Source of the DNA: a bacterium
GTDB lineage: Bacteria > UBA8248
Direction of reading: 5' to 3'
Assembly: GCA_965213625.1 (NCBI GenBank)
Contig: CBDBZU010000004.1
Coordinates: forward strand, 3,712,001 to 3,776,000
Length of the DNA stretch: 64,000 nucleotides
In this document: positions 1 through 64,000 of the stretch, piece after piece
How the letters are laid out: every line of letters begins with the position of its first letter
Position numbering within the stretch: position 1 is the stretch's first letter
Notes under the pieces: model-generated
Told to the model about the DNA's origin: nothing
The model's database searches: none
What the model saw: only the letters and a program-made list of their open reading frames with translations
Translations under genes and position numbers: made by a program

Positions 1-4
1 GCCC

Positions 5-40
5 GCCCGGGCGGCCGGAAAACCGGTCGCCCGGGCTTTT
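5..40 (+). terminator. Rho-independent terminator / intercistronic hairpin
   Basis: 14-bp stem GCCCGGGCGGCCGG/CCGGTCGCCCGGGC, AAAA loop, followed by TTTT. Confidence 0.7.
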
Positions 41-51
41 CCTCACGGCGT

Positions 52-80
52 TTGACAATGGGGCCGTTTCATCCTAGACA
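52..80 (+). promoter_or_regulatory. Possible sigma70 promoter for the liv permease genes
   Basis: TTGACA (52-57), 17-bp spacer, TAGACA (75-80). Confidence 0.35.
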
Positions 81-120
81 TTGACCCTCTTACGACTTCC
101 CCGTTCTCAAGGAGCGTGTT

Positions 121-1101
121 TTGCCAAGCGGCGGCGTAGAGTTTTCGGAATTCGTCCAGCATCTGTTTCTCGGGCTGGTGCAGGGTTCCTTCTGGGTTCT
201 GCTGGCTCTGGGCCTTTCGATCATCTTCGGCCTGATGGGCATCATCAATTTCGGACACGGCGCTTTCTACATGCTTGGCGCGTACGTGGGGTACACGGTC
301 TCGAACCTCATTTTCACGCCGATTCTCGGACCGAACGTGGGCTTCATCCTGGCAATCGCCATGGTACCCGTCGTCATGTTCGGAATCGGGATGGTCTTTG
401 AGAAATACGTCATCAGCAATATATACAATACGGAAAACGAGCGATTTTCGGGCGTTCTCATCATGTTCGGCATGTCCATCTTCCTGCCGGACTTCGTCCG
501 CCTCATCTGGGGCAGGCCGGGGAAGCCCTTCAACATTCCGCCGATGTTCCAGTTCTCGCTCTTGAAGACGGGCACGCTCGACATTACGGCGTACAGAAGC
601 TTCACCATCATCACCGCGGCGATTCTCGTCGCCCTGCTCTGGGTGCTCATCTACAAGACGAACCTGGGTATGATGATCCGCGCGGGAACCAACAACAACA
701 CGATGGTGAAGGTGCTGGGCATCAACGTCTCGCGTATCTGGCGGCTCACGTTCGGCTTAGGGATAGCCCTGGCCGGATTCTCCGGCGTCATGATAGCGCC
801 CCTGTTCGCGGTGGACGCCACCATGGGCGAACTGATTCTGGTGCAGACCTTCATCGTCGTCGTCGTCGGCGGCATGGGGAGCTTTATCGGCCCGGTGATC
901 GGCGGGTTGATTCTGGGCCAGCTATGGGCGCTCACGCCCCTGGTGGGCAGAACCCAATACGTGGTTCAAAACTGGACGGGCACGGTGATTGGCCCCGATT
1001 TCTGGGAAAAAGCGTCCGACATCCTGCTCTTCATCGTGATGGCGGTAATCCTTCTCTTGAGACCAAGAGGGTTGTTCGGCCAGGAAGGCGCTTTTGATTA
1101 A
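121..1101 (+). CDS. livH: Branched-chain amino acid ABC transporter permease (LivH family)
   Basis: LALGLSIIFGLMGIINFGHG and VVVVGGMGS motifs, C-terminal RPRGLFG; AGGAG RBS before TTG. Confidence 0.9.
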   Translation: MPSGGVEFSEFVQHLFLGLVQGSFWVLLALGLSIIFGLMGIINFGHGAFYMLGAYVGYTVSNLIFTPILGPNVGFILAIAMVPVVMFGIGMVFEKYVISNIYNTENERFSGVLIMFGMSIFLPDFVRLIWGRPGKPFNIPPMFQFSLLKTGTLDITAYRSFTIITAAILVALLWVLIYKTNLGMMIRAGTNNNTMVKVLGINVSRIWRLTFGLGIALAGFSGVMIAPLFAVDATMGELILVQTFIVVVVGGMGSFIGPVIGGLILGQLWALTPLVGRTQYVVQNWTGTVIGPDFWEKASDILLFIVMAVILLLRPRGLFGQEGAFD

Positions 1102-1133
1102 AGATCCTTATCGTCTCGGGAGAGATTTCTAAA

Positions 1134-2336
1134 GTGGATTCTGCTGCTCCAAAAAACCGATTCACCCCCAAGGAATTCTGGGCCTGGCTCGCGGAAGTCT
1201 TTGACAACTACGGCATACTGATACTCGCTGGCCTCCTGCTGGTGTATCCGTTTTTCTTCGGCGCCCTGAACGAATCGATCATCTGGCTAGAAGACAACGA
1301 CTGGGAAGCATCCGCCGAGATTCTAGCGGAGATTCGCGGCTTCGTGCCGAGCACGCCTTTGATGATTCAGATTCTCATCTACACGCTCTTCGGCATCGCC
1401 TTCAACATCCTGCTCGGCAACACCGGTATGCTCAGCCTGGGCCATTGCGCCTTTTTCGGCGTGGGCGGCTACACCGTTGGCATCATGCACGCCTGGATCA
1501 AACCCGACACCTACGCGCCCGACTGGATGGTCAGCGCCTTCAAGGTGTTGCCTCTGGAAATCTCGCTCATTACCTGCGTCATCGTCTCCACCTTCGTCGC
1601 CTGGCTCATCGGCACAATCTGCAGTTCGAAGCGCGGCGTGTATTTCGCCATGGTCACCCTCTCCATCAGCATGATCTTCTACTACTCCGCACAGACGTTC
1701 GACGACCTCACCGGCGGAACGGACGGCCTGGGCGGCCTCGAAAACATGCGGCTGGGCTCCATCAACCTGCGCGTGGGCATCATGGACGCGAACATCACTT
1801 ATTATTTCGTCTTTTTTCTAAGCGTCGTCTTCATCGCTATCATCTGGCAGATACTGCGCTCGCCGTTCGGCCACGTGCTCAGAGCCATCCGTGAAAACGA
1901 AGACCGCGCGCGCATCTGCGGCTACAACGTGGCGAAAGTCCGGCTCATGGCATTCACGATGAGCGGGGCCATCTCGGGAGTCGCGGGCGCGCTGGCGATC
2001 ATTTACGGCGAGACCGTGCCGATCGAGAACATCCACTTCATCACCTCGGGGCAGATCGTCATCATCACCCTCTTCGGTGGTGCGGGCACATTCCTGGGGC
2101 CTGCGGTGGGCTCGTTCATATACTGGTACCTGAGGCAGTTGATGAGCGTGGAGTTCGTAAAATACCTGGCCATATTCCAGTATTGGGAAGCGTGGGTAGG
2201 CGGCATCTTCGTTCTGATCGTGCTCTTCGTGCCCTCGGGTATTCTGGGCACCATCCGCAACATGACGCTCGAATACCGCGAGAAGAAATATCTGGCGAAA
2301 CAAGCCGCGGCCGAGACGGCCGCCGACCCGGAATAA
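1134..2336 (+). CDS. livM: Branched-chain amino acid ABC transporter permease (LivM family)
   Basis: FNILLGNTGMLSLGH, GGTDGL and SPFGHVLRAIRENE motifs. Confidence 0.9.
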   Translation: MDSAAPKNRFTPKEFWAWLAEVFDNYGILILAGLLLVYPFFFGALNESIIWLEDNDWEASAEILAEIRGFVPSTPLMIQILIYTLFGIAFNILLGNTGMLSLGHCAFFGVGGYTVGIMHAWIKPDTYAPDWMVSAFKVLPLEISLITCVIVSTFVAWLIGTICSSKRGVYFAMVTLSISMIFYYSAQTFDDLTGGTDGLGGLENMRLGSINLRVGIMDANITYYFVFFLSVVFIAIIWQILRSPFGHVLRAIRENEDRARICGYNVAKVRLMAFTMSGAISGVAGALAIIYGETVPIENIHFITSGQIVIITLFGGAGTFLGPAVGSFIYWYLRQLMSVEFVKYLAIFQYWEAWVGGIFVLIVLFVPSGILGTIRNMTLEYREKKYLAKQAAAETAADPE

Positions 2337-2347
2337 CGGAAAGAAAA

Positions 2348-3082
2348 ATGCCTATCCTGGAAACCAGAAGCCTGAGCAAGCATTTCGACGCCCTCGTCGC
2401 CGTGGACGCCGTGAATTATTCGGTCGACGCCGGCGAGTTGCGCTCCATCATCGGCCCGAACGGCGCGGGGAAAACGACATTCTTCAACATGATTGCGGGC
2501 GATCTGTTGCCTACGTCCGGGCAGGTGCTCTTCGATGGAGAAGACGTATCGAAATTCCCCGCTCATGAGCGATCCCACCTGGGGATAGGCCGCACCTACC
2601 AGATCACCAACATCTTCCCAAAGCTGAGCGTGCTGGAGAACATCCGCATCGCCGTGCAATCACGGAAGATGACATTCAACCTGTGGTCGACGATAGGAAA
2701 CCACAAGGAGTTGATTGAAAGGGCGGACGAGATACTCGAGCGCATCAACATGACGGATAAACGCGACGAGCTGGGCGGCACGCTCGCGCACGGCGAACAG
2801 CGCTATCTCGAAATCGGGATCGCCCTCGCCACCGACCCCAAGCTGCTCCTGCTCGATGAGCCGACGGCGGGCATGAGCCCGGAGGAAACGATTCAGACGG
2901 GCGAATTCATCAAAAGCCTGGCCGACCCGCTCACCATCGTGCTCGTGGAGCACGACATGGAGGTGGTGCTGGGCATTTCGGATAAGATCACCGTGCTGCA
3001 CAACGGCGCCTTTCTCGCCGAGGGCACGGTGGAGGAAGTCCGCGCGAACGCAGAAGTGCAGCGCGTATACCTGAGGGAATAA
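2348..3082 (+). CDS. livG: ABC transporter ATP-binding protein (LivG family)
   Basis: Walker A GPNGAGKT, LLLLDEP, VEHDM; start set to ATG 2348 (MPILET). Confidence 0.9.
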   Translation: MPILETRSLSKHFDALVAVDAVNYSVDAGELRSIIGPNGAGKTTFFNMIAGDLLPTSGQVLFDGEDVSKFPAHERSHLGIGRTYQITNIFPKLSVLENIRIAVQSRKMTFNLWSTIGNHKELIERADEILERINMTDKRDELGGTLAHGEQRYLEIGIALATDPKLLLLDEPTAGMSPEETIQTGEFIKSLADPLTIVLVEHDMEVVLGISDKITVLHNGAFLAEGTVEEVRANAEVQRVYLRE

Positions 3083-3786
3083 TGCTCGAAGTAGAATCCA
3101 TCAACACGTTTTACGGCTTAAGCCACGTGCTTCACGACTTGAGCCTCAAGGTGGACGAAGGCGAGGCGGTGGCTTTCCTCGGCAGGAACGGGGCGGGAAA
3201 ATCCACCACCATGAAGACCGTCATGGGACTCTTGACGCCCCAGAGCGGCAAAATCTCCATGGAGGGCACCGACATCACCGAGGCCGAGGCGCATACCGTC
3301 TCGCTCGCGGGGATTTCATGGATTCCCGAGGATCGCCAGGTGTTCACCAACCTTACCGTTTTCGAGAACCTCAAAATCAGCCGCATCCCCATAGACAACG
3401 CCAAGAACCTGGACACGCACCTCGACTGGATTTTCTCCCTCTTCCCGCGCTTGAAGGAGCGCATCAACAACAAGGGGAACCAGTTGAGCGGCGGCGAGCA
3501 GCAGATGCTCACCATGGCGCGGGGTCTGGGCACGGAACCCAAACTCATCATGGTGGACGAACCCACCGAGGGCCTGATGCCCGCCTACGTCGAGACCATC
3601 GAGAACGTGTTGGTGGAGATCCAGAAGAAAGGCATCGCCATCCTGCTCGTGGAGCAGAACTTCCGCATGGCGCTCAGCATCACCAAACGCGCCTACCTGA
3701 TAGAAAAAGGCATCATCCAGTGGGAAGGCGCCTCCGCCGACCTGCTCGAAGACCAGGAAACCCGCATGAGGTATCTCGGCGTCTAG
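3082..3786 (+). CDS. livF: ABC transporter ATP-binding protein (LivF family)
   Basis: GRNGAGKST, LSGGEQQML, LLVEQN, C-terminal YLGV. Confidence 0.9.
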   Translation: MLEVESINTFYGLSHVLHDLSLKVDEGEAVAFLGRNGAGKSTTMKTVMGLLTPQSGKISMEGTDITEAEAHTVSLAGISWIPEDRQVFTNLTVFENLKISRIPIDNAKNLDTHLDWIFSLFPRLKERINNKGNQLSGGEQQMLTMARGLGTEPKLIMVDEPTEGLMPAYVETIENVLVEIQKKGIAILLVEQNFRMALSITKRAYLIEKGIIQWEGASADLLEDQETRMRYLGV

Positions 3787-3843
3787 CCGAAGTCAGGATC
3801 CCCGCCGAATCCACCGGCATTTAGACATCAGGAAGGAGACGGT

Positions 3844-4269
3844 ATGGACCAGCGTCTCAGCATCGTCACCCTGGGCGTAGACGACCTTCCGCGTGCGCGC
3901 GCTTTCTACGAGGCGCTCGGCTGGCGCGTTGCGAGCGAGGAGTTAGCCGAATCCATCGTCTGCTTCACGCTCAACGGAATCGGTTTCGCCCTCTACCCCC
4001 GCGACAAGCTCATCGAGGATATCGGGCCACGGGCCGGAAGCGGTGAGGCGACCGGCGCGCTCACCCTGGCGTACAACGTTCGCGCCCGCGAGGACGTCGC
4101 CAAGGTGTTAGCCGAAGCCGAACGCGCAGGCGGAACCATCGTCAAGCATGCGCAGGATGTCTTCTGGGGTGGACATTCAGGATACTTCAAGGATCCGGAC
4201 GGACATTACTGGGAAGTCGCCTGGAACCCCCACTCGCCGCTAGATGAAGCGGGGAACTTCGCCTGGTAG
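3844..4269 (+). CDS. VOC (glyoxalase/bleomycin-resistance) family protein
   Basis: VTLGVDDL...FWGGHSGYFKDPDGHYWEVAWNP; AGGAG RBS. Confidence 0.9.
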   Translation: MDQRLSIVTLGVDDLPRARAFYEALGWRVASEELAESIVCFTLNGIGFALYPRDKLIEDIGPRAGSGEATGALTLAYNVRAREDVAKVLAEAERAGGTIVKHAQDVFWGGHSGYFKDPDGHYWEVAWNPHSPLDEAGNFAW

Positions 4270-4390
4270 GAGGTGGCGAGTCAGTCCTTCCGCATCATCA
4301 GAACATGGCGAGCCACCGCTTGCGGGCGCTGCTCGAAAAGCCCCTTGTCCGGGCCATCGCATCTACCCCCTGTCGTGGATTTGCTTTTCA

Positions 4391-4537
4391 GCCGTCATTC
4401 CGGCGAAAGCCGGAATCCATTTGCTTTGCCTTTGTTTTTTATTTTCTGATTGGTTCCCGCTAATGACGGGGAGATCTAAAGCCGACGTATCGTCATACCG
4501 CTTGAGAACGGATTCCGGCTTTCGCCGGTATGACGGC
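4391..4537. repeat. CGTC-type REP doublet (inverted pair)
   Basis: GCCGTCATTCCGGCGAAAGCCGGAATCC (4391-4418) and its reverse complement with 1 mismatch (4510-4537). Confidence 0.85.
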
Positions 4538-4565
4538 GGTACGTACCCCGGAGTTGAGCGTTAGC

Positions 4566-4994
4566 TTAGCTTGAAAGGTTTGTTTTTTCGGTCAGGGCGT
4601 ATCGAGTGAGTCTGTTCAGTAACTCTTTTGACGGGCTTCCGCTACTGTACTTGCCCCTAGCCCATGAATCGGTGCTAAGCCAAGAGGTTGTCTTGCCTAC
4701 AACTTTGACCAATTCATCGTGAGGCACGAGGTACCAGATTTCATTCACCCTAAAAGCTATATAAAGTTGTTTGCCTTGGTATTTCTTGTCGATAGTGAGG
4801 CGTCCTTTGAGCTGGACTTTTAAGGTTTGTTGTCCATCCTTGTGGTACGCAAGAAAATCAGCGCCTTGCCAGTCGTCGTGGAGCTTGATGCAGTTGAAGC
4901 CGTAGTCCGCCAATAGCCCTGCAAGTTTTTGAAAGTTATAAACTTCCTTCTGCTTTGAATTTAGAGCCTCATAAAGGATATGTTTCAGTTTCAT
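4566..4994 (-). CDS. Hypothetical protein, probable PD-(D/E)XK nuclease fold, AT-rich
   Basis: GADF...VQLK catalytic-like motif; GAAGGAG RBS before ATG 4994. Confidence 0.6.
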   Translation of the reverse strand: MKLKHILYEALNSKQKEVYNFQKLAGLLADYGFNCIKLHDDWQGADFLAYHKDGQQTLKVQLKGRLTIDKKYQGKQLYIAFRVNEIWYLVPHDELVKVVGKTTSWLSTDSWARGKYSSGSPSKELLNRLTRYALTEKTNLSS

Positions 4995-5104
4995 CCAATT
5001 AGACTCCTTCCTTCGAGCAATTCTTACGATCCATTCCACTTCGCGTGTAATAAGAACGCCAGTCTGTGCGTGGTTCTGACACCCGACACTTGAAACGACA
5101 CCCC

Positions 5105-6445
5105 TCACCGCTCATCGACGAGGCGGCGGGCCTTCACGTCGCGCATCGGGTCGTGGATAACGCCCGGCGCCACGAATTCGAGGACCGGCCGTATCATCAC
5201 CGCTCCCCGCACCCTGTCCGGCACGGAAGCGCCGAGCCGCTCGCGCTCTGAATCCTCGGCTTCCAGGCGGATGATCATCTCGTCCATCGAATCCGAATCC
5301 TCAGGCGCAGACTTGCGGATCCTCACCTGAAACTCGCGAATCGACCGTTCTTTCGAGAGGAGATCGAAAACGATATCCGGGTTCATGAGCATCCCGCGCA
5401 CCTTTAGCAGATCGCCCGTCCGCCTCGGCAGGCGCACGATGCGCTCGCCCACACGCCCGCAGTGCGGACAGGGCTCCCACCTGAGCGCGATGAGGTCCCC
5501 GATGAGATAGCGCAGAAACACCGTGCCCCGGCGGTGTAGGTGCGTGAGGGCTATCACGCCCTCTTCTCCTTCCGGCACGTGTTCGCCGGATTCGGGGTCC
5601 ACTACTTCGAGCAGGTAGAGTTCGGGCACGACGTTGTGCGGCATCGCATCGTTCGCGCACTGCACGAGGCCGCCCTGCATCTCCGTCGCCGCGTAGCGCA
5701 CCCGCACCTGCGGGTCGCTCGCCCCGAACCAGCGCAGATGGTCCATATACTCCTCGCGCAGGGCGTCGCTCACGGCCTCGCCCGTGGTGAGCACCATGCG
5801 CGCGCGGGGGAGCTTGACGCCGCGCTCGCGCGCTCTCCTCAGGAAGCGGCGGACGAAACTCGGCACCCCCCAGATAATCGTAGCGCCCGAATCGGCCACC
5901 ACGTCGACGGCCTCATCGAGCGAGCGCCTTACGGGGTATTCTGGATGCGGGCTGCCCGTCAGCGCGCTCACCACGGGCAGACCCATGATTTCCGCCGAAC
6001 GCACGCAGCAGAGAAACCCGCCCAGCGGCATGGGCGATAGCGGGTAGAGGTTCGCGATGACGTCTCCTGCCTGCAGACCTTCCGCCTCGTTGCAAACCCT
6101 CGCCTGGAGCATAATGTGGTACTGGTCGTGCGTGGTGTTGAAAAAAGGAGAAGGCCGCCCGCTCGTGGTGCCCGTGGTGTAGGCCACGTTCCACATGGTG
6201 CGCTCCTCGAAGGGAAGCTCGGGCAGCCAGGCGGGGTCGAGGCTGAAATCCTCGGGCGCCGCCATGAAATCCTCTTTTTTCGTGAGGGGGATTTTCTGGA
6301 GGTCGTCGAGTTCCTTGACCGCCTCAGGGATGAGGTTCGCCTCCGCGAAACGACGCTTGTAGAACGGGTGCGCCCGACCGCACAGGGCGACCATTCTCCT
6401 CAAGCGTTTTCTCCTCAACTCATGCAGCGCGTCTTGCTCGTTCAT
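5105..6445 (-). CDS. Phenylacetate-CoA ligase family AMP-dependent ligase
   Basis: YTTGTTSGRP, YAATE, LRYLIGD, RTGDLLKVRG. Confidence 0.85.
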   Translation of the reverse strand: MNEQDALHELRRKRLRRMVALCGRAHPFYKRRFAEANLIPEAVKELDDLQKIPLTKKEDFMAAPEDFSLDPAWLPELPFEERTMWNVAYTTGTTSGRPSPFFNTTHDQYHIMLQARVCNEAEGLQAGDVIANLYPLSPMPLGGFLCCVRSAEIMGLPVVSALTGSPHPEYPVRRSLDEAVDVVADSGATIIWGVPSFVRRFLRRARERGVKLPRARMVLTTGEAVSDALREEYMDHLRWFGASDPQVRVRYAATEMQGGLVQCANDAMPHNVVPELYLLEVVDPESGEHVPEGEEGVIALTHLHRRGTVFLRYLIGDLIALRWEPCPHCGRVGERIVRLPRRTGDLLKVRGMLMNPDIVFDLLSKERSIREFQVRIRKSAPEDSDSMDEMIIRLEAEDSERERLGASVPDRVRGAVMIRPVLEFVAPGVIHDPMRDVKARRLVDER

Positions 6446-6465
6446 CCGATCCCCTCTCCTGCCCC

Positions 6466-6855
6466 TTAAAATATTCCGGCCTTCCGCTGCAGCCAGCGCA
6501 CGTATTGCACGATCAGGGACACATCCTCGGGTTTCACACCCGGAACGGGCTGCATGTCGCCAAACTTCCAGTGATGGCTCTTCACCCCGCGCGAGACGGC
6601 CATGAAGAACGCGGCGTCCCCGTGATGGGAAGGCTCATAAATCTTGTGGACCAGCGGCGGCCCGATTCGAGTACCCCTGGCTTCGGGCCCGTGACAGCGC
6701 ATGCAGTTGCGCGAGAACAGCGATTTCCCTTTTTTGATTTGCGCCATATCCTCGGTTACGGGAACCCGTCCCGGCGGCTCGGGACGTTTCGTCAACGTCA
6801 CGATCAACCCAAACCCCGCTATGAGAAAAAGCCCCGCCGCCAACGCCTTGTTCAT
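6466..6855 (-). CDS. Monoheme cytochrome c
   Basis: CMRCH heme motif, N-terminal TM/signal segment, HHWKFGDMQP. Confidence 0.85.
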   Translation of the reverse strand: MNKALAAGLFLIAGFGLIVTLTKRPEPPGRVPVTEDMAQIKKGKSLFSRNCMRCHGPEARGTRIGPPLVHKIYEPSHHGDAAFFMAVSRGVKSHHWKFGDMQPVPGVKPEDVSLIVQYVRWLQRKAGIF

Positions 6856-6955
6856 CGTCCAAACCCTTTCGAAGTACGCAACACATCGCGAGAGCGCCTC
6901 ACCGCTCACTAACCGCCGCCCCAAGGCTTATCTACCGAGGCGGAGCCGAGACAGC

Positions 6956-8341
6956 TTAAGTGGATTTGATCGCGGATTTCAAACCCCGAACGCCCATGAA
7001 ACCAAGGATATCCCCGCTCCGCGACCACCGGAAAAACCATACGAGGAGGAGCGCGCCACTCAGAATCTGTCCCCCGCTCACCGCCCACCAGACGCCGCCC
7101 GCTCCCAAGGCAAGCCAGAACGAGAGCAGATAGGCGGCGGGGAGCTGAACGCCCCAGCGGACGACGCCCTCCACCAACATGGGCGGCTTCGAGCGCGAGG
7201 CTCCCTGGAACGCGCCCGCCATCACACGGCGGATGGACTCCATGAGGAGGCCTGCGCACAGAATCCGGAGCGCCATGACGGCCGTGGCGTTCCCCGCCAG
7301 GCCGAAAAAAGAGACGACCTCCGACGCCCAGGCGAACAACGCGATGCTCGCCGCCGCCATCAGCATCACAAGCGCGGCGACGGCGAGCCATACCGTGCGC
7401 GTCACGCGCTCGGGTTTCTCCGCGCCCATGTTCTGGCCCACCAGCGTGCGCACCGAGCTTTGCAGGCCGAAGCTCGGCATCCGGGCGATCATCGTCACGC
7501 GGTTGCCGATGCTCCACGCCGCCAGCGCGCTCGCCCCGAAGGGGGAGAGCATCCGCACCATGAGCAGGAGCGCGCTTCGCTCGAGTAGGTTTTGCACCAT
7601 GGCGGGCCAGGCGAGGCGCGCGACGCGGGATATCTCGGAAGCGCGCGGGCGCAAATCGGCCCACCTGAGCCTGAGCCTCGATTTTCCCTTCACGATGAAG
7701 GCGAGCATCGTCAAAAAACCGCCCAGCCGCCCCACGCCGATGCCGAGAAAGCTGCCCGCTATCCCCAACGCGGGAACCGGGCCCCATCCGAACATCAAGA
7801 GGGGGATGAAGATGAGCGTCAAGACGGTGGAAGCCACGACGCCCGCGATGGTGATGCCCGGCTCGCCGGTTCCCCGCAATATCTGGCCGATGACGAACAT
7901 CGCCTCGGCGGCGAGCAGCACGGCGAAGCCCGCGCGGATGTAGACGACGCCCAGGGCGGCGAGCGCGGGGTCGCGCGTCATCAAGTCCATCAGGAGGGGG
8001 GCGAACCATAGACCCAGGAACGTCGCGATGAGACTGAAGACGCCGACGAGGAAGATGGTCTGCCCCGCCATGACCGAAGCGCCCTCTCCATCGCCTGCGC
8101 CCACGCGCTGGGCCACGAGCGCCTGGCCTGCGATCCTGATTCCGAAAGGAGCCGAGCGGATGAACAACAGGGTGATGAAACCTAAAGACGCCGCCGCCAG
8201 GAATTCGGCCCCCATCTGGCCGAGCCAGTAAATCTCAAAAATGCCGTCGAGATTGCGGAGGATGCGCTCGCCGCATATCGGAACCGAGAGGCGCGTGATG
8301 GCCCAGCCGACCGAGCCCCGGGTGTAGTCGTATCCGCGCAT
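6956..8341 (-). CDS. MATE family efflux transporter
   Basis: ALVAQRVGAG, LRGTG, LVGQNMGA; about 12 TM segments; start uncertain. Confidence 0.85.
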   Translation of the reverse strand: MRGYDYTRGSVGWAITRLSVPICGERILRNLDGIFEIYWLGQMGAEFLAAASLGFITLLFIRSAPFGIRIAGQALVAQRVGAGDGEGASVMAGQTIFLVGVFSLIATFLGLWFAPLLMDLMTRDPALAALGVVYIRAGFAVLLAAEAMFVIGQILRGTGEPGITIAGVVASTVLTLIFIPLLMFGWGPVPALGIAGSFLGIGVGRLGGFLTMLAFIVKGKSRLRLRWADLRPRASEISRVARLAWPAMVQNLLERSALLLMVRMLSPFGASALAAWSIGNRVTMIARMPSFGLQSSVRTLVGQNMGAEKPERVTRTVWLAVAALVMLMAAASIALFAWASEVVSFFGLAGNATAVMALRILCAGLLMESIRRVMAGAFQGASRSKPPMLVEGVVRWGVQLPAAYLLSFWLALGAGGVWWAVSGGQILSGALLLVWFFRWSRSGDILGFMGVRGLKSAIKST

Positions 8342-8361
8342 ACTTTGGGAGTGACTCAGAA

Positions 8362-8474
8362 GGCGCACCTCGATGAAAGCGGAGATACCGGAAAGCGACC
8401 CGCCCATGATACGCTAGAGCACTCGATACGTTAAGGGAGAGAGAGCGCAGATGCCGCCCCCCGATTACGAACGA
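8362..8474 (+). repeat. Diverged direct repeat (copy A) of the upstream region and first 8 codons of the M20 gene
   Basis: GAGATACCGGAAAGCGACnCGCCCATGATACGCTAG...GATACGTTAAnGGAGA...ATGCCG shared with 11033-11146. Confidence 0.85.
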
Positions 8475-8486
8475 TCGAAAGGGTGA
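8451..8486 (+). CDS. 11-codon leader ORF MPPPDYERSKG; its stop overlaps the SulP GTG start
   Basis: RBS GGAGA plus ATG 8451; TGA 8484-8486 overlaps GTG 8483-8485. Confidence 0.45.
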   Translation: MPPPDYERSKG

Positions 8487-10678
8487 ATTCCTTGTTCCAA
8501 GATATTGCGTCCGAACTTCGCGCGGACATCCTCTCCAAAAAGACAGTTCCGGCGCTTTCCGCCGGATTCACCTCCGGTCTGGGCCTGCTCGTCGCCCAGA
8601 TCGCCTTCGGCAGCTTCATTTTCTCGGGCGCATTGGCCCCATATACCTCCCAGGGCGTCGGCCTGATTTTGTTCGGAAACTTCGCCGCCTGCCTCATTAT
8701 CGCCCTCGCAGGCGGCTACCGCGGGGCGATTTCGGGGCTTTCTCCCGCGCTCGTAATCGTGATGGCGCTGATCGGCTCCACGATGGACGCCGAAGGCGAT
8801 GCGCTGTTCGTCACCACGGCGGGCGCGCTCATGCTCAGCGCCATGGCCACCGGCGTCTGCTGTCTCGTTATCGGGCATTTCCGGCTCGCCAACCTGGTGC
8901 GCTTCATCCCCTATCCGGTGGCTGGCGGATTCGTGGCGGGAATCGGGGGCGCCGTGTGCCTTGCGGCCATGTCCCTGATCGGAGCGGAGCCTGATTGGCG
9001 GACGGTTCCGGCGCTTCTGGAGCCATCCACGTTATGGAGGTGGGCCCCCGGCGCAGCGTTCGGGATCGCCCTGTACCTCGCCATAAAGCGCTGGGGAAAT
9101 GCGCTGATCCTCCCGGTGAGCGTGGCAATAGCCGTTGTCGCATACCACTTCGCCTTGAGCATTCTCGGCATATCCGGTGAGGAGGCGAGAGAAGCGGGTT
9201 TTCTGTTCCAGAGCACGGCGGAGGGAACCCTTTGGCCGGTTGTGGGGATCGCCGATCTCGCGCACCTGGATTGGGCGGCGATGGCGGAGCAGGTTCCCAA
9301 CATGCTGACGCTGATGCTGATCGCGCTCATCGTCGTGATCATGAATTTCGCCGGCCTCGAGTTGGCCGCAAATCACGAACTGGACTGGGACCTGGAGTTC
9401 AGGACGGCCGGGCTCGCGAGCGTGGTCGCAGGCCTGGGCGGCGGGACGGTGGCATCCACGGTTGTACCCGCCTCGCTGCGCAGCAAGCTGCTCGGAGCCG
9501 CCACCCGCCTGACCGGCATCGTCGCCGCCCTCCTCATCGGGGGCGCGTTGTTCCTGGGCGACGGGATGCTGGAACTGGTTCCGATACCGCTCGTAGGCGG
9601 AATTCTGTTCTTCGCGGGCTTCGGCATGATAGACGAAGGACTCGTGAGAAGCCGCAGGCGGCTCCCCTGGTCGGAATACGGTATTATCGTGCTGATCTTC
9701 GTCGTCATCATCTCCTTCGGACTGTTCGAGGGTGTCGGCGCAGGTATGCTGGCCACCCTCGTGTTCTTCGCCGTGCGCTTAAGCCGCGTGGACCTTGTCG
9801 AATCCCGGTTCAATGCACGAGAACGCAGAAGCAACAAGACCCGGCCCATCCCCGATCGTGCCATCCTGCTGGCCGAAGGCGAGCATGTGCATGCCTACCG
9901 ACTGCGCGGCTACATTTTCTTCGGAAGCGCCTATCCACTAGCCGAACAACTGAAAAAATCCCTCAGTGGCGATTCGCGTCCCGCCTGCCTGATGCTGGAC
10001 TTCGCCGCCGTCTCCGGCTTCGACTACTCGGCGGTTAGCGTCCTGTCCCGGTTCCTGCAGACGGCGCAAGCGGCAGAAGTTCCCGTGGTTCTGAGCGCAC
10101 TGGACGAACAGTTGCGGACGGGGCTGGAGCGCAACCTACCGCCTCCGGTATTCGCCACCTTGCAGATTGAGCCGAATGCGGACCGCGCGCTGGAGCGCTG
10201 CGAGGAGACCGTCATTGCGACATGGAGGGCGGACGTGAACTTATCGGACAAGCGGCGCGCCTCTCTGCTGGCGCACACCGCGGATGACCTCGAGCGCTAC
10301 CTGGAACGGCAAATTCATTTCGAGGAACTCATCGAAGAACTCAAAAGCTGGCTGGACTCTCGTCAGTACGCCGCCGGCGAAGCCCTCGCAGGACCGGATG
10401 CGCCAGGCGAAGACCTGCAACTGTTGCTTGCGGGCCGGGCTTCCGCTTACGATTCCGCGGGCGCGCGTCTTCATGACTACGGTCAGGGCGACGCAATTTG
10501 GCCGGCCGGCTCGCAGAACGATAAAGCGACCTCGGTGGTGGCAGACCAACCCTGCCGGACGATGGTGCTACCGCTGACGGCTCTACGCTGGTTGGACGAG
10601 CATGAAGAGGGGCTTGCCCTCAAGCTGTATCGTTATCTGCTCGCCGCACGTTTCCAGACCGAGTCAGAAACCGGCTAA
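8483..10678 (+). CDS. SulP family anion transporter with STAS and cNMP-binding-like domains
   Basis: LVRFIPYPVAGGFVAGIG; STAS motif LRGYIFFGSA...LDFAAVSGFDYSA; C-terminal cNMP-like region. Confidence 0.85.
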   Translation: MNSLFQDIASELRADILSKKTVPALSAGFTSGLGLLVAQIAFGSFIFSGALAPYTSQGVGLILFGNFAACLIIALAGGYRGAISGLSPALVIVMALIGSTMDAEGDALFVTTAGALMLSAMATGVCCLVIGHFRLANLVRFIPYPVAGGFVAGIGGAVCLAAMSLIGAEPDWRTVPALLEPSTLWRWAPGAAFGIALYLAIKRWGNALILPVSVAIAVVAYHFALSILGISGEEAREAGFLFQSTAEGTLWPVVGIADLAHLDWAAMAEQVPNMLTLMLIALIVVIMNFAGLELAANHELDWDLEFRTAGLASVVAGLGGGTVASTVVPASLRSKLLGAATRLTGIVAALLIGGALFLGDGMLELVPIPLVGGILFFAGFGMIDEGLVRSRRRLPWSEYGIIVLIFVVIISFGLFEGVGAGMLATLVFFAVRLSRVDLVESRFNARERRSNKTRPIPDRAILLAEGEHVHAYRLRGYIFFGSAYPLAEQLKKSLSGDSRPACLMLDFAAVSGFDYSAVSVLSRFLQTAQAAEVPVVLSALDEQLRTGLERNLPPPVFATLQIEPNADRALERCEETVIATWRADVNLSDKRRASLLAHTADDLERYLERQIHFEELIEELKSWLDSRQYAAGEALAGPDAPGEDLQLLLAGRASAYDSAGARLHDYGQGDAIWPAGSQNDKATSVVADQPCRTMVLPLTALRWLDEHEEGLALKLYRYLLAARFQTESETG

Positions 10679-11032
10679 GAGCAACAATTTCCAGCAGCCG
10701 GAAGGGTCAACGGGCTTTCAAGACACGCATCAAGAAATGCCTGCAAGCTGGGATGGACACCAAGAGCTTGGATATTTCCGTCGCGCAAAGGCGACGAGCG
10801 CAGCCTAGATGGTATGGCCGAAGCCTCAGCGAATCACATCCAAATGCTATCTCCCATGAACCTGCGCATATATCGACACGACGCTGGAGTATCCATTCTA
10901 ATGCTCTGCCATGGTAATTTACGGGTACATTTCGTGTAATCCGGCTGGAATGTCAGTTGAAGTTCGGCATCGGCTCAAGCGAAATCGAAACGGCGCACGT
11001 GAGGCTATCCCGGCGTCTCGCTCTGCTTCGTC

Positions 11033-11146
11033 GGCGCGCCTCGACGCTGAGCGAGATACCGGAAAGCGACGCGCCCATGATACGCTAGCGCATCCGATAC
11101 GTTAAAGGAGAAAGAGACACCGATGCCGCACCCAGACTTCGAGCGC
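11033..11146 (+). repeat. Diverged direct repeat (copy B), the native upstream region and 5' end of the M20 gene
   Basis: Aligns with 8362-8474; MPHPDFER vs MPPPDYER. Confidence 0.85.
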
Positions 11147-12391
11147 TGCGCGCGCCACATCACCGCAGAGGCCGTGCGCGAACTCCTGAGCGAGATGGTG
11201 GACATCGCAAGCCCCACGGGCGGGGAGGCGCAGATGGCGCGCTATCTGGAGGGGCGCATGGCGCGCGCTGGGCTGGAAGCCCGCTTGCAGGAGGTCGACC
11301 CCGGCAGGCCGAACGCCATCGGCGTGCGCGAGGGCGCGGGCGACGGCGCGAACCTCCTGTTCACCGGCCACATGGATACCTCCTATGACGGGAACGAGGA
11401 TTACCTGAGCGGCGAGGGCTTCAAACCCAGAGCCGTCCACCGGGACGGCTGGATATGGGGTCTGGGCGCGAACAACATGAAGAGCGGGCTTGCGGGCGCG
11501 CTGGCGGCGCTTGAGGCCATCTGCCGCGAAAACCTCATTCTGCGCGGCGACCTCACCCTCGCGGGCGTGGTGGGCGAGATAGAAAAGGCGCCCGTCGATG
11601 AGTTTTCGGGGAAATCCTTCTCGGGCTACGGAACGGGCACGCGCCACCTCATTTTACACGGCGTGATGGCGGATTGCGCCATCCTGGCCGAGCCGACGGG
11701 GCTCAAGGTCTCGAACGCGAACATGGGCGTCGTGTGGGCGAAGATCACGGCCACAGGCACGATAAGCCACAGCGTATTCTCGAACCGTCCTGGGGTCACG
11801 AACGCCGTGCGCGCGATTCACAAGATACAAACCGCGGTCGAGCGATGGATACCCGATTATGAAGCCAGACACTCCTGCATGGGCGAGCACCCCAACGTGA
11901 CGATAGCCGCCGTCCGGGGCGGCTGGCCATGGCGGCTTTCGAGAAACCCCGCCGAGGCGAGCCTTTATCTCGACATACGCACAGTGCCGGGGCAGAACAC
12001 CGAGGACATCAAGCGCGAACTGCGCAGTGTGCTCGATGAAGCGGCGGAAGATGGCCCTCGCGCCTCGCTTTCGTTCTACGTGAACGACCCGCCCACCCTG
12101 CTCGATGCGGACGCTCCTCTCGTACAGGCTGCGCTTGCGGCGCACGAGGAAATTACGGGAGAGGCGTCTCCGCCCATCATCAGGAGGCCCGCGGCCGATT
12201 CCACGCACCTCAACCGATACGGCATCCCGTGCGTCTGCTACGGCCCCGGCGGGCGGATGCACCCCGACGCCGCACGAAAAGGGCTGATGCACGCCGTGGG
12301 CGAGCACGTGCTCGTCGAGGACGTAGTGACGGCAGCGAAAGTCTACCTCGCCGCGGCGCTCGCGATTTGCAGCGAGAAAGCCGGTTCATAG
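11123..12391 (+). CDS. M20/ArgE-DapE family metallo-hydrolase
   Basis: LFTGHMDT, GLGANNMKSG, VVGEIE, AEPT, C-terminal H..GEHV. Confidence 0.85.
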   Translation: MPHPDFERCARHITAEAVRELLSEMVDIASPTGGEAQMARYLEGRMARAGLEARLQEVDPGRPNAIGVREGAGDGANLLFTGHMDTSYDGNEDYLSGEGFKPRAVHRDGWIWGLGANNMKSGLAGALAALEAICRENLILRGDLTLAGVVGEIEKAPVDEFSGKSFSGYGTGTRHLILHGVMADCAILAEPTGLKVSNANMGVVWAKITATGTISHSVFSNRPGVTNAVRAIHKIQTAVERWIPDYEARHSCMGEHPNVTIAAVRGGWPWRLSRNPAEASLYLDIRTVPGQNTEDIKRELRSVLDEAAEDGPRASLSFYVNDPPTLLDADAPLVQAALAAHEEITGEASPPIIRRPAADSTHLNRYGIPCVCYGPGGRMHPDAARKGLMHAVGEHVLVEDVVTAAKVYLAAALAICSEKAGS

Positions 12392-12857
12392 GGGGGCTGT
12401 TGAAAAAGCTCTGATATCGTGATTCGGCGTATGGAGCCGACCGGGAAATAACGAAATATCACTACCCCCTTGAGGGTCGTTGCCAGGGAAACAAGAAGTG
12501 GATTCACTCCCCCCTGGAGGGGGAGTCGAAGAGGTGAGGGTGTAAGCCCGAAAGCGAATCGGTGGGGGGGATGATTCGGAATGACAATAAAACGCATTTT
12601 CCCCCCCACCGATTCAGCCTTCGCACAAACCGCTCGGCTTCATCGTCAGGCTTTCCCCTCGGGAAGCCAGACCCTCCAGGGGGGAGTGATTTTTCTCTCT
12701 CGTCGGTCGGTTACATACGACAAATCCAGAGTTCCAGGCTTTTTTAACAAACCCGCCTTGGTCGGGAGTGATCCTCAAGGAGGGAGTGGATTTGAAATTC
12801 TCCTTGATGGAGAGATATCTTCGTAGGGGTTGTACAATGGCTTTTTTCAGCAGCCCC
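12392..12857. mobile_element. Non-autonomous MITE with IS1182-type ends, containing a palindromic element
   Basis: TIRs GGGGGCTGTTGAAAAAGC / GCTTTTTTCAGCAGCCCC; ATAG duplicated at 12388-12391 and 12858-12861. Confidence 0.75.
12504..12689. repeat. ~185-bp palindromic repeat element (copy E1)
   Basis: Ends TCACTCCCCCCTGGAGGGGGAGTC ... CCCTCCAGGGGGGAGTGA; internal GAAGCCGAGCG...GCTGAATCGGTGGGGGG arm. Confidence 0.85.
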
Positions 12858-12951
12858 ATAGGGATATGGATAGTGAGGCATCATATTACGGAGAAAAAGG
12901 AAACCTCTCATCTAACGGAGCACCGGGAAATAAACCGATAAGGATACCCGC

Positions 12952-14127
12952 ATGGATTTCGAACTGAGTGAAGAGCAAAAGAGCCTGCAGCTTCTTGCGC
13001 GGAAATTCGCGATGGAAGAGATGCTTCCCGTCGTGGCGGAACTGGAAAAGCGACCCGACGGGGAGGACAAGTTCGCCTACGACCTAGTGAAGCGCGGCGC
13101 CGCGCTCGGTTTCCATTCCCTCGCGGTACCGAAGGAATACGGGGGCGACGGGGCCGGCGTACTCACCCAGTGCGTCGTGATGCAGGAGCTCTCCGCCGGC
13201 TCGCCCGCCGTCTCCAAGGTGTACAGCCACAACTGGAAGGCGATAGCGGGCCTCATCGCCGTGGCGAGCGAAGAGCAACTCGCCCGCGTAATCCCCGACT
13301 ACCTGGAAGACCCGCTCTATTGCATCGGCATCGCCATCACGGAGCCCAACGCCGGCAGCGACAACGCGCTTCCCTTCGACGCGGACCTCGCCGCAGGCCC
13401 CGCCCTGAGCGCGGTGCGCGACGGGGATTCCTACGTCCTGAACGGAATGAAGCAGTTCATCGCCATGGGGGCGCAGGCGAAGTACGTCACCGCCTTCGCC
13501 CGGACCGACAAGAGCGTCCCGTGGACAAAAGGCGTGACGGGGTTCATGCTCTTCCCGCCGCACGAGGGCTTCGAGGTCGGCAGGCTGCACGAGAAGGTGG
13601 GCCTCAGGTGCTACCCCCAACACGACCTCATCTTCCGCGACGTGCGGGTCCCGCTGGAGAACCGACTGGGCGAGGAGGACAAATTCCAGGAAGGCAGGAG
13701 GAGCGTCGTCAACGTCGGCACCCTCGAGGCGACGTCCACGGCTTTGGGAATCGCCCAGCGGGCGTACGATCTGGCGCTGGGCTACGCGCGCGAGCGCGTG
13801 CAGGGCGGGAAACCCATTATCGAACACGACCTCATCGGCTCCCTCCTCCTCGATATGTACACGCGGCTCGAAGCTTCGAGGACGCTGCTCTGGCGCGCCG
13901 CCTGGGGCATCGACAATGGGCTGAATGACCAGAAACTCGCGCGGGCGACGAAGGTGCTCACCGTCGAGATGCTGAATTACATGACCATGCGGACCGTGGA
14001 GATTTGGGGGGGCATGGGCGTGATGAAGGACGCGCCGGTCGAGAAAGTGCACCGCGACGCGATTCAGCTATTCCACATGGGCAACACGAACCAGGTGAAC
14101 GTCCTGAAGGCGCTGCCGCACCTGTGA
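12952..14127 (+). CDS. Acyl-CoA dehydrogenase family protein
   Basis: AITEPNAGSD, LNGMKQFI, YARERVQGGKPI, WGGMGV. Confidence 0.92.
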   Translation: MDFELSEEQKSLQLLARKFAMEEMLPVVAELEKRPDGEDKFAYDLVKRGAALGFHSLAVPKEYGGDGAGVLTQCVVMQELSAGSPAVSKVYSHNWKAIAGLIAVASEEQLARVIPDYLEDPLYCIGIAITEPNAGSDNALPFDADLAAGPALSAVRDGDSYVLNGMKQFIAMGAQAKYVTAFARTDKSVPWTKGVTGFMLFPPHEGFEVGRLHEKVGLRCYPQHDLIFRDVRVPLENRLGEEDKFQEGRRSVVNVGTLEATSTALGIAQRAYDLALGYARERVQGGKPIIEHDLIGSLLLDMYTRLEASRTLLWRAAWGIDNGLNDQKLARATKVLTVEMLNYMTMRTVEIWGGMGVMKDAPVEKVHRDAIQLFHMGNTNQVNVLKALPHL

Positions 14128-14312
14128 GGACGCCAGAAAATTTACGCGCCTCTTGTCTTTCGCGCGGTTTTTGAGGTTCCTGTCCGTTTGAGGTGTTCAA
14201 CCGATGAGCGTATTTTGGAGAACCAACCTATATTGAATTCCGTAGGGGTCGCATACGGGGTTGCCGAGAAAGATACGGAATCGATTTTGGGTTGCGCGTA
14301 AGCTTTTTAAGT

Positions 14313-14497
14313 TCACTCCCCCCTTGAGGGGGAGTCGATGAAGCCGAGCGATATTTGCGATGGCTGAATCGGTGGGGGGTAAAATGCGTTTTATTGCCAT
14401 ACCGAATCATACCCCCCACCAGTTCACTTTCGGGCTTACGCCCTCAGTTCACTGTCTGGCTTTCCCCTCGGGAAGCCAGACCCTCAAGGGGGGAGTG
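14313..14497. repeat. ~185-bp palindromic repeat element (copy E2)
   Basis: Reverse complement of 15688-15872 with about 4 mismatches. Confidence 0.9.
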
Positions 14498-14531
14498 GTT
14501 GGTTGGCGCTCTGCAAGGAGGGAGTATCGAC

Positions 14532-14930
14532 ATGATAGAGAAAACGGATGCGGAATGGCGTGAGCAGTTGACGCCGGAGCAGTACCACGTCACCCGGGAG
14601 GCGGGAACCGAGCGCGCCTTCAGCGGGAAATATTGCGACTGCCACGATGACGGCATCTATACATGCGTGTGCTGCGGGGCGGAGCTTTTTGACGCCGAGA
14701 CCAAGTTCGACTCGGGCACGGGCTGGCCGAGCTTCTACCAGCCGCTCAAGTCCGAGAACGTGGGCGAGAAGGAGGACAACTCCTTCTGGATGCGCCGCGT
14801 GGAGGTGGTGTGTTCGAACTGCGACGCGCACCTGGGCCACGTGTTCCCCGACGGCCCGGCGCCCACCGGCCTTCGCTACTGCATGAACTCGGCATCGCTG
14901 GACCTGAAACCGAAAGACGTATCCGAATAG
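14532..14930 (+). CDS. msrB: Peptide-methionine (R)-S-oxide reductase
   Basis: [30 protein letters not shown], two CxxC Zn motifs. Confidence 0.95.
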
Positions 14931-15029
14931 ATTCATACGGGCATGGAGGGGCGAGACTCGCCTCATGTGACGCCCATTGCGCGAAAATTAAAGAGCGCCA
15001 TTTCAACAGGACGACAGGAGACAGCATCC

Positions 15030-15473
15030 ATGAGTATCCAACGCTTTCATAACGTATCGCTTACGGTGAAGGACGCGGACGCATCCTCAAAATGGTACGC
15101 CGAGAACTTCGGTTTCGAGGTGGAATCCGATTCCGAGCGCACGCCGGAGTTCTCGGCCCAGGTGACGGGCGTTCCCGGCGCGCACCTTCGCGTGGTGCAC
15201 ATGGGCGGTCACGGACTTCACCTCGAACTCATGGAGTACAAGGGCGCTGCCGGCGAGACGATAAACACCGACCCCAACAACACGGGCTGCCTGCAGATCG
15301 GCTTCGTGGTGGACGACGCCGAAGCCCTCTACGCGAAACTCCAGGCGGACGGGACCACCATGTGTTCGCCGGAACCCGCCACGGTGCCGAGCGGTCCCAT
15401 CCAGGGCTCCAAGATATTCTTCTGCAAAGACCCCGACGGCGTGGTGCTGAAGTTTCTCTCGATCAAGAAGTAG
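15030..15473 (+). CDS. VOC family protein
   Basis: FHNVSLTVKD, LELMEY, FFCKDPDGVVL; AGGAG RBS. Confidence 0.85.
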   Translation: MSIQRFHNVSLTVKDADASSKWYAENFGFEVESDSERTPEFSAQVTGVPGAHLRVVHMGGHGLHLELMEYKGAAGETINTDPNNTGCLQIGFVVDDAEALYAKLQADGTTMCSPEPATVPSGPIQGSKIFFCKDPDGVVLKFLSIKK

Positions 15474-15537
15474 TTTTCATAAGATTGAGCCTCCCCGAGG
15501 AGTGGAGGCTCGCGAATCGGCCTTTCTTCTCACCTGG

Positions 15538-15654
15538 GTAGGGGCGGACCGATGTGTTAGCCCTGTTGTTTGATTCCCCTCGTTTCACTAGGGACGAACT
15601 CGTAGGGGCGGACTCCTTCTCGGGTCCGCCCCACAGCTCGCGAGCCGCCCCTAC
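15538..15654. repeat. Cluster of GTAG-type REP palindromes
   Basis: GTAGGGGCGG...CCGCCC hairpins at 15538 and 15602; GAGCCGCCCCTAC ending 15654. Confidence 0.7.
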
Positions 15655-15687
15655 GGAATCTCTACCTCCTCAAGTGTTGGCGAAAAC

Positions 15688-15872
15688 CACTCCCCCCTTG
15701 AGGGTCTGGCTTCCCGAGGGGAAAGCCAGACAGTGAACTGAGGGTGTAAGCCCGAAAGTGAACTGGTGGGGGGTATGATTCGGAATAGCAATAAAACGCA
15801 TTTTACCCCCCACCGATTCAGCCTTCGCAAATATCGCTCGGCTTCATCGACTCCCCCTCAAGGGGGGAGTGA
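15688..15872. repeat. ~185-bp palindromic repeat element (copy E3)
   Basis: Inverted near-identical copy of E2. Confidence 0.9.
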
Positions 15873-15894
15873 TTATTATTAGCACAGCTATTTC

Positions 15895-16042
15895 TGGATT
15901 CCGGCATTCGCCGGAATGACGAACATCTACGTCTCAGGGATTGTAGGGACAGGCCCCTGTGCCTGTTCTGATCGCTTCCTCCTTGAAGCAGGACAACCAC
16001 GGGGGGCAGGGACGACCCCGAAGAGGGGCTCGTCCCCACTAC
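15895..16042. repeat. CGTC-type REP followed by a GTAG-type REP doublet
   Basis: TGGATTCCGGCATTCGCCGGAATGACG (15895-15921); GTAGGGACAGGC...GCCTGTTC (15943) and GTCCCCACTAC (~16042). Confidence 0.65.
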
Positions 16043-16067
16043 GATTGCGAACCTGTCCCTCATACTC

Positions 16068-16616
16068 TCAGAAATCAGCCCTTTCCTTTCGCCCAAACCG
16101 CAAACTCAACAGAAACAAAACGAACGCCGTGAGGCTCGCGAGGGTGCGGACGTGGTTCCACAGCGTCCATTCCGAGATGTAGGAGACCATCACGCCCGCG
16201 TTCTCGGGCAGGGCCGGATCCAGGGGTGCGATTACACCGTTCAAGGGCACGTTGAAGAGGCTGGTGACGCCGAAGGCGCCTACCAGATAAATGAGGGCGG
16301 CGGTAAGTGCGAACCAGCAGGCGGGGGCGTCGCGGCGAATCAGCGCGTGAAGCGCAACGGCGATACATAGTATCAAAGCGCCGAAAAAACCGAGCGCGAA
16401 GACGGCGTTCCTGACGGCGAGGTTAATCGCCTGCATGGAGGCCAGGGCGGCGAGCGGCTCCATCGCCGAGAGGCCGGGCATCACCACGAACGAGAACGCG
16501 AAGAAAAACCCGGCCATCACGCCGACCCAGACGGCGCAGGCCAGTCGCAGCCAGTAGCCAAAGGACATCGACATTACACTTCCCCAAAGGCGGCGAGTTG
16601 TGCCGAGGTCGCTCAT
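16068..16616 (-). CDS. DUF1772 / anthrone-oxygenase-like membrane protein
   Basis: AGFFFAFSFVVMPGL, MQAIN, FNVPLN, WTLWNHVRT; start may be about 14 codons downstream. Confidence 0.85.
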   Translation of the reverse strand: MSDLGTTRRLWGSVMSMSFGYWLRLACAVWVGVMAGFFFAFSFVVMPGLSAMEPLAALASMQAINLAVRNAVFALGFFGALILCIAVALHALIRRDAPACWFALTAALIYLVGAFGVTSLFNVPLNGVIAPLDPALPENAGVMVSYISEWTLWNHVRTLASLTAFVLFLLSLRFGRKERADF

Positions 16617-16785
16617 TGGCCGCCTCGCCCATATTCATTTTTCGCCATTGCGGGGGGATAAGCAAGAAGCGCCTCCGCGCAGGGTCGAACCGTATGTGGA
16701 TGATCTCCACGCACGAAGGAGTGATTCGGCAGAATATTCATATCTCCGGTCGGCAAGCCTTCACCCTTATATGAGCAGACCAATA

Positions 16786-17277
16786 AGGGCGGCTCGCGAG
16801 CCGCCCCTACAAGAAGAAAATCCCTTTTACTTTGGCGTTATCGAATACTCCCCCCTTGAGAGTCAAACCCGACTTGGTAGGGAGAACCTGTTTATTTGTA
16901 GGGGTCGCATACCATGCGACCCGCGGTTGGGCGACGAAAGAATCAGGCCGCAACATATGGGGTTGTTGAAAAACCCCGGATACGGCCCCGCAATTGCAGG
17001 CGGTGAATGCGGCGTAATACTCCCACTCGTCCTGCGCTGTCTGCCACTCCGCCTCACCCTGAGTAGCGGCGAAGCCGCGTATCGAAGGGCGAAGTTCGCG
17101 CCCGCAGGAGAGATACGCCGCCCATCCTTCGATACAGCGCTTGCGCGCCTACTCAGGATGAGGGTTGGGGACGCTTGCTCAGGATGAAGGCGTCAGGGGT
17201 TCCGCGAAGCCTGCTGCCGCGCCGGTGGGGCAGACCCTCCCGCATAGGGTTTTCAACAACCCTCAAGGGGGGAGTGA
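16786..17277. repeat. Nested repeat cluster: GTAG REPs, split palindromic element, MITE ends, CTCACCCTGAG-type REP doublet
   Basis: ACTCCCCCCTTGAG (16847) ... CTCAAGGGGGGAGTGA (17277) enclosing GGGGTTGTTGAAAAAC (16959), CCTCACCCTGAGTAG...CTACTCAGGATGAGG (17052-17163) and TTTTCAACAACCC (17262). Confidence 0.75.
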
Positions 17278-17429
17278 TTCTCCTCTCCACCCGGAGTTCA
17301 TATGGAATCTCTTCTCCCCCAGCCTGCCTTGCGGTCGTTCCCTTGCGGGGCCACAATGCGCCCGCCTGTTCCTGCAAGGCGCTGAGGTGGTCCCATATCC
17401 GAATTTCAATGACGAAAAAGGGAGACGCC

Positions 17430-18425
17430 ATGAGCAAGCCGTCCATCGCGATAGTGACGACCGGGGGGACGATATCGTCCAAATACGACACGCGCGGAGG
17501 GGAGAACGTACCTGCGGCGAGCGCGGAGGAGTTGGTCGCATCCGTTCCCGAGCTTGCGGGTGCGGCCCAGGTGCGCGTCGTCGAGCACTCGAACGTCACC
17601 AGCGACGTGATGGAGACGGCTACCGCCTTTGGGCTCCGCGACCGCCTGCGCGGGATTCTGGCGGATGAGGAAACAGCGGGGGCCGTGATCACACACGGGA
17701 CGGCCACGATGGAGGAGACGGCCTATCTGTTGGACTTGACCCTGGGCGGTGAGAAGCCCGTGGTGATTACGGGCGCGATGCGCAATTCCGTCGCCCGTGA
17801 CGCGGACGGTCCCCGGAACATCTTCTACGCAGCGAAGATAGCGGCCTCCCCCGAAGCGCGGGGCCGGGGCGTGACGGTCGCGCTGGACGGCGAGATATTC
17901 GCCGCGCGCGACGTCATCAAGGTGCACAGCCAGCGGCCCCACGCCTTTGCGTCGAGAGACGGCGGGCCCATCGGCGTGGTTTCGGATGAGGGCGTCTTTT
18001 TTCACTACCGCCCGGAGCGGCGGCTCCACTTCGAGGTGGACACCGTGAAGGAAAACGTGCAGTTCCTCACCGTGACCCAGGGGGTGAACGACCTGCTCGT
18101 GCGCGCGTGCATCAAAGAGGGGGTGGACGGCATCGTGGTGGAGGGCGTCGGCGCGGGCAACGTGAACGTGCCCTTCCACCACGCCCTGTGCGACGCGCTC
18201 GATGCGGGAATCCCCGTGGTGATCGGGGTGCGCATCTTCGCAGGCGCGCCGCACCGCGCGAAGGCGCATGAGGGCTCTTTCCGCAGCCTGATCGAGCGCG
18301 GGGCGATTTCGGCAGGCTACCTGAGCGGCATCAAGGCCCGGACCCTGCTGATGGTGGCGCTGGCGCACACGCAGGATTCGGGAGAGCTGCAGGATATTTT
18401 CGAGCGCGCCGGCGGACGAGCCTGA
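17430..18425 (+). CDS. Asparaginase family protein
   Basis: TTGGTI, THGTATMEETAY, VITGAMR, DGPRN, EGVGAGN. Confidence 0.92.
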   Translation: MSKPSIAIVTTGGTISSKYDTRGGENVPAASAEELVASVPELAGAAQVRVVEHSNVTSDVMETATAFGLRDRLRGILADEETAGAVITHGTATMEETAYLLDLTLGGEKPVVITGAMRNSVARDADGPRNIFYAAKIAASPEARGRGVTVALDGEIFAARDVIKVHSQRPHAFASRDGGPIGVVSDEGVFFHYRPERRLHFEVDTVKENVQFLTVTQGVNDLLVRACIKEGVDGIVVEGVGAGNVNVPFHHALCDALDAGIPVVIGVRIFAGAPHRAKAHEGSFRSLIERGAISAGYLSGIKARTLLMVALAHTQDSGELQDIFERAGGRA

Positions 18426-18711
18426 AGACGCGGGGAGCGCCGTCGCCTTCCCGGTCGGCAATGCCGAGTTCCTCGCCCTTAATTCGCAGCCTTCCCCTCC
18501 CCGGTGAAACCTGACCCTCCTTGCTCAGTCGGGTTCGTCCTCTTTCCTCGGGCGGATTCGACCAACTCATCTCTCCTCATTCGGCGTCATGGATTTACGC
18601 GGCGACGGGCATGCCGGAGAGAGCGTCTGAATGCCCCCGGTTTTTTCAGGAGCGAGGACGGTGCGGATAGACGACTGCGGTCGTTCGCTCAGGCGATGAG
18701 GAGAAGGCAGA

Positions 18712-18787
18712 TAATGCAAATAATAATTTCTGAAAATATCGATAAATTTAGATAAATTCACGGGGTATTGCGATAAATTACCGACAA
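18712..18787. repeat. AT-rich repeat, inverted copy of 21245-21313
   Basis: AAATATCGATAAATT...CACGGGGT...CGATAAAT shared in opposite orientation. Confidence 0.7.
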
Positions 18788-18895
18788 TTTATTTTGTTGG
18801 GAAATGACACCGCGGAACCGCGACGCATGAGGATTCTGCCATGGTCAGCGCCTTCTCGCGTGACGGCAAATGCGCGGAACTGCGGGGAGTTGCGC

Positions 18896-19351
18896 CTAGG
18901 AGACGCTCATCTTGCGCCCGCTCTCGTACCACTCGGGACCAGGCTGTTCTGGGGGGTCGTCGTAGCGTTTGATCTCGAGTTCGACGTTGTCGGGATCGTA
19001 GAAATAGGTGGCATAGCCCACGCCGTAGGCGCCCAGGTTCTTCTCCTCGCCGCGGTGAGGCTCCCGGCCGCTCGCCCGTAAACGATTGATAACATTGTGA
19101 TATTCGGCGTCATCCATGCAAAACGCGAGGTGGTCCATCCCGCCTTTCACCTCGACGTCATCGGACACGAAATCTGCGGCGTGAAACAGGACGAGGATGT
19201 CCTCCCCCACGCGGAAGACGACCTGGTCGATATCGCCGCCGTGGATGAGCCTTCGGCCGACGGGCTTGAAGCCCATCACGTCGCGATAAAACGCGATGGA
19301 TTCATCGAGATTCGTGACGCGCAAGGCGACGTGTTCGATCATTCGTTTCAT
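18896..19351 (-). CDS. VOC family protein
   Basis: IEHVALRV, MDHLAF, YFYDPDNVELE. Confidence 0.85.
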   Translation of the reverse strand: MKRMIEHVALRVTNLDESIAFYRDVMGFKPVGRRLIHGGDIDQVVFRVGEDILVLFHAADFVSDDVEVKGGMDHLAFCMDDAEYHNVINRLRASGREPHRGEEKNLGAYGVGYATYFYDPDNVELEIKRYDDPPEQPGPEWYESGRKMSVS

Positions 19352-19379
19352 GGCGGCCTCCTTATTCTGGAGGAGGGGG

Positions 19380-19901
19380 CTAGTCGTCGTAGGCTTTCAC
19401 CGTGGGAACCGTGATGGGGGATTCGGGTTCGGTTCTGCCCTCGGCTACGGCGCGAATCGCCTCGATGATCTGACGATAACCCGTGCAGCGGCAAAGGTTC
19501 CCGGTGAGCCAGTGCCGAATTTCATCCTCGGAGGGGTCGGGATTCTCATCGAGGAGTTTCTTGGCCGATACGATCATCCCGGGCGTGCAGTAGCCGCACT
19601 GCGTTGCGCCATAAGAGGCGAAAGCGGCTTGTAAGGGATGTAAATCATCAAGGCCGCCGAGGCCTTCAATCGTCTCGATGTTCGCGCCGTCGGCGCGCAC
19701 CGCGAGGACAAGACACGAACTGATGAGTTCACCATCCATGATGATCGAGCAGGAGCCGCACGCGCCCTGATCGCAGGCGCGCTTGGTGCCCATCATGTCC
19801 AAATCTTCGCGGATCAAGTCAACCAGATAGCGGTTCACGGGAACCATCACTTCGACGGGCTCTCCGTTGAGAACGAAGGATATCATCTTTTTTTCAGACA
19901 T
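19380..19901 (-). CDS. (2Fe-2S)-binding small subunit, CoxS/xanthine dehydrogenase family
   Basis: CDQGACGSC, QCGYCTPG, GNLCRCTGY. Confidence 0.92.
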   Translation of the reverse strand: MSEKKMISFVLNGEPVEVMVPVNRYLVDLIREDLDMMGTKRACDQGACGSCSIIMDGELISSCLVLAVRADGANIETIEGLGGLDDLHPLQAAFASYGATQCGYCTPGMIVSAKKLLDENPDPSEDEIRHWLTGNLCRCTGYRQIIEAIRAVAEGRTEPESPITVPTVKAYDD

Positions 19902-19985
19902 TTCGATCCCCCACAATTTGCGGCCGTGCGCTGTTTTTTTATACTTCCACTATACCACGATTCCGCCCGGCGTGCACAGATAGCC

Positions 19986-20999
19986 TCATATCTTCCTGAG
20001 CTCCGGGATGAGTTCGTCCGAGATCATCCGCATGCTGTGAAGCGCCGTGGAAAGCGGCATTCCCGCCCAGTGCGTACGGATGATGAGATGGCTCATGCCG
20101 ACTTCCTCCCAGTAGGGGCGAAGCTGCTCGTAGCACTCCTCGGGCGAGCCGATGATGAAGCGATCTTTCAGCAAATCGTCGAATTCATGGTCGAAGCTCT
20201 CATCATCCGGCATGGCGTCGTCCTGTCCCCACTTGGCGTAATCCTGGTACTTGCCGAACAGATAAGGCCCCGCCATCTCGAGGGCGGTCTTCCTGTCGTG
20301 GCTGCAGAAAATCTCCTTCATGCAGGGGAAATCCGCCGGGAACGGCTTGCCGCATCGATCCAGTTCCGCGCGGTAGAGGGTCATCTGCCGCTTGATGGTC
20401 GCCGTGGTGGAATGCGGGTTGATGAACCAGTTGTCGCCGATGCGCGCTGCTCGCTCGATGGCCTTGTCGTTGTTCGCCGCCACCCAAATGGGTGGATAGG
20501 GCTTCTGCACGGGGCGGATGTTCATGCGCACGCCGTCCAGCTTGCAGATCTCATCCTCCCAGGTCACCTCCTCCTCCGTCCAGAGGCGCTTCACGAGTTC
20601 GAGGCACTCCTCGAAGCGGCGCACGCGCTGTCCCTTCGGCACCTGGAAGGCGTCGAACTCCGCCTTGCGGTAGCCGAGCCCGATGCCGAACACGAAGTTC
20701 CCCCGGCAGAGCACGTCCATCGTCGCCACCGTCTCGGCCACGTATACCGGGTTGTGGAGGTTGATGAGCAGGATGCCGAGCCCGAGCGTCATCTCGCCCG
20801 CTTCGGCCTGCAGCCGCGCGAGGAACGGCACTATCTGGAGCTGTTTGTTGTCGCCCTCGTTCAGGTAGTGCTGCCCGGTGAAGAGCGAGTCCCAGCCCTT
20901 GTCGCGCGCGAGGCGCACCATGGCGTACTGCTCGTCCAGGGCGCTGACCATGTCGGTTTCCAGGTGCTGCTGGTTGGTGATGAAGAGCCCTACTTTCAT
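19986..20999 (-). CDS. LLM class flavin-dependent oxidoreductase
   Basis: FTGQHY, NPVYVAETVATMD, GIGLGYR, PPIWVAAN, IIGSPEE. Confidence 0.9.
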   Translation of the reverse strand: MKVGLFITNQQHLETDMVSALDEQYAMVRLARDKGWDSLFTGQHYLNEGDNKQLQIVPFLARLQAEAGEMTLGLGILLINLHNPVYVAETVATMDVLCRGNFVFGIGLGYRKAEFDAFQVPKGQRVRRFEECLELVKRLWTEEEVTWEDEICKLDGVRMNIRPVQKPYPPIWVAANNDKAIERAARIGDNWFINPHSTTATIKRQMTLYRAELDRCGKPFPADFPCMKEIFCSHDRKTALEMAGPYLFGKYQDYAKWGQDDAMPDDESFDHEFDDLLKDRFIIGSPEECYEQLRPYWEEVGMSHLIIRTHWAGMPLSTALHSMRMISDELIPELRKI

Positions 21000-21244
21000 G
21001 TCACGTTCCCTATATGTAAGTGGATGGTTGGAGGCTACCATACCGCAAGGTCCTTCATATTTCTATGCTGGGGAGGCTTTACTGCATGATGGAAGGGGGA
21101 GAGGGGAACTGCGGGGAAATGCGGGGTGCGAAAAAACTTTTTTTATTCGAAAAAATTCGATAAAATATTCTTCTTCTGCTTGAATCCATTCTCATAACCG
21201 ACTGAAATAATATCGGTTACTCCTTCGATTTCCTTGCCGTTCGT

Positions 21245-21313
21245 TTTCAGATATTTATCGAAAAACCCCGTGAATTTATCGATATTTACAGGAAATACGA
21301 TTATTTTCATATT
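21245..21313. repeat. AT-rich repeat, inverted copy of 18712-18787
   Basis: ATTTATCGAAAAACCCCGTGAATTTATCGATATTT. Confidence 0.7.
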
Positions 21314-21613
21314 CATTGTGAGCCCCGAGTCCATGAATACCCCTCCCCGGCGAGAAAAAGCCCCCCTGACAAGGGGGGTTGGGGGGTTCGCCGCCTTCAC
21401 TCTCGCCGCATCACTGAATTCCATGAGAAAGCCTCCGCGCCTTTTGTCAATTCCGACTGAGAAAGAAGGAATCGACCAACTCATGCGGGAGAAATCGTTT
21501 TCCCGCGACGCGCGCACGATAGCGGAATACGGGGTTAGTGGGAGTACGGCAATTGCGGGGAAATGCGGGGTCAATTTCGGGTGAAGTACGTGGGTTTGCC
21601 GATTGAGGTGCTT

Positions 21614-22065
21614 GTAGGGACAACCCCCCGTGGTTGTCCTTCGTCAGGGTTGGCGCCATAAAACCGGGCGGACACAGGGGTCCGCCCCTACAAACCGCGA
21701 ATCGAGATTACCGTCATTCCGGCGCATGCCGGAATCCAGAACGAATTTGGTAGGCGCTTTACGGCGTTTCATCCGCCTTCTGTGCAGTCAGGCTGCCGAA
21801 AGAAAAGAATGTCATAGGCGAAACCCCTGGATTCCGGCATACGCCGGAATGACGAGGCTTTGAAACACTCCCCCTTGAGGGTCAATCCCGATTGAAGAAT
21901 GAGGGATTGTCGGTGAAGCCGAGCGATTTGTGCGAAGATTGAATCGGTGGGGGGACAATCGCGACTGATGAAGAAGTGATTGCATACATGTAGGGGCGAA
22001 CCCCTTTATCCGCCCTATGGCGTAAGAGGGTAAAGATACCGTAGGGGCGGCTCGCGAGCCGCCCG
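21614..22065. repeat. REP array: GTAG doublet, CGTC doublet, partial palindromic element, two more GTAG REPs
   Basis: 21614-21691 GTAG...CTAC doublet; 21711-21854 CGTCATTCCGGC doublet; 21866-21954 CACTCCCCCTTGAGG arm; GTAGGGGCG units at 21990 and 22041. Confidence 0.8.
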
Positions 22066-22114
22066 TGTGGTCCAGGCAACCAAGAAAGGACGAAAAGTAT
22101 GACGTACCTTGAAT

Positions 22115-25100
22115 TTATCCAAGTCCCAGACTTGCGCGAAGCTCTTCCAGTTTCTCCTTGAAATCATCCGGGATGTCGGATGCGACGAGTTTCTCGACAA
22201 GCGCCTTGCCTCCATGCCACGCATATGATGGCGATTCACACCCGCCTATATGAATCAATAACTTCGCAACCGCCTCCGGATAGCGTTGCCACAAATCAGA
22301 CAGATTGATATCAGAAACTAACAAGCCACGTTGGAGCGGAACTTTCGGCATACGAACCGCCAAGTCGACTGCTTCGGGAAACATATTGCCTTGTAAGCAG
22401 GAAGACCATTCAAGCATGCTTTCGATTTCACCGGAATCGAGTTGTCTGGGAATTCCTTGCAGGCGATTTTCCCAATACTGCTTGAGCCAACGTGACCACC
22501 ATTCCCGTTGTCCCTCTTCATTCATATGAAGAAGACTTTGGTGTATTTGTGTTGCGAAATAATTCCGGTCCTCTTCACCAGCATAATCAAATAACCTGGG
22601 AATCCAAACTTCAAGAGGCTCATCGACAAAATAGGCAAGCATTTTGATATAGGCATTGATGAATACTTCACGTCGATGCCCATCAAAATATGTACCTTGG
22701 ATATGAGGAACAGCCTCAAAAAAAGCATCCTTCATCAACTCGGCCACGGACTGGCTGAGTGATGCATATTGGAAACCATCCCATACCGCCTGAATTTCAC
22801 CTATATTGTCATGCGCTTTGAAAGAGGGCAGCAAATTCTCTTTCGTCCATTTTTTATCGACCACCAACAAAAAAGGAAGCTGGCTTGCGAGAACAGATCG
22901 CCCCAATCTACCAATCAGAGATTCATCTTGAGCGATGCAAGAAAGCGCGTCGTAATAAACGCCGCTCAGTGAATCAGGCATTGGGTCTTGTTGTCTTCGC
23001 CACAAAGACAAACTTCCAAGCCAGTATTCAGCGATCTTACCGCCAGCGTGGTTGATGGCATAGCTGTCCCAATTAGATGGATTTTCAAACTGTTCATCGC
23101 GGTCTAAATGTTCCCATAATCCTAGGGCAATCTCGTTGGCTTCTCGAAGCAAAGTAGGCGCATAAGGCACACCGCCGTTCCTTACGAGCGAATAAAGGAA
23201 ATCCGCAATCCAATGAGCGTGTTTCCGATATAGTTTGTTTCTATCCAATCGGAAGAGTACTTGGCGATGTGCATACTCGGTTAACTCATTCGACCACGCA
23301 CGAATCAGAATTGGCCAAAGATCGGTATCCCACTCACTGCGCTTAACCAATTCATCAGCTAGTTCGATGCCCCATTTAAAATTCTGCTTTGCCGCACCCT
23401 CGACAACAAGAACGAGTCCCTCACGGTTAGGGCCGAGAATATCTATCGGTTGGAAAGACAATAGATCATCCACCCAATCTTTCGCCGGTCGTGCCAGCAG
23501 TCCCTCTACACTCCAAGGACTTTGAGTGCCACTTCCTGTACTGGACCAAGACAATAGATCTGGGTATTCCCTTTGTTGAAAATTAGGATATTGCTTCGAT
23601 ATTTCGTTTAGAGCATTTTGAGCAAGAGTACAGTCGGGATCGGAACGATTTAGCCAATGAAGCCACGTGAAATGTTGATATGAGGTACGCTGCTCCTTAT
23701 TTTCATCTTCAGGATTGGGCCAAGAAAATGCGTGCACGGACTTTATGATGGCTTTGCGCCGTTTCGAGTCGGCATTGGGATAAGCTTTTTCCAGAAACAT
23801 AAACACTTCATGACGCGCCGGAGTATCGTGCAAATCCATGCGAGTCAGAAGCCAGTCAATTTTCTCGTTTGGAGTCAAATCTTCGCGTTTAAGCAATATA
23901 TGTACCGCCAATCGACGCAATAATGGCGCATCCGAGTCGATAAGCTGGTCGCACCATCGCGCCGCCACCTCAGGCCGATTTGATAACAAATATTCCAGAG
24001 AATCTCGGGCCGCATCAATCAATACATCTACAGTCCCTGGAATTCTATCCTGTTCATGAGGTTCGATTGCGCTACGACGAAAACTTGCTGGTTCATAAAT
24101 GCGTGACGCTTTCCCCCAAGAGCAGAGAGTGTGGAATTGCGCTGACAATTGCTCGACAACGCTTGTGAGCAGCGGGGCAACTAAGTTGTCGAGGTTCGGT
24201 TTTAGTCCTTTTTCCCAGAGTTCGTTGACCTCATAATGATCACTGAGTGATGACAATTCCACCCGGACAGATGGGCGTGGGTTTTCCTTCTCGTCATCGG
24301 ACAAATGAAAACCTCGCTCAATCTTGAGACAGCCAGCCGCACAAGTGATGAAAATTTCGAGAAGACTAGTCATCAATCCCGTTTCAATGCAACGATTTCC
24401 CAACCATAAAAACACGTGCTTATACGGCCGCGCTGGAACAGTAGCAAGTAATAATGAAACCCAACTCGATAAGTTTTTTTCGTCTATTGGCGTATTGTTT
24501 TGCAATCCGATAGTGCGTCCTAACACAAACCAGAAGGTTGGATGCAATTGCATCTCGTGTCGACCAATAAGTAGAAAAAGTGAATCTGAGTGTTCACATG
24601 CAAAAGTATTTGCTAACCACTCCGCCAGTTCGCGTTTATGTTCACTCAATTCACCAACGCCAAAGAGGCTGTCGAGATACTTACGTTGATCGAGCCAGTC
24701 GATCCATTCAGGCGATAAGGCGGCATTAGTGAAGAACCGTGCTTTCGCTTCGTCCAAGAACGCGTCTTCAATGAGGCACATCTCCTCCTCGTTAAGTGAG
24801 GGTGGTTTCCCAGCAATCTCCGTTATTTCACGCTGCCAGCCTAGAATGCCACGTGTTGAATAACTGGCAAGACGTTGGATGCCAAGGTAAAGACTACAAT
24901 GTTGGTCACCAGCAACTCTTTCATAGATAATCGGTTTAATACCGAGAATTTGCCATCGGTCACTTATAGCTTCGGTCGTAATCGCAAAACGCCCTTTTGT
25001 TTCACTAGTTGTTAAGGCCCGGGCCAGATATTTCATAATCGTGTCGTCGTGACTGTAGCCGACAAAGAGAACGGTAAAATTGCGGAAGAGTTCGACGAGA

Positions 25101-25654
25101 AAACGCCCTGCCCATCCATCGCTTAGGTATGCGCGACCAAAATCTGCGTCAGTCAACACCATGTCTAAAGGATGGCTGACTGCACCATGAAGGTGGACAA
25201 TTCCGTTGAAATCTCGTCCTAAAGGAAGTGCCGGAGCGCGAAACACTTCGGGATTCGGGTCGAAAATATCTTGTGCTGCCCTCTCGAATAACAATTCGAA
25301 GTTCGTCGTTACGATTCGAGTCGATTCCGTTTTGGAATATAGCCGTAGCAGATCACGGTGCAATTCGTTCGGCTTTGAATTTTTGTTAGAGAGTATCTCA
25401 GAGGCTAACTCATGCACTTTCGTGCCTCTTTCCTTTTTTAGCCTGCCGAGAAATTGATCATCAGTTTCACCATCTTTCTGTGTTTCTCCTGTACCTCGTG
25501 CGATCAATTTTGTTAAACACTTAAAATTCGGGAGATTCGCCGGTTTTCCCATCGAAACGCCTGCACCCGCGAAAACGACCAGCTTGTTGTCTCGCAGGGC
25601 GTCCAATAATTCTCTCGGAAAATCAATGCCTGCAATTTTCACTCTTGACTCCAA
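22115..25654 (-). CDS. SIR2-family NADase with long C-terminal region (DUF4020-like); Dsr1-like anti-phage protein
   Basis: VFAGAGVS, VTTNFE, VHLHG, LFVGYSHDD; Trp-rich C-terminus (WWSRWLKQYWENR); markedly AT-richer than its neighbours. Confidence 0.8.
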   Translation of the reverse strand: MESRVKIAGIDFPRELLDALRDNKLVVFAGAGVSMGKPANLPNFKCLTKLIARGTGETQKDGETDDQFLGRLKKERGTKVHELASEILSNKNSKPNELHRDLLRLYSKTESTRIVTTNFELLFERAAQDIFDPNPEVFRAPALPLGRDFNGIVHLHGAVSHPLDMVLTDADFGRAYLSDGWAGRFLVELFRNFTVLFVGYSHDDTIMKYLARALTTSETKGRFAITTEAISDRWQILGIKPIIYERVAGDQHCSLYLGIQRLASYSTRGILGWQREITEIAGKPPSLNEEEMCLIEDAFLDEAKARFFTNAALSPEWIDWLDQRKYLDSLFGVGELSEHKRELAEWLANTFACEHSDSLFLLIGRHEMQLHPTFWFVLGRTIGLQNNTPIDEKNLSSWVSLLLATVPARPYKHVFLWLGNRCIETGLMTSLLEIFITCAAGCLKIERGFHLSDDEKENPRPSVRVELSSLSDHYEVNELWEKGLKPNLDNLVAPLLTSVVEQLSAQFHTLCSWGKASRIYEPASFRRSAIEPHEQDRIPGTVDVLIDAARDSLEYLLSNRPEVAARWCDQLIDSDAPLLRRLAVHILLKREDLTPNEKIDWLLTRMDLHDTPARHEVFMFLEKAYPNADSKRRKAIIKSVHAFSWPNPEDENKEQRTSYQHFTWLHWLNRSDPDCTLAQNALNEISKQYPNFQQREYPDLLSWSSTGSGTQSPWSVEGLLARPAKDWVDDLLSFQPIDILGPNREGLVLVVEGAAKQNFKWGIELADELVKRSEWDTDLWPILIRAWSNELTEYAHRQVLFRLDRNKLYRKHAHWIADFLYSLVRNGGVPYAPTLLREANEIALGLWEHLDRDEQFENPSNWDSYAINHAGGKIAEYWLGSLSLWRRQQDPMPDSLSGVYYDALSCIAQDESLIGRLGRSVLASQLPFLLVVDKKWTKENLLPSFKAHDNIGEIQAVWDGFQYASLSQSVAELMKDAFFEAVPHIQGTYFDGHRREVFINAYIKMLAYFVDEPLEVWIPRLFDYAGEEDRNYFATQIHQSLLHMNEEGQREWWSRWLKQYWENRLQGIPRQLDSGEIESMLEWSSCLQGNMFPEAVDLAVRMPKVPLQRGLLVSDINLSDLWQRYPEAVAKLLIHIGGCESPSYAWHGGKALVEKLVASDIPDDFKEKLEELRASLGLG

Positions 25655-25670
25655 TAGCTACTCAAGTCAC

Positions 25671-25748
25671 CGGGCGGCTCGCGAGCCGCCCCTACGGGTA
25701 GAGAGAGATATTCGACCAGACCGGGCGGACACATCGGTCCGCCCCTAC
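25671..25748. repeat. Two GTAG-type REPs in reverse orientation
   Basis: CGGGCGGCTCGCGAGCCGCCCCTACGG and GGGCGGACACATCGGTCCGCCCCTAC. Confidence 0.85.
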
Positions 25749-25849
25749 ACCCCCTTTACAACTCCCACAATCCCTCCCTCCTCGGTCGGGTAATCGAACT
25801 CCCCCTCATCGGGGAAGCGCAATCCCTCCCTACTCAGTCGGGATTCACC

Positions 25850-26620
25850 TCACACAAACAACCTAACCCCCGGAAACACCTCCTCCCTCCTCAGGTCCGT
25901 CTCGTCGTGTCCGGCGAAGATGAGGTCGGGCGCGTCGGCCAGGTCCTTCACGGTCTCGAGCGCGCGCAGGGCGTCGTCCACGTGGATGTGGATGCCCGGC
26001 GGTATCATGGATTCGAGGCTCCGGTAGAGATAGGCCGCGTCCACGGCCAGCACCGCCCAGCCCCGCGCCGTGCGGAAGCGGATGATCTGGTGGCCCGGCG
26101 TGTGGCCGCCCACCCAGTGGACATGCACGCCCTCCGCTATCTCCGCCTCCCCGTCCACGAGATTCATGCGGCCTGCTTCAAGTAGCCGCTCGGCTTCTTC
26201 CAAATCGCCCAGGAAATGGTTGATGAAGTGGTATTCCGCCGCGTCGCTCCGCCAGAAATCAAGCTCGCGCCTCTGGAGATAAAAGCGCGCCCCGGTGAAC
26301 AGCCTCGGGGACATGAAGTGGTCCCAATGCAGATGGCTCACGATCATCGTCTCGACTTCCGAGGGTTTGAGATCGAAATGCTTCAGCAATTCATGCTGCG
26401 GGCGGTAGTCCGCGTAATCCGGGTTCCGCGCCTTCTGGGATTCCTCGCTGAAGCCGGTGTCGATAACGACCGGCGCGCCCCCGCCTTCGGGCATCAGCAC
26501 CCAGAAGAAATAGGGCAGCGTGCGCGTCCTCCCCGATTCACTCAAGTAAAGGAGCCAGGAGGCGTCGCACGCGCGCGAGCCCTGGCACAGGGCGTAGAGG
26601 TTGTAGGTCGTCTCGCTCAA
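25850..26620 (-). CDS. MBL-fold hydrolase, N-acyl-homoserine lactonase family
   Basis: VIDTG, SHLHWDH, GGHTPGHQ, FAGHD; GGAGG RBS before TTG. Confidence 0.88.
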   Translation of the reverse strand: MSETTYNLYALCQGSRACDASWLLYLSESGRTRTLPYFFWVLMPEGGGAPVVIDTGFSEESQKARNPDYADYRPQHELLKHFDLKPSEVETMIVSHLHWDHFMSPRLFTGARFYLQRRELDFWRSDAAEYHFINHFLGDLEEAERLLEAGRMNLVDGEAEIAEGVHVHWVGGHTPGHQIIRFRTARGWAVLAVDAAYLYRSLESMIPPGIHIHVDDALRALETVKDLADAPDLIFAGHDETDLRREEVFPGVRLFV

Positions 26621-26733
26621 GGTGATACCTCCGTGTTGTCCCGCTCGAAGGGATAGTTGGAAAAGTCCACAGAAGGAGCTCTCTAAATTTCACTCCCCCT
26701 TGAGGATGAATCACAATCATCGAAAGAGGAAAT

Positions 26734-26873
26734 TCACTCCCCCCTTGAGGGGGAGTCAGTGAAGCCGAGCGATTTGTGCGAAGGCTGAATCGGTGGGGGG
26801 ACATGCCACAGAAAAAGCTCCCCCCACCAGTTCGCCTGCGGGCTTGTGCCCTTAGCTCACTGACTCCCCCTCA
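26734..26873. repeat. Palindromic repeat element (copy E5) interrupted by the IS; remainder at 28395-28410
   Basis: TCACTCCCCCCTTGAGGGGGAGTC...GCTGAATCGGTGGGGGG...ACTCCCCCTCA | IS | CTCAAGGGGGGAGTGA. Confidence 0.85.
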
Positions 26874-28394
26874 GGGGTCTGTTGAAAAACCCGGTGTTGG
26901 AAGCGGGCGTTTTGGCGGCTCACGCGGCGGCGGGGAGGCAGCCCAATCGGCGCGTGAGGGCGCCATGTGCGCGCAGCCGGCGTCTCCGGGCGGCACAGGC
27001 CGTCCACAAGGCGAATATACGCGCCGCAAAAGCGGCGGCCAGCCGCTTGAGGTTCACCGCTATCGCCGTCAGGTAGGACTGGATCCGCATGTTCGCAAGG
27101 CCCCGGCGCACCGCCCGCCCCAGTCCGTGCCGGCTCTTCGCCTCGCCGTGGTAGCCCTCCGAGCGCCAACGGTGGCGGCCATAGAGACGCTTCTCCTCCT
27201 CCCCCCAGCGCGCATGCCGCCGACGCGCGCGCAACAGCGCCGGATACGCGTGCGGAATCAACACCGTCCTGCTCGTGCGCGACTTCGACAGACAATCGGG
27301 CCTGAGCGCGCAGCCCGCGCAATCCCGCGTCTTCGATACATAGGAGCGCCCCCGCTCCGTCGCCTGCCGGGGGCGCAGCGTCTTGCCTCCCGGACACTTC
27401 ACCACCTCGTTGCGCGCGTCGTAGTGGAACAACTGCAGCGGAACACGGCTCTGGCTGGGTTCCTTCTTCGCTGGTATCAGCGCTTCCACGCCCCGCCGCT
27501 CCAATTCGCCATAAACCTTCGAGTACGCGTACCCCGAATCCGCCGTCACCATCTCCGGCGTGCGGCCCGACAACTCGCTTACCGCCTCTATATGGGACGC
27601 CATCATCTCACGCTCGTTCCGCGTCCCCTCCGTCACCGACACGTCGAGAACAACACCCCGCTCATCGTCCACCGCCGCGTGCTGCTTGTAGCTCGGCTCG
27701 AACCCCGCCCGCGCGCTCTTGCGCGCAAGCCGCGCGTCCGGGTCCGTCCGGCTCACCGGACCCCCGCCACCGCGGCCTCCTCCCTTCTTCCCGACCTCAT
27801 CATCGACGGGATTCTCCTGAATCACCTTCTCCGCGTGGTGCGCCGCCAGGCTCTCCCAGCTCACGTCCGCGCGTATCAACGAGGCGTCCACGTGCACCAC
27901 TTCCCCCTTCGCCACATTCGCCTCCAGGCAAGCCTGCACCGTGCGACGGAATATCTCCTTGAACCGTGCCTCCCCCCAGCGCTGACGTATCCGCGTCAGG
28001 CTCGAATGATGCGGCAACTCCTCGTGCAGCCCGTACCCGATGAACCACCGGATCGCCAGGTGCGCACGCGCCTCGCGAAGCAGGCGACGGTCGTGTACGT
28101 AGCCCAGCAACATACCCGCCAGCATCAAGCGGAGCGCCACCTCCGGGTCGATCCCCGGACGACCGTTATCCGCGCAATAGCAATCCGCCACCTCCTCCCG
28201 TAGCCAGCTCAAATCCAGTACGTGGTCCACGCGCATCAGGACGTGATCCTCGGGGATCAGCCGTTCCAGCGAACCGGCCACGAACAAATCCATCTGCTCG
28301 CGCCTCTTGCTGCCTATCATCGAGGGAACTCCCATCTCGGGCGAGATAGTGTCATTACACCCAATCACAATGCCGGGGCTTTTTCAACAGCCCC
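26874..28394 (-). mobile_element. IS1182-family insertion sequence
   Basis: TIRs GGGGTCTGTTGAAAAAC / GCTTTTTCAACAGCCCC; CTCA duplicated at 26870-26873 and 28395-28398; transposase inside. Confidence 0.9.
26920..28320 (-). CDS. IS1182-family DDE transposase
   Basis: IPEDHVL, GRPGIDP, LPHHSSLTRIRQR, VDAS, ADSGY, CxxCxxxxxC, EGYHGEAK, NLKRL. Confidence 0.92.
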   Translation of the reverse strand: MIGSKRREQMDLFVAGSLERLIPEDHVLMRVDHVLDLSWLREEVADCYCADNGRPGIDPEVALRLMLAGMLLGYVHDRRLLREARAHLAIRWFIGYGLHEELPHHSSLTRIRQRWGEARFKEIFRRTVQACLEANVAKGEVVHVDASLIRADVSWESLAAHHAEKVIQENPVDDEVGKKGGGRGGGGPVSRTDPDARLARKSARAGFEPSYKQHAAVDDERGVVLDVSVTEGTRNEREMMASHIEAVSELSGRTPEMVTADSGYAYSKVYGELERRGVEALIPAKKEPSQSRVPLQLFHYDARNEVVKCPGGKTLRPRQATERGRSYVSKTRDCAGCALRPDCLSKSRTSRTVLIPHAYPALLRARRRHARWGEEEKRLYGRHRWRSEGYHGEAKSRHGLGRAVRRGLANMRIQSYLTAIAVNLKRLAAAFAARIFALWTACAARRRRLRAHGALTRRLGCLPAAA

Positions 28395-28605
28395 CTCAAG
28401 GGGGGAGTGAAATTCAAAAGCTTGCGCGCAACCCTAAACCGCTTCCCGGCACTTTTCCAATAACCTCCGAAGCCGCGGGGCGCGGGATGAATGACGAAGC
28501 AAATCTTCGTTGTCCGAAGCAAGAGATTATGCCATTATCACCGGAGCGCAAAACGTAAATTTCGGTATTCGGTTCACAGAAAACCATTCCCGAAGGGCGC
28601 ACGTT

Positions 28606-30951
28606 TTGGACAACACCTTCATCATCGTGTTCTTCCCGTTCGCAGCCGCCCTCATCATCCCATGGTTCGCAGAGCGTTTCCGCAAAAACGCCGCGTGGTT
28701 CGCCATGGTCGCGCCCCTCGTCAGCACCTGGGCGCTCTATAATCTTTACGGCGAATGGGCCGCCGGCGGCCGGCAGACTTTTACGCGGGCCATCGCCTGG
28801 GTCCCCGCGGCGAACGTGGAAATCTCCTTCATGGTGGACGGCTTGAGCCTCATGTGGGGCCTCCTCGTGGCGGGCATGGGCGCGCTCATCGTCCTCTACT
28901 CCCACTGGTATCTGCACGAACACGAAGCGCTGGGCCGCTACTACGGCTTTCTCATCGCGTTCATGGGCTCGATGCTGGGCGTCGTGTTCTCAGACCACCT
29001 GATATCACTCTTCATCTTCTGGGAACTCACGAGCATCACCTCGTTCTTCTTAATCGGCTTCTGGTCGGACAGGGAGGCGTCCAACTACGGCGCGACCAAG
29101 GCCATCCTCATCACGGGCAGCGGGGGCCTCGCCATGCTCGGGGGATTCCTGCTCTTAGGCGACGTGGCGGGCGAGTGGCGGCTCTCCCAACTCGTACTCA
29201 TGCCCGGAATCGCGAGCCAGATATCGCTCGGCGTCTTCTTGCTCATCATCCTGGGCGCCGTGACGAAGAGCGCGCAGTGGCCCTTCCACATCTGGCTGCC
29301 GAACGCCATGGAAGCGCCCACGCCCATCAGCGCTTTCCTGCACTCGGCCACCATGGTGAAAGCGGGCATCTATCTCCTGTCGCGCTTCTATCCCATCCTG
29401 GGCGCGCATCCCGCCTGGGGCTACGTGGTCACGGGCTTCGGCATGACGACGATGATAGCGGGGGGCCTGCTGTCCCTGCGCGCGTATGATCTAAAAGCCA
29501 TACTGGCCTACGGCACCATCAGCCAGTTGGGCCTCATCGTCACCTTCCTGGGCTTCGGCGGCAAGGGGGCGATCATCGGCGCGACACTCCATCTCTACAA
29601 CCACGCGGCGGCCAAGGCGGCGATGTTCATGACGGTGGGCATCATCGACCACGAGGCGGGCACGCGCGATGTTCGGCTGCTCGGCAACTTGCGAAAACTC
29701 ATGCCGAAAACGCATATACTCGCCGTCATCGCAGCGCTGAGCCTCATCGGCATACCGCCCATGGGCGGGTTCATCACCAAGGAGATGCTCTATGAAGTCA
29801 GCCTCCACCCCGGCGGCCCCGGCAGCTGGGCGTGGTTCTGGCCGTATATCACCGTGTTCGCGGGAGTGTTCACCGCGCTCTATCACTTAAGGTTCTTAAG
29901 CGAACCCTACTGGCAGGCGGCGGAAGGGGAAGCGCCCAAGCATCCACACGATCCGCCACTCGGGATGCTGGCGGCGCCCGCAATACTCGTTCTTCTCGCG
30001 CTCGCATTCGGCTTGGCGCCCGGCCTCATCGAGAACGCCATCGTGGCCCCCGCGGCGCAGGCCACCCTGGGCGGAGGGGCGCAACTGGAACTCCACTTAG
30101 GCCTCTGGCACGGGGTGAACATGCCCCTCATCATGTCGATTATCACCATGGCGCTGGGGCTCGCGCTTTATTTCGGCTTCGCGCACGTCAAGACCGTGCT
30201 GGACACGGTCGCCCGCGCCTGGGGGAATGCCCCCTCTCCCAACAGGATATACGACGGATTCATCGACTGGCTGAGAAACGGCACCTGGGAGATTCTCCTC
30301 CTGATACAGGACGGGAACCTCAGGCGCTACATGCGCTGGATGATGGTGCTCCCCACCGCCGCCGCCCTCTACCTCGTCTGGCGGATGGACTGGGGGACGA
30401 AGGTTTTCCCTGAGAATTTCGCGGGCGCGTCGTTTCTGCTCGTCGTGATCGCGCTCATGATCACGGGCGCAGCCCTCGCCACGGCGCTCTTCAAGCGGAG
30501 AATCGCCGCCATCCTCGCTCTCGGCACGATGGGCTACGGCATCGCGGGGCTTTATTTACTCCTGAAAGCGCCCGACTTGGCCCTCACCCAGATTATGGTC
30601 GAATCGGCCTCGGTCGTGCTGTTCCTGCTCGTGTTCTACTACCTGCCCGAGCTCAAGCCCGTGCCCTCATCGGCCGCGAAGAAGATTCGGGATTGGGGTA
30701 TCGCTATCGGCCTCGGCGTCTGTACGACACTCGTCATGGCCGCCGCCATGAACACGCACAAGTTCAGGACGATTGCGGATTACTTCATGCGCACGAGCAA
30801 GCCCGTGGCCGGGTTCAAGAACGTGGTCAACGCCATCATCGTCGATTACCGAGGGTATGACACGCTGGGCGAGATCACCGTGCTGGTCATCGCAGGGATA
30901 GCCGTCTACGCCCTCTTGCGGCTGGTGGGAGAGATGAAATGCGATCACTGA
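28606..30951 (+). CDS. mrpA: Na+/H+ antiporter subunit A
   Basis: [58 protein letters not shown]; start set to TTG 28606. Confidence 0.92.
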
Positions 30952-31379
30952 TCCTCCAGACGATAGCGCCCGCCGTGCTGCACCTGACGCTGCTCTTCTC
31001 CATGTTCCTGCTCATCTACGGCCACAACCAGCCGGGCGGCGGCTTCATCGCGGGCCTCATGACCTCGGTGGGCATCGTGCTCCAGTGGGTGGCGGTGGAC
31101 GCCGAAGAAGGCCGCAGGCGGTTCAACTGGCCCTACGAGGGAATCTTCCTCGCGGGGCTGGCGCTCTCTACCCTCACGGGGGTGTGGGGCTACATAAAAG
31201 GGGCGTACCTCAAAAGCTCGATATACCACTTCGCCCTGCCCTTCATCGGCGACGTGGAGCTGTTCACCGCGTTCATCTTCGACGTGGGCGTGTACGGCGT
31301 GGTGGTCGGGGTGGTGATGTGCATCTTCACCAACCTCTGCGAGAAGGAGGCGCAGGAGCCGGAAGCGAATGGGGAATAG
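30939..31379 (+). CDS. mrpB: Na+/H+ antiporter subunit B
   Basis: [19 protein letters not shown]. Confidence 0.92.
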
Positions 31380-31455
31380 TTACAAGGGTGGTGCTGCGGC
31401 ATGGTAAGGGCGAAGCCCGCAACCACGCTGATGTGGGGTCAAACCCAAGCGAGGA

Positions 31456-31632
31456 GGGGTTGTTGAAAAACCTCAATGTGATCGCGTTTGACGCGAAAGG
31501 TGTTGCGAATGCAGTTGATTTTGTAGGGGTCGCATATATGCGACCCGACCGGTTCGCAGCATGTGGGCCGCATAAATGCGGCTCATGACCGAGAGGCGCA
31601 AATAGGCAGGGTCGCATATATGCGACCCCTAC
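31456..31632. repeat. IS1182-type end plus GTAG REP doublet inside the mrp operon
   Basis: GGGGTTGTTGAAAAAC (31456); GTAGGGGTCGCATATATGCGACCC (31523-31546) and its inverse (31609-31632). Confidence 0.8.
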
Positions 31633-31658
31633 AGCAGAAGCGGCAAGGAGATATTAAC

Positions 31659-32009
31659 GTGCTCTGGATACTGGCGATGATCATCGGCGCCCTGGTGACG
31701 GTGGCTTCCTACCTCATCATGCAGCGCAGGATCATACAGGTCGTGCTCGGCATGGCGGTGCTCAGCCACGCCGCGAACCTGATGATTGTCGCCTCAGGCT
31801 GGGTGGGGGACGGCAAAGCGCCCATCGTCCCCAAGACGGGCGGTCCGTTGGACCCGTTCGCCTACGTCGACCCCCTGCCCCAGGCCATGGTGCTGACCGC
31901 CATCGTCATCAGTCTGGCCGTGACGGCCTTTCTGCTCGTGCTCGCGTTCTTCACCTACAAAAAATTCGGCACCGACGACATCGACGAGATCAGGAGGCTC
32001 AAGGGATGA
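31659..32009 (+). CDS. mrpC: Na+/H+ antiporter subunit C
   Basis: LSHAANL, DPLPQAMVLTAIVI; AAGGAG RBS before GTG. Confidence 0.92.
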   Translation: MLWILAMIIGALVTVASYLIMQRRIIQVVLGMAVLSHAANLMIVASGWVGDGKAPIVPKTGGPLDPFAYVDPLPQAMVLTAIVISLAVTAFLLVLAFFTYKKFGTDDIDEIRRLKG

Positions 32010-33481
32010 ACGCCGTATTCCCGCTCTTCGTCGTCCTGCCGCTGGCCACGGGCACGTTCCTGTTCCTGGTGAGGAAGAGCCGCCCCATCCAGGAATCGGT
32101 GAGCCTGATAGCCTTGCTGGTGAACCTCATCTTGGCGGGAATACTGCTTAGCGCGACGGCGGACGGGACGATATTCGTCCACCGGATGGGCCTCTGGCCC
32201 TTCCCCTACGCCATCGTCCTGGCGGCGGACAGGCTCACCGCCACGCTCTTGTGTCTCTCCTCCTCCATCGTGGGGGCGTGCGCCGTCTTCGCGGGGAGCT
32301 ATCTCACGGATGCGCAGCGGAAAGAGGCCTTTCACCCCCTGCTGCACTTCCTGCTCATGGGGATGCAGGGGTGTTTCATCACGGGCGACCTGTTCAACCT
32401 CTTCGTCTTCTTTGAAGTCATGCTCATGGCCACCTACGCGCTGCTGGGCTTCTATTACAACCTCGACCAGCTCGAGATGGCCTTCAAGTACACCTGCATG
32501 AACCTCATCGCATCGGCGCTCTTCCTGCTCGGCGTCGCGCTCCTCTACGCGCAGGTGGGCACGGTGAACATGGCCGACTTGGCCGTGAAGATAAAGCTCC
32601 TGGGCCCCACGCCCCTGATCGTGGTGACCGCCCTCATCTTCGTCTTCGTGTTCAGCGTCAAGGCGGCCATCTTCCCGATGCACTTGTGGCTGCCCTCCGC
32701 GCACTCGATATCGCCCACTCCCATCAGCGCGATCCTGGCGGGCGTGCTCGTCAAGGTGGGCATCTACTCCATCATCCGCTGCGCCACGCTCATCTTCCCG
32801 GCCGCTTTCCTGATATTACAGCCTGGGCTCATCCTCCTGTGCCTCCTGACCATCGCCATGGGCGCGCTCGGCACCCTGCCCCAGACGAGTCTGAAGCGCA
32901 TCCTCGCCTACAGCACCATCAACCAACTGGGCTACATCGCCTTTGGTATCGCCCTGCTCTCACAGGCGGGCCTCGCGGCGGCGGTCTTCTACATCGTCGG
33001 CCACGCGTATCTCAAAAGCGCGATGCTGCTCGGCGCGGGCCTGAACCAGAAGCTCACCGGCACGGTGGACCTCGAAGAAATGGGCGGCATGATGGGCAAG
33101 GCGCCCTTCGCGAGCCTGCTGATGCTCGTGGGATTCCTGTCCCTGGCCGGCTTTCCGCCCTTCACGGGCTTTTTCGCCAAACTCTTCGTGCTCCAGGCGG
33201 GCTTCTCACAGGGCGCGATTCTCGCGACGGGGATCGCCCTGGGATTCGGCGTCATATCGCTTTATTATAATTTCACGACGTACCAGCGCTACGCCTGGGG
33301 AACGGGCGGCGGTGAGGTCGGCGCGGCGGGCGCAGGGATATACGGCTCGGTCGCCTTCCTCTCGGCCTTCGCGGTCATCTTCGGACTCGGCGCGTACTGG
33401 CTCTTCGAGTGGGCGCAGCTCGTGGCCGCCCAGATCACGAAGCCCGAACTCTACATCGCCGCCATGCGGGACTTGGGCTAG
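32006..33481 (+). CDS. mrpD: Na+/H+ antiporter subunit D
   Basis: TGDLFNLFVFFEVML, KAAIFPMHLWLP, KRILAYS, GFPPFTGFFAK. Confidence 0.92.
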   Translation: MNAVFPLFVVLPLATGTFLFLVRKSRPIQESVSLIALLVNLILAGILLSATADGTIFVHRMGLWPFPYAIVLAADRLTATLLCLSSSIVGACAVFAGSYLTDAQRKEAFHPLLHFLLMGMQGCFITGDLFNLFVFFEVMLMATYALLGFYYNLDQLEMAFKYTCMNLIASALFLLGVALLYAQVGTVNMADLAVKIKLLGPTPLIVVTALIFVFVFSVKAAIFPMHLWLPSAHSISPTPISAILAGVLVKVGIYSIIRCATLIFPAAFLILQPGLILLCLLTIAMGALGTLPQTSLKRILAYSTINQLGYIAFGIALLSQAGLAAAVFYIVGHAYLKSAMLLGAGLNQKLTGTVDLEEMGGMMGKAPFASLLMLVGFLSLAGFPPFTGFFAKLFVLQAGFSQGAILATGIALGFGVISLYYNFTTYQRYAWGTGGGEVGAAGAGIYGSVAFLSAFAVIFGLGAYWLFEWAQLVAAQITKPELYIAAMRDLG

Positions 33482-33491
33482 GAGACGCACG

Positions 33492-33965
33492 ATGCCGCTC
33501 GCCACGCTCGCATTCACCATCGCCACCATCTGGATATTCCTGCACGGGAGCGCCACGCCCGGACATTTCTTCGTCGGCCTCGTCATGGCGTTCTTCATCA
33601 TCCGCTTCTTAAAGAAATCCTACTACCAGGACAGAACGTTCTTCCGCATCGGCAGCTATTTCAGATACTTGCGAAGCTTCACCTGGGAGCTTCTGATCGC
33701 CAACGTCCAGGTACTGAAGATCGTGCTCTCGCCCCGGCTGTCGATCCGCCCGGGCATCATCCCCTACAAGACGGTCTGCAAGACCCCCCTGGGCGTGACG
33801 ATGCTGGCGAATACCATCACCCTCACGCCCGGCACGCTGAGCATCGACGTGTCGGAGGATGATGAGACGATATTCGTCCACACGCTGGACATCGACCACC
33901 CCGACGAGGTGGCCGAAAGCATCCGCAAGGGGCTGGAAGAACCCATCGTGGGAGCCGTGGAATGA
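33492..33965 (+). CDS. mrpE: Na+/H+ antiporter subunit E
   Basis: LANTITLTPGTLSID, FVHTLD. Confidence 0.9.
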   Translation: MPLATLAFTIATIWIFLHGSATPGHFFVGLVMAFFIIRFLKKSYYQDRTFFRIGSYFRYLRSFTWELLIANVQVLKIVLSPRLSIRPGIIPYKTVCKTPLGVTMLANTITLTPGTLSIDVSEDDETIFVHTLDIDHPDEVAESIRKGLEEPIVGAVE

Positions 33966-34231
33966 TCGAGACGGCCGTTCAGATAAGCCTCGCCATGATG
34001 GGCGCCTCGGTGCTCCTGGCGTTCATCCGGCTCATCAAGGGACCCACGACGTCGGACCGCGTGGTGGCGGCGGACACCCTCGCCACGAACGTGCTGGGCG
34101 TCATCGCGTTGTTCGCCATCCAGACGCACAACAAGCTGTTCATCATCGCCGTGCTCGCCCTGGCCATCCTGAGTTTTGTGGGCACGACGGTTTACGCAAA
34201 ATTCCTCGAGAGGGGGAAGATCATTGAGTGA
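33962..34231 (+). CDS. mrpF: Na+/H+ antiporter subunit F
   Basis: RLIKGPTTSDRVVAAD, LSFVGT. Confidence 0.9.
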   Translation: MIETAVQISLAMMGASVLLAFIRLIKGPTTSDRVVAADTLATNVLGVIALFAIQTHNKLFIIAVLALAILSFVGTTVYAKFLERGKIIE

Positions 34232-34595
34232 AGCACTCGCCGCCGTCCTGTTGCTGGGAGGCTCGTTCTTCATGCTGGTCGCCAGCATCGGCCTCATCCG
34301 CCTGCCCGACGTCTATTGCCGCATGCACGCCGCCACCAAGGCGACCACCTTCGGCATGGGCGGCATCCTCCTGGGCGCGAGCATCATCTTCCAGAGCGCC
34401 GCCGTCACGACGCAGGCGCTCCTGGCCATTTTCTTCCTGTTCCTGACCGCGCCCGTCGCCGCGCACCTGATATCGAGGGCGGCCTACAAGCGCGGGCCCG
34501 ACCTCTGCGCCGAGACCACGCACGATGAATACGGCAAATACCTGGAGGGGCAAAAGACGGAGAAAGAATCCTCACCCGGATATGGAGACGCGTAG
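34224..34595 (+). CDS. mrpG: Na+/H+ antiporter subunit G
   Basis: GLIRLPDVYCRMHAATK, LTAPVAAHLISRAAY; TTG start overlapping mrpF. Confidence 0.9.
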   Translation: MSEALAAVLLLGGSFFMLVASIGLIRLPDVYCRMHAATKATTFGMGGILLGASIIFQSAAVTTQALLAIFFLFLTAPVAAHLISRAAYKRGPDLCAETTHDEYGKYLEGQKTEKESSPGYGDA

Positions 34596-34665
34596 CAGAA
34601 CATCGCATACTAGAGAGAATCGCCGCCGTTTTTCATCCAACGCATTCATATGGAGAACGAGACTC

Positions 34666-35265
34666 ATGAAACGATTTGTGAAACTTGCAGCGATGATAAT
34701 CGCGGCGGCATGGCTGGTAGCTCCCGCCCTCTCGCACGCCGCTGAGTGGAGAATCGACCCCACCCACACGACGGTCTCCTTCAAGGTACGCCACCTGGGC
34801 GTCACCTGGGTGCAGGGGGAATTCCAGCGGGTATCGGGCACGGTACGCTACGACCGGAAGAACCCCGGGGCCGCGGCGGCGGACATCGTCATCGACGCCG
34901 ACTCGATCAACACGCGCAACGCGCGGCGCGACAACCATCTGCGGACCGACGACTTCCTGCTCGTCGAGAAGCATCCCAACATCACGTTCAAGTCCAAATC
35001 CGCGAAGAATGCGGGCGCTGACAGCTTGGAGATGGTCGGCGACCTGACCATACGCGGCGTCACGAAAGAAGTGGTCCTGAAGGTGGCCGACATCAGCGGG
35101 GAGGTCAAGACTGGTCGCGGGACCGTCAAAATGGGCGCGAGCGCCACCACCCGCATCAACCGCAAGGATTTCGGGGTGAAGTTCAACCGCCTGCTCGAAG
35201 CGGGTGGGCTCGTCGTTGGGAACGAGGTGCGCATCACCATCGACGTGGAGTTGAACAAGCAATAG
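34666..35265 (+). CDS. yceI: YceI family lipid/polyisoprenoid-binding protein
   Basis: Signal peptide, WRIDPTHT, SINTRNARRDNHL, GDLTIRGVTK, INRKDFG. Confidence 0.9.
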   Translation: MKRFVKLAAMIIAAAWLVAPALSHAAEWRIDPTHTTVSFKVRHLGVTWVQGEFQRVSGTVRYDRKNPGAAAADIVIDADSINTRNARRDNHLRTDDFLLVEKHPNITFKSKSAKNAGADSLEMVGDLTIRGVTKEVVLKVADISGEVKTGRGTVKMGASATTRINRKDFGVKFNRLLEAGGLVVGNEVRITIDVELNKQ

Positions 35266-35361
35266 CGCGAGGGCGCTCTTCGAACTCTCGCGAGCCGCCT
35301 GACGGCGCGCGTCACGCTTGCGTCTACAGCATAGTTTTCGCCGCTTTTTTCGCATGATTTG

Positions 35362-35370
35362 TGGTATAAT
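35362..35370 (+). promoter_or_regulatory. Extended -10 promoter element upstream of the ABC operon
   Basis: TGGTATAAT (TGn-TATAAT) in an AT-rich intergenic stretch. Confidence 0.45.
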
Positions 35371-35459
35371 AATATGTTCCAGTATAGCTCTGATCCATCG
35401 GGTATCATTGACGCCTCAACACACAACTCCCCTTAGGGAAAACGCGGAGGAATAAACCA

Positions 35460-36809
35460 ATGACCATCAGGAAAACCACTTTCTGGACCATCGTCTTCGG
35501 CTTCGCGCTCGCCGTCCTGGCGGCGCCCCTCGGCGCAATCGCGCTCGAGAAGAAGCTCATCATCGTCACGTCCTACCCGCCGGACACGACGACCACCGTC
35601 AAGAAGGCTTTCGAGAAGAAACACCCCGGCGTCAAGGTCGAGATGCTCAAGAAAAAGACGACCGCCGGCATCAAGTATCTCCAGGAGACCGCCTCCAACA
35701 ACCGCTCCGACATGTTCTGGGCCTCAGCACCCGACGCCTTCGAAGTGCTCAAGGGCGACAACCTCCTGCAGAAATACAAGGTGAAGATAAAAGGCATTCC
35801 AAAAAATGTCGGCGCCTTCCCGATCAACGACCCCGAGGGCTATTACAAGGGCTTCGCGGCGTCTGGCTACGGCATCATGTGGAACACCCGCTACCTCAAG
35901 GCCAAGAAGCTGCCCGCGCCCAAAACCTGGGCCGACTTGGCCATGCCCGTCTACCACGGCCACGTCGGCATGAGTGCGCCCTCGCGCTCCGGCACCACCC
36001 ATCTCACAGTGGAGACGCTCCTGCAGGGCAAGGGCTGGGAAAAGGGCTGGGCCGAGTGGAAGGCCATCGCCGGCAACTTCAAGACCGTCACCGAGCGCAG
36101 CTTCGGCGTGCCCGACGGCGTGAACTCGGGCCAGTTCGGCCTCGGCATCGTCATCGACTTCTTCGGGCTGTCGTCCGAGGCTTCGGGCTTCCCCGTCAAA
36201 TTCATCTACCCGCCGGTGACGACGCTGGTGCCCGCGAACATCGCCATCGTCAAGAACGCGCCGCATCCCAAGGCCGCGGCTGCGTTCATCGAGTTCCTGC
36301 TCTCGCCCGCGGGCCAGGAAGTGCTGCTCGACAAGAAAATCCGCCGTCTGCCAGTCAACCCGGCGACCTACGCCAAAGCGCCCAAAGACTTCCCGAATCC
36401 GTTCAAGGACAAGTCCATCGGCTCAGCGGTCAAGTTCGACCTCCAGCTCTCGAAAAACCGCTACAACGTCATCAATTCGCTGTTCGACGTGATGGTCACC
36501 TACCGTCTGAACGACCTGCGCGCGGCGACCAAGGCCATCCAGGCCGCCGAGGCGCAAATGAGCGGCAAGAAGAACATGGCGGCGAAGAAGCTGATCGACG
36601 AGGCCAAGGCGCTGGTGGCCAAGGTGCCGATCACCGCGGCCCAGGCGAGCAAGAAGGAATTCAACGCGATCTTCAAGAAAAAGCGCAAGAAGGCGACAAC
36701 GAAGGTGACGGGCCGCCAGGCCGAGGTCGAACGTGAATGGGACGCGCAGGTCAAGGCGAATTACGCCAAGGCCAGGGCGCTGGCAGAGAAGGCGGCGTCC
36801 ATGCTCTAG
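35460..36809 (+). CDS. ABC transporter substrate-binding protein (Fe3+/PgtC-like)
   Basis: Signal peptide, SGYGIMWN, PSRSGTTH, AAAAFIEFLLSPAGQ. Confidence 0.85.
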   Translation: MTIRKTTFWTIVFGFALAVLAAPLGAIALEKKLIIVTSYPPDTTTTVKKAFEKKHPGVKVEMLKKKTTAGIKYLQETASNNRSDMFWASAPDAFEVLKGDNLLQKYKVKIKGIPKNVGAFPINDPEGYYKGFAASGYGIMWNTRYLKAKKLPAPKTWADLAMPVYHGHVGMSAPSRSGTTHLTVETLLQGKGWEKGWAEWKAIAGNFKTVTERSFGVPDGVNSGQFGLGIVIDFFGLSSEASGFPVKFIYPPVTTLVPANIAIVKNAPHPKAAAAFIEFLLSPAGQEVLLDKKIRRLPVNPATYAKAPKDFPNPFKDKSIGSAVKFDLQLSKNRYNVINSLFDVMVTYRLNDLRAATKAIQAAEAQMSGKKNMAAKKLIDEAKALVAKVPITAAQASKKEFNAIFKKKRKKATTKVTGRQAEVEREWDAQVKANYAKARALAEKAASML

Positions 36810-36838
36810 CCTGAAGCCTGCGCGGAGAAGGGGAAAGA

Positions 36839-38554
36839 ATGTCTCTGGAAGCGATGGCGCGCGGCCAGTGGGGGCCGGCGGCGGTGGGCCTCATTGTCGG
36901 CCTGTTCCTGCTCGCCTTCCTGGTCGTGCCTGTCGTGAACGTGATCTACGTCGCCTTCCAGGACCCCAACACGGGCGCGCTGACGCTCATCAACTTCGTG
37001 GATTTCTTCAGGAACAACCTGTTCCAGGAATCCGCCATCAATTCGATCTACGTCGCCCTGATGTCTGTGGTGCTGGCGTCGTGCTTTGCGCTTCCACTCG
37101 CCTACTTCACGACGCGCTTCAATTTCGGCGGCGCCATCCTCATCCAGACCCTGGGTGTGCTCCCGCTCATCATGCCGCCCTTCGTCGGCGCCGTGGCGAT
37201 GCTCCTGCTGCTCGGCGAGAACGGCTCGGTCAACCTGCTGCTGGATGAATGGTTCGGCTTTAAGGTCCCCTTCATGGAGGGGTTGAACGGCGTCATCCTG
37301 GTCGAGAGCATCCACTATTTCCCGTTCATCCTCATGAATCTCTCGGCCTCGCTCAACAACATCGACCGGTCGATGGAGGAATCCGCCCAGAACCTGGGAG
37401 CCAGCGGAATGCGCCTGTTCCGCCGCATCGTGTTTCCACTGGCCATGCCCGGCTATGTCGCGGGCGCATCCCTGGTGTTCCTGAAGGTGTTCGACGACAT
37501 CGGCACGCCGCTGCTACTCAACATCAACAACATGCTGGCGCCCCAGGCCTACCTGCGCATCGCCTCCATCGGCATCTCGGACCCCATGGGTTATGTGATC
37601 TCGGTCATCCTGGTCATTTTCTCCCTGCTGGCGCTCTGGACCTCGTTTCTGGCGCTGCGAAACAAGGACTACGCGACCGTGCAAAAGGGCGGGGGCGGGC
37701 TGATGAAGCGCGACCTGAGGCCCTGGGAGAAGGCCGCCTGCTACGGCGTCGTCGTCTTCATCCTGCTGCTGGTGCTCTCGCCGCACTTCGGCCTCGCCAT
37801 CCTCTCTCTCGGCACGGTCTGGTCGTTCAGCGTGCTGCCCGACGCCTACACCTACGCGCATTACCTGCGGGTGATCTCGGACTCATCGGAATTCATCACC
37901 AACACGCTGCTCTACGCGGGCCTCGCCGCGGGCATCGACGTCGTCTTCGGCACGGCCATCGCCTACATCGTCCTGCGCACCGGGCTGGCCGGCCGGCAGT
38001 GGCTTGATTACGCTGCGATGGGGGCGGTGGCGATCCCCGGCGTGGTGCTCGGCATCGGCTATTTGAGGACCTTCTATGCGTTCAACGTGCCGATTATAGA
38101 TAAACCCCTGGCCTCGTGGTGGGTCATCATCGTCGTCGCCCTCGCCATCAGACGCCTGCCCTACGCGCTGCGCGCCTGCATGGCGGCGCTGCAGCAGCTG
38201 AGCGTCATGCTCGAAGAGGCCGCCGAGAATCTGGGGGCGACCAAGGGCCGAACCATCTACCGGGTCGTCGTGCCGCTCATGTCGGGCGGCATCGTCGCGG
38301 GCTTCATCACCAGCTTCGCCACCGCGGCGGTCGAGCTGTCGACGACCATAATGCTCGTCTCGCAGGAATCGGACGCGCCGCTCGCCTTCGGGATTTACGA
38401 GTTCATGCAGTCGGCGGCGGGCCGCGGCCCGGGCGCCGCGCTGGGCATCATCGCCGTGGTCATCGTCGGCGTCGCCACCTACGTCTCGCACCGCTTCATC
38501 CAGCGCATAGAGACGAGCCAGACGCCTGACATGGCCATCGTCGCGGGAGTATGA
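36839..38554 (+). CDS. ABC transporter permease (FbpB-like, duplicated TM domain)
   Basis: Two EAA loops (MEESAQNLGA; LEEAAENLGA). Confidence 0.9.
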   Translation: MSLEAMARGQWGPAAVGLIVGLFLLAFLVVPVVNVIYVAFQDPNTGALTLINFVDFFRNNLFQESAINSIYVALMSVVLASCFALPLAYFTTRFNFGGAILIQTLGVLPLIMPPFVGAVAMLLLLGENGSVNLLLDEWFGFKVPFMEGLNGVILVESIHYFPFILMNLSASLNNIDRSMEESAQNLGASGMRLFRRIVFPLAMPGYVAGASLVFLKVFDDIGTPLLLNINNMLAPQAYLRIASIGISDPMGYVISVILVIFSLLALWTSFLALRNKDYATVQKGGGGLMKRDLRPWEKAACYGVVVFILLLVLSPHFGLAILSLGTVWSFSVLPDAYTYAHYLRVISDSSEFITNTLLYAGLAAGIDVVFGTAIAYIVLRTGLAGRQWLDYAAMGAVAIPGVVLGIGYLRTFYAFNVPIIDKPLASWWVIIVVALAIRRLPYALRACMAALQQLSVMLEEAAENLGATKGRTIYRVVVPLMSGGIVAGFITSFATAAVELSTTIMLVSQESDAPLAFGIYEFMQSAAGRGPGAALGIIAVVIVGVATYVSHRFIQRIETSQTPDMAIVAGV

Positions 38555-39639
38555 GAATGGCATCGCAAAACGCCGCAAGCGTCGTCATCGAGCAACTGAG
38601 CCTCGCCTACGACACGACCGACGTGCTGAAAGACGTGGACCTTCGCATCGAACCGGGCGAGTTGTTCACCTTCCTGGGGCCGTCGGGGTCGGGCAAATCG
38701 ACTCTCCTGCGCGCCGTCGCGGGCTTCGGCCCCGCGCCCCGGGGGCGCATCCTGATAGGCGAGGACGACGTGACGCGGCTCCCCCCCTGGCGGCGCAACG
38801 TCGGCATGGTGTTCCAGTCCTATGCGCTCTGGCCGCACATGACGGTGCGCAGGAACGTCGCCTTTGGCCTGGAGGAACGCAAGACGCCCGCCGCCGAAAT
38901 TCCCAAGCGCGTCGACGCCGCCCTGGACATGGTCGGACTCCTGGAGCTTGCCGAGCGCCGTCCCTCGCAGCTGTCCGGCGGACAGCAGCAGCGCGTAGCG
39001 CTGGCGCGCACCATCGTCGTCGAGCCCCGCGTGCTCCTGCTCGACGAGCCGCTCTCGAATCTGGACGCCAACCTGCGCGTACAGATGCGCCGCGAGATTC
39101 TGGACTTGCAGCGCGAACTGGAACTGACCACCATCTTCGTCACCCACGACCAGGAAGAGGCCAACACCATCTCGGACCGCATCGCCGTGCTCGACGACGG
39201 CATACTCCAGCAGGTGGGAGCGCCCATGGAACTCTACGACGAGCCCGTGAACCGATTCGTCGCCCACTTCCTGGGCACGGCGAATCTCATGGACGGGCGG
39301 ATCGAGACGGGGGCCGATGGCGCGCGCTTCGCCGCTGCCGGCGGCATCGCCGTGCCGCTTTCGGGTGAGGTCCACGCGCCCGGTGAGGAGCATACCGCCG
39401 TGTTCCGGCCCCAGGATATCGCCATCGCCGCACCGGGCGAGACGCTCCCCGGTATCGTCCTGACCGGCCGGGTGCAGCACCGCGAGTTCCTTGGCAACCT
39501 CCTGCGCTACTCCGTCGTCATCGGCGAGGACACCCTGCTGGTCGACGACACCCACCATCCGGGCCGCCGCGCCTTCTCCGTGGGAGATGATGTCGCCGTG
39601 GGCCTCCGAGGCGAGCAGGTGCGCATCCTGGGGCGTTGA
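38551..39639 (+). CDS. ABC transporter ATP-binding protein (FbpC/PotA-like)
   Basis: GPSGSGKST, LSGGQQQR, LLLDEPLSNLDA, TOBE-like tail. Confidence 0.92.
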   Translation: MRMASQNAASVVIEQLSLAYDTTDVLKDVDLRIEPGELFTFLGPSGSGKSTLLRAVAGFGPAPRGRILIGEDDVTRLPPWRRNVGMVFQSYALWPHMTVRRNVAFGLEERKTPAAEIPKRVDAALDMVGLLELAERRPSQLSGGQQQRVALARTIVVEPRVLLLDEPLSNLDANLRVQMRREILDLQRELELTTIFVTHDQEEANTISDRIAVLDDGILQQVGAPMELYDEPVNRFVAHFLGTANLMDGRIETGADGARFAAAGGIAVPLSGEVHAPGEEHTAVFRPQDIAIAAPGETLPGIVLTGRVQHREFLGNLLRYSVVIGEDTLLVDDTHHPGRRAFSVGDDVAVGLRGEQVRILGR

Positions 39640-39959
39640 GAGGAGCGCTCTCCCGCAGGATTCCTGGCAAACCCGATTGGACCTGCAAGGACTGGCCTCC
39701 GTGCCTGTCCCTGCAAAACCATCGCGCTTGCGCTGCGGAGCACGGAATAAGAAATCCCGGAAATCGGGCCGCTTGATTTGATCTCGCCGCCGAATTGGGC
39801 TACATGATTTCCGGGTGGCCCGGTGGAGATTCCACCCCTCGATAAAATCCAAAATTCAAAACGACATCCTGAAACTGGAGCGAGGCGAATCCCGGAAACT
39901 GAGAGCGTTTTCTAGTGAGGGGATCGTCGAGTTCCAGACGACGAGACGAGGGAGATTCC

Positions 39960-40436
39960 ATGCGCCATATTCTCGTTCTTTGCACGGGCAACTCGGCGCG
40001 CTCGATACTCGCGGAAGCCGTCCTGAACCGCGACGGCGTGGGGAGGGTGCGGGCCTATTCGGCGGGTTCCCGCCCGACAGGCCGGGTCAATCCGGGCGCG
40101 GTTCGCCTCCTCGAGCGGCTGGGCCTGCCGACGGAAGGCTACCGCTCGAAGAGCTGGGATGAGTTCGCCGCCCCCGGCGCCCCCAAAATGGACCTCGTCG
40201 TCACCGTCTGCGATTCGGCGGCGGGCGAAATCTGCCCCGTCTGGCCCGGCGCGCCGCTCACGGCGCACTGGGGAGTGGACGACCCCGCCGCTGCGCCGGA
40301 AGACCAAATCGACTGGGCGTTCCGGGTCGCATACCACCGCCTGAGCGCCCGAATCAACGCCTTTCTGGCCCTTGACTTCGAAGACATGGACCGCGCGGCG
40401 CTCAAGGCGCGCCTGGACGCCATCGCCCGAATATGA
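39960..40436 (+). CDS. arsC: Arsenate reductase (LMW-PTP fold)
   Basis: LCTGNSARS, VTVCD...CPVWPG, HWGVDDP. Confidence 0.9.
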   Translation: MRHILVLCTGNSARSILAEAVLNRDGVGRVRAYSAGSRPTGRVNPGAVRLLERLGLPTEGYRSKSWDEFAAPGAPKMDLVVTVCDSAAGEICPVWPGAPLTAHWGVDDPAAAPEDQIDWAFRVAYHRLSARINAFLALDFEDMDRAALKARLDAIARI

Positions 40437-40448
40437 GGAGGTAACCCG

Positions 40449-41102
40449 ATGAGCCGCAAACTACTGGCCGAAGCCGTTGGAACCGCGTTCCTGCTCGCCG
40501 CCATCGCAGGCTCGGGCATCATGGGCGACGCCCTCTCGAACGGGCAGGCGGGCGCGGCGCTATTGCCGCACTCACTCGCGATCGGCGCGATCCTCTTCGT
40601 GATGATCACCCTGCTCGGGCCCGTCTCCGGCGCGCACTTCAACCCCGCGGTCACAATGGTCTTCGCCTTGAATGGGGAGATGGAACGCAGAGAAGCCATC
40701 CCCTACGTCGCCGTCCAGATACTGGCGGCAATCCTCGGCGTGCTCGCCGCGCACCTGATGTTCGACTTGGATATCGCCCAGGTCTCGGCGAAAACGCGTA
40801 GCGGCATCGGCCAGTGGTCGGCGGAAGTCATAGCGACGGCGGGGCTGATCTTCGTCATCCTGGGCGGACTACGCACGAACCCCGCCCTCATCCCCGCGAT
40901 GGTCGGGCTATACATCATGGCGGCCCTCTGGTTCACGGCCTCGACCAGCTTCGCCAACCCGGCGGTCACGATCGCGCGGGTTTACACCAACACGTTCTCG
41001 GGCATTCAGCCGTTCGACGCGCCCGCCTTCATCATCGCTCAGTTTATAGGCGCGCTAGCGGGCTGGAGCCTGGCGCGCGCCGTATGGCCCGAGGAGCGTT
41101 GA
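40449..41102 (+). CDS. MIP/aquaporin family channel (arsenite channel type)
   Basis: Two NPA motifs (SGAHFNPAVT; STSFANPAVT); follows arsC. Confidence 0.9.
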   Translation: MSRKLLAEAVGTAFLLAAIAGSGIMGDALSNGQAGAALLPHSLAIGAILFVMITLLGPVSGAHFNPAVTMVFALNGEMERREAIPYVAVQILAAILGVLAAHLMFDLDIAQVSAKTRSGIGQWSAEVIATAGLIFVILGGLRTNPALIPAMVGLYIMAALWFTASTSFANPAVTIARVYTNTFSGIQPFDAPAFIIAQFIGALAGWSLARAVWPEER

Positions 41103-41127
41103 CGCCTGGAACCCGAACGCGCCTTCA

Positions 41128-41318
41128 GGGGCCGGGCATCCGAGGGGAATGCCCGATAAAAAAGCCCTCCTCGCTCGAAATTGACCACCGCCGGAATGAC
41201 GATGCCTTTGCTCGGTCGATAAACAAGAATGTAGCGGACAGGCCCCTGTGCCTGTCCGAGGTCGCGACCTGTCCCGGCCCCTAGCCGGTCTTGTCAGGGG
41301 TGCTTTTTCAACAACCCC
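41128..41318. repeat. Degenerate MITE-like element with mini-hairpin and REP fragments
   Basis: Right end GCTTTTTCAACAACCCC; internal CGCCGGAATGACG and GTAGCGGACAGGC...GCCTGTCC. Confidence 0.55.
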
Positions 41319-41440
41319 TTAAAACGACCATCTGAAAGCCCGCCAGAACGCGAACCCCTGACAGACTTGCCATTCCCGCGCTTATGGTGGATTCTCCCTC
41401 GAAATCTGAATCGGCCTCATCGAATCTGGAGTCAAGACGA

Positions 41441-42313
41441 ATGTCGGAACCAAAGAGCGTATTCATCGAAAGAGACGGCGTGCGGCTTCACGCCCTGGAC
41501 CACGGAAGCGAGGGGGAGGACAAGCCCGTTATCCTGATGCTGCACGGCGCTGCGGCCCACGCGCGCTGGTGGGATCACATCGCCCCCGGTTACACGGACA
41601 TGCTCCGGCCCGTGGCGACGGATCACCGCGGCCACGGGGACACCGGATGGCAGGATGAATACGTCTTCGAGGACCTGCTGCGCGACGTGACGGCCTGGGT
41701 GGAATGGGCGGAAGAAGAGAGCGGACGAAAGCCCTGGCTGCTGGCGCACTCGATGGGCGGCGTCATCGCGCTGAACCTCTTCGCCCTCGAGCCGCCCGAC
41801 GTCGAGGGCATCATCATTGTGGATTCCCCGCTCCGGACGACGGACGCGATTCTCGCCGAGGTGCGCGCATTCGGGAACCGGCCCGCCAGACCCTGGGCGT
41901 CGCGAGAGCTTTTCGTCGAGAAATTCAGGCTCCTGCCCGCATCGGACAAGGTGAATCCCGAAACGATCGCCCATATCGCGCGCCACGCCGTGCGGCAAAA
42001 CGGCGACGGTACCTGGACGGTGAAGGCGGACAGGCGTTTTCACGCGTCGCGCCCCGAAACGGATCAGCGCGCGGGCTGGCAGCGGGTCGAGACGCCCGCC
42101 CTGCTCGTGGCGGGAGAACTCTCGGATCGCCTGAAATCAGACTCTCTCGAATGGGTGCGTGAGAAGGTTCCCCACGTCGAAACCGCCGTCATCCCCGGCG
42201 CGCACCACCACGTCTTCATGGACGAACCGGACGCCTTCATCCGCGTGACGCGCGAGTTTCTGGCGAGGAAGATTTCTTCAATCAGCGAACGGAGCGCATC
42301 CCGGACGGTTTGA
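41441..42313 (+). CDS. Alpha/beta hydrolase
   Basis: LHG, DHRGHG, AHSMGG nucleophile elbow, GAHHHVF. Confidence 0.9.
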   Translation: MSEPKSVFIERDGVRLHALDHGSEGEDKPVILMLHGAAAHARWWDHIAPGYTDMLRPVATDHRGHGDTGWQDEYVFEDLLRDVTAWVEWAEEESGRKPWLLAHSMGGVIALNLFALEPPDVEGIIIVDSPLRTTDAILAEVRAFGNRPARPWASRELFVEKFRLLPASDKVNPETIAHIARHAVRQNGDGTWTVKADRRFHASRPETDQRAGWQRVETPALLVAGELSDRLKSDSLEWVREKVPHVETAVIPGAHHHVFMDEPDAFIRVTREFLARKISSISERSASRTV

Positions 42314-42335
42314 TGACTCCCCGATAACTGTTCTT

Positions 42336-42529
42336 GGGGGTTATTGAATTAGCCGGAGTGTGGAAATTTGTTTATGTGTAGGGGTCGCATATATGCGACC
42401 CTATTTATTCACCCACTACAAGAGCCGCATGTAGGTCGGACATATATGTCCGACCTACAAAAACCGCACCTTCCCTGGTAGGTTCCATTCGCCGAACCAC
42501 GCGGAGTCACGACTTTCTCAACAACCCCC
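42336..42529. mobile_element. MITE with IS1182-type ends carrying GTAG REPs
   Basis: GGGGGTTATTGAA ... TTCTCAACAACCCCC; GTAGGGGTCGCATATATGCGACCC (42378) and GTAGGTCGGACATATATGTCCGACCTAC (42431-42458). Confidence 0.6.
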
Positions 42530-42538
42530 TGTGCCTCC

Positions 42539-44218
42539 CTACTCCGTAACAGCCAAAGGCGCCATGGCCTCGATGTCGCTCACGCAGTCGATGACGACGG
42601 GCCTGTTCGCGCTGAACGCCTGGTCGAGCGCGCTTTTCAGCTCACCCGGTTTTTCCACCCGGATGCCCAGCGCGCCCATGGATTCGGCGATCTCGGCGAA
42701 ATTCACCGCGTTCAGCTTCCAGAGTTCATAGGCCTGTTCGGTCTGCTCGCCGCCGTAGGCGCGGTCGAAGCCGCGCTTCGATTGATTCCCAGAAGCGTTG
42801 TTGTTCACCAGCGTCACCGCGTTTATCTTCCAGCGCACGGCGGTCTCGATTTCAGACAGGTGATACCAGAAGCCCGAATCGCCGTTGAAGGCGAGCACCG
42901 GCCTGTCCGGCACGGCGCACTTGGCCCCCAGACCCGCCGAGAAGGCCCAGCCCAGGTGGCCCGCGCTTCTCATGTAGCTTTGCTCGGGGTGCGAGAGGTC
43001 GTACATGCCGCCCATCCACATGCCCGAATGGCCCGTATCGCCCAGCACGACGCAGTCCGAAGGCAGAGAATCCGTCAACTCCTGGCAGATGCGCTCGGGA
43101 CGCATGGGGGCTGCGTCCGATGCGAGATATTCGCTGAATTCATCGCGCCATCCCTGCACGAAGCCCTGTGCTCGCTCGACCCAGCCCGCGCGCGAGGCGG
43201 CGGAATCTCCACTCGTCGCATCGGTCATCTTCTTTAGACTCACCCTGGCGTCGCCCAGAACCGCGGCTTGTAAGGGATAGTTGCGCGCCAAGGCTTCGGG
43301 TTCGATGTCGAGCTGGATGGCGGGCGTGCCGATGGGCGGTACGGCCCAGAAGTGCGTCGTCATGCCGCCTGTCTCGGTGCCGACGAAAAAGACCAAGTCG
43401 GCTCCGTTCACCACCCGGTTCGCGCTCTTTCTCGAATAGGTGCCCACCACGCCGACGGAGAGCGGGTGGTTGCCCGGAATGTTGTCCTTGCCGTTCAGCG
43501 ACGTCGCCACCGGTATGTTCAGCTTCTCGGCCAGTGCGATGAGTTCCTTGGAAGCGCCCGATGAGCGAACCCCGCCGCCTGCGACGATAACGGGGCGCTC
43601 CGCCTTCTCCAGCAGTTCGACTGCTTTTTTCACGCGCGCCATCTCGGGTTCAGGCCGGTAGGGAGGGAGTTCCTTGAAATCTTCTTCGATGATCACCTCC
43701 ATCTCGGCCTCTCCGATGTCGAGCTGGCCCTCGTTGCCTGCGAATTGCAGGTGCACCGGCCCCGGGCAGCCCGAGGTGGCTACGCGGAAGGCTTGCCGGA
43801 GCATGTCCGGGAAGCGCGAGACGTCGTCCACCGTGGCGTTGAACTTCGTCACCGGCTCGAAGGCGGGAACGTCGTCCACTTCCTGGTAGACCTTGCGGAA
43901 CTTGGTCTCGGGCACGCGCCCGCCCGTGAAGGCCAGGACGGGAGCTTTCGCCAGATAGGCATCCCGCAAGCCCGCCGCCAGGTTCAGCGCGCCGATGACC
44001 TGCGCCATGCAGACGCCCGGCTTCTTGCCCGCGCGTGCGTAGCCGTCCGCCATGTAGGCGGCGGATTTCTCGCCGTGCGTCTGGATACGGGCGATGTTCG
44101 TGCGCTCTTCCATCTCGGCCATCGAGCGCCTGAGAACAGCGGGAACCAGAAAAGTGTGAGTCACGCCATAGCCCTTGAGCATCTCGGCCATGACCTGGGC
44201 GCCTGTCATTTTCGGCAT
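42539..44218 (-). CDS. Thiamine-pyrophosphate-dependent enzyme (acetolactate synthase-like)
   Basis: EKSAAYMADGYARA, PGPVHL, GDSGF...NN TPP-binding motif. Confidence 0.9.
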   Translation of the reverse strand: MPKMTGAQVMAEMLKGYGVTHTFLVPAVLRRSMAEMEERTNIARIQTHGEKSAAYMADGYARAGKKPGVCMAQVIGALNLAAGLRDAYLAKAPVLAFTGGRVPETKFRKVYQEVDDVPAFEPVTKFNATVDDVSRFPDMLRQAFRVATSGCPGPVHLQFAGNEGQLDIGEAEMEVIIEEDFKELPPYRPEPEMARVKKAVELLEKAERPVIVAGGGVRSSGASKELIALAEKLNIPVATSLNGKDNIPGNHPLSVGVVGTYSRKSANRVVNGADLVFFVGTETGGMTTHFWAVPPIGTPAIQLDIEPEALARNYPLQAAVLGDARVSLKKMTDATSGDSAASRAGWVERAQGFVQGWRDEFSEYLASDAAPMRPERICQELTDSLPSDCVVLGDTGHSGMWMGGMYDLSHPEQSYMRSAGHLGWAFSAGLGAKCAVPDRPVLAFNGDSGFWYHLSEIETAVRWKINAVTLVNNNASGNQSKRGFDRAYGGEQTEQAYELWKLNAVNFAEIAESMGALGIRVEKPGELKSALDQAFSANRPVVIDCVSDIEAMAPLAVTE

Positions 44219-44318
44219 TTGCAATTTCTCCTTGTCTTTACACAATATTTTCTTGGGACGACGAAATACGAAACCACCAGTTTCGGATTTTTCAGGGAAT
44301 ACCGCATAGAATTATCAG

Positions 44319-45236
44319 CTAAGGAGCGAAAAATCCAGCGCCCAAGGCATCGCGCACGGCGTCTGGAATCTCGCGCATATCCTCCACAACAGTAGCGCCC
44401 GCTTCCCTTAACAGCGCCTTTTTCCGGGCCGGCGAACCCTCGCCGCGCTCGATGATGGCCGCCGCGTGGCCGAAGCTCACACCTTGGGGAGCGGACTCGT
44501 TCACCATCCCCGCGATGAAGGCGACCACAGGCTTGGTGAATCCCCCCTCGCCCATCAGGCGCGCCGCGTCCTCTTCGGCGCACGAGCCCGGCTCGCCGAA
44601 CAAGACGACGCACTCCGTATCCGGATCGGCTTGAAATATGGGCATCAGTTCCGAGAAGGGAGCGCCCACCATGGCGTCTCCCCCCACGCTCACGTAGGTG
44701 CTCTGGCCGATGCCCTCCCGGCTCAGGAGCCAGCATGTCTCGCTGCCCATCCCCCCGCTTCTGCTCAGAACGCCCACAGGTCCGCGCCGGAACAGGAGGT
44801 TCGTGACGGGCAAATCCCCGCCCGTGCCGCCCATCTTCGCGCGTCCCGGGCTAATGATCCCCTGGCTGTTGGGGCCCACGAGCCGCACCCCTGCGCGCCG
44901 TGCGTGGGCGATCATCCGCGCCACGTCGTGCTGGGGCACGCCCTCGGCGCATACAAGAATCATCGGGACACCCGCCTCCGCCGCCTCGATGGCCGATTCC
45001 GCCGCAGCGGCGGCCGGCACGAACAAGACGGCGGCGTCCGCCGGGTGTTCATCCAGAGACGATGCGAACGAATCGTAGACAGGCACGCCGTCACAATCCT
45101 CGCCCGCGCGTCCGGGCACCACGCCCGCCACCACGTGCGTGCCGTACCTGCGCATGAAGCCTGTGTGGGCGCGCGCCTGCCAGCCGGTGATGCCGGCCAC
45201 GACGACGCGCGTGTCCTCATCGAGGAGGATGCTCAT
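44319..45236 (-). CDS. ADP-forming acyl-CoA synthetase alpha subunit (SucD-like)
   Basis: GITG, VGPNSQG, SRSGGM, SVGGD, FGHAAA phospho-His motif. Confidence 0.85.
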   Translation of the reverse strand: MSILLDEDTRVVVAGITGWQARAHTGFMRRYGTHVVAGVVPGRAGEDCDGVPVYDSFASSLDEHPADAAVLFVPAAAAAESAIEAAEAGVPMILVCAEGVPQHDVARMIAHARRAGVRLVGPNSQGIISPGRAKMGGTGGDLPVTNLLFRRGPVGVLSRSGGMGSETCWLLSREGIGQSTYVSVGGDAMVGAPFSELMPIFQADPDTECVVLFGEPGSCAEEDAARLMGEGGFTKPVVAFIAGMVNESAPQGVSFGHAAAIIERGEGSPARKKALLREAGATVVEDMREIPDAVRDALGAGFFAP

Positions 45237-46480
45237 CGCACGCCTCCCGCGCTCATCCACGGCTCCCCGCGCTTGACGGCTTCCACCTGGGCGATAATGT
45301 GCTCGGCGGCCTCTTCGAGCGTCACATCGTCTCCCAGATACTGAAGGCCCGGACAGCTTGCGGCGATCTCCCTGGCTTCCTCCCCGCCCGCGCCCGCGAA
45401 ACGCACGATGAAGGGGAATTTTGAGAGGTCGACCTCCGACTCCTCCACCGCGCGGGCGATGGCGCGGACTTTTAGCTGAACGCGCGAGAAACTCGTGATG
45501 TTGCTGCCCGCGAGCACGCCCTTCACGTTCGGCATCGCGAGGATCTCTTTGGTGATCTCGAAATACTTCTCCTCAAGCGGCCCCGGCGTGATGTCGAACG
45601 CCGTGGCGGGCGCGCCGCCCAGGCGCGCCATCGTGTCCAGCAGATACAGGCCGCCCCCGCCCCCGCTCCACATGAGGGCGATCTCCCCGTCCTCGATTTC
45701 GGTAAAACGCGCCGTATTAAACGGAGGGATATTTGCGTCGATCTCCGCGACCCTCGCCTCCACGGGAGTGGGGGGACGCCAGCCGCCGTCCGAGTCTTCA
45801 TCCAGCAGTTCTTTGAGGTCTGCGTGGCGGAACAAGGCGTCCGCGTCCAGATCGAGCACGCACGCGGCGGCGATTACTTCGTCCGTATCCGTCAGGACGA
45901 GCGGATTCACCTCCAGCACCCGAGCCTCGGTGCAGCGAAAAAGCGCGTAGCAGGCCTCGAGCGCCATTGCCGCGCGGTAGAGGCCCTCCCCGTGCACGCC
46001 CTGGGCACGCAGAAAGGAGATGCACCGCTCCTCGCTCAGGCCTTCCAAAATATCGACTTCGAGCCGCTTCAAGGCATCCGGGTTATCTTCCAGGAGCGCC
46101 TCTATCTCCACGCCGCCCTCGGTACTGAACATGACGAGCGGCCCGCGCGATGCGCTGTCGAAGGCGATGGAGAGATACCACTCCTGCGCTATCGCGACCC
46201 TCTCCTCCACCAGCAGGCGTTTGACGGGGAAATGGTGCACCACACGGCCCAGAAGTTCCTGCGCCGCTCCCTTAGCCTCATCGGGCGTATCCGCAGCGAG
46301 AATTGCCCCCGCCTTCCCGCGTTTTCCTACGGGTACCAGCGCCTTCACCATCACGGGGCCGCCGATTACGCGCGCCGCTTCTTCCGCTTCGGCGGGTGTA
46401 GTCGCCGAGCGGCCATGCGGTACGCGCACGCCTGCATCGCTCAAAAGCGCTTTGGCCCTGTCCTCGAACACGCGGGGCAT
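45233..46480 (-). CDS. ADP-forming acyl-CoA synthetase beta subunit (SucC-like, divergent)
   Basis: VKALVPVGKRGKAG, EWYLSI, STEGGVEIE, LEVNPL, DALFRH. Confidence 0.82.
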   Translation of the reverse strand: MPRVFEDRAKALLSDAGVRVPHGRSATTPAEAEEAARVIGGPVMVKALVPVGKRGKAGAILAADTPDEAKGAAQELLGRVVHHFPVKRLLVEERVAIAQEWYLSIAFDSASRGPLVMFSTEGGVEIEALLEDNPDALKRLEVDILEGLSEERCISFLRAQGVHGEGLYRAAMALEACYALFRCTEARVLEVNPLVLTDTDEVIAAACVLDLDADALFRHADLKELLDEDSDGGWRPPTPVEARVAEIDANIPPFNTARFTEIEDGEIALMWSGGGGGLYLLDTMARLGGAPATAFDITPGPLEEKYFEITKEILAMPNVKGVLAGSNITSFSRVQLKVRAIARAVEESEVDLSKFPFIVRFAGAGGEEAREIAASCPGLQYLGDDVTLEEAAEHIIAQVEAVKRGEPWMSAGGVR

Positions 46481-46511
46481 GATTATCTCACCGGATTCAG
46501 AAAGAGTGGGT

Positions 46512-47306
46512 TTACAGGATGGCCACGGGACGGACGGGCGAGCCCGTGCCGCCGCGAATCTTGAGCGGCAAGCAGACGAAGAGAAACTCATGGGCGCGCG
46601 CCTGGCTCAATTCCTCCAGCACGGACACCTCGAGCAGATGGATTCCCCTGTCCACCAGCATGTGGCAGTGCACCGGCATCGTGGGGGCGGGCAGCACCTC
46701 GACTGCGAAGGTATCGCTCCCGACCATGAAGATTCCCTGGTCGGAGAGCCACCTGGCGGCGTCAATGTCTATGCCGGGCACGCCGCCTTTCTGGAAATAA
46801 TAATTCCGGCCCGGCCAGTTTTGCATGTGGCCCGTGCGCACCAGAACGACGTCGCCCTCTTCCACCTTAACCCCCTGTGCAGTGGCTGCGGCGTCTAGTT
46901 CTTCTTTCGTGATGGGCCGGGCCGCCTCTAAAACGTCTTTTTTCAAGTAAGCCGCCACGTCGATAAACACGCCGCGCCTAACCACGGGCGCTACGGTCTC
47001 GATGCCGTGGGCTTTCAGCCCTTCGGTCTTGCTCTGGTGTTCGGCGACGTCCAGGCCGCCGTGGAGCTTCATGTCCTTTGCGACGTGGCCCAGGGCGTCG
47101 ATGTGCGTGCCGGTGTGGCCAGTGCAGAAAATCGCCTCAACCGCGGAGCACGCCCCGCCTGAATACATGTGGTCGCCGTGTTCCCTGATCATCGAATACC
47201 CGAACGGGCCGTGGAGCGGCACGTGGGGCATTCCGGGAAAAAGCTCTATCCCTAAATCGAATACTCTGCTGCCGCGCGCGATGGCTCGTACGTCTTCTAT
47301 GTTCAT
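46512..47306 (-). CDS. Cyclase family metal hydrolase (kynurenine formamidase-like)
   Basis: HTGTHIDALGH, LVRTG, PLKIRGGTGSPVRP. Confidence 0.9.
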   Translation of the reverse strand: MNIEDVRAIARGSRVFDLGIELFPGMPHVPLHGPFGYSMIREHGDHMYSGGACSAVEAIFCTGHTGTHIDALGHVAKDMKLHGGLDVAEHQSKTEGLKAHGIETVAPVVRRGVFIDVAAYLKKDVLEAARPITKEELDAAATAQGVKVEEGDVVLVRTGHMQNWPGRNYYFQKGGVPGIDIDAARWLSDQGIFMVGSDTFAVEVLPAPTMPVHCHMLVDRGIHLLEVSVLEELSQARAHEFLFVCLPLKIRGGTGSPVRPVAIL

Positions 47307-47454
47307 CGTGACCTCATCAGAAAATTATGGAACTGCGGGCCGGTGAGCCGGATTCGCGTTTCGGCTACTATAGCTTTGCGTCTCGCCATCCGGCAAGGTA
47401 AACAAGGGTGAATACGAAAACGAGGTTTCTCGAAACCCTCTGGAGCTGGGACGC

Positions 47455-47877
47455 ATGAATTACTGGGCGTACGTCCATCCGACTTTTCAGATCGCGACGC
47501 TCTCGCTGGGCCTGATCACGCTGTCGAACGGCTTGCGGGTGAGGCGCTCGCGCAAGGGGGGAGCCGGCCCCGAGACGGCGCGGGTCGCCCGCCTGCACAT
47601 GCGGCTCGGGCGTTGGTTTGTTGCTCTTTTTTCCGTGGGTTACGCACTGGGGTTGGGGGGTATGCGCTTCGCCCTGGAAGGACCTCTCTACGAGACGGCG
47701 CACAGCTATTTCGCCACCCTGTCCCTGGTACTGTTCTGGTCGACGGCCTATCTGGGCCGGAGGCTGAGGAGAAACCTGGGCAACGAGGATTTAAGGCAGA
47801 TTCACTCCTATTGCGGGTTCCTGGCCGTCTTCATCGCCCTGTTCGTCGCCGTTCTGGGGATGCGGCTGCTCCCCTAG
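47455..47877 (+). CDS. Four-TM His-containing membrane protein (DUF4079/cytochrome b561-like)
   Basis: Four hydrophobic helices, each with a His (VHP, LHM, AHS, IHS). Confidence 0.65.
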   Translation: MNYWAYVHPTFQIATLSLGLITLSNGLRVRRSRKGGAGPETARVARLHMRLGRWFVALFSVGYALGLGGMRFALEGPLYETAHSYFATLSLVLFWSTAYLGRRLRRNLGNEDLRQIHSYCGFLAVFIALFVAVLGMRLLP

Positions 47878-47938
47878 CATCCCTGATGAAGCGAATCGCA
47901 TCTCTCCGCGAATCACATGGTGAAAGCGGCATTCCCGC

Positions 47939-48748
47939 TCAGGGGCCAAACCTGTATATGAACACCAGGCGCGCGGAGGCCAGTTCTGCGTCGATATGGT
48001 AGGGGCACGCCCGCCGGGGCATACCCGGCCCGCAGGGGTTATCGCCCGAGCGATTGACGTAATGGGTGCTCCGCCCGAAATCCATGTAAGACCCTTCTAT
48101 GCGCATCGTCCAGGAATCGGCCAGCGGGAACTCGAATCCTAAGCCGATCGTCCAGCCGAACTCGGTCGTTACGTCGCGAAAGGAATCGTCGGGATCAAAG
48201 CGCGGCGGCGCGTCCGAGCTGAAATCGATGTCGGTCACCGAATGCTCGAACCGGGCGGCTGCGATTCCGCCGGAAACGAACGCCTTCACGGGGCCGATGG
48301 GCTGCTCGAACCCGGCGCGCGCCGTCGCCATCCACCGGATATCCGAATCCACAGTCTCATCCATCCCTTGCGGATCCAGCCTGTTCGACGCCGCCTTGAC
48401 GTCCCCGAACGTAGCGTCCACTTCAACCCGGAGCGGCAGGCCGCCGAGGTGGAATTTCGCGCCAATCAACCCGCCGGCAAGGAAACCGGAATCTCGATAA
48501 TCGAGCGCCGACCCGGCATTGCCCCAGTTCGCGAACCCGTCGACGTCGACGATCCGGTTTTCCGTACGCGCGAAGCCGGCGTACGCGCCCGCGTACGTCG
48601 AGGCCCACCCGAACCCGGCGTCGCCCTCCCCGGCGCTTGCGGGAGCCGCGAACGCCAGCGTCAAAATGATGGAAAGCGCTATCACTACACGGCGCCATGC
48701 GCCGCACCGCCACAAATTTTCTGTCACCGTTGCCGTCCTTTCACTCAT
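47939..48748 (-). CDS. Outer-membrane beta-barrel protein (Omp25/RopB-like)
   Basis: Signal peptide, YAGAYAG, GWTIGLGFE, terminal aromatic strand YRF; start uncertain. Confidence 0.75.
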   Translation of the reverse strand: MSERTATVTENLWRCGAWRRVVIALSIILTLAFAAPASAGEGDAGFGWASTYAGAYAGFARTENRIVDVDGFANWGNAGSALDYRDSGFLAGGLIGAKFHLGGLPLRVEVDATFGDVKAASNRLDPQGMDETVDSDIRWMATARAGFEQPIGPVKAFVSGGIAAARFEHSVTDIDFSSDAPPRFDPDDSFRDVTTEFGWTIGLGFEFPLADSWTMRIEGSYMDFGRSTHYVNRSGDNPCGPGMPRRACPYHIDAELASARLVFIYRFGP

Positions 48749-48928
48749 GAGTTTCACCAACGCGCGCATCATAGCAATTTTCACCCGCAATCAATAACCT
48801 CGCCACTCCACTTAATTACTCCATTTTGATACAATTTGCTCGGCGCCGCCGCACCGCGAGGCAAAATGCATGACGACATTCCCTTTCATATTGCCGCATA
48901 GAATTCACTTCCCAGAAGAGGAAGAACC

Positions 48929-49891
48929 ATGCTGAGAAAATCGAGGTTCGTCCTCCTCGTTGCGCTTTTTGTCGCCTCGTATTGGGCGGCCCTTCCGGTT
49001 TATGCGGCGAATCAATCCAAGAATCCATGCGCTGGCAATCCCTGCACGGCGAAAAATCCCTGCGGGGCCAACCCCTGCACAGCTAATAATCCGTGTGCGG
49101 CGAAAAACCCATGCGCGGCCCAGAAACCGGGTGCGGCCAATAACCCCTGCGCGGCGAAGAACGCTTGCGCAAGATCGACAAAAAGCCCCGGGAGCGGCAA
49201 CCAGCTTACCCCCCCTTCGGGCGTTGGGACCCAGGCAAAAAGCAGTATACCGGCCATCACGGATCCACCTCATTTCTACACCCTGAAACGTGACGCAAGC
49301 GTGAAGGACGCCGTCGCCCGGGGCAGGAAACTTTTCCGCAGCATCGGCTGCGTGAGCTGCCACCCCAGAGGCCGCACCATCCGAGGCACCGCGGTGGACG
49401 TAACGGGCGTGAGACACCCGGTGCCCATCCCGACCCTCATCGGAGCGGCGGAGCACTTCCCGCGCCTGAACCCGGTGGAACAGGTAGCGAACGTCGGGCA
49501 GTTCAACGACTGGTGCGCCACGACGTTCATCGGCAACCCGCCCATGGACTCCAAATCTCAGGATTACAAGGACCTGGAAGCTTATGTGGTTTCGCTCTCC
49601 CCCGCGCGCTACAAGCGCATGCTCGAGTGGGAGGCGAAACGTAAGGCGTTCATGAAGACGGTTCAACCCACAGCCGGAGGCGGAAACCCCGGCGGAAGCG
49701 GTGCGGGCGAGCCGAAAATTCCTGTCGGGAATGCTCCCGTAGCCAAGAACCCGTGCGCGCCCCAAAACCCGCCCGCTGCCAAGAACCCCTGCGCGGGGCA
49801 GAATCCGCCTGCTTCCAACAACCCGTGCGCCGCTAAAAACCCATGCGCGAACAACCCATGCGCCGCCAGGAATCCTTGCGCGAAAAAATAA
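48929..49891 (+). CDS. Secreted monoheme cytochrome c (SoxA/TsdA-like domain) with N- and C-terminal NPC cysteine repeats
   Basis: Signal peptide, CVSCH, FNDWC...SQDYKDLEAYV; 13 NPC repeats. Confidence 0.75.
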   Translation: MLRKSRFVLLVALFVASYWAALPVYAANQSKNPCAGNPCTAKNPCGANPCTANNPCAAKNPCAAQKPGAANNPCAAKNACARSTKSPGSGNQLTPPSGVGTQAKSSIPAITDPPHFYTLKRDASVKDAVARGRKLFRSIGCVSCHPRGRTIRGTAVDVTGVRHPVPIPTLIGAAEHFPRLNPVEQVANVGQFNDWCATTFIGNPPMDSKSQDYKDLEAYVVSLSPARYKRMLEWEAKRKAFMKTVQPTAGGGNPGGSGAGEPKIPVGNAPVAKNPCAPQNPPAAKNPCAGQNPPASNNPCAAKNPCANNPCAARNPCAKK

Positions 49892-50023
49892 TAGTGACCT
49901 AACCGGTATACTCAGGTGAGTATCCAGCGCGCTCGTGTTCAAGAAATTCCTCCTCCACCGAACGGGGAGGCGACCTGTACGCCTGCCGCCACATCAGCCG
50001 GAAAGACGACAGAGGTCAGGAGA

Positions 50024-50824
50024 ATGAAATTGTTAAAGAAAGGAGGGTTGTGGATTGTCCTCTCTCTCGCGCTGAGTCTTACCGCGCCCGCCGCCTCCCT
50101 TGCGGCCAAGAGAATCCCCCCAAATCCCGAGACGGCGAAACAAAACGGCGGGGACTACTGGCGAGGCAAGAAGATATACGGGGAAATCTGTTTCTCCTGC
50201 CACGGTGTGAAGGGCGACGGCAAGGGACCGATCTGGCGGACGGTGAGGCCGAGGCCCCAAGTGTTCCTCAGCCCCTATATGAAGCGCATGACGGACGACT
50301 ACATGTTCTCCGTCGTGAAGTTCGGCAAGATGAACGTGCTGAAAAACCAGACCAGGGGCTACAAGATTAAAAACGGCGTCCCCACCGCCATGCCCTCCTT
50401 CGGTGAAGCGCTCGAAGACGACCAGATAAGAAAACTCGTCAAGTGGGTGCGCAGCTTCGGAAAAAGCGAACACCCGAAAGATGCGCAGAGTAGAAAAATC
50501 TTCGCCGACGCCTGCTCCCAGTGCCACGGAAAAAAGGGCCTTGGGGACGGAACCCGCCCCGTGGAGGATCAGGACCCCGAAAAGGCGTTCATCAGCCACA
50601 TTCAGCCGCCGCCGATGAACTATCACCTGAAGGAGCAGATGACGCGCTTCGACGACGGGTTCTTGTTCTGGAACATCAAACTCGGCCGCATCGATGTCAC
50701 TGAACTGAAGAAATACGACTTCATGAAGTCCTACGGCCACCTGCTGAATGACAAGGATATCTGGTCGGTCATCCGCTACATTCGAGAGACGTTCATCAAC
50801 GGAAAGCCGCGAAAGAAAAAATAA
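50024..50824 (+). CDS. Diheme cytochrome c
   Basis: Signal peptide, CFSCH and CSQCH, AMPSF; AGGAG RBS. Confidence 0.88.
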   Translation: MKLLKKGGLWIVLSLALSLTAPAASLAAKRIPPNPETAKQNGGDYWRGKKIYGEICFSCHGVKGDGKGPIWRTVRPRPQVFLSPYMKRMTDDYMFSVVKFGKMNVLKNQTRGYKIKNGVPTAMPSFGEALEDDQIRKLVKWVRSFGKSEHPKDAQSRKIFADACSQCHGKKGLGDGTRPVEDQDPEKAFISHIQPPPMNYHLKEQMTRFDDGFLFWNIKLGRIDVTELKKYDFMKSYGHLLNDKDIWSVIRYIRETFINGKPRKKK

Positions 50825-50872
50825 GGGACGCCCGATAACCTCCCTGCTCCGGCCGCCGCCGGGTGATGAAAG

Positions 50873-51301
50873 ATGCGCTTGTGGAGTCTGCATCCCGAAT
50901 ATCTGGACGCAAAGGGCCTCGTCGCCCTGTGGAGGGAAGCCCTGCTCGCCCAGGCGGTTCTTTCAGGTAAGACGAGGGGCTACCGCCGCCATCCCCAACT
51001 CGAGCGTTTCCGCGCAGGCGGCAGGCCTGCCACCCTTATCGCCGAATATTTGAGAGCCGTATACGCGGAATCCATAAAGCGGGGTTATCATTTCGACTCG
51101 GAGAAAATAGGTCGCAGCCGCACTTCTGCACAGCTAGACGTTACAAGCGGCCAGCTAGAATTCGAATGGCATCACCTGATGAAAAAGCTCGAATCTCGCG
51201 CGCCCGAGCTACACCAAAAATTCGCATCGACGGCGTCGCCCGAACCCCATCCCCTCTTCCGCGTCATGTCGGGCGGTGTCGCCGACTGGGAGCGGCCGTA
51301 A
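50873..51301 (+). CDS. Pyrimidine-dimer DNA glycosylase / endonuclease V family protein
   Basis: MRLWSLHPEYLDAKGLVALWREALLAQ, GYRRHPQL. Confidence 0.85.
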   Translation: MRLWSLHPEYLDAKGLVALWREALLAQAVLSGKTRGYRRHPQLERFRAGGRPATLIAEYLRAVYAESIKRGYHFDSEKIGRSRTSAQLDVTSGQLEFEWHHLMKKLESRAPELHQKFASTASPEPHPLFRVMSGGVADWERP

Positions 51302-51392
51302 GGTCCCGTTTCAGGGCGAGACGCGGGGCGTTGTTTGTGAGAAAATACGCGCGTTGTCCGACGCAAACCTGAATTTAGCAGGGAGTATCATT

Positions 51393-51704
51393 ATGCGTTT
51401 GAACATCGAGGCATCGCGAGATGATATCGCCGCATTTTGCGAACGCTGGCAGGTAACGCAACTCGCCGTCTTCGGCTCGGCGTTGCGCGAAGACTTCGGG
51501 CCCGAGAGCGACGTCGACCTCCTCGTCAGCTTCGATGAGAATGCACGCCATACGCTCTTCGACATGGTTCGTATGGAGGAGGAACTCAATAAGATATTCG
51601 GGCGCGAAGTCGACCTTGTCAGCCGACGCGGCATAGAGAGAAGCCCCAATTATATTCGCCGGAAGGCGATTCTCGAATCTGCGGAACTCGTTTATGGATC
51701 GTGA
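51393..51704 (+). CDS. Minimal nucleotidyltransferase (MNT antitoxin)
   Basis: FGSALREDFGPESDVDLL, GREVDLV. Confidence 0.9.
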   Translation: MRLNIEASRDDIAAFCERWQVTQLAVFGSALREDFGPESDVDLLVSFDENARHTLFDMVRMEEELNKIFGREVDLVSRRGIERSPNYIRRKAILESAELVYGS

Positions 51705-52032
51705 CGTTCAGTATTTGCTGGATATCCTCGCTTCAGCACGGATGGCACGAACCTATGTCGAAGGCGTCATGCAACACGAATTCCTCCGCGACACAAGATT
51801 ACAAGATTCCGTCGTTCGCCGCATAGAAATCATCGGTGAGGCGGCGGGGCGCATCTCATCTGCATTTCGAGATGAAAATTCTGAAATTCCGTGGAACGAG
51901 ATTCGGGGTATGCGTAATCGAATGATCCATGCCTACGACGATATTGATATGGATATCGTTTGGGAAACAGTGCAACAGGACATCCCCCAACTTATTTCCC
52001 AACTCGAACAGCTCGCACTACCGGAGTCTTAG
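51694..52032 (+). CDS. DUF86/HEPN ribonuclease toxin (HepT-like)
   Basis: IIGEAA, PW..IRGMRNRMIHAY (R-x4-H); overlaps the MNT gene. Confidence 0.9.
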   Translation: MDRDVQYLLDILASARMARTYVEGVMQHEFLRDTRLQDSVVRRIEIIGEAAGRISSAFRDENSEIPWNEIRGMRNRMIHAYDDIDMDIVWETVQQDIPQLISQLEQLALPES

Positions 52033-52034
52033 CC

Positions 52035-52862
52035 TTAAGCTCTCTCATCCCCCGCCCAGAGTTTGACGAGGGTGTGAAACTCCCCGTTTTCACCGAACCG
52101 GTCGATACGCTCGGGCAAGGCCGTCATCATCGCGCGGTCGAAGCGCTGTCCAACGCGTACTATGCCCAGGGCTTCTTCCGTCACCGCCGATACTTCGCAG
52201 ACTGCGCCGCTCGCTTCCAGGTCATCCATCAGCGCCTCATACGGCGCGCCCCACAGCGGGAAGTGAAGCGATGCGCCGCAAGACGCGGCTAATTCTCGAA
52301 ACGCCTCCACGCGCCAATCGCGAATGTGCTCGAGGTGCAGGTCGCCGAAGACGAAGCGGGCAATGCGCGGAATCATGCGGGCCGCCTCGCCAATGCGGAC
52401 CTCATACGCCTCTCCCGGATGGAGGGGCACGCCCAGCAGCGGGACTCCCATGTGCTCGGCCTGGCGCGCCACCAGTTCGATACCGATCTCCTGGTGCGCG
52501 ATCTTGCGGCTCGCCGCATCAAAGGTGGTGAACAGAACGATTGGCCTTCGGCCTTCGCGCTGCAAGGCCCGGTAGGTGAGAAAGCTGTCCTTCCCGCCGC
52601 TCCAGAAGAGCACGTCGGCGGGTTCGGTGGGCGGGCGGACGCCGGTCATCCAGGCGGGCCGGCGGGCGAGGCGGGGGCGCTCTTCCACCGGAACCGCTTC
52701 ATGCGCATAGGGACAGTGGCGGCAGCCGCTGCCGCAGCAATTCCCGCGCCGCCTGAGCCCGACCTCGGTGAAAACGCGCCAGCCCGTCTCGGGGTCGATG
52801 TAGAACTCCTCCCCATCGCGGCAAGCGCGCTCATGGAGAGTCGACCAGTTATCCTGGTTCAT
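52035..52862 (-). CDS. DUF5522-like Cys-rich domain fused to a PP-loop ATP pyrophosphatase (diphthine-ammonia ligase-like)
   Basis: YIDPETG...CCGSGCRHCPY; WSGGKDS, FGDLHL, FPLWG, GENGEFHT. Confidence 0.8.
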   Translation of the reverse strand: MNQDNWSTLHERACRDGEEFYIDPETGWRVFTEVGLRRRGNCCGSGCRHCPYAHEAVPVEERPRLARRPAWMTGVRPPTEPADVLFWSGGKDSFLTYRALQREGRRPIVLFTTFDAASRKIAHQEIGIELVARQAEHMGVPLLGVPLHPGEAYEVRIGEAARMIPRIARFVFGDLHLEHIRDWRVEAFRELAASCGASLHFPLWGAPYEALMDDLEASGAVCEVSAVTEEALGIVRVGQRFDRAMMTALPERIDRFGENGEFHTLVKLWAGDERA

Positions 52863-52889
52863 GGCTCTTTCGGTTCGCTCCGGTGGATA

Positions 52890-53834
52890 TCAGGCCGCGC
52901 CCGTTTCGAGACGCTCCCAGCCCGCGCCCTCGTGTCCGAAGGAGAAGACATCGGGATGCAGAATCTCCGCCAGAATCTCGGCGGATTCGACCAGCCTGGG
53001 TCCGGGGCGGTTGAAGAACTGGTTGCCGTCGGTGACGAACACTTCTCCCCTTTGCACGGCTTCCAGGCGCACCCACTCCGGCCTTCCGGTGAGCGCGGCA
53101 AGCTCTTGGCGCGAACGGGGGATGTCGAAACCGCACGGCATGAGCACGATGGCCTCAGACCTGGTCTTTTCCAGAGCCTCCCATTCGAGCCAGGCGGAGT
53201 GTTCGCCTCGAACGCCCAGAACGTCCTCCCCGCCCGCGATCTCCACGAGCTCGGGCACCCAGTTGCCCGCTGACATGAGCGGGTCGTACCACTCGATGCA
53301 GGCCACTCGCGGCCTGCGGCCTATTTCCTGCGCGCGCCCGGCGATGGCGTCGAGCCGCCCACGCAATTTCGCCAGCAGTGACTCGCCGCGCTTGCGGACT
53401 CCCAGGGCATCGGCCACCGAGGCGATATCTCGCCAGACGTCGTTTAGTTCATTCGGTTCAAGCGAAAGAACGTCGGGTTTCGAGCGCACCAGTTTCCGGA
53501 CGGCCGCCTGAACGTCCGCCAGACTCACGGCGCAGAGTTCGCACTGTGACTGCGTGACCACCAGGTCCGGCGCCAGTTCGTCGAGCAAAGCGGTGTCGAC
53601 GCTGTAGACCGAGACGGCTTCTTGCAGCACCGCCTTCACGCGCTCGTCAATCTCGCGGCTCGTGCCGTTCGTGTCGAACTTGGGCGCCGTGCAGGGAGGC
53701 AGCGCATCGATTCCGGAGGGATAATCGCACTCGTGCGAGCGGCCCACGATGCGGTCGCCACATCCTAAGGAGTGGATGATCTCGGTGCTGCTCGGCAGGA
53801 GCGATACGACGCGGTTCAAGAACCCACCCTCCAT
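52890..53834 (-). CDS. Cobalamin/siderophore-type ABC substrate-binding protein (BtuF-like)
   Basis: RVVSLLPSSTE, GRSHECDYP, TQSQCELC, FNRPGPRL. Confidence 0.85.
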   Translation of the reverse strand: MEGGFLNRVVSLLPSSTEIIHSLGCGDRIVGRSHECDYPSGIDALPPCTAPKFDTNGTSREIDERVKAVLQEAVSVYSVDTALLDELAPDLVVTQSQCELCAVSLADVQAAVRKLVRSKPDVLSLEPNELNDVWRDIASVADALGVRKRGESLLAKLRGRLDAIAGRAQEIGRRPRVACIEWYDPLMSAGNWVPELVEIAGGEDVLGVRGEHSAWLEWEALEKTRSEAIVLMPCGFDIPRSRQELAALTGRPEWVRLEAVQRGEVFVTDGNQFFNRPGPRLVESAEILAEILHPDVFSFGHEGAGWERLETGAA

Positions 53835-53973
53835 AAACGATGAAATTCGACCACAAGAATCCTAGCACACCATGATTTCTTATGCCGTCGCTCTTTCGTC
53901 GCCACTTCGCCATAAGCTTTAAGGAGAAGTGAGGGATCAGGTTTTTTCTAGGCCATTCAGAAATAATTCCTCT

Positions 53974-54393
53974 TCAAGGCTTCACCTCATCGCTCAGTCG
54001 TCTCTCCACTTCCCGCGTTACCCGCAGTAACGCGGCAATGAGTTCCTCACCCACATCCAACACACCCTCATACTCGGCGAGGTTGCGTTTGCGATGGGCG
54101 TTATCCAGCACGCGCCACTGCGCCTGCGGCAGGTCGATGGTGTGCTGGAGACATTGAAAAACCAGATAGCGCGAGTCGGAGCGGTAGTTTCGCCTGCGCA
54201 ACGCGGCGAGCGCCAGTGCGTGGGCCGCGTTGTAGGCCAGATCGAAACGGCTCTCCAGGCTCAGTTCTTCTCGCTCGGCGTCGTTCAGGCGGCGAACGCC
54301 AGAGCGAATCAGGCCTTCGATTTCCTCATCGGCTGCCGGCTCACTCTTGAGCCTGCCAATACGCACCAGATTATCCAGTTGTGGGTGCGTCAT
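53974..54393 (-). CDS. HEPN-like protein (putative toxin)
   Basis: RFDLAYNAAH, RKRNLAEYEG; overlaps the upstream HTH-MNT gene. Confidence 0.7.
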   Translation of the reverse strand: MTHPQLDNLVRIGRLKSEPAADEEIEGLIRSGVRRLNDAEREELSLESRFDLAYNAAHALALAALRRRNYRSDSRYLVFQCLQHTIDLPQAQWRVLDNAHRKRNLAEYEGVLDVGEELIAALLRVTREVERRLSDEVKP

Positions 54394-55063
54394 CTTCCTC
54401 TCCAATGAGGATGATGTGTTCACCGGCGAGCACGTTCGTCACAAAAGGGTTTCCGGCGGCTCTGCGTTCATTGAACTCCCGGGAAGTGTAAAGCGTGGGA
54501 CTGATCCTACGGGAAAGACTGATCTCCACCGGCGAGAGTGCGGTATATACTTCCTCCAGCATCACACTGTCGGCGACAACGAGCAGGTCGACGTCGCTAC
54601 CCGCAGTTTCGGTCCCCTCTACGACCGACCCGTACACCAAGGCGAGCTTCACACGATCGAATAGCGGCTCCAACGCCCGCCGGATCGGTTCCGCCGGGGC
54701 GAGCGTCTTGCGGACGATGCCGCTCATCTCCTCATACACCGGACAGTCTGGATTGGCCTGGTAATGCTTCTGCCTGCCGATAGGTGTGACGCTTACCAGA
54801 CCGCTGGATGCGAAGCGCTTGAGCTCACGCTGCACGGCGCCGGAGCCGGACCCCGTCAACCGGATCAATTCGCTGGCGAAAAAGCTCCGTCCGGGTTGGC
54901 CGAACAGGAGCGCCAGGAGCCGCTGCTGGGTGGTGGTGAAAAGCGCATCCGCAAGACCGGTAGTTGCAGCGTCGGACCCGGACGGCTTGCGGCGAGTGAT
55001 GCGTGAGAGATGTGTTGTCGTTATATTTCCCATAATGGGCATTATGATGCCCATTTTAGGCAT
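54371..55063 (-). CDS. HTH-nucleotidyltransferase fusion (putative antitoxin/autoregulator)
   Basis: wHTH (GSGAVQRELKR) plus YGSVVEGTETAGSDVDLL; start uncertain. Confidence 0.8.
   Translation of the reverse strand: MPKMGIIMPIMGNITTTHLSRITRRKPSGSDAATTGLADALFTTTQQRLLALLFGQPGRSFFASELIRLTGSGSGAVQRELKRFASSGLVSVTPIGRQKHYQANPDCPVYEEMSGIVRKTLAPAEPIRRALEPLFDRVKLALVYGSVVEGTETAGSDVDLLVVADSVMLEEVYTALSPVEISLSRRISPTLYTSREFNERRAAGNPFVTNVLAGEHIILIGEEDDAPTTG
55029..55060. promoter_or_regulatory. Palindromic operator candidate at the 5' end of the HTH-MNT gene
   Basis: AATGGGCAT-TATG-ATGCCCATT inverted repeat; CCCATAATGGG and CCCATTTTAGG boxes. Confidence 0.5.
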
Positions 55064-55193
55064 ATTGCAAGCAGGGATATCGAATTATCCCGATGCTCGA
55101 CACACGGCAAGTCGTTCCCTCCCCTTGCCGGGTCGCCTCCCCTCTGCTAGTTTTTTGGAAAATCCAACCATTCTTTTCAGGAGGAAGCGCGCG

Positions 55194-55718
55194 ATGGCGG
55201 AATTCACCGTAGCCAATTTCAAGGACGTATCCGGGGGTCTGCAAGAGGGCCAGTTCGCAGTCGGCGAGCGGAAGAAGGCCAGCGGTCTGGCGGATATTGA
55301 CCCCATCTATAGAGATTTGCTCGATAAGCCGATTACGGTCACGCTGGGCCTCATCGGCCCCGACGGGCGCGTGAACATGACGCCCATGTGGTTCGACTAC
55401 GAGGGCGACACGATTCTGGTGAACACCGCCGCTCATCGCGCAAAATGCGGATGGATACGAAACAACCCGCAGTTGACGATCCTGCTCGTGAACCCCGAGA
55501 ACCCCTACCACTGGATGAGCATCAAGTGCACGGTGGTGAACGAGATACGAGAGGACGGGCCGGGCGGCGAGAAGGCGACCGAGCAACTCGACCGCATCTG
55601 GACAAAATACACGGGCGCGGACCCGCCCTATGCACTCAGGGACCCCGTGATCGACGAGAAGCGCGTACTCTTTGAGTGCCGCGTGGACCGGGTCGCCACG
55701 TTCGGAAAACCGGCGTAA
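55194..55718 (+). CDS. Pyridoxamine 5'-phosphate oxidase-like (PPOX class) protein
   Basis: DGRVNMTPMWF, VNTA..RAK, RNNPQL; AGGAGG RBS. Confidence 0.82.
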   Translation: MAEFTVANFKDVSGGLQEGQFAVGERKKASGLADIDPIYRDLLDKPITVTLGLIGPDGRVNMTPMWFDYEGDTILVNTAAHRAKCGWIRNNPQLTILLVNPENPYHWMSIKCTVVNEIREDGPGGEKATEQLDRIWTKYTGADPPYALRDPVIDEKRVLFECRVDRVATFGKPA

Positions 55719-55827
55719 CGAAGTACGATCCGAGGAGTCGGTTCCGAGCGACGTAAGGGATATTGCGAGCCGATATTTTCCCCGTACCCGGGCTTTCGCA
55801 AACCCTCCTTCATCGGTCGGGGCTGAA

Positions 55828-56958
55828 CTACCAGACGCAGCCGCGCGCAGCCACGGGGATCACGGCTTCGAGGACGCCCTCTTCCATCCCGCCGCGAACG
55901 CCGTGGTAGACGTCGTAGAGGTTGATGGTCGGGTCGCAGTGGCTGGGCTGGAACAGGAGCGTCTCGCTGATTTCTGGACGCCTCGAGGCCGGGGAAAGTT
56001 CCAGCACGCCGTGTTCATCCGATGCCCGCGCGTGCACGGCGCCTTCGAGTTCCAGGCAGGGTGCCAGCCCGCTGTCGGAAGAAAGCGCCTTGTGACCGGC
56101 GTCCATCACCACGTGTCCGGGACCGGGCGCGCTCACCACGGTCGTCAGCACGAACAGGCTGGGCTTGAAGTCGTCATAAATATCCGATTCCTCGCCGCCT
56201 ATGCTGCGGTAGTGCGAATCCATGAAGAGATAGCTCCCCGCCTGAAGCTCGTTCAACACGCCCGATTCCGCGTCCCAGCGCCATGAACCCGTGCCGCCGC
56301 CGCTCCTGATTTCCATCGGAAGCCCGGCGGCCTCGAATGCGTCCACCGTCTCGCGCATCCGCGCTATGGCCTCGGCGTAGACTTGGCGCCGCTCGGCGAA
56401 TCCGTCCACGTGCTGGGCGCCGCCCTGGTAGGCCTGAATCCCCTTGAGTTCGAGTCCTTTCGCCGCCTCCACACGCCGGGCCAGTTCTACCGCCACCTCT
56501 CCCGGCGCCACGCCGCAGCGGCCCTGGCCCACATCCACGTCGACGAGCACGCCGATGTCCGCTCCCGCCGCCGTCACGGCTTCTGCGAGCATCGCCACCC
56601 CCTGGGGGTGATCCACCACCACCATCAGGCTCGTATGGCGCGCGAGCGCTGCCAGACGCCTGAGTTTCGAGACGGCCGTGACCTCGCTGCTCACGAGTAC
56701 GTTCTCGATACCGCCCTCCACCATCACCTCGGCCTCGCTCACCTTCTGGCAGCACACGCCCACGGCGCCGAGCGCCATCTGCTTTCTCGCGAGCCAGGGA
56801 CTCTTGTGCGTCTTGGCATGGGCGCGAAGACTGACGCCCGTACCTTCCAGGCGCTTCGCCATCAGGGCGAGGTTCTCCTCCATGACGTCGAGGTCGACTA
56901 TCAGGGCAGGCGTTTCGATTTCACGCACCGGCGTTCCGATGCTCTGGGTGGAGGGCAT
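55828..56958 (-). CDS. DSD1-family PLP-dependent enzyme (D-threonine aldolase/D-serine dehydratase-like)
   Basis: TPALIVD, RAHAKTHK, GGGTGS, ELQAGSYLFMD, SDEHG, HCDPT. Confidence 0.9.
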   Translation of the reverse strand: MPSTQSIGTPVREIETPALIVDLDVMEENLALMAKRLEGTGVSLRAHAKTHKSPWLARKQMALGAVGVCCQKVSEAEVMVEGGIENVLVSSEVTAVSKLRRLAALARHTSLMVVVDHPQGVAMLAEAVTAAGADIGVLVDVDVGQGRCGVAPGEVAVELARRVEAAKGLELKGIQAYQGGAQHVDGFAERRQVYAEAIARMRETVDAFEAAGLPMEIRSGGGTGSWRWDAESGVLNELQAGSYLFMDSHYRSIGGEESDIYDDFKPSLFVLTTVVSAPGPGHVVMDAGHKALSSDSGLAPCLELEGAVHARASDEHGVLELSPASRRPEISETLLFQPSHCDPTINLYDVYHGVRGGMEEGVLEAVIPVAARGCVW

Positions 56959-57128
56959 GAGAAATCTTCCTCCGGGAGAAATCGCTAGTAATTATCATGA
57001 GCGCTTCATCGAAGAATATCACCTAACAGGCGGGGCGGGAACCGGCTTGCCCGCCGCCCTCTCATGACGCATGATTGATTTTCCTGATCTCAGGCAATTT
57101 TTTTCTTGCTTCCGGAGGGTTTTTCTTC

Positions 57129-58019
57129 ATGCGCACCAAGGCGGACGATCTCCTCGAAGGCGCCATCGACGTTCACGCCCACATCTTCCCCCAGGTATTT
57201 TTAGAGGAACCCGGCCGCGTGCTGGACCATGAATGGGCCGAACTTGCGCGCGAGGTCGGCATGCGCGGCTTCGTGATGAAGAGCCACCTGTGGCCCACCA
57301 TCGCCCAGGCCAGGATCCTGAACGAGGTCTATCCGGGCGTCACGGCCTTTGGCGCTATTACCCTGAACGCCAACGTGGGCGGGCTTTCACCATTCGCGGC
57401 GGAAAGCGCGGTGCGCCTCGGCGTAAAAGTCATCTGGATGCCCACCTACTCCGCGGCGAACGACATCGCAGTGGGAGCCTACAGCAAGCGCATCGCAGAG
57501 GCCTATAGCCAGCCCCCGCCCGCGCAGGGCCTGACGATTCTCGACGGAAACGGCGTGGTATGTCCCGAGGCGGACGCCATACTCGAAATCGCGCGCGACG
57601 GGGATGTGGCCGTGGCCACGGGACATCTCTCCGCAGAGGAGGGCGTTGCCCTGGCGAGGCGCGCGAAGGAGATAGGGGTGAAAAAATTCATCTTCACCCA
57701 CCCGATCATCTTCATCGTCAATGCGAGCGAGGCGCAACTTCGCGAGGTGGCGGACCTGGGCTACATCGTCGAGTTCACGTGGATTTCGGCTTTCCCCATG
57801 TGGCGCGACCTCGACCCCATGAAAGTCGCCGAAACCGCGCGCGCCCTCGGCCCGGAGCGATGCGTGATGAGCACGGACGCGCAACTCGACCTCAACCCCC
57901 CGCCGACGGAAATGCTGCGCATGTTCATCGCCACGATGCTGCGCCTGGGGTTCGAGGACGAGGAGATACGCTGGATGGTGCAGCGAAATCCCGCCCGGCT
58001 GATGGGTCTCGAAGAATAA
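57129..58019 (+). CDS. Amidohydrolase-superfamily protein (DUF6282-like)
   Basis: IDVHAH, MKSH, WMPT, TGH, THP, STD, NPARL. Confidence 0.8.
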   Translation: MRTKADDLLEGAIDVHAHIFPQVFLEEPGRVLDHEWAELAREVGMRGFVMKSHLWPTIAQARILNEVYPGVTAFGAITLNANVGGLSPFAAESAVRLGVKVIWMPTYSAANDIAVGAYSKRIAEAYSQPPPAQGLTILDGNGVVCPEADAILEIARDGDVAVATGHLSAEEGVALARRAKEIGVKKFIFTHPIIFIVNASEAQLREVADLGYIVEFTWISAFPMWRDLDPMKVAETARALGPERCVMSTDAQLDLNPPPTEMLRMFIATMLRLGFEDEEIRWMVQRNPARLMGLEE

Positions 58020-58197
58020 GAAGCACTCGCGAAAAACACCTTGCAACTTAACGCGAAAGAGGGTTACTGCCTTCCACCCGTATCATCCTGATTTTTTTCT
58101 TGACTCTCTCAAAAAATTCCTTACACAATCTTAATGTTGCATCGCCGCCTTCGTTGATACCATATCAACAGGTTATTCAGGCGGGAGAAGCAATTCC

Positions 58198-58908
58198 ATG
58201 AACCAGCAAGACTCCATCCTGATCGTCGAGGATGAGAAGAACATCGCAGCGCTCATCGAAAAATCTTTACGCCGAGAAGGTTTTCACACCATCATCGCTC
58301 ATGACGGTGAGCGAGCATTGCAACTGGCGCGCCAACTCGAACCGTCTTTCGTCGTACTCGATCTGATGCTCCCGCAGATGAACGGGTGGGATGTCTGCAA
58401 ACACCTCCGGGAAGAGTCCGACGTACCCATCCTGATGCTCACGGCCAGGGAAGGGGAAGTCGACAAGCTGTTCGCCTTCTCGCTGGGCGCCGATGATTAC
58501 GTCGTCAAACCCTTCAGCCCGAGAGAGCTCGTCGAACGCGTCAAAGCCATCCTCAGGCGCACGAAAAACACGCCCATGTGCAGGAAGACGAAACTCTCTT
58601 TCGGCGATTTGCTCCTGGAGCCTGAAAAACACAAACTCACCCGAAACGGCGAACCCGTATCGCTCACCCCCTCGGAATACGTGCTGCTCCTGACGCTTAT
58701 GAGCGCGCCAGGGCGCGTTTTTTCCCGCCACGAACTGCTATGCAAGCTCTACCAAACTTCGGACGCCGTGGTCGCCCGCGTGGTGGACGTTCACATCGGA
58801 AAGATACGACAAAAAATCGAGTGTGACCCCGCCAAGCCCCATCTCATCTTTACGGTGCGCGGCGTGGGGTATCGTTTCGCAGATACGGAAGAACAAGGAG
58901 AACGTTAG
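58198..58908 (+). CDS. OmpR-family response regulator
   Basis: VEDE, LDLMLP, GADDYVVKPF, VDVHI, TVRGVGY. Confidence 0.95.
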   Translation: MNQQDSILIVEDEKNIAALIEKSLRREGFHTIIAHDGERALQLARQLEPSFVVLDLMLPQMNGWDVCKHLREESDVPILMLTAREGEVDKLFAFSLGADDYVVKPFSPRELVERVKAILRRTKNTPMCRKTKLSFGDLLLEPEKHKLTRNGEPVSLTPSEYVLLLTLMSAPGRVFSRHELLCKLYQTSDAVVARVVDVHIGKIRQKIECDPAKPHLIFTVRGVGYRFADTEEQGER

Positions 58909-58909
58909 C

Positions 58910-59974
58910 ATGAAGAATCGCCTGCTCTGGAAACTCCTGGCCATCAACCTGCCGGTCATCGTACTGGTCATTCTGGTTGTCTGGCTGTCGATTGATTTCC
59001 TCGCCGCCGATTATTTCGCCGCCCTGATGCGCAATTACAACATCTCGCCTACGGAAATACACCGAATGTTCCTGGACGCCGTGTATTATTCCATCCTCAA
59101 TGCGAGCGTGCTCGCCGTGATAATGGCCATAGTCTTGAGTTTTTTCCTCACCCGGAGGGTGCTGCGCCCACTCTTCGCAATAGCAGAAGTATCCAGGAAA
59201 GTGTCGCGGGGCGATTTCACCGCGCGCGTGGAGATTTCTTCGAAAGACGAGGTCGGACAGTTCGGACTGACGTTCAACCAGATGGCCGAAAATCTGGAAA
59301 AAATCGAAACCCTCAGAAAAACCATGCTGGGAGATATCGCCCATGAACTGAGAACCCCACTCACCACGGTGCGCGGCTATCTGGAAGGTCTGTATGACGG
59401 CGTCATCCCGCCCGCCAAGGATACGTTCGGCATGCTGAAGGAGGAAATTCTGCGCCTCGTGCGCATGGTCCAGGACTTTCAACAACTCACCCAAGCCGAA
59501 GCCGCCAAGGTCTTTCTCAGGCGAGAAGAGGTCGAATTAACTCAATTAGTGAAGTGCGTCATCGAACTGTATCGGCAAGATTTCGAAGTCAAAAATATCG
59601 GTGTGCCCGTGGATTTCAGCGACGACACAAACAAAGTACAGGCGGATAGGGACAAAATTCTTCAGGCTCTGGGCAATATCGTTCAGAACGCATGGCAGTA
59701 TACGCCCGAGCATGGGAAGTTCCGCATCCGGGCCGAGAATTATAAGGACGGGGTGAAGTTCATTTTTTCAAATACTTGCGAAGATTTCCCAAAGGAAGAC
59801 GTCGGACTCATCTTCGAGAGGTTCTACCGCGCGGAAATATCGCGTTCGCGCGACAGCGAGGGAGCAGGCATCGGACTCTCGATAGTGAAGGCTCTCGTCG
59901 AGGCGCATGGAGGCGAAGTGGGCGCATCGTATGACGAAGGCGTTATCCACGTCTGGTTCAGCCTCCCCACCTGA
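58910..59974 (+). CDS. HAMP-domain sensor histidine kinase (BaeS-like)
   Basis: HAMP domain, AHELRTPL, NIVQNA, FERFYR, GAGIGLSIV. Confidence 0.93.
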   Translation: MKNRLLWKLLAINLPVIVLVILVVWLSIDFLAADYFAALMRNYNISPTEIHRMFLDAVYYSILNASVLAVIMAIVLSFFLTRRVLRPLFAIAEVSRKVSRGDFTARVEISSKDEVGQFGLTFNQMAENLEKIETLRKTMLGDIAHELRTPLTTVRGYLEGLYDGVIPPAKDTFGMLKEEILRLVRMVQDFQQLTQAEAAKVFLRREEVELTQLVKCVIELYRQDFEVKNIGVPVDFSDDTNKVQADRDKILQALGNIVQNAWQYTPEHGKFRIRAENYKDGVKFIFSNTCEDFPKEDVGLIFERFYRAEISRSRDSEGAGIGLSIVKALVEAHGGEVGASYDEGVIHVWFSLPT

Positions 59975-60152
59975 TCTTTTCGTTCACGATCTATTTGACT
60001 TTTTTCATCATAGCGCCAGATCTTTTTGGTATGCTCCCATGAGCGTGATTACGTAAAGGCACACGTCGATCATCAAAAACAGCCGCCTGCCCATGAATCA
60101 AATGGCATCAAAACCGGAAGAATCGAAAACACAGCAGAAAAAGGAACAAGCC

Positions 60153-60617
60153 ATGCCAAACTTACACAAAGCGCTCCTGATCCTCCTTGCGGCATCTTTA
60201 CTTCCCCTCGCACCGTCTTTCGTGAACGCCGCCGAGCCGACCGTCATCACCCTCACGCAAACGGGTTGCCAGTTCACCGAACCCGAGGGCAAGGACCATG
60301 ACTTCAAAACCAAGGGATCGGCCGATTGCAAGAAGATCAACGCCCAAAGCGGGGAAAAGCGCCTCGCCAATGCCAAGACCATCACGCTGAAACCAGGCGC
60401 CTACATTTTCCGGGTGACGAACAAGAACGTGCCGTATCAACTCGGGTTTTATCTCAGAGGCGCAGGGGTCGGCCGCCTCACGCTGCCGAAGGTTTCGGGA
60501 GGCGGCCTCGTCAAAGGGAAATCGAGGGATTACCACATCACGCTCAAAGAGGGCGACTATCATTTTTCATGCCCGCTGAACCCCACGCCCGACTACAGAC
60601 TGAAGGTGACGAACTAG
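60153..60617 (+). CDS. Secreted cupredoxin-like protein
   Basis: Signal peptide, LKPGAYIFRVTN, LKEGDYHFSCPLNPTP. Confidence 0.65.
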   Translation: MPNLHKALLILLAASLLPLAPSFVNAAEPTVITLTQTGCQFTEPEGKDHDFKTKGSADCKKINAQSGEKRLANAKTITLKPGAYIFRVTNKNVPYQLGFYLRGAGVGRLTLPKVSGGGLVKGKSRDYHITLKEGDYHFSCPLNPTPDYRLKVTN

Positions 60618-60626
60618 AACCTATAC

Positions 60627-60973
60627 GGGGTAGTTGAAACAACTCAAAGATGGAGCGCGCTAAATATCACTCCTCCCGTGAGGGGTTGTTGAAAAATTCC
60701 GCAGAAGGAGGAATGGCGGTTGTAGGGACAACCCTCCGTGGTTGTCCTTTGCAGGATGATTACAATCAAAACAGGCGCGGGGACCTCGAACAGGCACGGA
60801 GGCCTGTCCCTACGGGATCATCACGCCGCCGACCGGACGCATAGTGGGCTTTTTCAACAACCCCTCAATTGGGGAGTGGTTGGAGGCGCTCAGCGAGGGA
60901 GGAGTAAAGCTTCATCCATCCTAGGTCGGCTCCATACGTGAAATCACGAAAGCAGGACTTTTCCAACAGCCCC
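60627..60973. mobile_element. Nested MITE / palindrome / MITE / REP cluster
   Basis: Outer GGGGTAGTTGAAA...TTTTCCAACAGCCCC; inner GGGGTTGTTGAAAAA (60682)...TTTTTCAACAACCCC (60864); REP doublet 60722-60813. Confidence 0.7.
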
Positions 60974-61155
60974 GACCGTACGCAATGCCCCAAATTCGTT
61001 TCTCGTGTTATCACGCAATAATGCCAACTGAATAATACCGGACGCGCTAGAGCCGCACATCGCCTTACTTTATAATCATTTCATAAAATCTCATTTACGT
61101 GGATTAAGATCGGGAACCATACTCCCATGCACATGAAGCCGTACGGAGAAAGCTT

Positions 61156-62061
61156 TTGAGCCTGGAAAATTCTCCTACCGTCTGCGTCCTAGGGTTCGGC
61201 ATGGCGGGCAGGCCCATCGCCCAGGGGCTGGCGGGAGCCGGCGTAGCGCAGGTTCGCGTCTGGAAAAGACCGCCCTGGAGACCGGAGCACACCGACGCAT
61301 CCGCCCACCCGGCGATACGGATGACGCAGTCCATCGAAGATGCGCTACAAGGCGCAGACCTCGTTCTCTCGCTCGTCACGCCGGAAAGCGCACTGGAGAC
61401 GGCGCGCAGCGCCTCTTCTTTCATCCGGGATGCCGTGTACCTGGATTTGAACACCACGACGCCCGATACCAAGAAGGAGATCGGCCGCATCATCGAGACG
61501 GGTGGAGGCCGGCCTATTGACGGGGCGATATGCGACCCGGCGGAAGTGTACGGGCACAAGGTCGTCACGTTGATCTCGGGGCCAGAGGCCAGGCGCCTGA
61601 GTGAGGCCATGGCGCGCTACGGGATGCAGCTTCAGGTGCTCAGCGAGCGCGTGGGAGACGCCTCCGCCCTCAAAGTCGTGCGCAGCGTATTCACCAAAGG
61701 GCTGATGATGACTTTCCTGGAAGCCATCGAGGCGGCGAGACGCTGCGGGCTCGTGGAGGAAATGCTCGATTCCATCGCCGGCACCGTGGAGGGCCTTCCT
61801 CTCCGGGACCTGGCCCTGAGCCTCGCGGGCACGAGCCTCATCGTCGCCGAAAGGCGCGCGCAGGAGATGGAAGACGTCGTTTCGACCCTCGAATCGCTGG
61901 GGGTGGACTCGCGCATCAGCGCCGCCTCGCTCGAGAAGTTCCGTTGGCTCCAGGGGTTCGATTTCCACGAAGAGCTCGGGGGCGTACCACCAGAATCGGT
62001 CGAAACCATGCTCCGCGCGCTCGGGAAAATTTTCGACGCCTCCCCGAAACAACCGAGCTGA
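61156..62061 (+). CDS. NAD(P)-dependent oxidoreductase, beta-hydroxyacid dehydrogenase family (DUF1932-like)
   Basis: LGFGMAG Rossmann motif, ASALKVVRSVFTKG, RRAQEM. Confidence 0.82.
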   Translation: MSLENSPTVCVLGFGMAGRPIAQGLAGAGVAQVRVWKRPPWRPEHTDASAHPAIRMTQSIEDALQGADLVLSLVTPESALETARSASSFIRDAVYLDLNTTTPDTKKEIGRIIETGGGRPIDGAICDPAEVYGHKVVTLISGPEARRLSEAMARYGMQLQVLSERVGDASALKVVRSVFTKGLMMTFLEAIEAARRCGLVEEMLDSIAGTVEGLPLRDLALSLAGTSLIVAERRAQEMEDVVSTLESLGVDSRISAASLEKFRWLQGFDFHEELGGVPPESVETMLRALGKIFDASPKQPS

Positions 62062-62258
62062 AAACACACTCACCTGGCTGAGAAATAATCTCGATTTTGT
62101 GCATCTCTACCCTTGATTTTCCCGAACGGCATCTGGTAGCATCGCTCTGCGCTTGGGGTATCCAGGTGAATTTGAATACAAAAACGTGAATCGCCAAGGG
62201 TCGTTCCCTCGGGGTTCCAATCGCAAAAATCTTCATCATCCGTAGGAGGGAATCATCC

Positions 62259-62570
62259 ATGACATTTGTCATCGGGGAAAAATGCCTGGGCGAGCGCTAT
62301 GCGACGTGCGTGAGCGTGTGTCCCGTGGATTGCATGCACCCAGGCGAGTACAAGGGGGAACCCTTCCTGATCATCGACCCCGAGGAATGCATCGACTGCG
62401 GCGTCTGCCAGCCGGAATGTCCGATTGACGCCATTCTGGAGAGCGAAGACGACGATCCCGTATGGGCGGAAATCAACGCGGAACTCACCGATGAATTCAA
62501 GAACAACGAGCCGGTCGAGCCGCGCCCGGCGAATGACCCGCCGCGAAGAGCAGACAACACGCTACGCTAA
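62259..62570 (+). CDS. fdxA: 7Fe-type ferredoxin
   Basis: MTFVIGEKC...CVSVCPVDC...IDPEECIDCGVCQPECP; AGGAGG RBS. Confidence 0.9.
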   Translation: MTFVIGEKCLGERYATCVSVCPVDCMHPGEYKGEPFLIIDPEECIDCGVCQPECPIDAILESEDDDPVWAEINAELTDEFKNNEPVEPRPANDPPRRADNTLR

Positions 62571-62588
62571 GCTCCATCCTGCTGATTC

Positions 62589-62622
62589 AAACACCGCGGT
62601 CATCGGGCCGCGGTGTTTTTTT
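62589..62622 (+). terminator. Rho-independent terminator after the ferredoxin gene
   Basis: AAACACCGCGGTC / GGCCGCGGTGTTT stem followed by a T-run. Confidence 0.85.
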
Positions 62623-62684
62623 ATTGCGCCAAGCGCATTTTCATACACCTCACCCTCCGGCAACGGGGACACCCTGAGGAAGCC

Positions 62685-63665
62685 ATGGTCTTGAGTCCAC
62701 CCGCAACAGACGGCCCGCTCATCGCCGTCGCCGGAACGCGCTTCGGCCCCCCCACGGTCGAGGAGGAGATACTCTCGCCACTGGGTTCCCGCCTGCGCCT
62801 GGGCATGGGATCGGACCCAGAATCCCTGGTCGAACTCTGCGCGGAGGCGGAAGGCGTCATCATCGGCTCGATTCCTACCTTCACGGCCGAGGTCATCGCG
62901 CAACTAAAACGCTGCAAAATTCTCGCGCGCGGCGGCGTGGGTGTGGACAACGTCGACATGGAAGCCGCAACAGCCAAAGGAATTCACGTCACTTACGTAC
63001 CGGATTACTGCGTCGATGAGGTATCGGACCACGCCATGGCGCTCATCCTCTATTTCGCCAGAAAACTGGAGCAGGGGATCGCGGAAGTCAAAAAAGGCGG
63101 TTGGGGAATCGCTGCTTTGAGACCCATCGCACCGCTTCGGGGCGCGACGCTGGGCGTTGTGGGAATCGGGAGGATCGGCGCGACACTGGCCAGAAAAGCG
63201 CGCGCATTCGGGATGCGGATCATCGCGCACGACCCCTTCGCGCCCGAATCCGTTTTCGAGGAATCAGAGGCCGAGAACACAGCGCTTTCGCAGATATGGG
63301 AGGAGTCGGACTACATCTCCCTTCACGCGCCCTTGACGCCTGAGACACGCGGCCTGGTGAACGTCCAAGCGCTCGATCGCATGAAGACGGACGCCGTATT
63401 GATCAACGTGGCGCGAGGCGAACTCGTGGACGAGAAGGCGCTGGCCAATGCGCTCAAGAAAAACGCCATCCGGGGCGCGGGCCTGGATGTACTCGAAGAA
63501 GAACCCCCGCGTCCGAATCATCCGCTGCTCGGGCTTCCCAACTGCCGTGTCACGCCGCACAGCGCGTGGTACAGCACGGCCGCCCTGGAAGACATGAGGC
63601 GAAAGGTGGCGACTGACGTATTGCGCGTCCTTCGAGGCGAGGAGCCGCGCTATCCCGCGAAATAA
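62685..63665 (+). CDS. D-isomer-specific 2-hydroxyacid dehydrogenase (CtBP-like)
   Basis: GVGVDNVD, VPDYCVDEVSDH, GIGRIG, INVARG, LDV..EEP, TPHSAW. Confidence 0.92.
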   Translation: MVLSPPATDGPLIAVAGTRFGPPTVEEEILSPLGSRLRLGMGSDPESLVELCAEAEGVIIGSIPTFTAEVIAQLKRCKILARGGVGVDNVDMEAATAKGIHVTYVPDYCVDEVSDHAMALILYFARKLEQGIAEVKKGGWGIAALRPIAPLRGATLGVVGIGRIGATLARKARAFGMRIIAHDPFAPESVFEESEAENTALSQIWEESDYISLHAPLTPETRGLVNVQALDRMKTDAVLINVARGELVDEKALANALKKNAIRGAGLDVLEEEPPRPNHPLLGLPNCRVTPHSAWYSTAALEDMRRKVATDVLRVLRGEEPRYPAK

Positions 63666-63693
63666 TTGCCCTGCCAGGGACAACCCTGCCGCG

Positions 63694-64000
63694 TTATTTT
63701 TCTATCGGAAAACCGACGACGCTCCCCCACTCCGTCCATGAGCCGTCGTAAATCTTCACGTCTGCATAGCCCAGCATATACCGCATGGCGAACCAGACCA
63801 GACTGGCCCGGTGGCTGAGGCGTCAGTAGAGGACAAGTTCAATCTCATCATCGCTTGCTGCGCCCGCGCCGCTAAGAATCCGCGCAAGCTCATCCGTGCT
63901 CTTGTAGGTGTCGTCCTCGTTCAACAGCTCCCGGAAGAACAGGTGTACGGCCCCTGGTATGCGTCCGGCGCGCTCGGCCCCGTGGTCGAAGCCCGGCGGA
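63694..64000 (-). CDS. 3' part of a rhodanese/SseA-type sulfurtransferase; in-frame TGA at the catalytic Cys (probable selenocysteine)
   Basis: Manual translation ...AERAGRIPGAVH...ELVLY*RLSHRAS...YDGSWTEWG...PIEK-TAA; runs off the window edge. Confidence 0.85.
63793..63811 (-). promoter_or_regulatory. Candidate bacterial SECIS element
   Basis: Hairpin CCGGGCC-AGUCU-GGUCUGG starting 11 nt after the UGA. Confidence 0.6.

What the first reader, a model, noticed from the sequence alone, without database searches (positions are those of the whole stretch)
21990..25748. Dsr1-like SIR2 defence gene sitting as cargo inside a perfect inverted REP pair
Seen: the AT-rich 3.5-kb SIR2 gene is tightly bracketed by CCGTAGGGGCGGCTCGCGAGCCGCCCG (22039-22065) and its exact 27-bp reverse complement (25671-25697). 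These lie 49 bp beyond the stop and 16 bp before the start. A second, looser inverted GTAG pair lies just outside (21990-22016; 25723-25748). No integrase or transposase is adjacent. Known: GTAG REPs form short inverted doublets (REPINs) and are substrates of HUH transposases (RAYT/TnpA-REP); other doublets in this window span under 150 bp. Inference: a REP doublet has captured or delivered a foreign anti-phage gene. That would be a REP/RAYT-based cassette route for defence genes, which I do not know to be described.
Basis: partly seen in the sequence, partly recalled or inferred. Interest (0 to 1): 0.82.

Follow-up and report, generated by a model that had tools for sequence, protein, structure and literature searches.

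The report
REP-edged defence-gene slot, not a transposon
The anti-phage gene really is framed by two mirror-image hairpin repeats, but it sits in a chromosomal slot where related bacteria keep many different defence genes, which move together with scraps of neighbouring genes, so the repeats mark the edges of swapped DNA and probably help the swapping without being the ends of a jumping element.

Summary
Observation confirmed: a GC-0.47, Dsr1-like SIR2 gene lies between two identical inward-facing GTAG REPs (REP-A), with a looser outer pair. The 27-bp match is the REP consensus plus common flanks. The gene fills a variable slot behind a lactonase gene. None of 16 syntenic relatives has it there: 3 are empty, most hold restriction-modification or other cargo, and none has an exact REP-A pair. 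The REP link is real but partial. A/B REPs point into foreign genes (own genome 7 in/0 out, native genes 10/18, p=0.003; relatives 12 vs 3 of 27 sites). One orthologue (70% nt) keeps both REP ends at another locus. One empty/filled pair breaks in the REP core. Against a REP-bounded mobile unit: a second orthologue has no REPs; cassettes drag 35-199-bp relics of the lactonase 3' end (8 in 6 of 22 genomes); only 1 of 358 foreign genes is bracketed; no polarity outside the genus (9 of 17). Best reading: integrase-free defence slots exchanged by homology-anchored recombination, with REP doublets as landing pads and short homology. RAYT catalysis is not shown. The scan noted similar cases on other DNA (e1-6661339, e1-3046352, e1-7533108).

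The parts
22115..25654 (-). Dsr1-like SIR2 gene (1179 aa from TTG; probable start GTG 25642). N-terminal SIR2_2 domain, weak C-terminal DUF4020 match
   Evidence: PADLOC Dsr1 1.5e-71; Pfam SIR2_2 3.5e-18; NCBIfam Dsr1 291 bits, far below the 1400 cut-off; N118/H156 have the same 38-residue spacing as DSR2 N133/H171
22041..22064 (+). REP-A at the 3' end of the gene: GTAG foot outward, perfect 20-bp palindromic core
   Evidence: identical beside the G003 orthologue
25672..25695 (-). REP-A at the 5' end of the gene, GTAG foot outward
   Evidence: identical beside the G003 orthologue
21990..22015 (+). Degenerate REP-B, tandem with REP-A; this B+A unit recurs without SIR2 in G002, G013, G016 and G020
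25723..25748 (-). REP-B behind the lactonase stop; a slot-resident repeat, also present in the empty alleles
   Evidence: 8 of 16 syntenic relatives have an inward REP within 200 bp of the lactonase stop
25850..26620 (-). Metallo-beta-lactamase-fold lactonase gene, the proximal anchor of the slot; its last 35-199 bp recur as relics ahead of cassettes
21600..21989 (.). Mosaic of other repeats: a short REP doublet 21614-21691, a palindrome-ended element 21711-21860, and a multicopy repeat 21860-21985
21244..21574 (.). Multicopy non-coding element at the distal side of the slot; no Rfam match
19986..21041 (-). Luciferase-like monooxygenase gene, the distal anchor of the slot

Best explanation
The SIR2 gene is one of many interchangeable cassettes, mostly defence genes, held in integrase-free chromosomal slots behind the 3' ends of conserved genes in this genus. 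Shown: the slot, the variable cargo, the inward polarity of A/B REPs, gene-end relics between stacked cassettes, and the same cargo at different slots. Inferred: (1) short GTAG-outward REP doublets colonise these slots and foreign DNA lands between the two hairpins, so each REP then points into the cargo; (2) cassettes spread between strains and slots by recombination anchored in the core gene's 3' end (or a relic of it) on one side and in REP/MITE repeats or an illegitimate joint on the other, which pushes older cassettes downstream and leaves relics of variable length; (3) the 20-bp core is a perfect palindrome, so an inverted pair is also a direct repeat, and crossover between cores can delete (or admit) cargo and leave a single or double-foot REP. 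The SIR2 protein most likely depletes NAD+ on phage infection, by analogy with DSR1 (not tested).
For: Slot: 16 syntenic relatives have 1.0-10.3 kb between the anchors, 3 without cargo; cargo includes type II, ISP and III RM, a helicase, DUF4062 and asparaginase. Polarity: own genome 7 in/0 out at foreign-gene edges vs 10/18 at native ones, p=0.003; the T-class control is not enriched; relatives 12 vs 3 of 27 site clusters, p=0.035. Relics: 8 lactonase 3' relics of 35-199 bp in 6 of 22 relatives, 5 of them at other slots, plus relics of other anchor genes. The G003 SIR2 block moved with a 199-bp relic beyond its REPs. Core crossover: G002 (empty) vs G013 (HEC-01-like cassette), 96-97% identical, overlap by 22 bp in the REP core; a double-foot REP-A lies in this slot in G016. 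A ComEC gene is present. Precedent for anchored insertion that leaves displaced gene ends: PMC5361080 (passages).
Against: No exchange or intermediate was observed. REP-A is 48/48 identical beside G000 and G003 while fourfold-degenerate sites of the gene are 67/117 identical and the inner spacers 43/50 and 14/17, which suggests a protein or gene conversion acting on the REPs rather than passive homology. A 20-24-bp core is short for RecA-type recombination (general knowledge). In the G002/G013 pair the direction (gain or loss) is unknown. 12 of 27 site clusters show no polarity, and relatives are not independent.
Confidence: 0.55

Rival explanations
1. RAYT-driven cassette route. A REP-guided HUH transposase nicks single-stranded DNA near the REPs and joins it elsewhere, moving cargo with outer ends of variable length; double-foot REPs are the empty landing sites.
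For: RAYT-like genes in 19 of 23 genomes. B-type and REP-A-like repeats flank or interrupt RAYT genes in relatives, with one exact REP-A beside the G007 RAYT. E. coli TnpA-REP cuts at CT on either side of, and far from, the hairpin and does strand transfer (PMC3479197, passages), which could give variable relics. REP-A is conserved against diverged cargo. A run-X8 contig aligns up to 25695, exactly the GTAG foot.
Against: The relic junctions show no consistent C|T signature on visual reading. The base after the hairpin is G in 23 of 42 copies and T in 12. G000's RAYT copies are flanked mainly by the CATATATG class and carry no REP-A, and that class shows no polarity. The G020 orthologue moved without REPs. 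No second copy of the cassette is in the genome. [quoted passage not shown]
Confidence: 0.2
2. Bystander or regulatory REPs. They insert independently into permissive intergenic DNA at hotspots and are kept beside defence genes as RNA hairpins that tune mRNA stability or read-through from the upstream core gene. They play no part in the movement.
For: Half of the slots (8 of 16) have no proximal REP and cargo starts directly behind the lactonase stop. Most A/B REPs lie between native genes. Outside the genus the same 24-mer shows no polarity, 9 of 17. No sigma-70-like promoter was found on the gene's strand, so read-through across the hairpins is plausible.
Against: Inward REPs occur at both the 5' (10) and 3' (6) ends of foreign genes, i.e. 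in both senses relative to transcription. One breakpoint lies in the core. Independent insertion does not predict 7 in/0 out.
Confidence: 0.15
3. A site-specific tyrosine recombinase acting in trans, possibly on the multicopy element at 21244-21574, reshuffles gene blocks and cassettes; REPs collect at its joints.
For: 29 phage-integrase-family matches in the genome, many in pairs. The element often precedes REP-A and cargo. The G003 SIR2 block adjoins a copy of it at a rearranged site.
Against: Relic lengths vary from 35 to 199 bp, unlike a fixed att core. No recombinase is in the window. Many slots lack the element.
Confidence: 0.1

Closest known systems
REPIN/RAYT system (PMC3116915 passages; bioRxiv 10.1101/2021.07.10.451892 passages) and subclass-2.4 double-foot REPs (PMC6006769 passages)
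   Same: GTAG foot plus hairpin; inverted doublets with the foot outward dominate (56 vs 12 under 150 bp); RAYT genes with flanking and internal REPs; double-foot forms, which PMC6006769 says could arise by central deletion of an inverted dimer.
   Different: Here the spacer is a 3.6-kb gene; the unit is single-copy; moved copies carry DNA from beyond the REPs. No gene cargo is described in the passages read.
Core defence hotspots cDHS1/2 of Pseudomonas aeruginosa (PMC10250203 passages)
   Same: Conserved flanking core genes, highly variable defence content, no single mobile element; recombination through conserved flanks is proposed.
   Different: These slots are small (1-10 kb), several per genome, trade cargo with one another, and are marked by polar REPs and gene-end relics; the passages read mention neither.
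Sequential displacement in Vibrio cholerae T6SS effector-immunity arrays (PMC5361080 passages; PMC8189183 passages)
   Same: New modules enter at an anchored end, older ones shift downstream and displaced 3' gene ends remain; homology-facilitated illegitimate recombination is proposed; no integrase is known.
   Different: The anchor here is an unrelated metabolic gene, the cargo is anti-phage genes, relics also seed other slots, and REPs mark the edges.
REPs at recombination points around E. coli O157-antigen clusters (PMC3158064 passages)
   Same: REP positions coincide with some horizontal-transfer junctions; a role in exchange is speculated.
   Different: No polarity or bracketing is reported there, and only a few cases.
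DSR1 defence-associated sirtuin (bioRxiv 10.1101/2021.12.14.472415 passages)
   Same: Single large protein with an N-terminal SIR2 domain; best PADLOC and NCBIfam match.
   Different: Far below the NCBIfam equivalog cut-off; activity untested.

Membership tests
GTAG REP | GTAG foot followed by a short GC-rich hairpin, extragenic, multicopy | tested here: met
   322 GTAG hairpins vs 64 in a shuffle; a stricter scan gave 168, 15% inside called genes
GTAG REP | Cognate RAYT gene flanked by the same REP | tested here: inconclusive
   B and REP-A-like types flank RAYTs in relatives; G000's two RAYT copies have no REP-A within 1.5 kb
REPIN (non-autonomous REP doublet) | Two inverted REPs with GTAG outward | tested here: met
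REPIN (non-autonomous REP doublet) | Short spacer and a multicopy unit | tested here: not met
   3.6-kb spacer; one copy of the gene in the genome
REPIN (non-autonomous REP doublet) | Excision of the doublet as a unit | tested here: inconclusive
   No joint between the two REP sites among the 15 joints shown (76 not shown); only contigs were available
REP-bounded (composite) transposon | Both boundaries fixed at the repeats in relocated copies | tested here: not met
   The G003 copy extends 199 bp into the lactonase gene; the G020 copy ends inside the REPs
REP-bounded (composite) transposon | Transposase acts on these ends | not testable with these tools
   needs biochemistry
Integron gene cassette | Integrase beside the array | tested here: not met
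   none of 29 PF00589 matches is in the window
Integron gene cassette | Directly repeated attC site at each cassette | not tested
   no attC model was run; the repeats seen are inverted REPs and variable gene-end relics
Core defence hotspot | Conserved flanking genes, variable defence cargo, no single MGE | tested here: met
   16 syntenic relatives of 22
DSR1 | N-terminal SIR2 domain in a single protein of about 1200 aa, catalytic Asn/His present | tested here: met
   (residue identity inferred from motif and spacing)
DSR1 | Full-length score above the curated cut-off | tested here: not met
   291 vs 1400 bits
DSR1 | NAD+ depletion and phage defence | not testable with these tools
   experiment needed

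The most novel reading that the evidence does not exclude
A/B-class REPs work as polar attachment sites of an integrase-free cassette system. A RAYT-type HUH enzyme opens double-foot or doublet REPs and swaps defence genes in at the palindromic core, so a network of REP-marked slots trades anti-phage cassettes across the genus. This would give RAYT/REP systems the host benefit that has been inferred but not identified.
Probability: 0.2. Interest if true: 0.85.

Novelty: new variant of a known kind. Interest (0 to 1): 0.52.

Why it matters
How defence genes enter hotspots that have no integrase is open, and so is the benefit that keeps RAYT/REP systems in genomes (the latter argued in 10.1101/2021.07.10.451892, passages). 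This genus offers countable traces: polar REPs at cassette edges, an empty/filled pair that breaks in a REP core, and dated layers of cassettes separated by gene-end relics. These make both questions testable from strain genomes and with one enzyme assay. The slots are also a source of unannotated candidate defence genes. Searches for REPIN+RAYT+cargo, REP+defense system+flanked+tyrosine transposase, RAYT/mobiliz/passenger/REPIN, hotspot/palindromic/cassette exchange, REP/recombination hotspot/BIME and RAYT/anti-phage/defense island/REP listed no paper that describes REP-bracketed defence cassettes. Most hits were seen as listings only, and the library lacks most subscription papers.

Tried and rejected
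(1) The 27-bp match as a terminal inverted repeat: rejected; it is the 24-mer consensus plus common flanks. (2) Assembly artefact: rejected. (3) A link to IS1182: no evidence; the IS is multicopy and absent from this position in most relatives. (4) Polarity as a general property of this REP: not seen in metagenome loci, 9 of 17 testable single-foot copies; about 80 of 124 loci were held, and two of the 17 may belong to this genus. No match in viral contigs. (5) A simple GC sign test on own-genome A/B singlets was not significant (22 of 33, p=0.08), although GC<0.55 lay ahead of 11 and behind 2. (6) CT signature at junctions: inconsistent, read by eye. (7) A structured RNA in 14500-29000: no credible Rfam hit. 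(8) Promoter or terminator: nothing above the shuffle level. (9) Excised circles or empty alleles in reads: only contigs, no joint listed between the REP sites, not proof of absence; no RNA holder listed. (10) Cassette inversion between the inverted cores: the pentapeptide cassette has the same orientation wherever seen. (11) Inverted repeats around 7 other SIR2 loci: only chance-level arms. (12) PDB: only SIR2-domain matches. Caveats: gene calls came from my own composition heuristic; some low-GC 'genes' are shadows of the 21244-21574 element; 'foreign' means GC3 below 0.60-0.62. One search used 52 fetched loci plus 7 own-genome sites; 6 REP-A regions fetched later were viewed but not counted. 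One of the 4 'any inward pair' slots (G009) probably rests on a spurious hairpin. Part of the output was cut. Supplements were not read.
Full report
Observation. The bracket is real. Exact copies lie at 22039-22065 and 25671-25697 around a 1179-aa ORF on the minus strand with GC 0.46-0.48, and looser GTAG hairpins lie outside. The protein is Dsr1-like but far below the NCBIfam cut-off. Contigs of runs X1 and X2 (one study, possibly the source) cover 21713-25919 and 21713-26745 with 0-1 differences. Two details need correction: the 27-mer is the 24-base family consensus with flanks shared by 8 of 42 distinct copies, and an IS1182 gene lies one gene away.

The repeats. The chromosome holds about 320 GTAG hairpins against 64 in a shuffle, and short doublets mostly have the foot outward (56 vs 12). 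The abundant CATATATG class flanks the genome's RAYT-like gene and a second copy with an internal stop. REP-A is rare (4 exact copies). In relatives, RAYT genes occur in 18 of 22 genomes, and some are flanked or interrupted by B-type or REP-A-like repeats. The REP-A core is a perfect 20-base palindrome (seen directly), so the inverted pair is at the same time a direct repeat of the core.

The locus is a slot. Of 22 same-genus genomes, 16 have the LLM and lactonase genes syntenic. The interval is 1.0-10.3 kb; three hold no cargo, none holds this SIR2 gene, 8 have an inward REP within 200 bp of the lactonase stop, 4 have some inward pair over 500 bp (one probably spurious) and none has an exact REP-A pair. 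Cargo includes type III, type II and ISP restriction-modification genes, a helicase, DUF4062 and asparaginase. Near-empty doublets filled only with other repeats occur in G016, G017 and G013, and a double-foot REP-A in G016.

Orthologues. G003 carries the gene (70-72% nt to ours) with homologous B+A ends on both sides, but at another slot and followed by 199 bp of the lactonase 3' end (two contigs of a fragmented assembly). REP-A is 48/48 identical, the inner spacers 43/50 and 14/17, and fourfold-degenerate sites 67/117. G020 carries a frameshifted copy 90-92% identical to G003's with no REP; homology stops at the stop codon and about 8 bp before the start. A contig of run X8 aligns up to the GTAG foot at 25695 and goes on unaligned (not inspected further). 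Among distant SIR2 genes, G012's is framed by a variant inward pair, one in G022 has a 5' REP only, and those of G017, G008 and the second in G022 have none. None of three near-full-length homologues from other phyla is directly bracketed, though L149 has one REP pointing into its low-GC block.

Polarity. In the own genome, A/B REPs within 400 bp of the edges of 358 low-GC3 genes point in 7 times, out 0 and both ways 3; at 1806 native genes the counts are 10, 18 and 4 (Fisher p=0.003 for direction and 0.003 for inward rate); the CATATATG class is not enriched. Only 1 of the 358 is bracketed on both sides at that distance; two more brackets appear with a looser distance or repeat match. In ten relatives plus own-genome sites, 67 single-foot REP-A copies form 27 site clusters: 12 point into foreign genes, 3 away and 12 neither (p=0.035, kin not independent). 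Outside the genus the same 24-mer shows no polarity (9 of 17) and is often double-foot (38 vs 43 single). Cargo at REP-A edges includes HEC-01-like, AbiL-like, ZorB-containing, PD-T4-7-like, PDC-S and RM genes, but also pentapeptide-repeat and anthrone-oxygenase genes.

Boundaries. The same cargo appears at different slots with the inner REP flank conserved and the outer flank changed (DUF4062, HEC-01); at other sites the outer flank is kept and the cargo differs. One clean pair, G002 empty and G013 filled, overlaps by 22 bp in the REP core, with a degenerate second core at the far end. But cassettes commonly begin with a relic of a core gene's 3' end: 8 lactonase relics (35, 65, 71, 81, 90, 102, 102, 199 bp) in 6 of 22 genomes, 3 stacked in this slot and 5 at other slots, and similar relics of other anchor genes (some may be paralogues). 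Many relics are followed by cargo with no REP at all. The junctions show no consistent CT.

Mechanism. Variable-length relics and stacking fit anchored insertion as proposed for V. cholerae effector arrays (PMC5361080), within hotspots like cDHS (PMC10250203); ComEC is present. Polarity follows if cargo first lands inside foot-outward doublets, and core crossover explains the G002/G013 pair and the double-foot forms (a possibility noted in PMC6006769). I put this at 0.55. RAYT catalysis (0.2) stays open, because TnpA-REP cuts at a distance and rejoins (PMC3479197) and REP-A is better conserved than its cargo. Regulatory or bystander REPs (0.15) and a trans-acting tyrosine recombinase (0.1) are the other rivals.

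Novelty. The parts are known; the combination of polar REPs and gene-end relics marking a network of small defence slots was not found in the searches named under Why it matters. The scan's earlier AI notes describe like cases on other DNA; they are leads, not support. The assignment of the genus to Nitrospinota comes from such a note and was not checked. Verdict: new variant of a known kind, interest 0.52.

Noticed in passing
window 15602-16810: A second REP-marked slot: a fused B/A doublet and a REP-A frame the anthrone-oxygenase gene. G013 has an inward pair with one degenerate foot there; G008 holds two GC-0.40 genes, each followed by a REP; G020 has a double-foot REP-A.
   Followed up: partly
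window 17175-18425: The asparaginase gene (with or without the anthrone-oxygenase gene) sits here in G000 and G005 but inside the lactonase slot, in opposite orientation, in G002, G004, G006, G013, G016, G018 and G021.
   Followed up: partly
window 21244-21574 and 18743-18778: A multicopy element whose 45-bp core has about 60 matches in the genome; inverted copies bracket the glyoxalase-ferredoxin-LLM block.
   Followed up: partly
G000 C4:1759370-1760727 (L154): An inward REP-A pair around a GC-0.49 gene whose G008 homologue has pentapeptide repeats; the slot holds varied cargo in about 16 relatives and 69-245-bp relics of its anchor gene.
   Followed up: yes
L073:3401-8587 (G011): A four-gene block ending in a ZorB-like gene, framed by exact inward REP-A copies and preceded by a 65-bp lactonase relic; three genes have no Pfam or PADLOC match.
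   Followed up: partly
L163:3940-6100 (G022): An HEC-01-like cassette flanked by direct repeats of a long B-type REP variant; its 5' junction is at the same hairpin foot as in G013 and G020, where the repeat is REP-A.
   Followed up: partly
L091:5953-9034, L099:6482-8644, L100:2837-4487, L102:3058-4095: Low-GC cargo at REP-A edges with few or no defence annotations (one block has AdoMet decarboxylase and DUF3326 matches): candidates for unrecognised defence genes.
   Followed up: no
L023, L062, L018, L031, L078, L358 (just behind the lactonase stop or relic): A shared cassette leader with promoter-like hexamers precedes different RM cargo, read by eye.
   Followed up: no
window 26920-28368: IS1182 with many near-identical copies in the genome.
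   Followed up: no

Follow-up and report, generated by a model that had tools for sequence, protein, structure and literature searches.

The 3' end of the window analysed here (the whole stretch of 64,000 nucleotides, corresponding to G000:C4:3712001-3776000) raises a simple question: what becomes of a TGA triplet that interrupts a rhodanese gene at the very codon of its catalytic cysteine? We conclude that the gene very probably encodes a 282-residue, two-domain rhodanese-type sulfurtransferase in which the catalytic codon 240, UGA, is decoded as selenocysteine (Sec). The observations behind this answer are an in-frame TGA conserved at the catalytic column, selection on the frame downstream of it and a complete Sec machinery in the genome. 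Translation with TGA read as U delimits the following features:

Window 63694..64000, minus strand: 3' 307 nt of the predicted rhodanese selenoprotein gene, residues 181-282 and the TAA
G000:C4:3775694-3776542, same strand: full coding sequence, 282 codons plus stop, its first 542 nt lying past the window end
Window 63823..63825, minus strand: predicted Sec codon UGA (residue U240) in the motif LYURLSHRAS, at the catalytic-Cys position of the C-terminal rhodanese domain
Window 63694..63783, minus strand: C-terminal tail past the candidate SECIS region, residues 254-282 including YDGSWTEWG, plus the TAA; pN/pS 0.085

Over window positions 63694-63999 the minus strand reads ...RIPGAVH...ELVLY-TGA-RLSHRAS...YDGSWTEWGSVVGFPIEK-TAA, with exactly 42 sense codons between the TGA and the TAA at 63694-63696. 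Translation thus confirmed the frame proposed in a first-pass annotation of the sequence, which had read RIPGAVH...VLY-TGA-RLSHRAS...YDGSWTEWG with the TGA at 63823-63825 and 42 open codons behind it. Followed past the window, the frame reaches an ATG at C4:3776542, giving a 282-codon gene with a single internal TGA at codon 240. The same start methionine is found in all orthologues, which have MT(Q/P)(T/A)D-like N-termini.

Existing gene calls treat the TGA as the end of the protein. The mechanical listing of open reading frames breaks the gene in two there, and in a collection of 5.8 billion proteins all 21 clusters at 74% identity or above, among the 120 matches listed, are 237-239 aa long and end at the TGA; the expectation that ordinary gene callers truncate this gene was therefore borne out. 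The other 99 matches listed share 58-66% identity at a query coverage of at least 91%. Taken at face value, these calls would make TGA240 a true stop, and the locus either a pseudogene or the source of a 239-residue protein without the catalytic loop, with the downstream frame open by chance. TGA is moreover the commonest stop in the genome, ending 1,433 of 3,044 long stop-to-stop frames. Against this, the truncated product would lack its sole catalytic residue, and the evolution of the downstream codons, described below, leaves termination at this codon very unlikely. Because the listed close-homologue clusters stop at the UGA, and the gene is mis-annotated in all 21 of them among those 120 matches, the sulfur and selenium metabolism of this selenoprotein-rich marine lineage is under-described.

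The protein itself is a clear family member. Two stretches match Pfam Rhodanese (PF00581; E 4e-30), and both domains were matched in the genome scan too; with its tandem domains and its catalytic residue in the loop of the C-terminal domain, the protein belongs to the two-domain rhodaneses (PF00581 twice, COG2897 type). The best solved match is Thermus thermophilus rhodanese (PDB 1UAR; E 2.4e-60), collinear over residues 8-282, and the mycobacterial structures 3AAX, 3HWI and 3HZU match at E 1e-54 to 3e-50. In the alignments U240 falls on the catalytic Cys, which stands in YCRIAERS in 1UAR and in YCRIGERS in 3AAX and 3HWI. These Cys-type two-domain TSTs (1UAR and the mycobacterial CysA/SseA-type proteins) likewise have two rhodanese domains, the same active-site position and the C-terminal motif YDGSWTEW, but the solved TSTs carry Cys in C-R-I-[AG]-E-R-S where the gene studied here has Sec predicted in U-R-L-S-H-R-A. 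The corresponding C-R-[LM]-S-H-R-A loop is common to Cys homologues of the gene in MAGs labelled Nitrospinota or Chloroflexota.

The kinship with SseA/3-mercaptopyruvate sulfurtransferases suggested in the first-pass annotation stood only in part: the Y-C-R loop, the YDGSW.EW signature and the position of the UGA on the catalytic Cys are as described, but the protein lies closer to TST-type rhodaneses such as 1UAR. E. coli SseA (1URH) is a weak match (E 8.6e-22, as against 2.4e-60 for 1UAR), and the SseA equivalog model for 3-mercaptopyruvate sulfurtransferase (NF008557) scores 95.4 bits against a curated cut-off of 250. The scores were also below the cut-offs for NF041203 (LYCAU, 'form 3' rhodanese-related (seleno)protein; 36.4 bits against 115) and for ExtH, NF040901 (48.1 bits against 200).

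The TGA is a property of the genus and not of a single assembly. In the 22 other genomes of the genus, 20 have a full-length orthologue (76-91% identity) with exactly one TGA each; one has the gene split across two contigs, with the TGA in the 3' piece, and one, which is 79% complete, gave no match. Together with the window's own gene, all 21 full-length genus genes place the TGA in the same column, within L-Y-U-R-L-S-H-R-A-S-L-V-W-F-A. Outside the genus the column is TGC or TGT in all 24 homologous genes read, within Y-C-R-[LMI]-[SG]-[HE]-R. In a sample of 51 genomes from the phylum, a homologue (E <=1e-40) was found in 24 of the 28 non-genus genomes, none with TGA; TAG occurs in one partial second copy, which lies at the edge of a contig. 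The alternation of Cys and TGA predicted for this column is thus observed, with TGA throughout the genus and Cys outside it, and the gene forms the Cys/Sec pair expected of a bacterial selenoprotein.

These comparisons also bear on whether the TGA could be a sequencing or assembly error for TGC or TGT. The assembly is of metagenome type with 5.16% contamination, and the two sequencing runs with identical sequence may be the assembly's own source, so that their agreement could be circular. The same TGA is nevertheless present in 20 other full-length orthologues from separate assemblies and in the one split copy, and clade-specific codon changes surround it. With 21 independently assembled genomes in agreement, a misread TGC or TGT, which would have undone the proposal, is ruled out as the true reading, and an error of any kind is scarcely credible.

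In a maximum-likelihood tree of 45 rows, the 21 Sec rows group together as a clade (support 100/99) that branches from within the Cys rows; these come from MAGs labelled Nitrospinota and Chloroflexota, plus one Phaeobacter. The outgroup was the genome's own paralogue, and 18 named-record loci (L048-L065) were left out as duplicates of genus genomes. Because the Sec clade is nested among Cys rows and the TGA is genus-wide, the data fit one change from Cys to Sec, at the root of the genus, in a lineage labelled Nitrospinota.

If TGA240 ended translation, the 42 codons behind it would be free to decay. Pooled over all pairs of the 21 genes, the tail (codons 254-282) has pS 0.468, pN 0.040 and pN/pS 0.085, while the upstream 239 codons have pS 0.418, pN 0.102 and pN/pS 0.245. 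Although their proteins diverge by as much as 24%, the 21 genes all retain the frame, the length and the YDGSWTEWG signature. The decay that the first-pass annotation had named as grounds for abandoning its reading is the opposite of what was found, namely purifying selection on the frame past the UGA. Because pN/pS is 0.085 at a normal pS, the tail appears from these substitution patterns to be translated and constrained, unlike a dead 3' remnant.

The genome has the means to translate it. The proposal had been made to depend on selA, selB, selC and selD, and all four genes are present: selA, selB and selD score 564, 388 and 333 bits, each above its curated cut-off, and the single tRNA with a UCA anticodon that aragorn reports is a tRNA-SeC. 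The selD gene itself carries a TGA, at its GGUGSK site, with a hairpin GGGUCC-GGA-GGACCU beginning 11 nt past the UGA:

C4:1518879: predicted Sec TGA of selD, GGUGSK site

TGA is not reassigned genome-wide; besides being the commonest stop, it is the terminator of the rhodanese gene at codon 283 in 9 of the 21 orthologues. In the part of a 2026 database paper considered here, MAGs labelled Nitrospinota/Nitrospinaceae (GTDB UBA8248) rank among the most selenoprotein-rich bacteria.

Several other genes in the genome have an in-frame TGA, most with a downstream hairpin: a second two-domain Sec-rhodanese candidate, discussed below, seven AhpC/TSA matches and one DsrE match. One AhpC/TSA match has two TGAs 9 nt apart (H-W-U-P-Y-U).

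G000:C4 positions 2355100, 679151, 3308239, 678494/678485, 3658497, 4038209 and 2636658: in-frame TGAs of AhpC/TSA-family matches, in UxxC, UPP[FY]R or similar motifs
G000:C4:1242208: in-frame TGA of a DsrE-family match (N-I-U-T-A-C)

As a separate observation on this contig, the first ~5 kb of C4 appear duplicated just after selB at a constant offset of 184,757 nt, as seen from identical scores for the selB C-terminus and an AhpC/TSA-like stretch (C4:223-408 and 184980-185165; 4961-5197 and 189718-189954). This duplicated stretch could be a real repeat or an assembly artefact.

A codon that is read through need not be read as Sec. UGA240 might be translated mostly as Cys, by way of the Sec pathway when selenium is scarce, or as Trp by a near-cognate tRNA; with Cys the protein would again be an ordinary rhodanese, like every out-of-genus homologue read. 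The only tRNA with a UCA anticodon is, however, tRNA-SeC, the Sec machinery is complete, and the column is one where Sec/Cys exchange is a known pattern. The RNA immediately downstream of the codon also speaks against non-Sec read-through: it holds a hairpin with SECIS geometry and frozen synonymous sites, as set out next. On this evidence predominant decoding as another amino acid is improbable, and decoding as Sec remains our reading.

The features of the region downstream of UGA240 are:

Window 63792..63812, minus strand: candidate bacterial SECIS hairpin ACCGGGCCA-GUC-UGGUCUGGU, 9-bp stem with two G-U pairs, loop at 63801-63803
Window 63784..63813, minus strand: 30-nt stretch invariant in the 21 Sec-form orthologues, spanning the hairpin and 8 nt 3' of it

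The hairpin reported in the first-pass annotation, CCGGGCCAGUCUGGUCUGG, is present at 63793-63811 with 8 bp, 11 nt past the UGA; an extra A-U pair lengthens its stem to 9 bp, so that it starts 10 nt past the UGA. The published bSECIS model (PMC13188914, Fig. 2 legend) calls for an apical loop of 3-9 nt with a G among its first two positions, a stem of 4-16 bp, 16-37 nt from UGA to loop and an MFE of -7.5 kcal/mol or lower. Here the loop is GUC (3 nt), with G at position 1 followed by U, the stem has 9 bp, the distance from UGA to loop is 19 nt and the hairpin folds at -12.0 kcal/mol; the element described as SECIS-like thus falls within all four published criteria. As a measure of chance, a hairpin of at least 9 bp lies 8-14 nt behind 0.68% of the 123,114 TGA triplets in the genome, and behind 0.32% if one of the first two loop positions must also be G.

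The resemblance to the E. coli fdhF SECIS that had been pointed out was borne out on the fdhF sequence (NC_000913.3), which reads UGA, 11 nt, then GGUUGCA-GGUC-UGCACC. Both hairpins lie inside the open reading frame, with a spacer of 11 nt in fdhF and 10-11 nt here, share the apex CA-G(G)UC-UG and hold a loop G-U at +23/+24 from the U of UGA. The loop has 3 nt (GUC) here but 4 nt (GGUC) in fdhF, and the stem here is a continuous 9 bp with two G-U pairs and no bulged U in the fold. The Rfam scan of the gene and its upstream region returned no SECIS family, only sub-threshold chance matches to ctRNA_pGA1, the Na+ riboswitch and sR44, and the 71-nt context folds no better than shuffles (z = -1.03).

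Taken by itself, the stem is less telling than it appears, since much of it is already present in Cys-form homologues. The peptide H-R-A-S/T-L-V/A-W in GC-rich codons is self-complementary, and Cys-form homologues pair 4-8 of the 9 stem positions in the same register, some with a loop G; some of them fold as strongly or more so (L043, -12.2 kcal/mol; L077, -14.1 kcal/mol). In two of these loci, L076 and L077 (MAGs labelled Dehalococcoidia or Chloroflexota), the UGC codon is followed, at the same distance, by a hairpin of 8 bp and a CGC loop; with L076 folding at -10.8 kcal/mol, both would pass the bSECIS criteria despite the UGC.

The discriminating evidence is selection at synonymous sites. 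The hairpin sequence is identical in all 21 Sec-form genes, and no invariant run of the codon alignment is longer than the 30 nt that contain it (the runner-up has 14 nt; overall, 49.5% of columns do not vary). The Sec clade has pS 0.000 over codons +4 to +12, as against 0.47-0.50 in its flanks. Three Cys clades with similar flank divergence have pS 0.53, 0.49 and 0.74 over the same codons, with no dip, and a fourth Cys group (the three nearest genes, two of them identical in the segment), which is too small to read, has pS 0.14-0.20 at the hairpin and 0.14-0.23 across the 3' part. In columns 243-257, a single codon is used in 8 of the 10 degenerate columns with an invariant residue, compared with 19 of 124 elsewhere (Fisher p = 3.6e-5, for a region picked post hoc and related rows). 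The loop Ser is AGU in every Sec gene; at that position Cys genes have Thr (ACN) or Ser (UCN). The element does not vary among the 21 Sec genes and so shows no compensatory changes; support for the structure comes from the frozen synonymous sites and not from covariation. These codon patterns show a constraint on the hairpin at the RNA level.

On this basis we propose how the gene is translated. At UGA240 the hairpin 10-11 nt downstream in the mRNA would recruit SelB with GTP and Sec-tRNA(Sec), its 9-bp stem and GUC loop setting the G and U at +23 and +24. Sec would be inserted in place of termination and 42 more codons translated to the TAA. In the resulting enzyme a selenolate would replace the thiolate in the active-site loop U-R-L-S-H-R, and sulfane sulfur (or selenium) would be accepted as an enzyme-Se-S(-) intermediate and handed to an acceptor. 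The initial description of the gene product as a Sec-containing sulfur/selenium transferase accordingly draws support from the TGA column, the machinery, the selection and the hairpin; Sec insertion, binding by SelB, the activity and substrates of the enzyme and any catalytic benefit we infer. The metatranscriptome contigs found cover L001 2374-2629 only, short of the TGA, and a contig from a sponge metagenome, belonging to a relative, runs across the site, with none of the differences listed falling between 2283 and 2335.

This is a known kind of selenoprotein and no new class; predictions of Sec in place of the catalytic Cys of rhodaneses go back to 2005. As the first-pass annotation had noted, Sec-rhodaneses have been reported before: 'Rhodanese-related sulfurtransferase, COG2897' was listed as a Sec family with 3 sequences in the Sargasso Sea in 2005 (PMC1088965), and the Sec COG2897 sulfurtransferase appeared again in Olavius symbionts in 2007 (PMC1976440) and in GOS in 2008 (PMC2398784). 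The excerpt of the 2026 review PMC13188914 considered here distinguishes five Sec-rhodanese forms, among them the COG2897 type as 'Rhodanese-like form 4, UxxG' and 'Rhodanese-like form 1' as UxxS, with a Geobacter exemplar and credited to Zhang and Gladyshev 2005; the published COG2897 members are all predictions from the alternation of Cys and TGA, and according to the same excerpt none of them has been characterised biochemically. The words 'rhodanese' and 'sulfurtransferase' do not occur in the text and supplement of the BSepDB paper.

The gene studied here shares with the published COG2897 Sec-rhodaneses the COG, the Pfam fold, Sec in place of the catalytic Cys and a SECIS-like hairpin downstream in the open reading frame. 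It differs in the active-site loop and the hairpin: the Sargasso supplement (PMC1088965) shows Y-U-Q-A-G-V-R-A-A, a UxxG form, with a hairpin of the GUGC-GGC-GCAC type, whereas this gene has Y-U-R-L-S-H-R-A-S (UxxS). With U-R-L-S it falls outside the UxxG motif of 'form 4', though Sec column and fold are the same. The GOS COG2897 sequence (PMC2398784) has yet another active-site loop, and a comparison by eye and by motif search found none of the strings URLSH, YURL, SHRAS and SHRAT in the Sargasso and GOS supplements. The URLSHRA-type Sec form is therefore missing from the Sargasso and GOS lists, form 1 (UxxS) being known here from its table row.

The genome does contain a gene of the published kind, outside the window:

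G000:C4:3027923-3028759 (L086:1424-2260), plus strand: predicted second two-domain Sec-rhodanese (YUQTGYRAA), TGA at C4:3028625

This paralogue resembles the Sargasso form in its UxxG motif and in hairpin type (ACCGUGC-GGC-GCACGGU), and shares 30% identity with the gene under study. Its TGA is shared, without exception, by the 22 other genomes of the genus, and also by genera g2, g17 and g18 (73-78% identity); homologues at 68% identity or below are without it. Because this TGA is spread over four genera, the UxxG conversion would be the older of the two. Judging by these distributions, the lineage has probably seen two conversions, that of the UxxG paralogue and a separate, genus-level Cys-to-Sec conversion that gave the URLSHRA gene, and a genome with the published form of Sec-rhodanese thus gains a second, independently converted one.

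How might the hairpin have come about? In Cys-form genes of other phyla too, GC-rich codons yield a hairpin at a suitable distance. Only five substitutions separate the Sec form from the nearest Cys genes in the segment that runs from the Cys codon to the end of the hairpin: UGC to UGA, CGC to CGG, ACC to AGU (at two positions) and CUC to CUG. The active-site peptide C-R-L-S-H-R-A-S/T-L-V/A-W may be encoded by a latent SECIS, an idea we advance tentatively and rate somewhat below an even chance. If it holds, UGC to UGA and a few mostly synonymous changes could create a selenoprotein in a Sec-decoding host, the repeated conversion of rhodaneses to Sec would be explained, and the genus would offer a dated, step-by-step example of SECIS birth. 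The conversion is recent and limited to a single genus, its sister genes retain Cys and the nucleotide changes can be traced, which makes it a clean natural experiment on the origin of a SECIS inside a coding sequence. It also makes an enzymatic question testable, namely the effect of a selenolate nucleophile on sulfane-sulfur or selenium transfer, by comparing U240 with U240C.

The surroundings of the gene give no functional clue, with no sulfur or selenium theme among the neighbouring genes. Downstream, two genes lie on the opposite strand:

Window 62259-62570, plus strand: 4Fe-4S ferredoxin gene
Window 62613-63665, plus strand: D-2-hydroxyacid dehydrogenase gene, converging on the rhodanese gene with 28 nt between the stop codons

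A two-component system is also nearby, and an amidase gene lies 516 nt upstream of the rhodanese gene on the same strand. No promoter-like site was found at the locus, and its two terminator-like sites are at the level of shuffled sequence. Between the amidase gene and the rhodanese start, we observed three direct repeats of ~34-49 nt with 74-84% identity, spaced 49 and 55 nt apart:

L085:10733-10870 (G000:C4:3776732-3776869), just past the window end: direct repeats in the 516-nt gap
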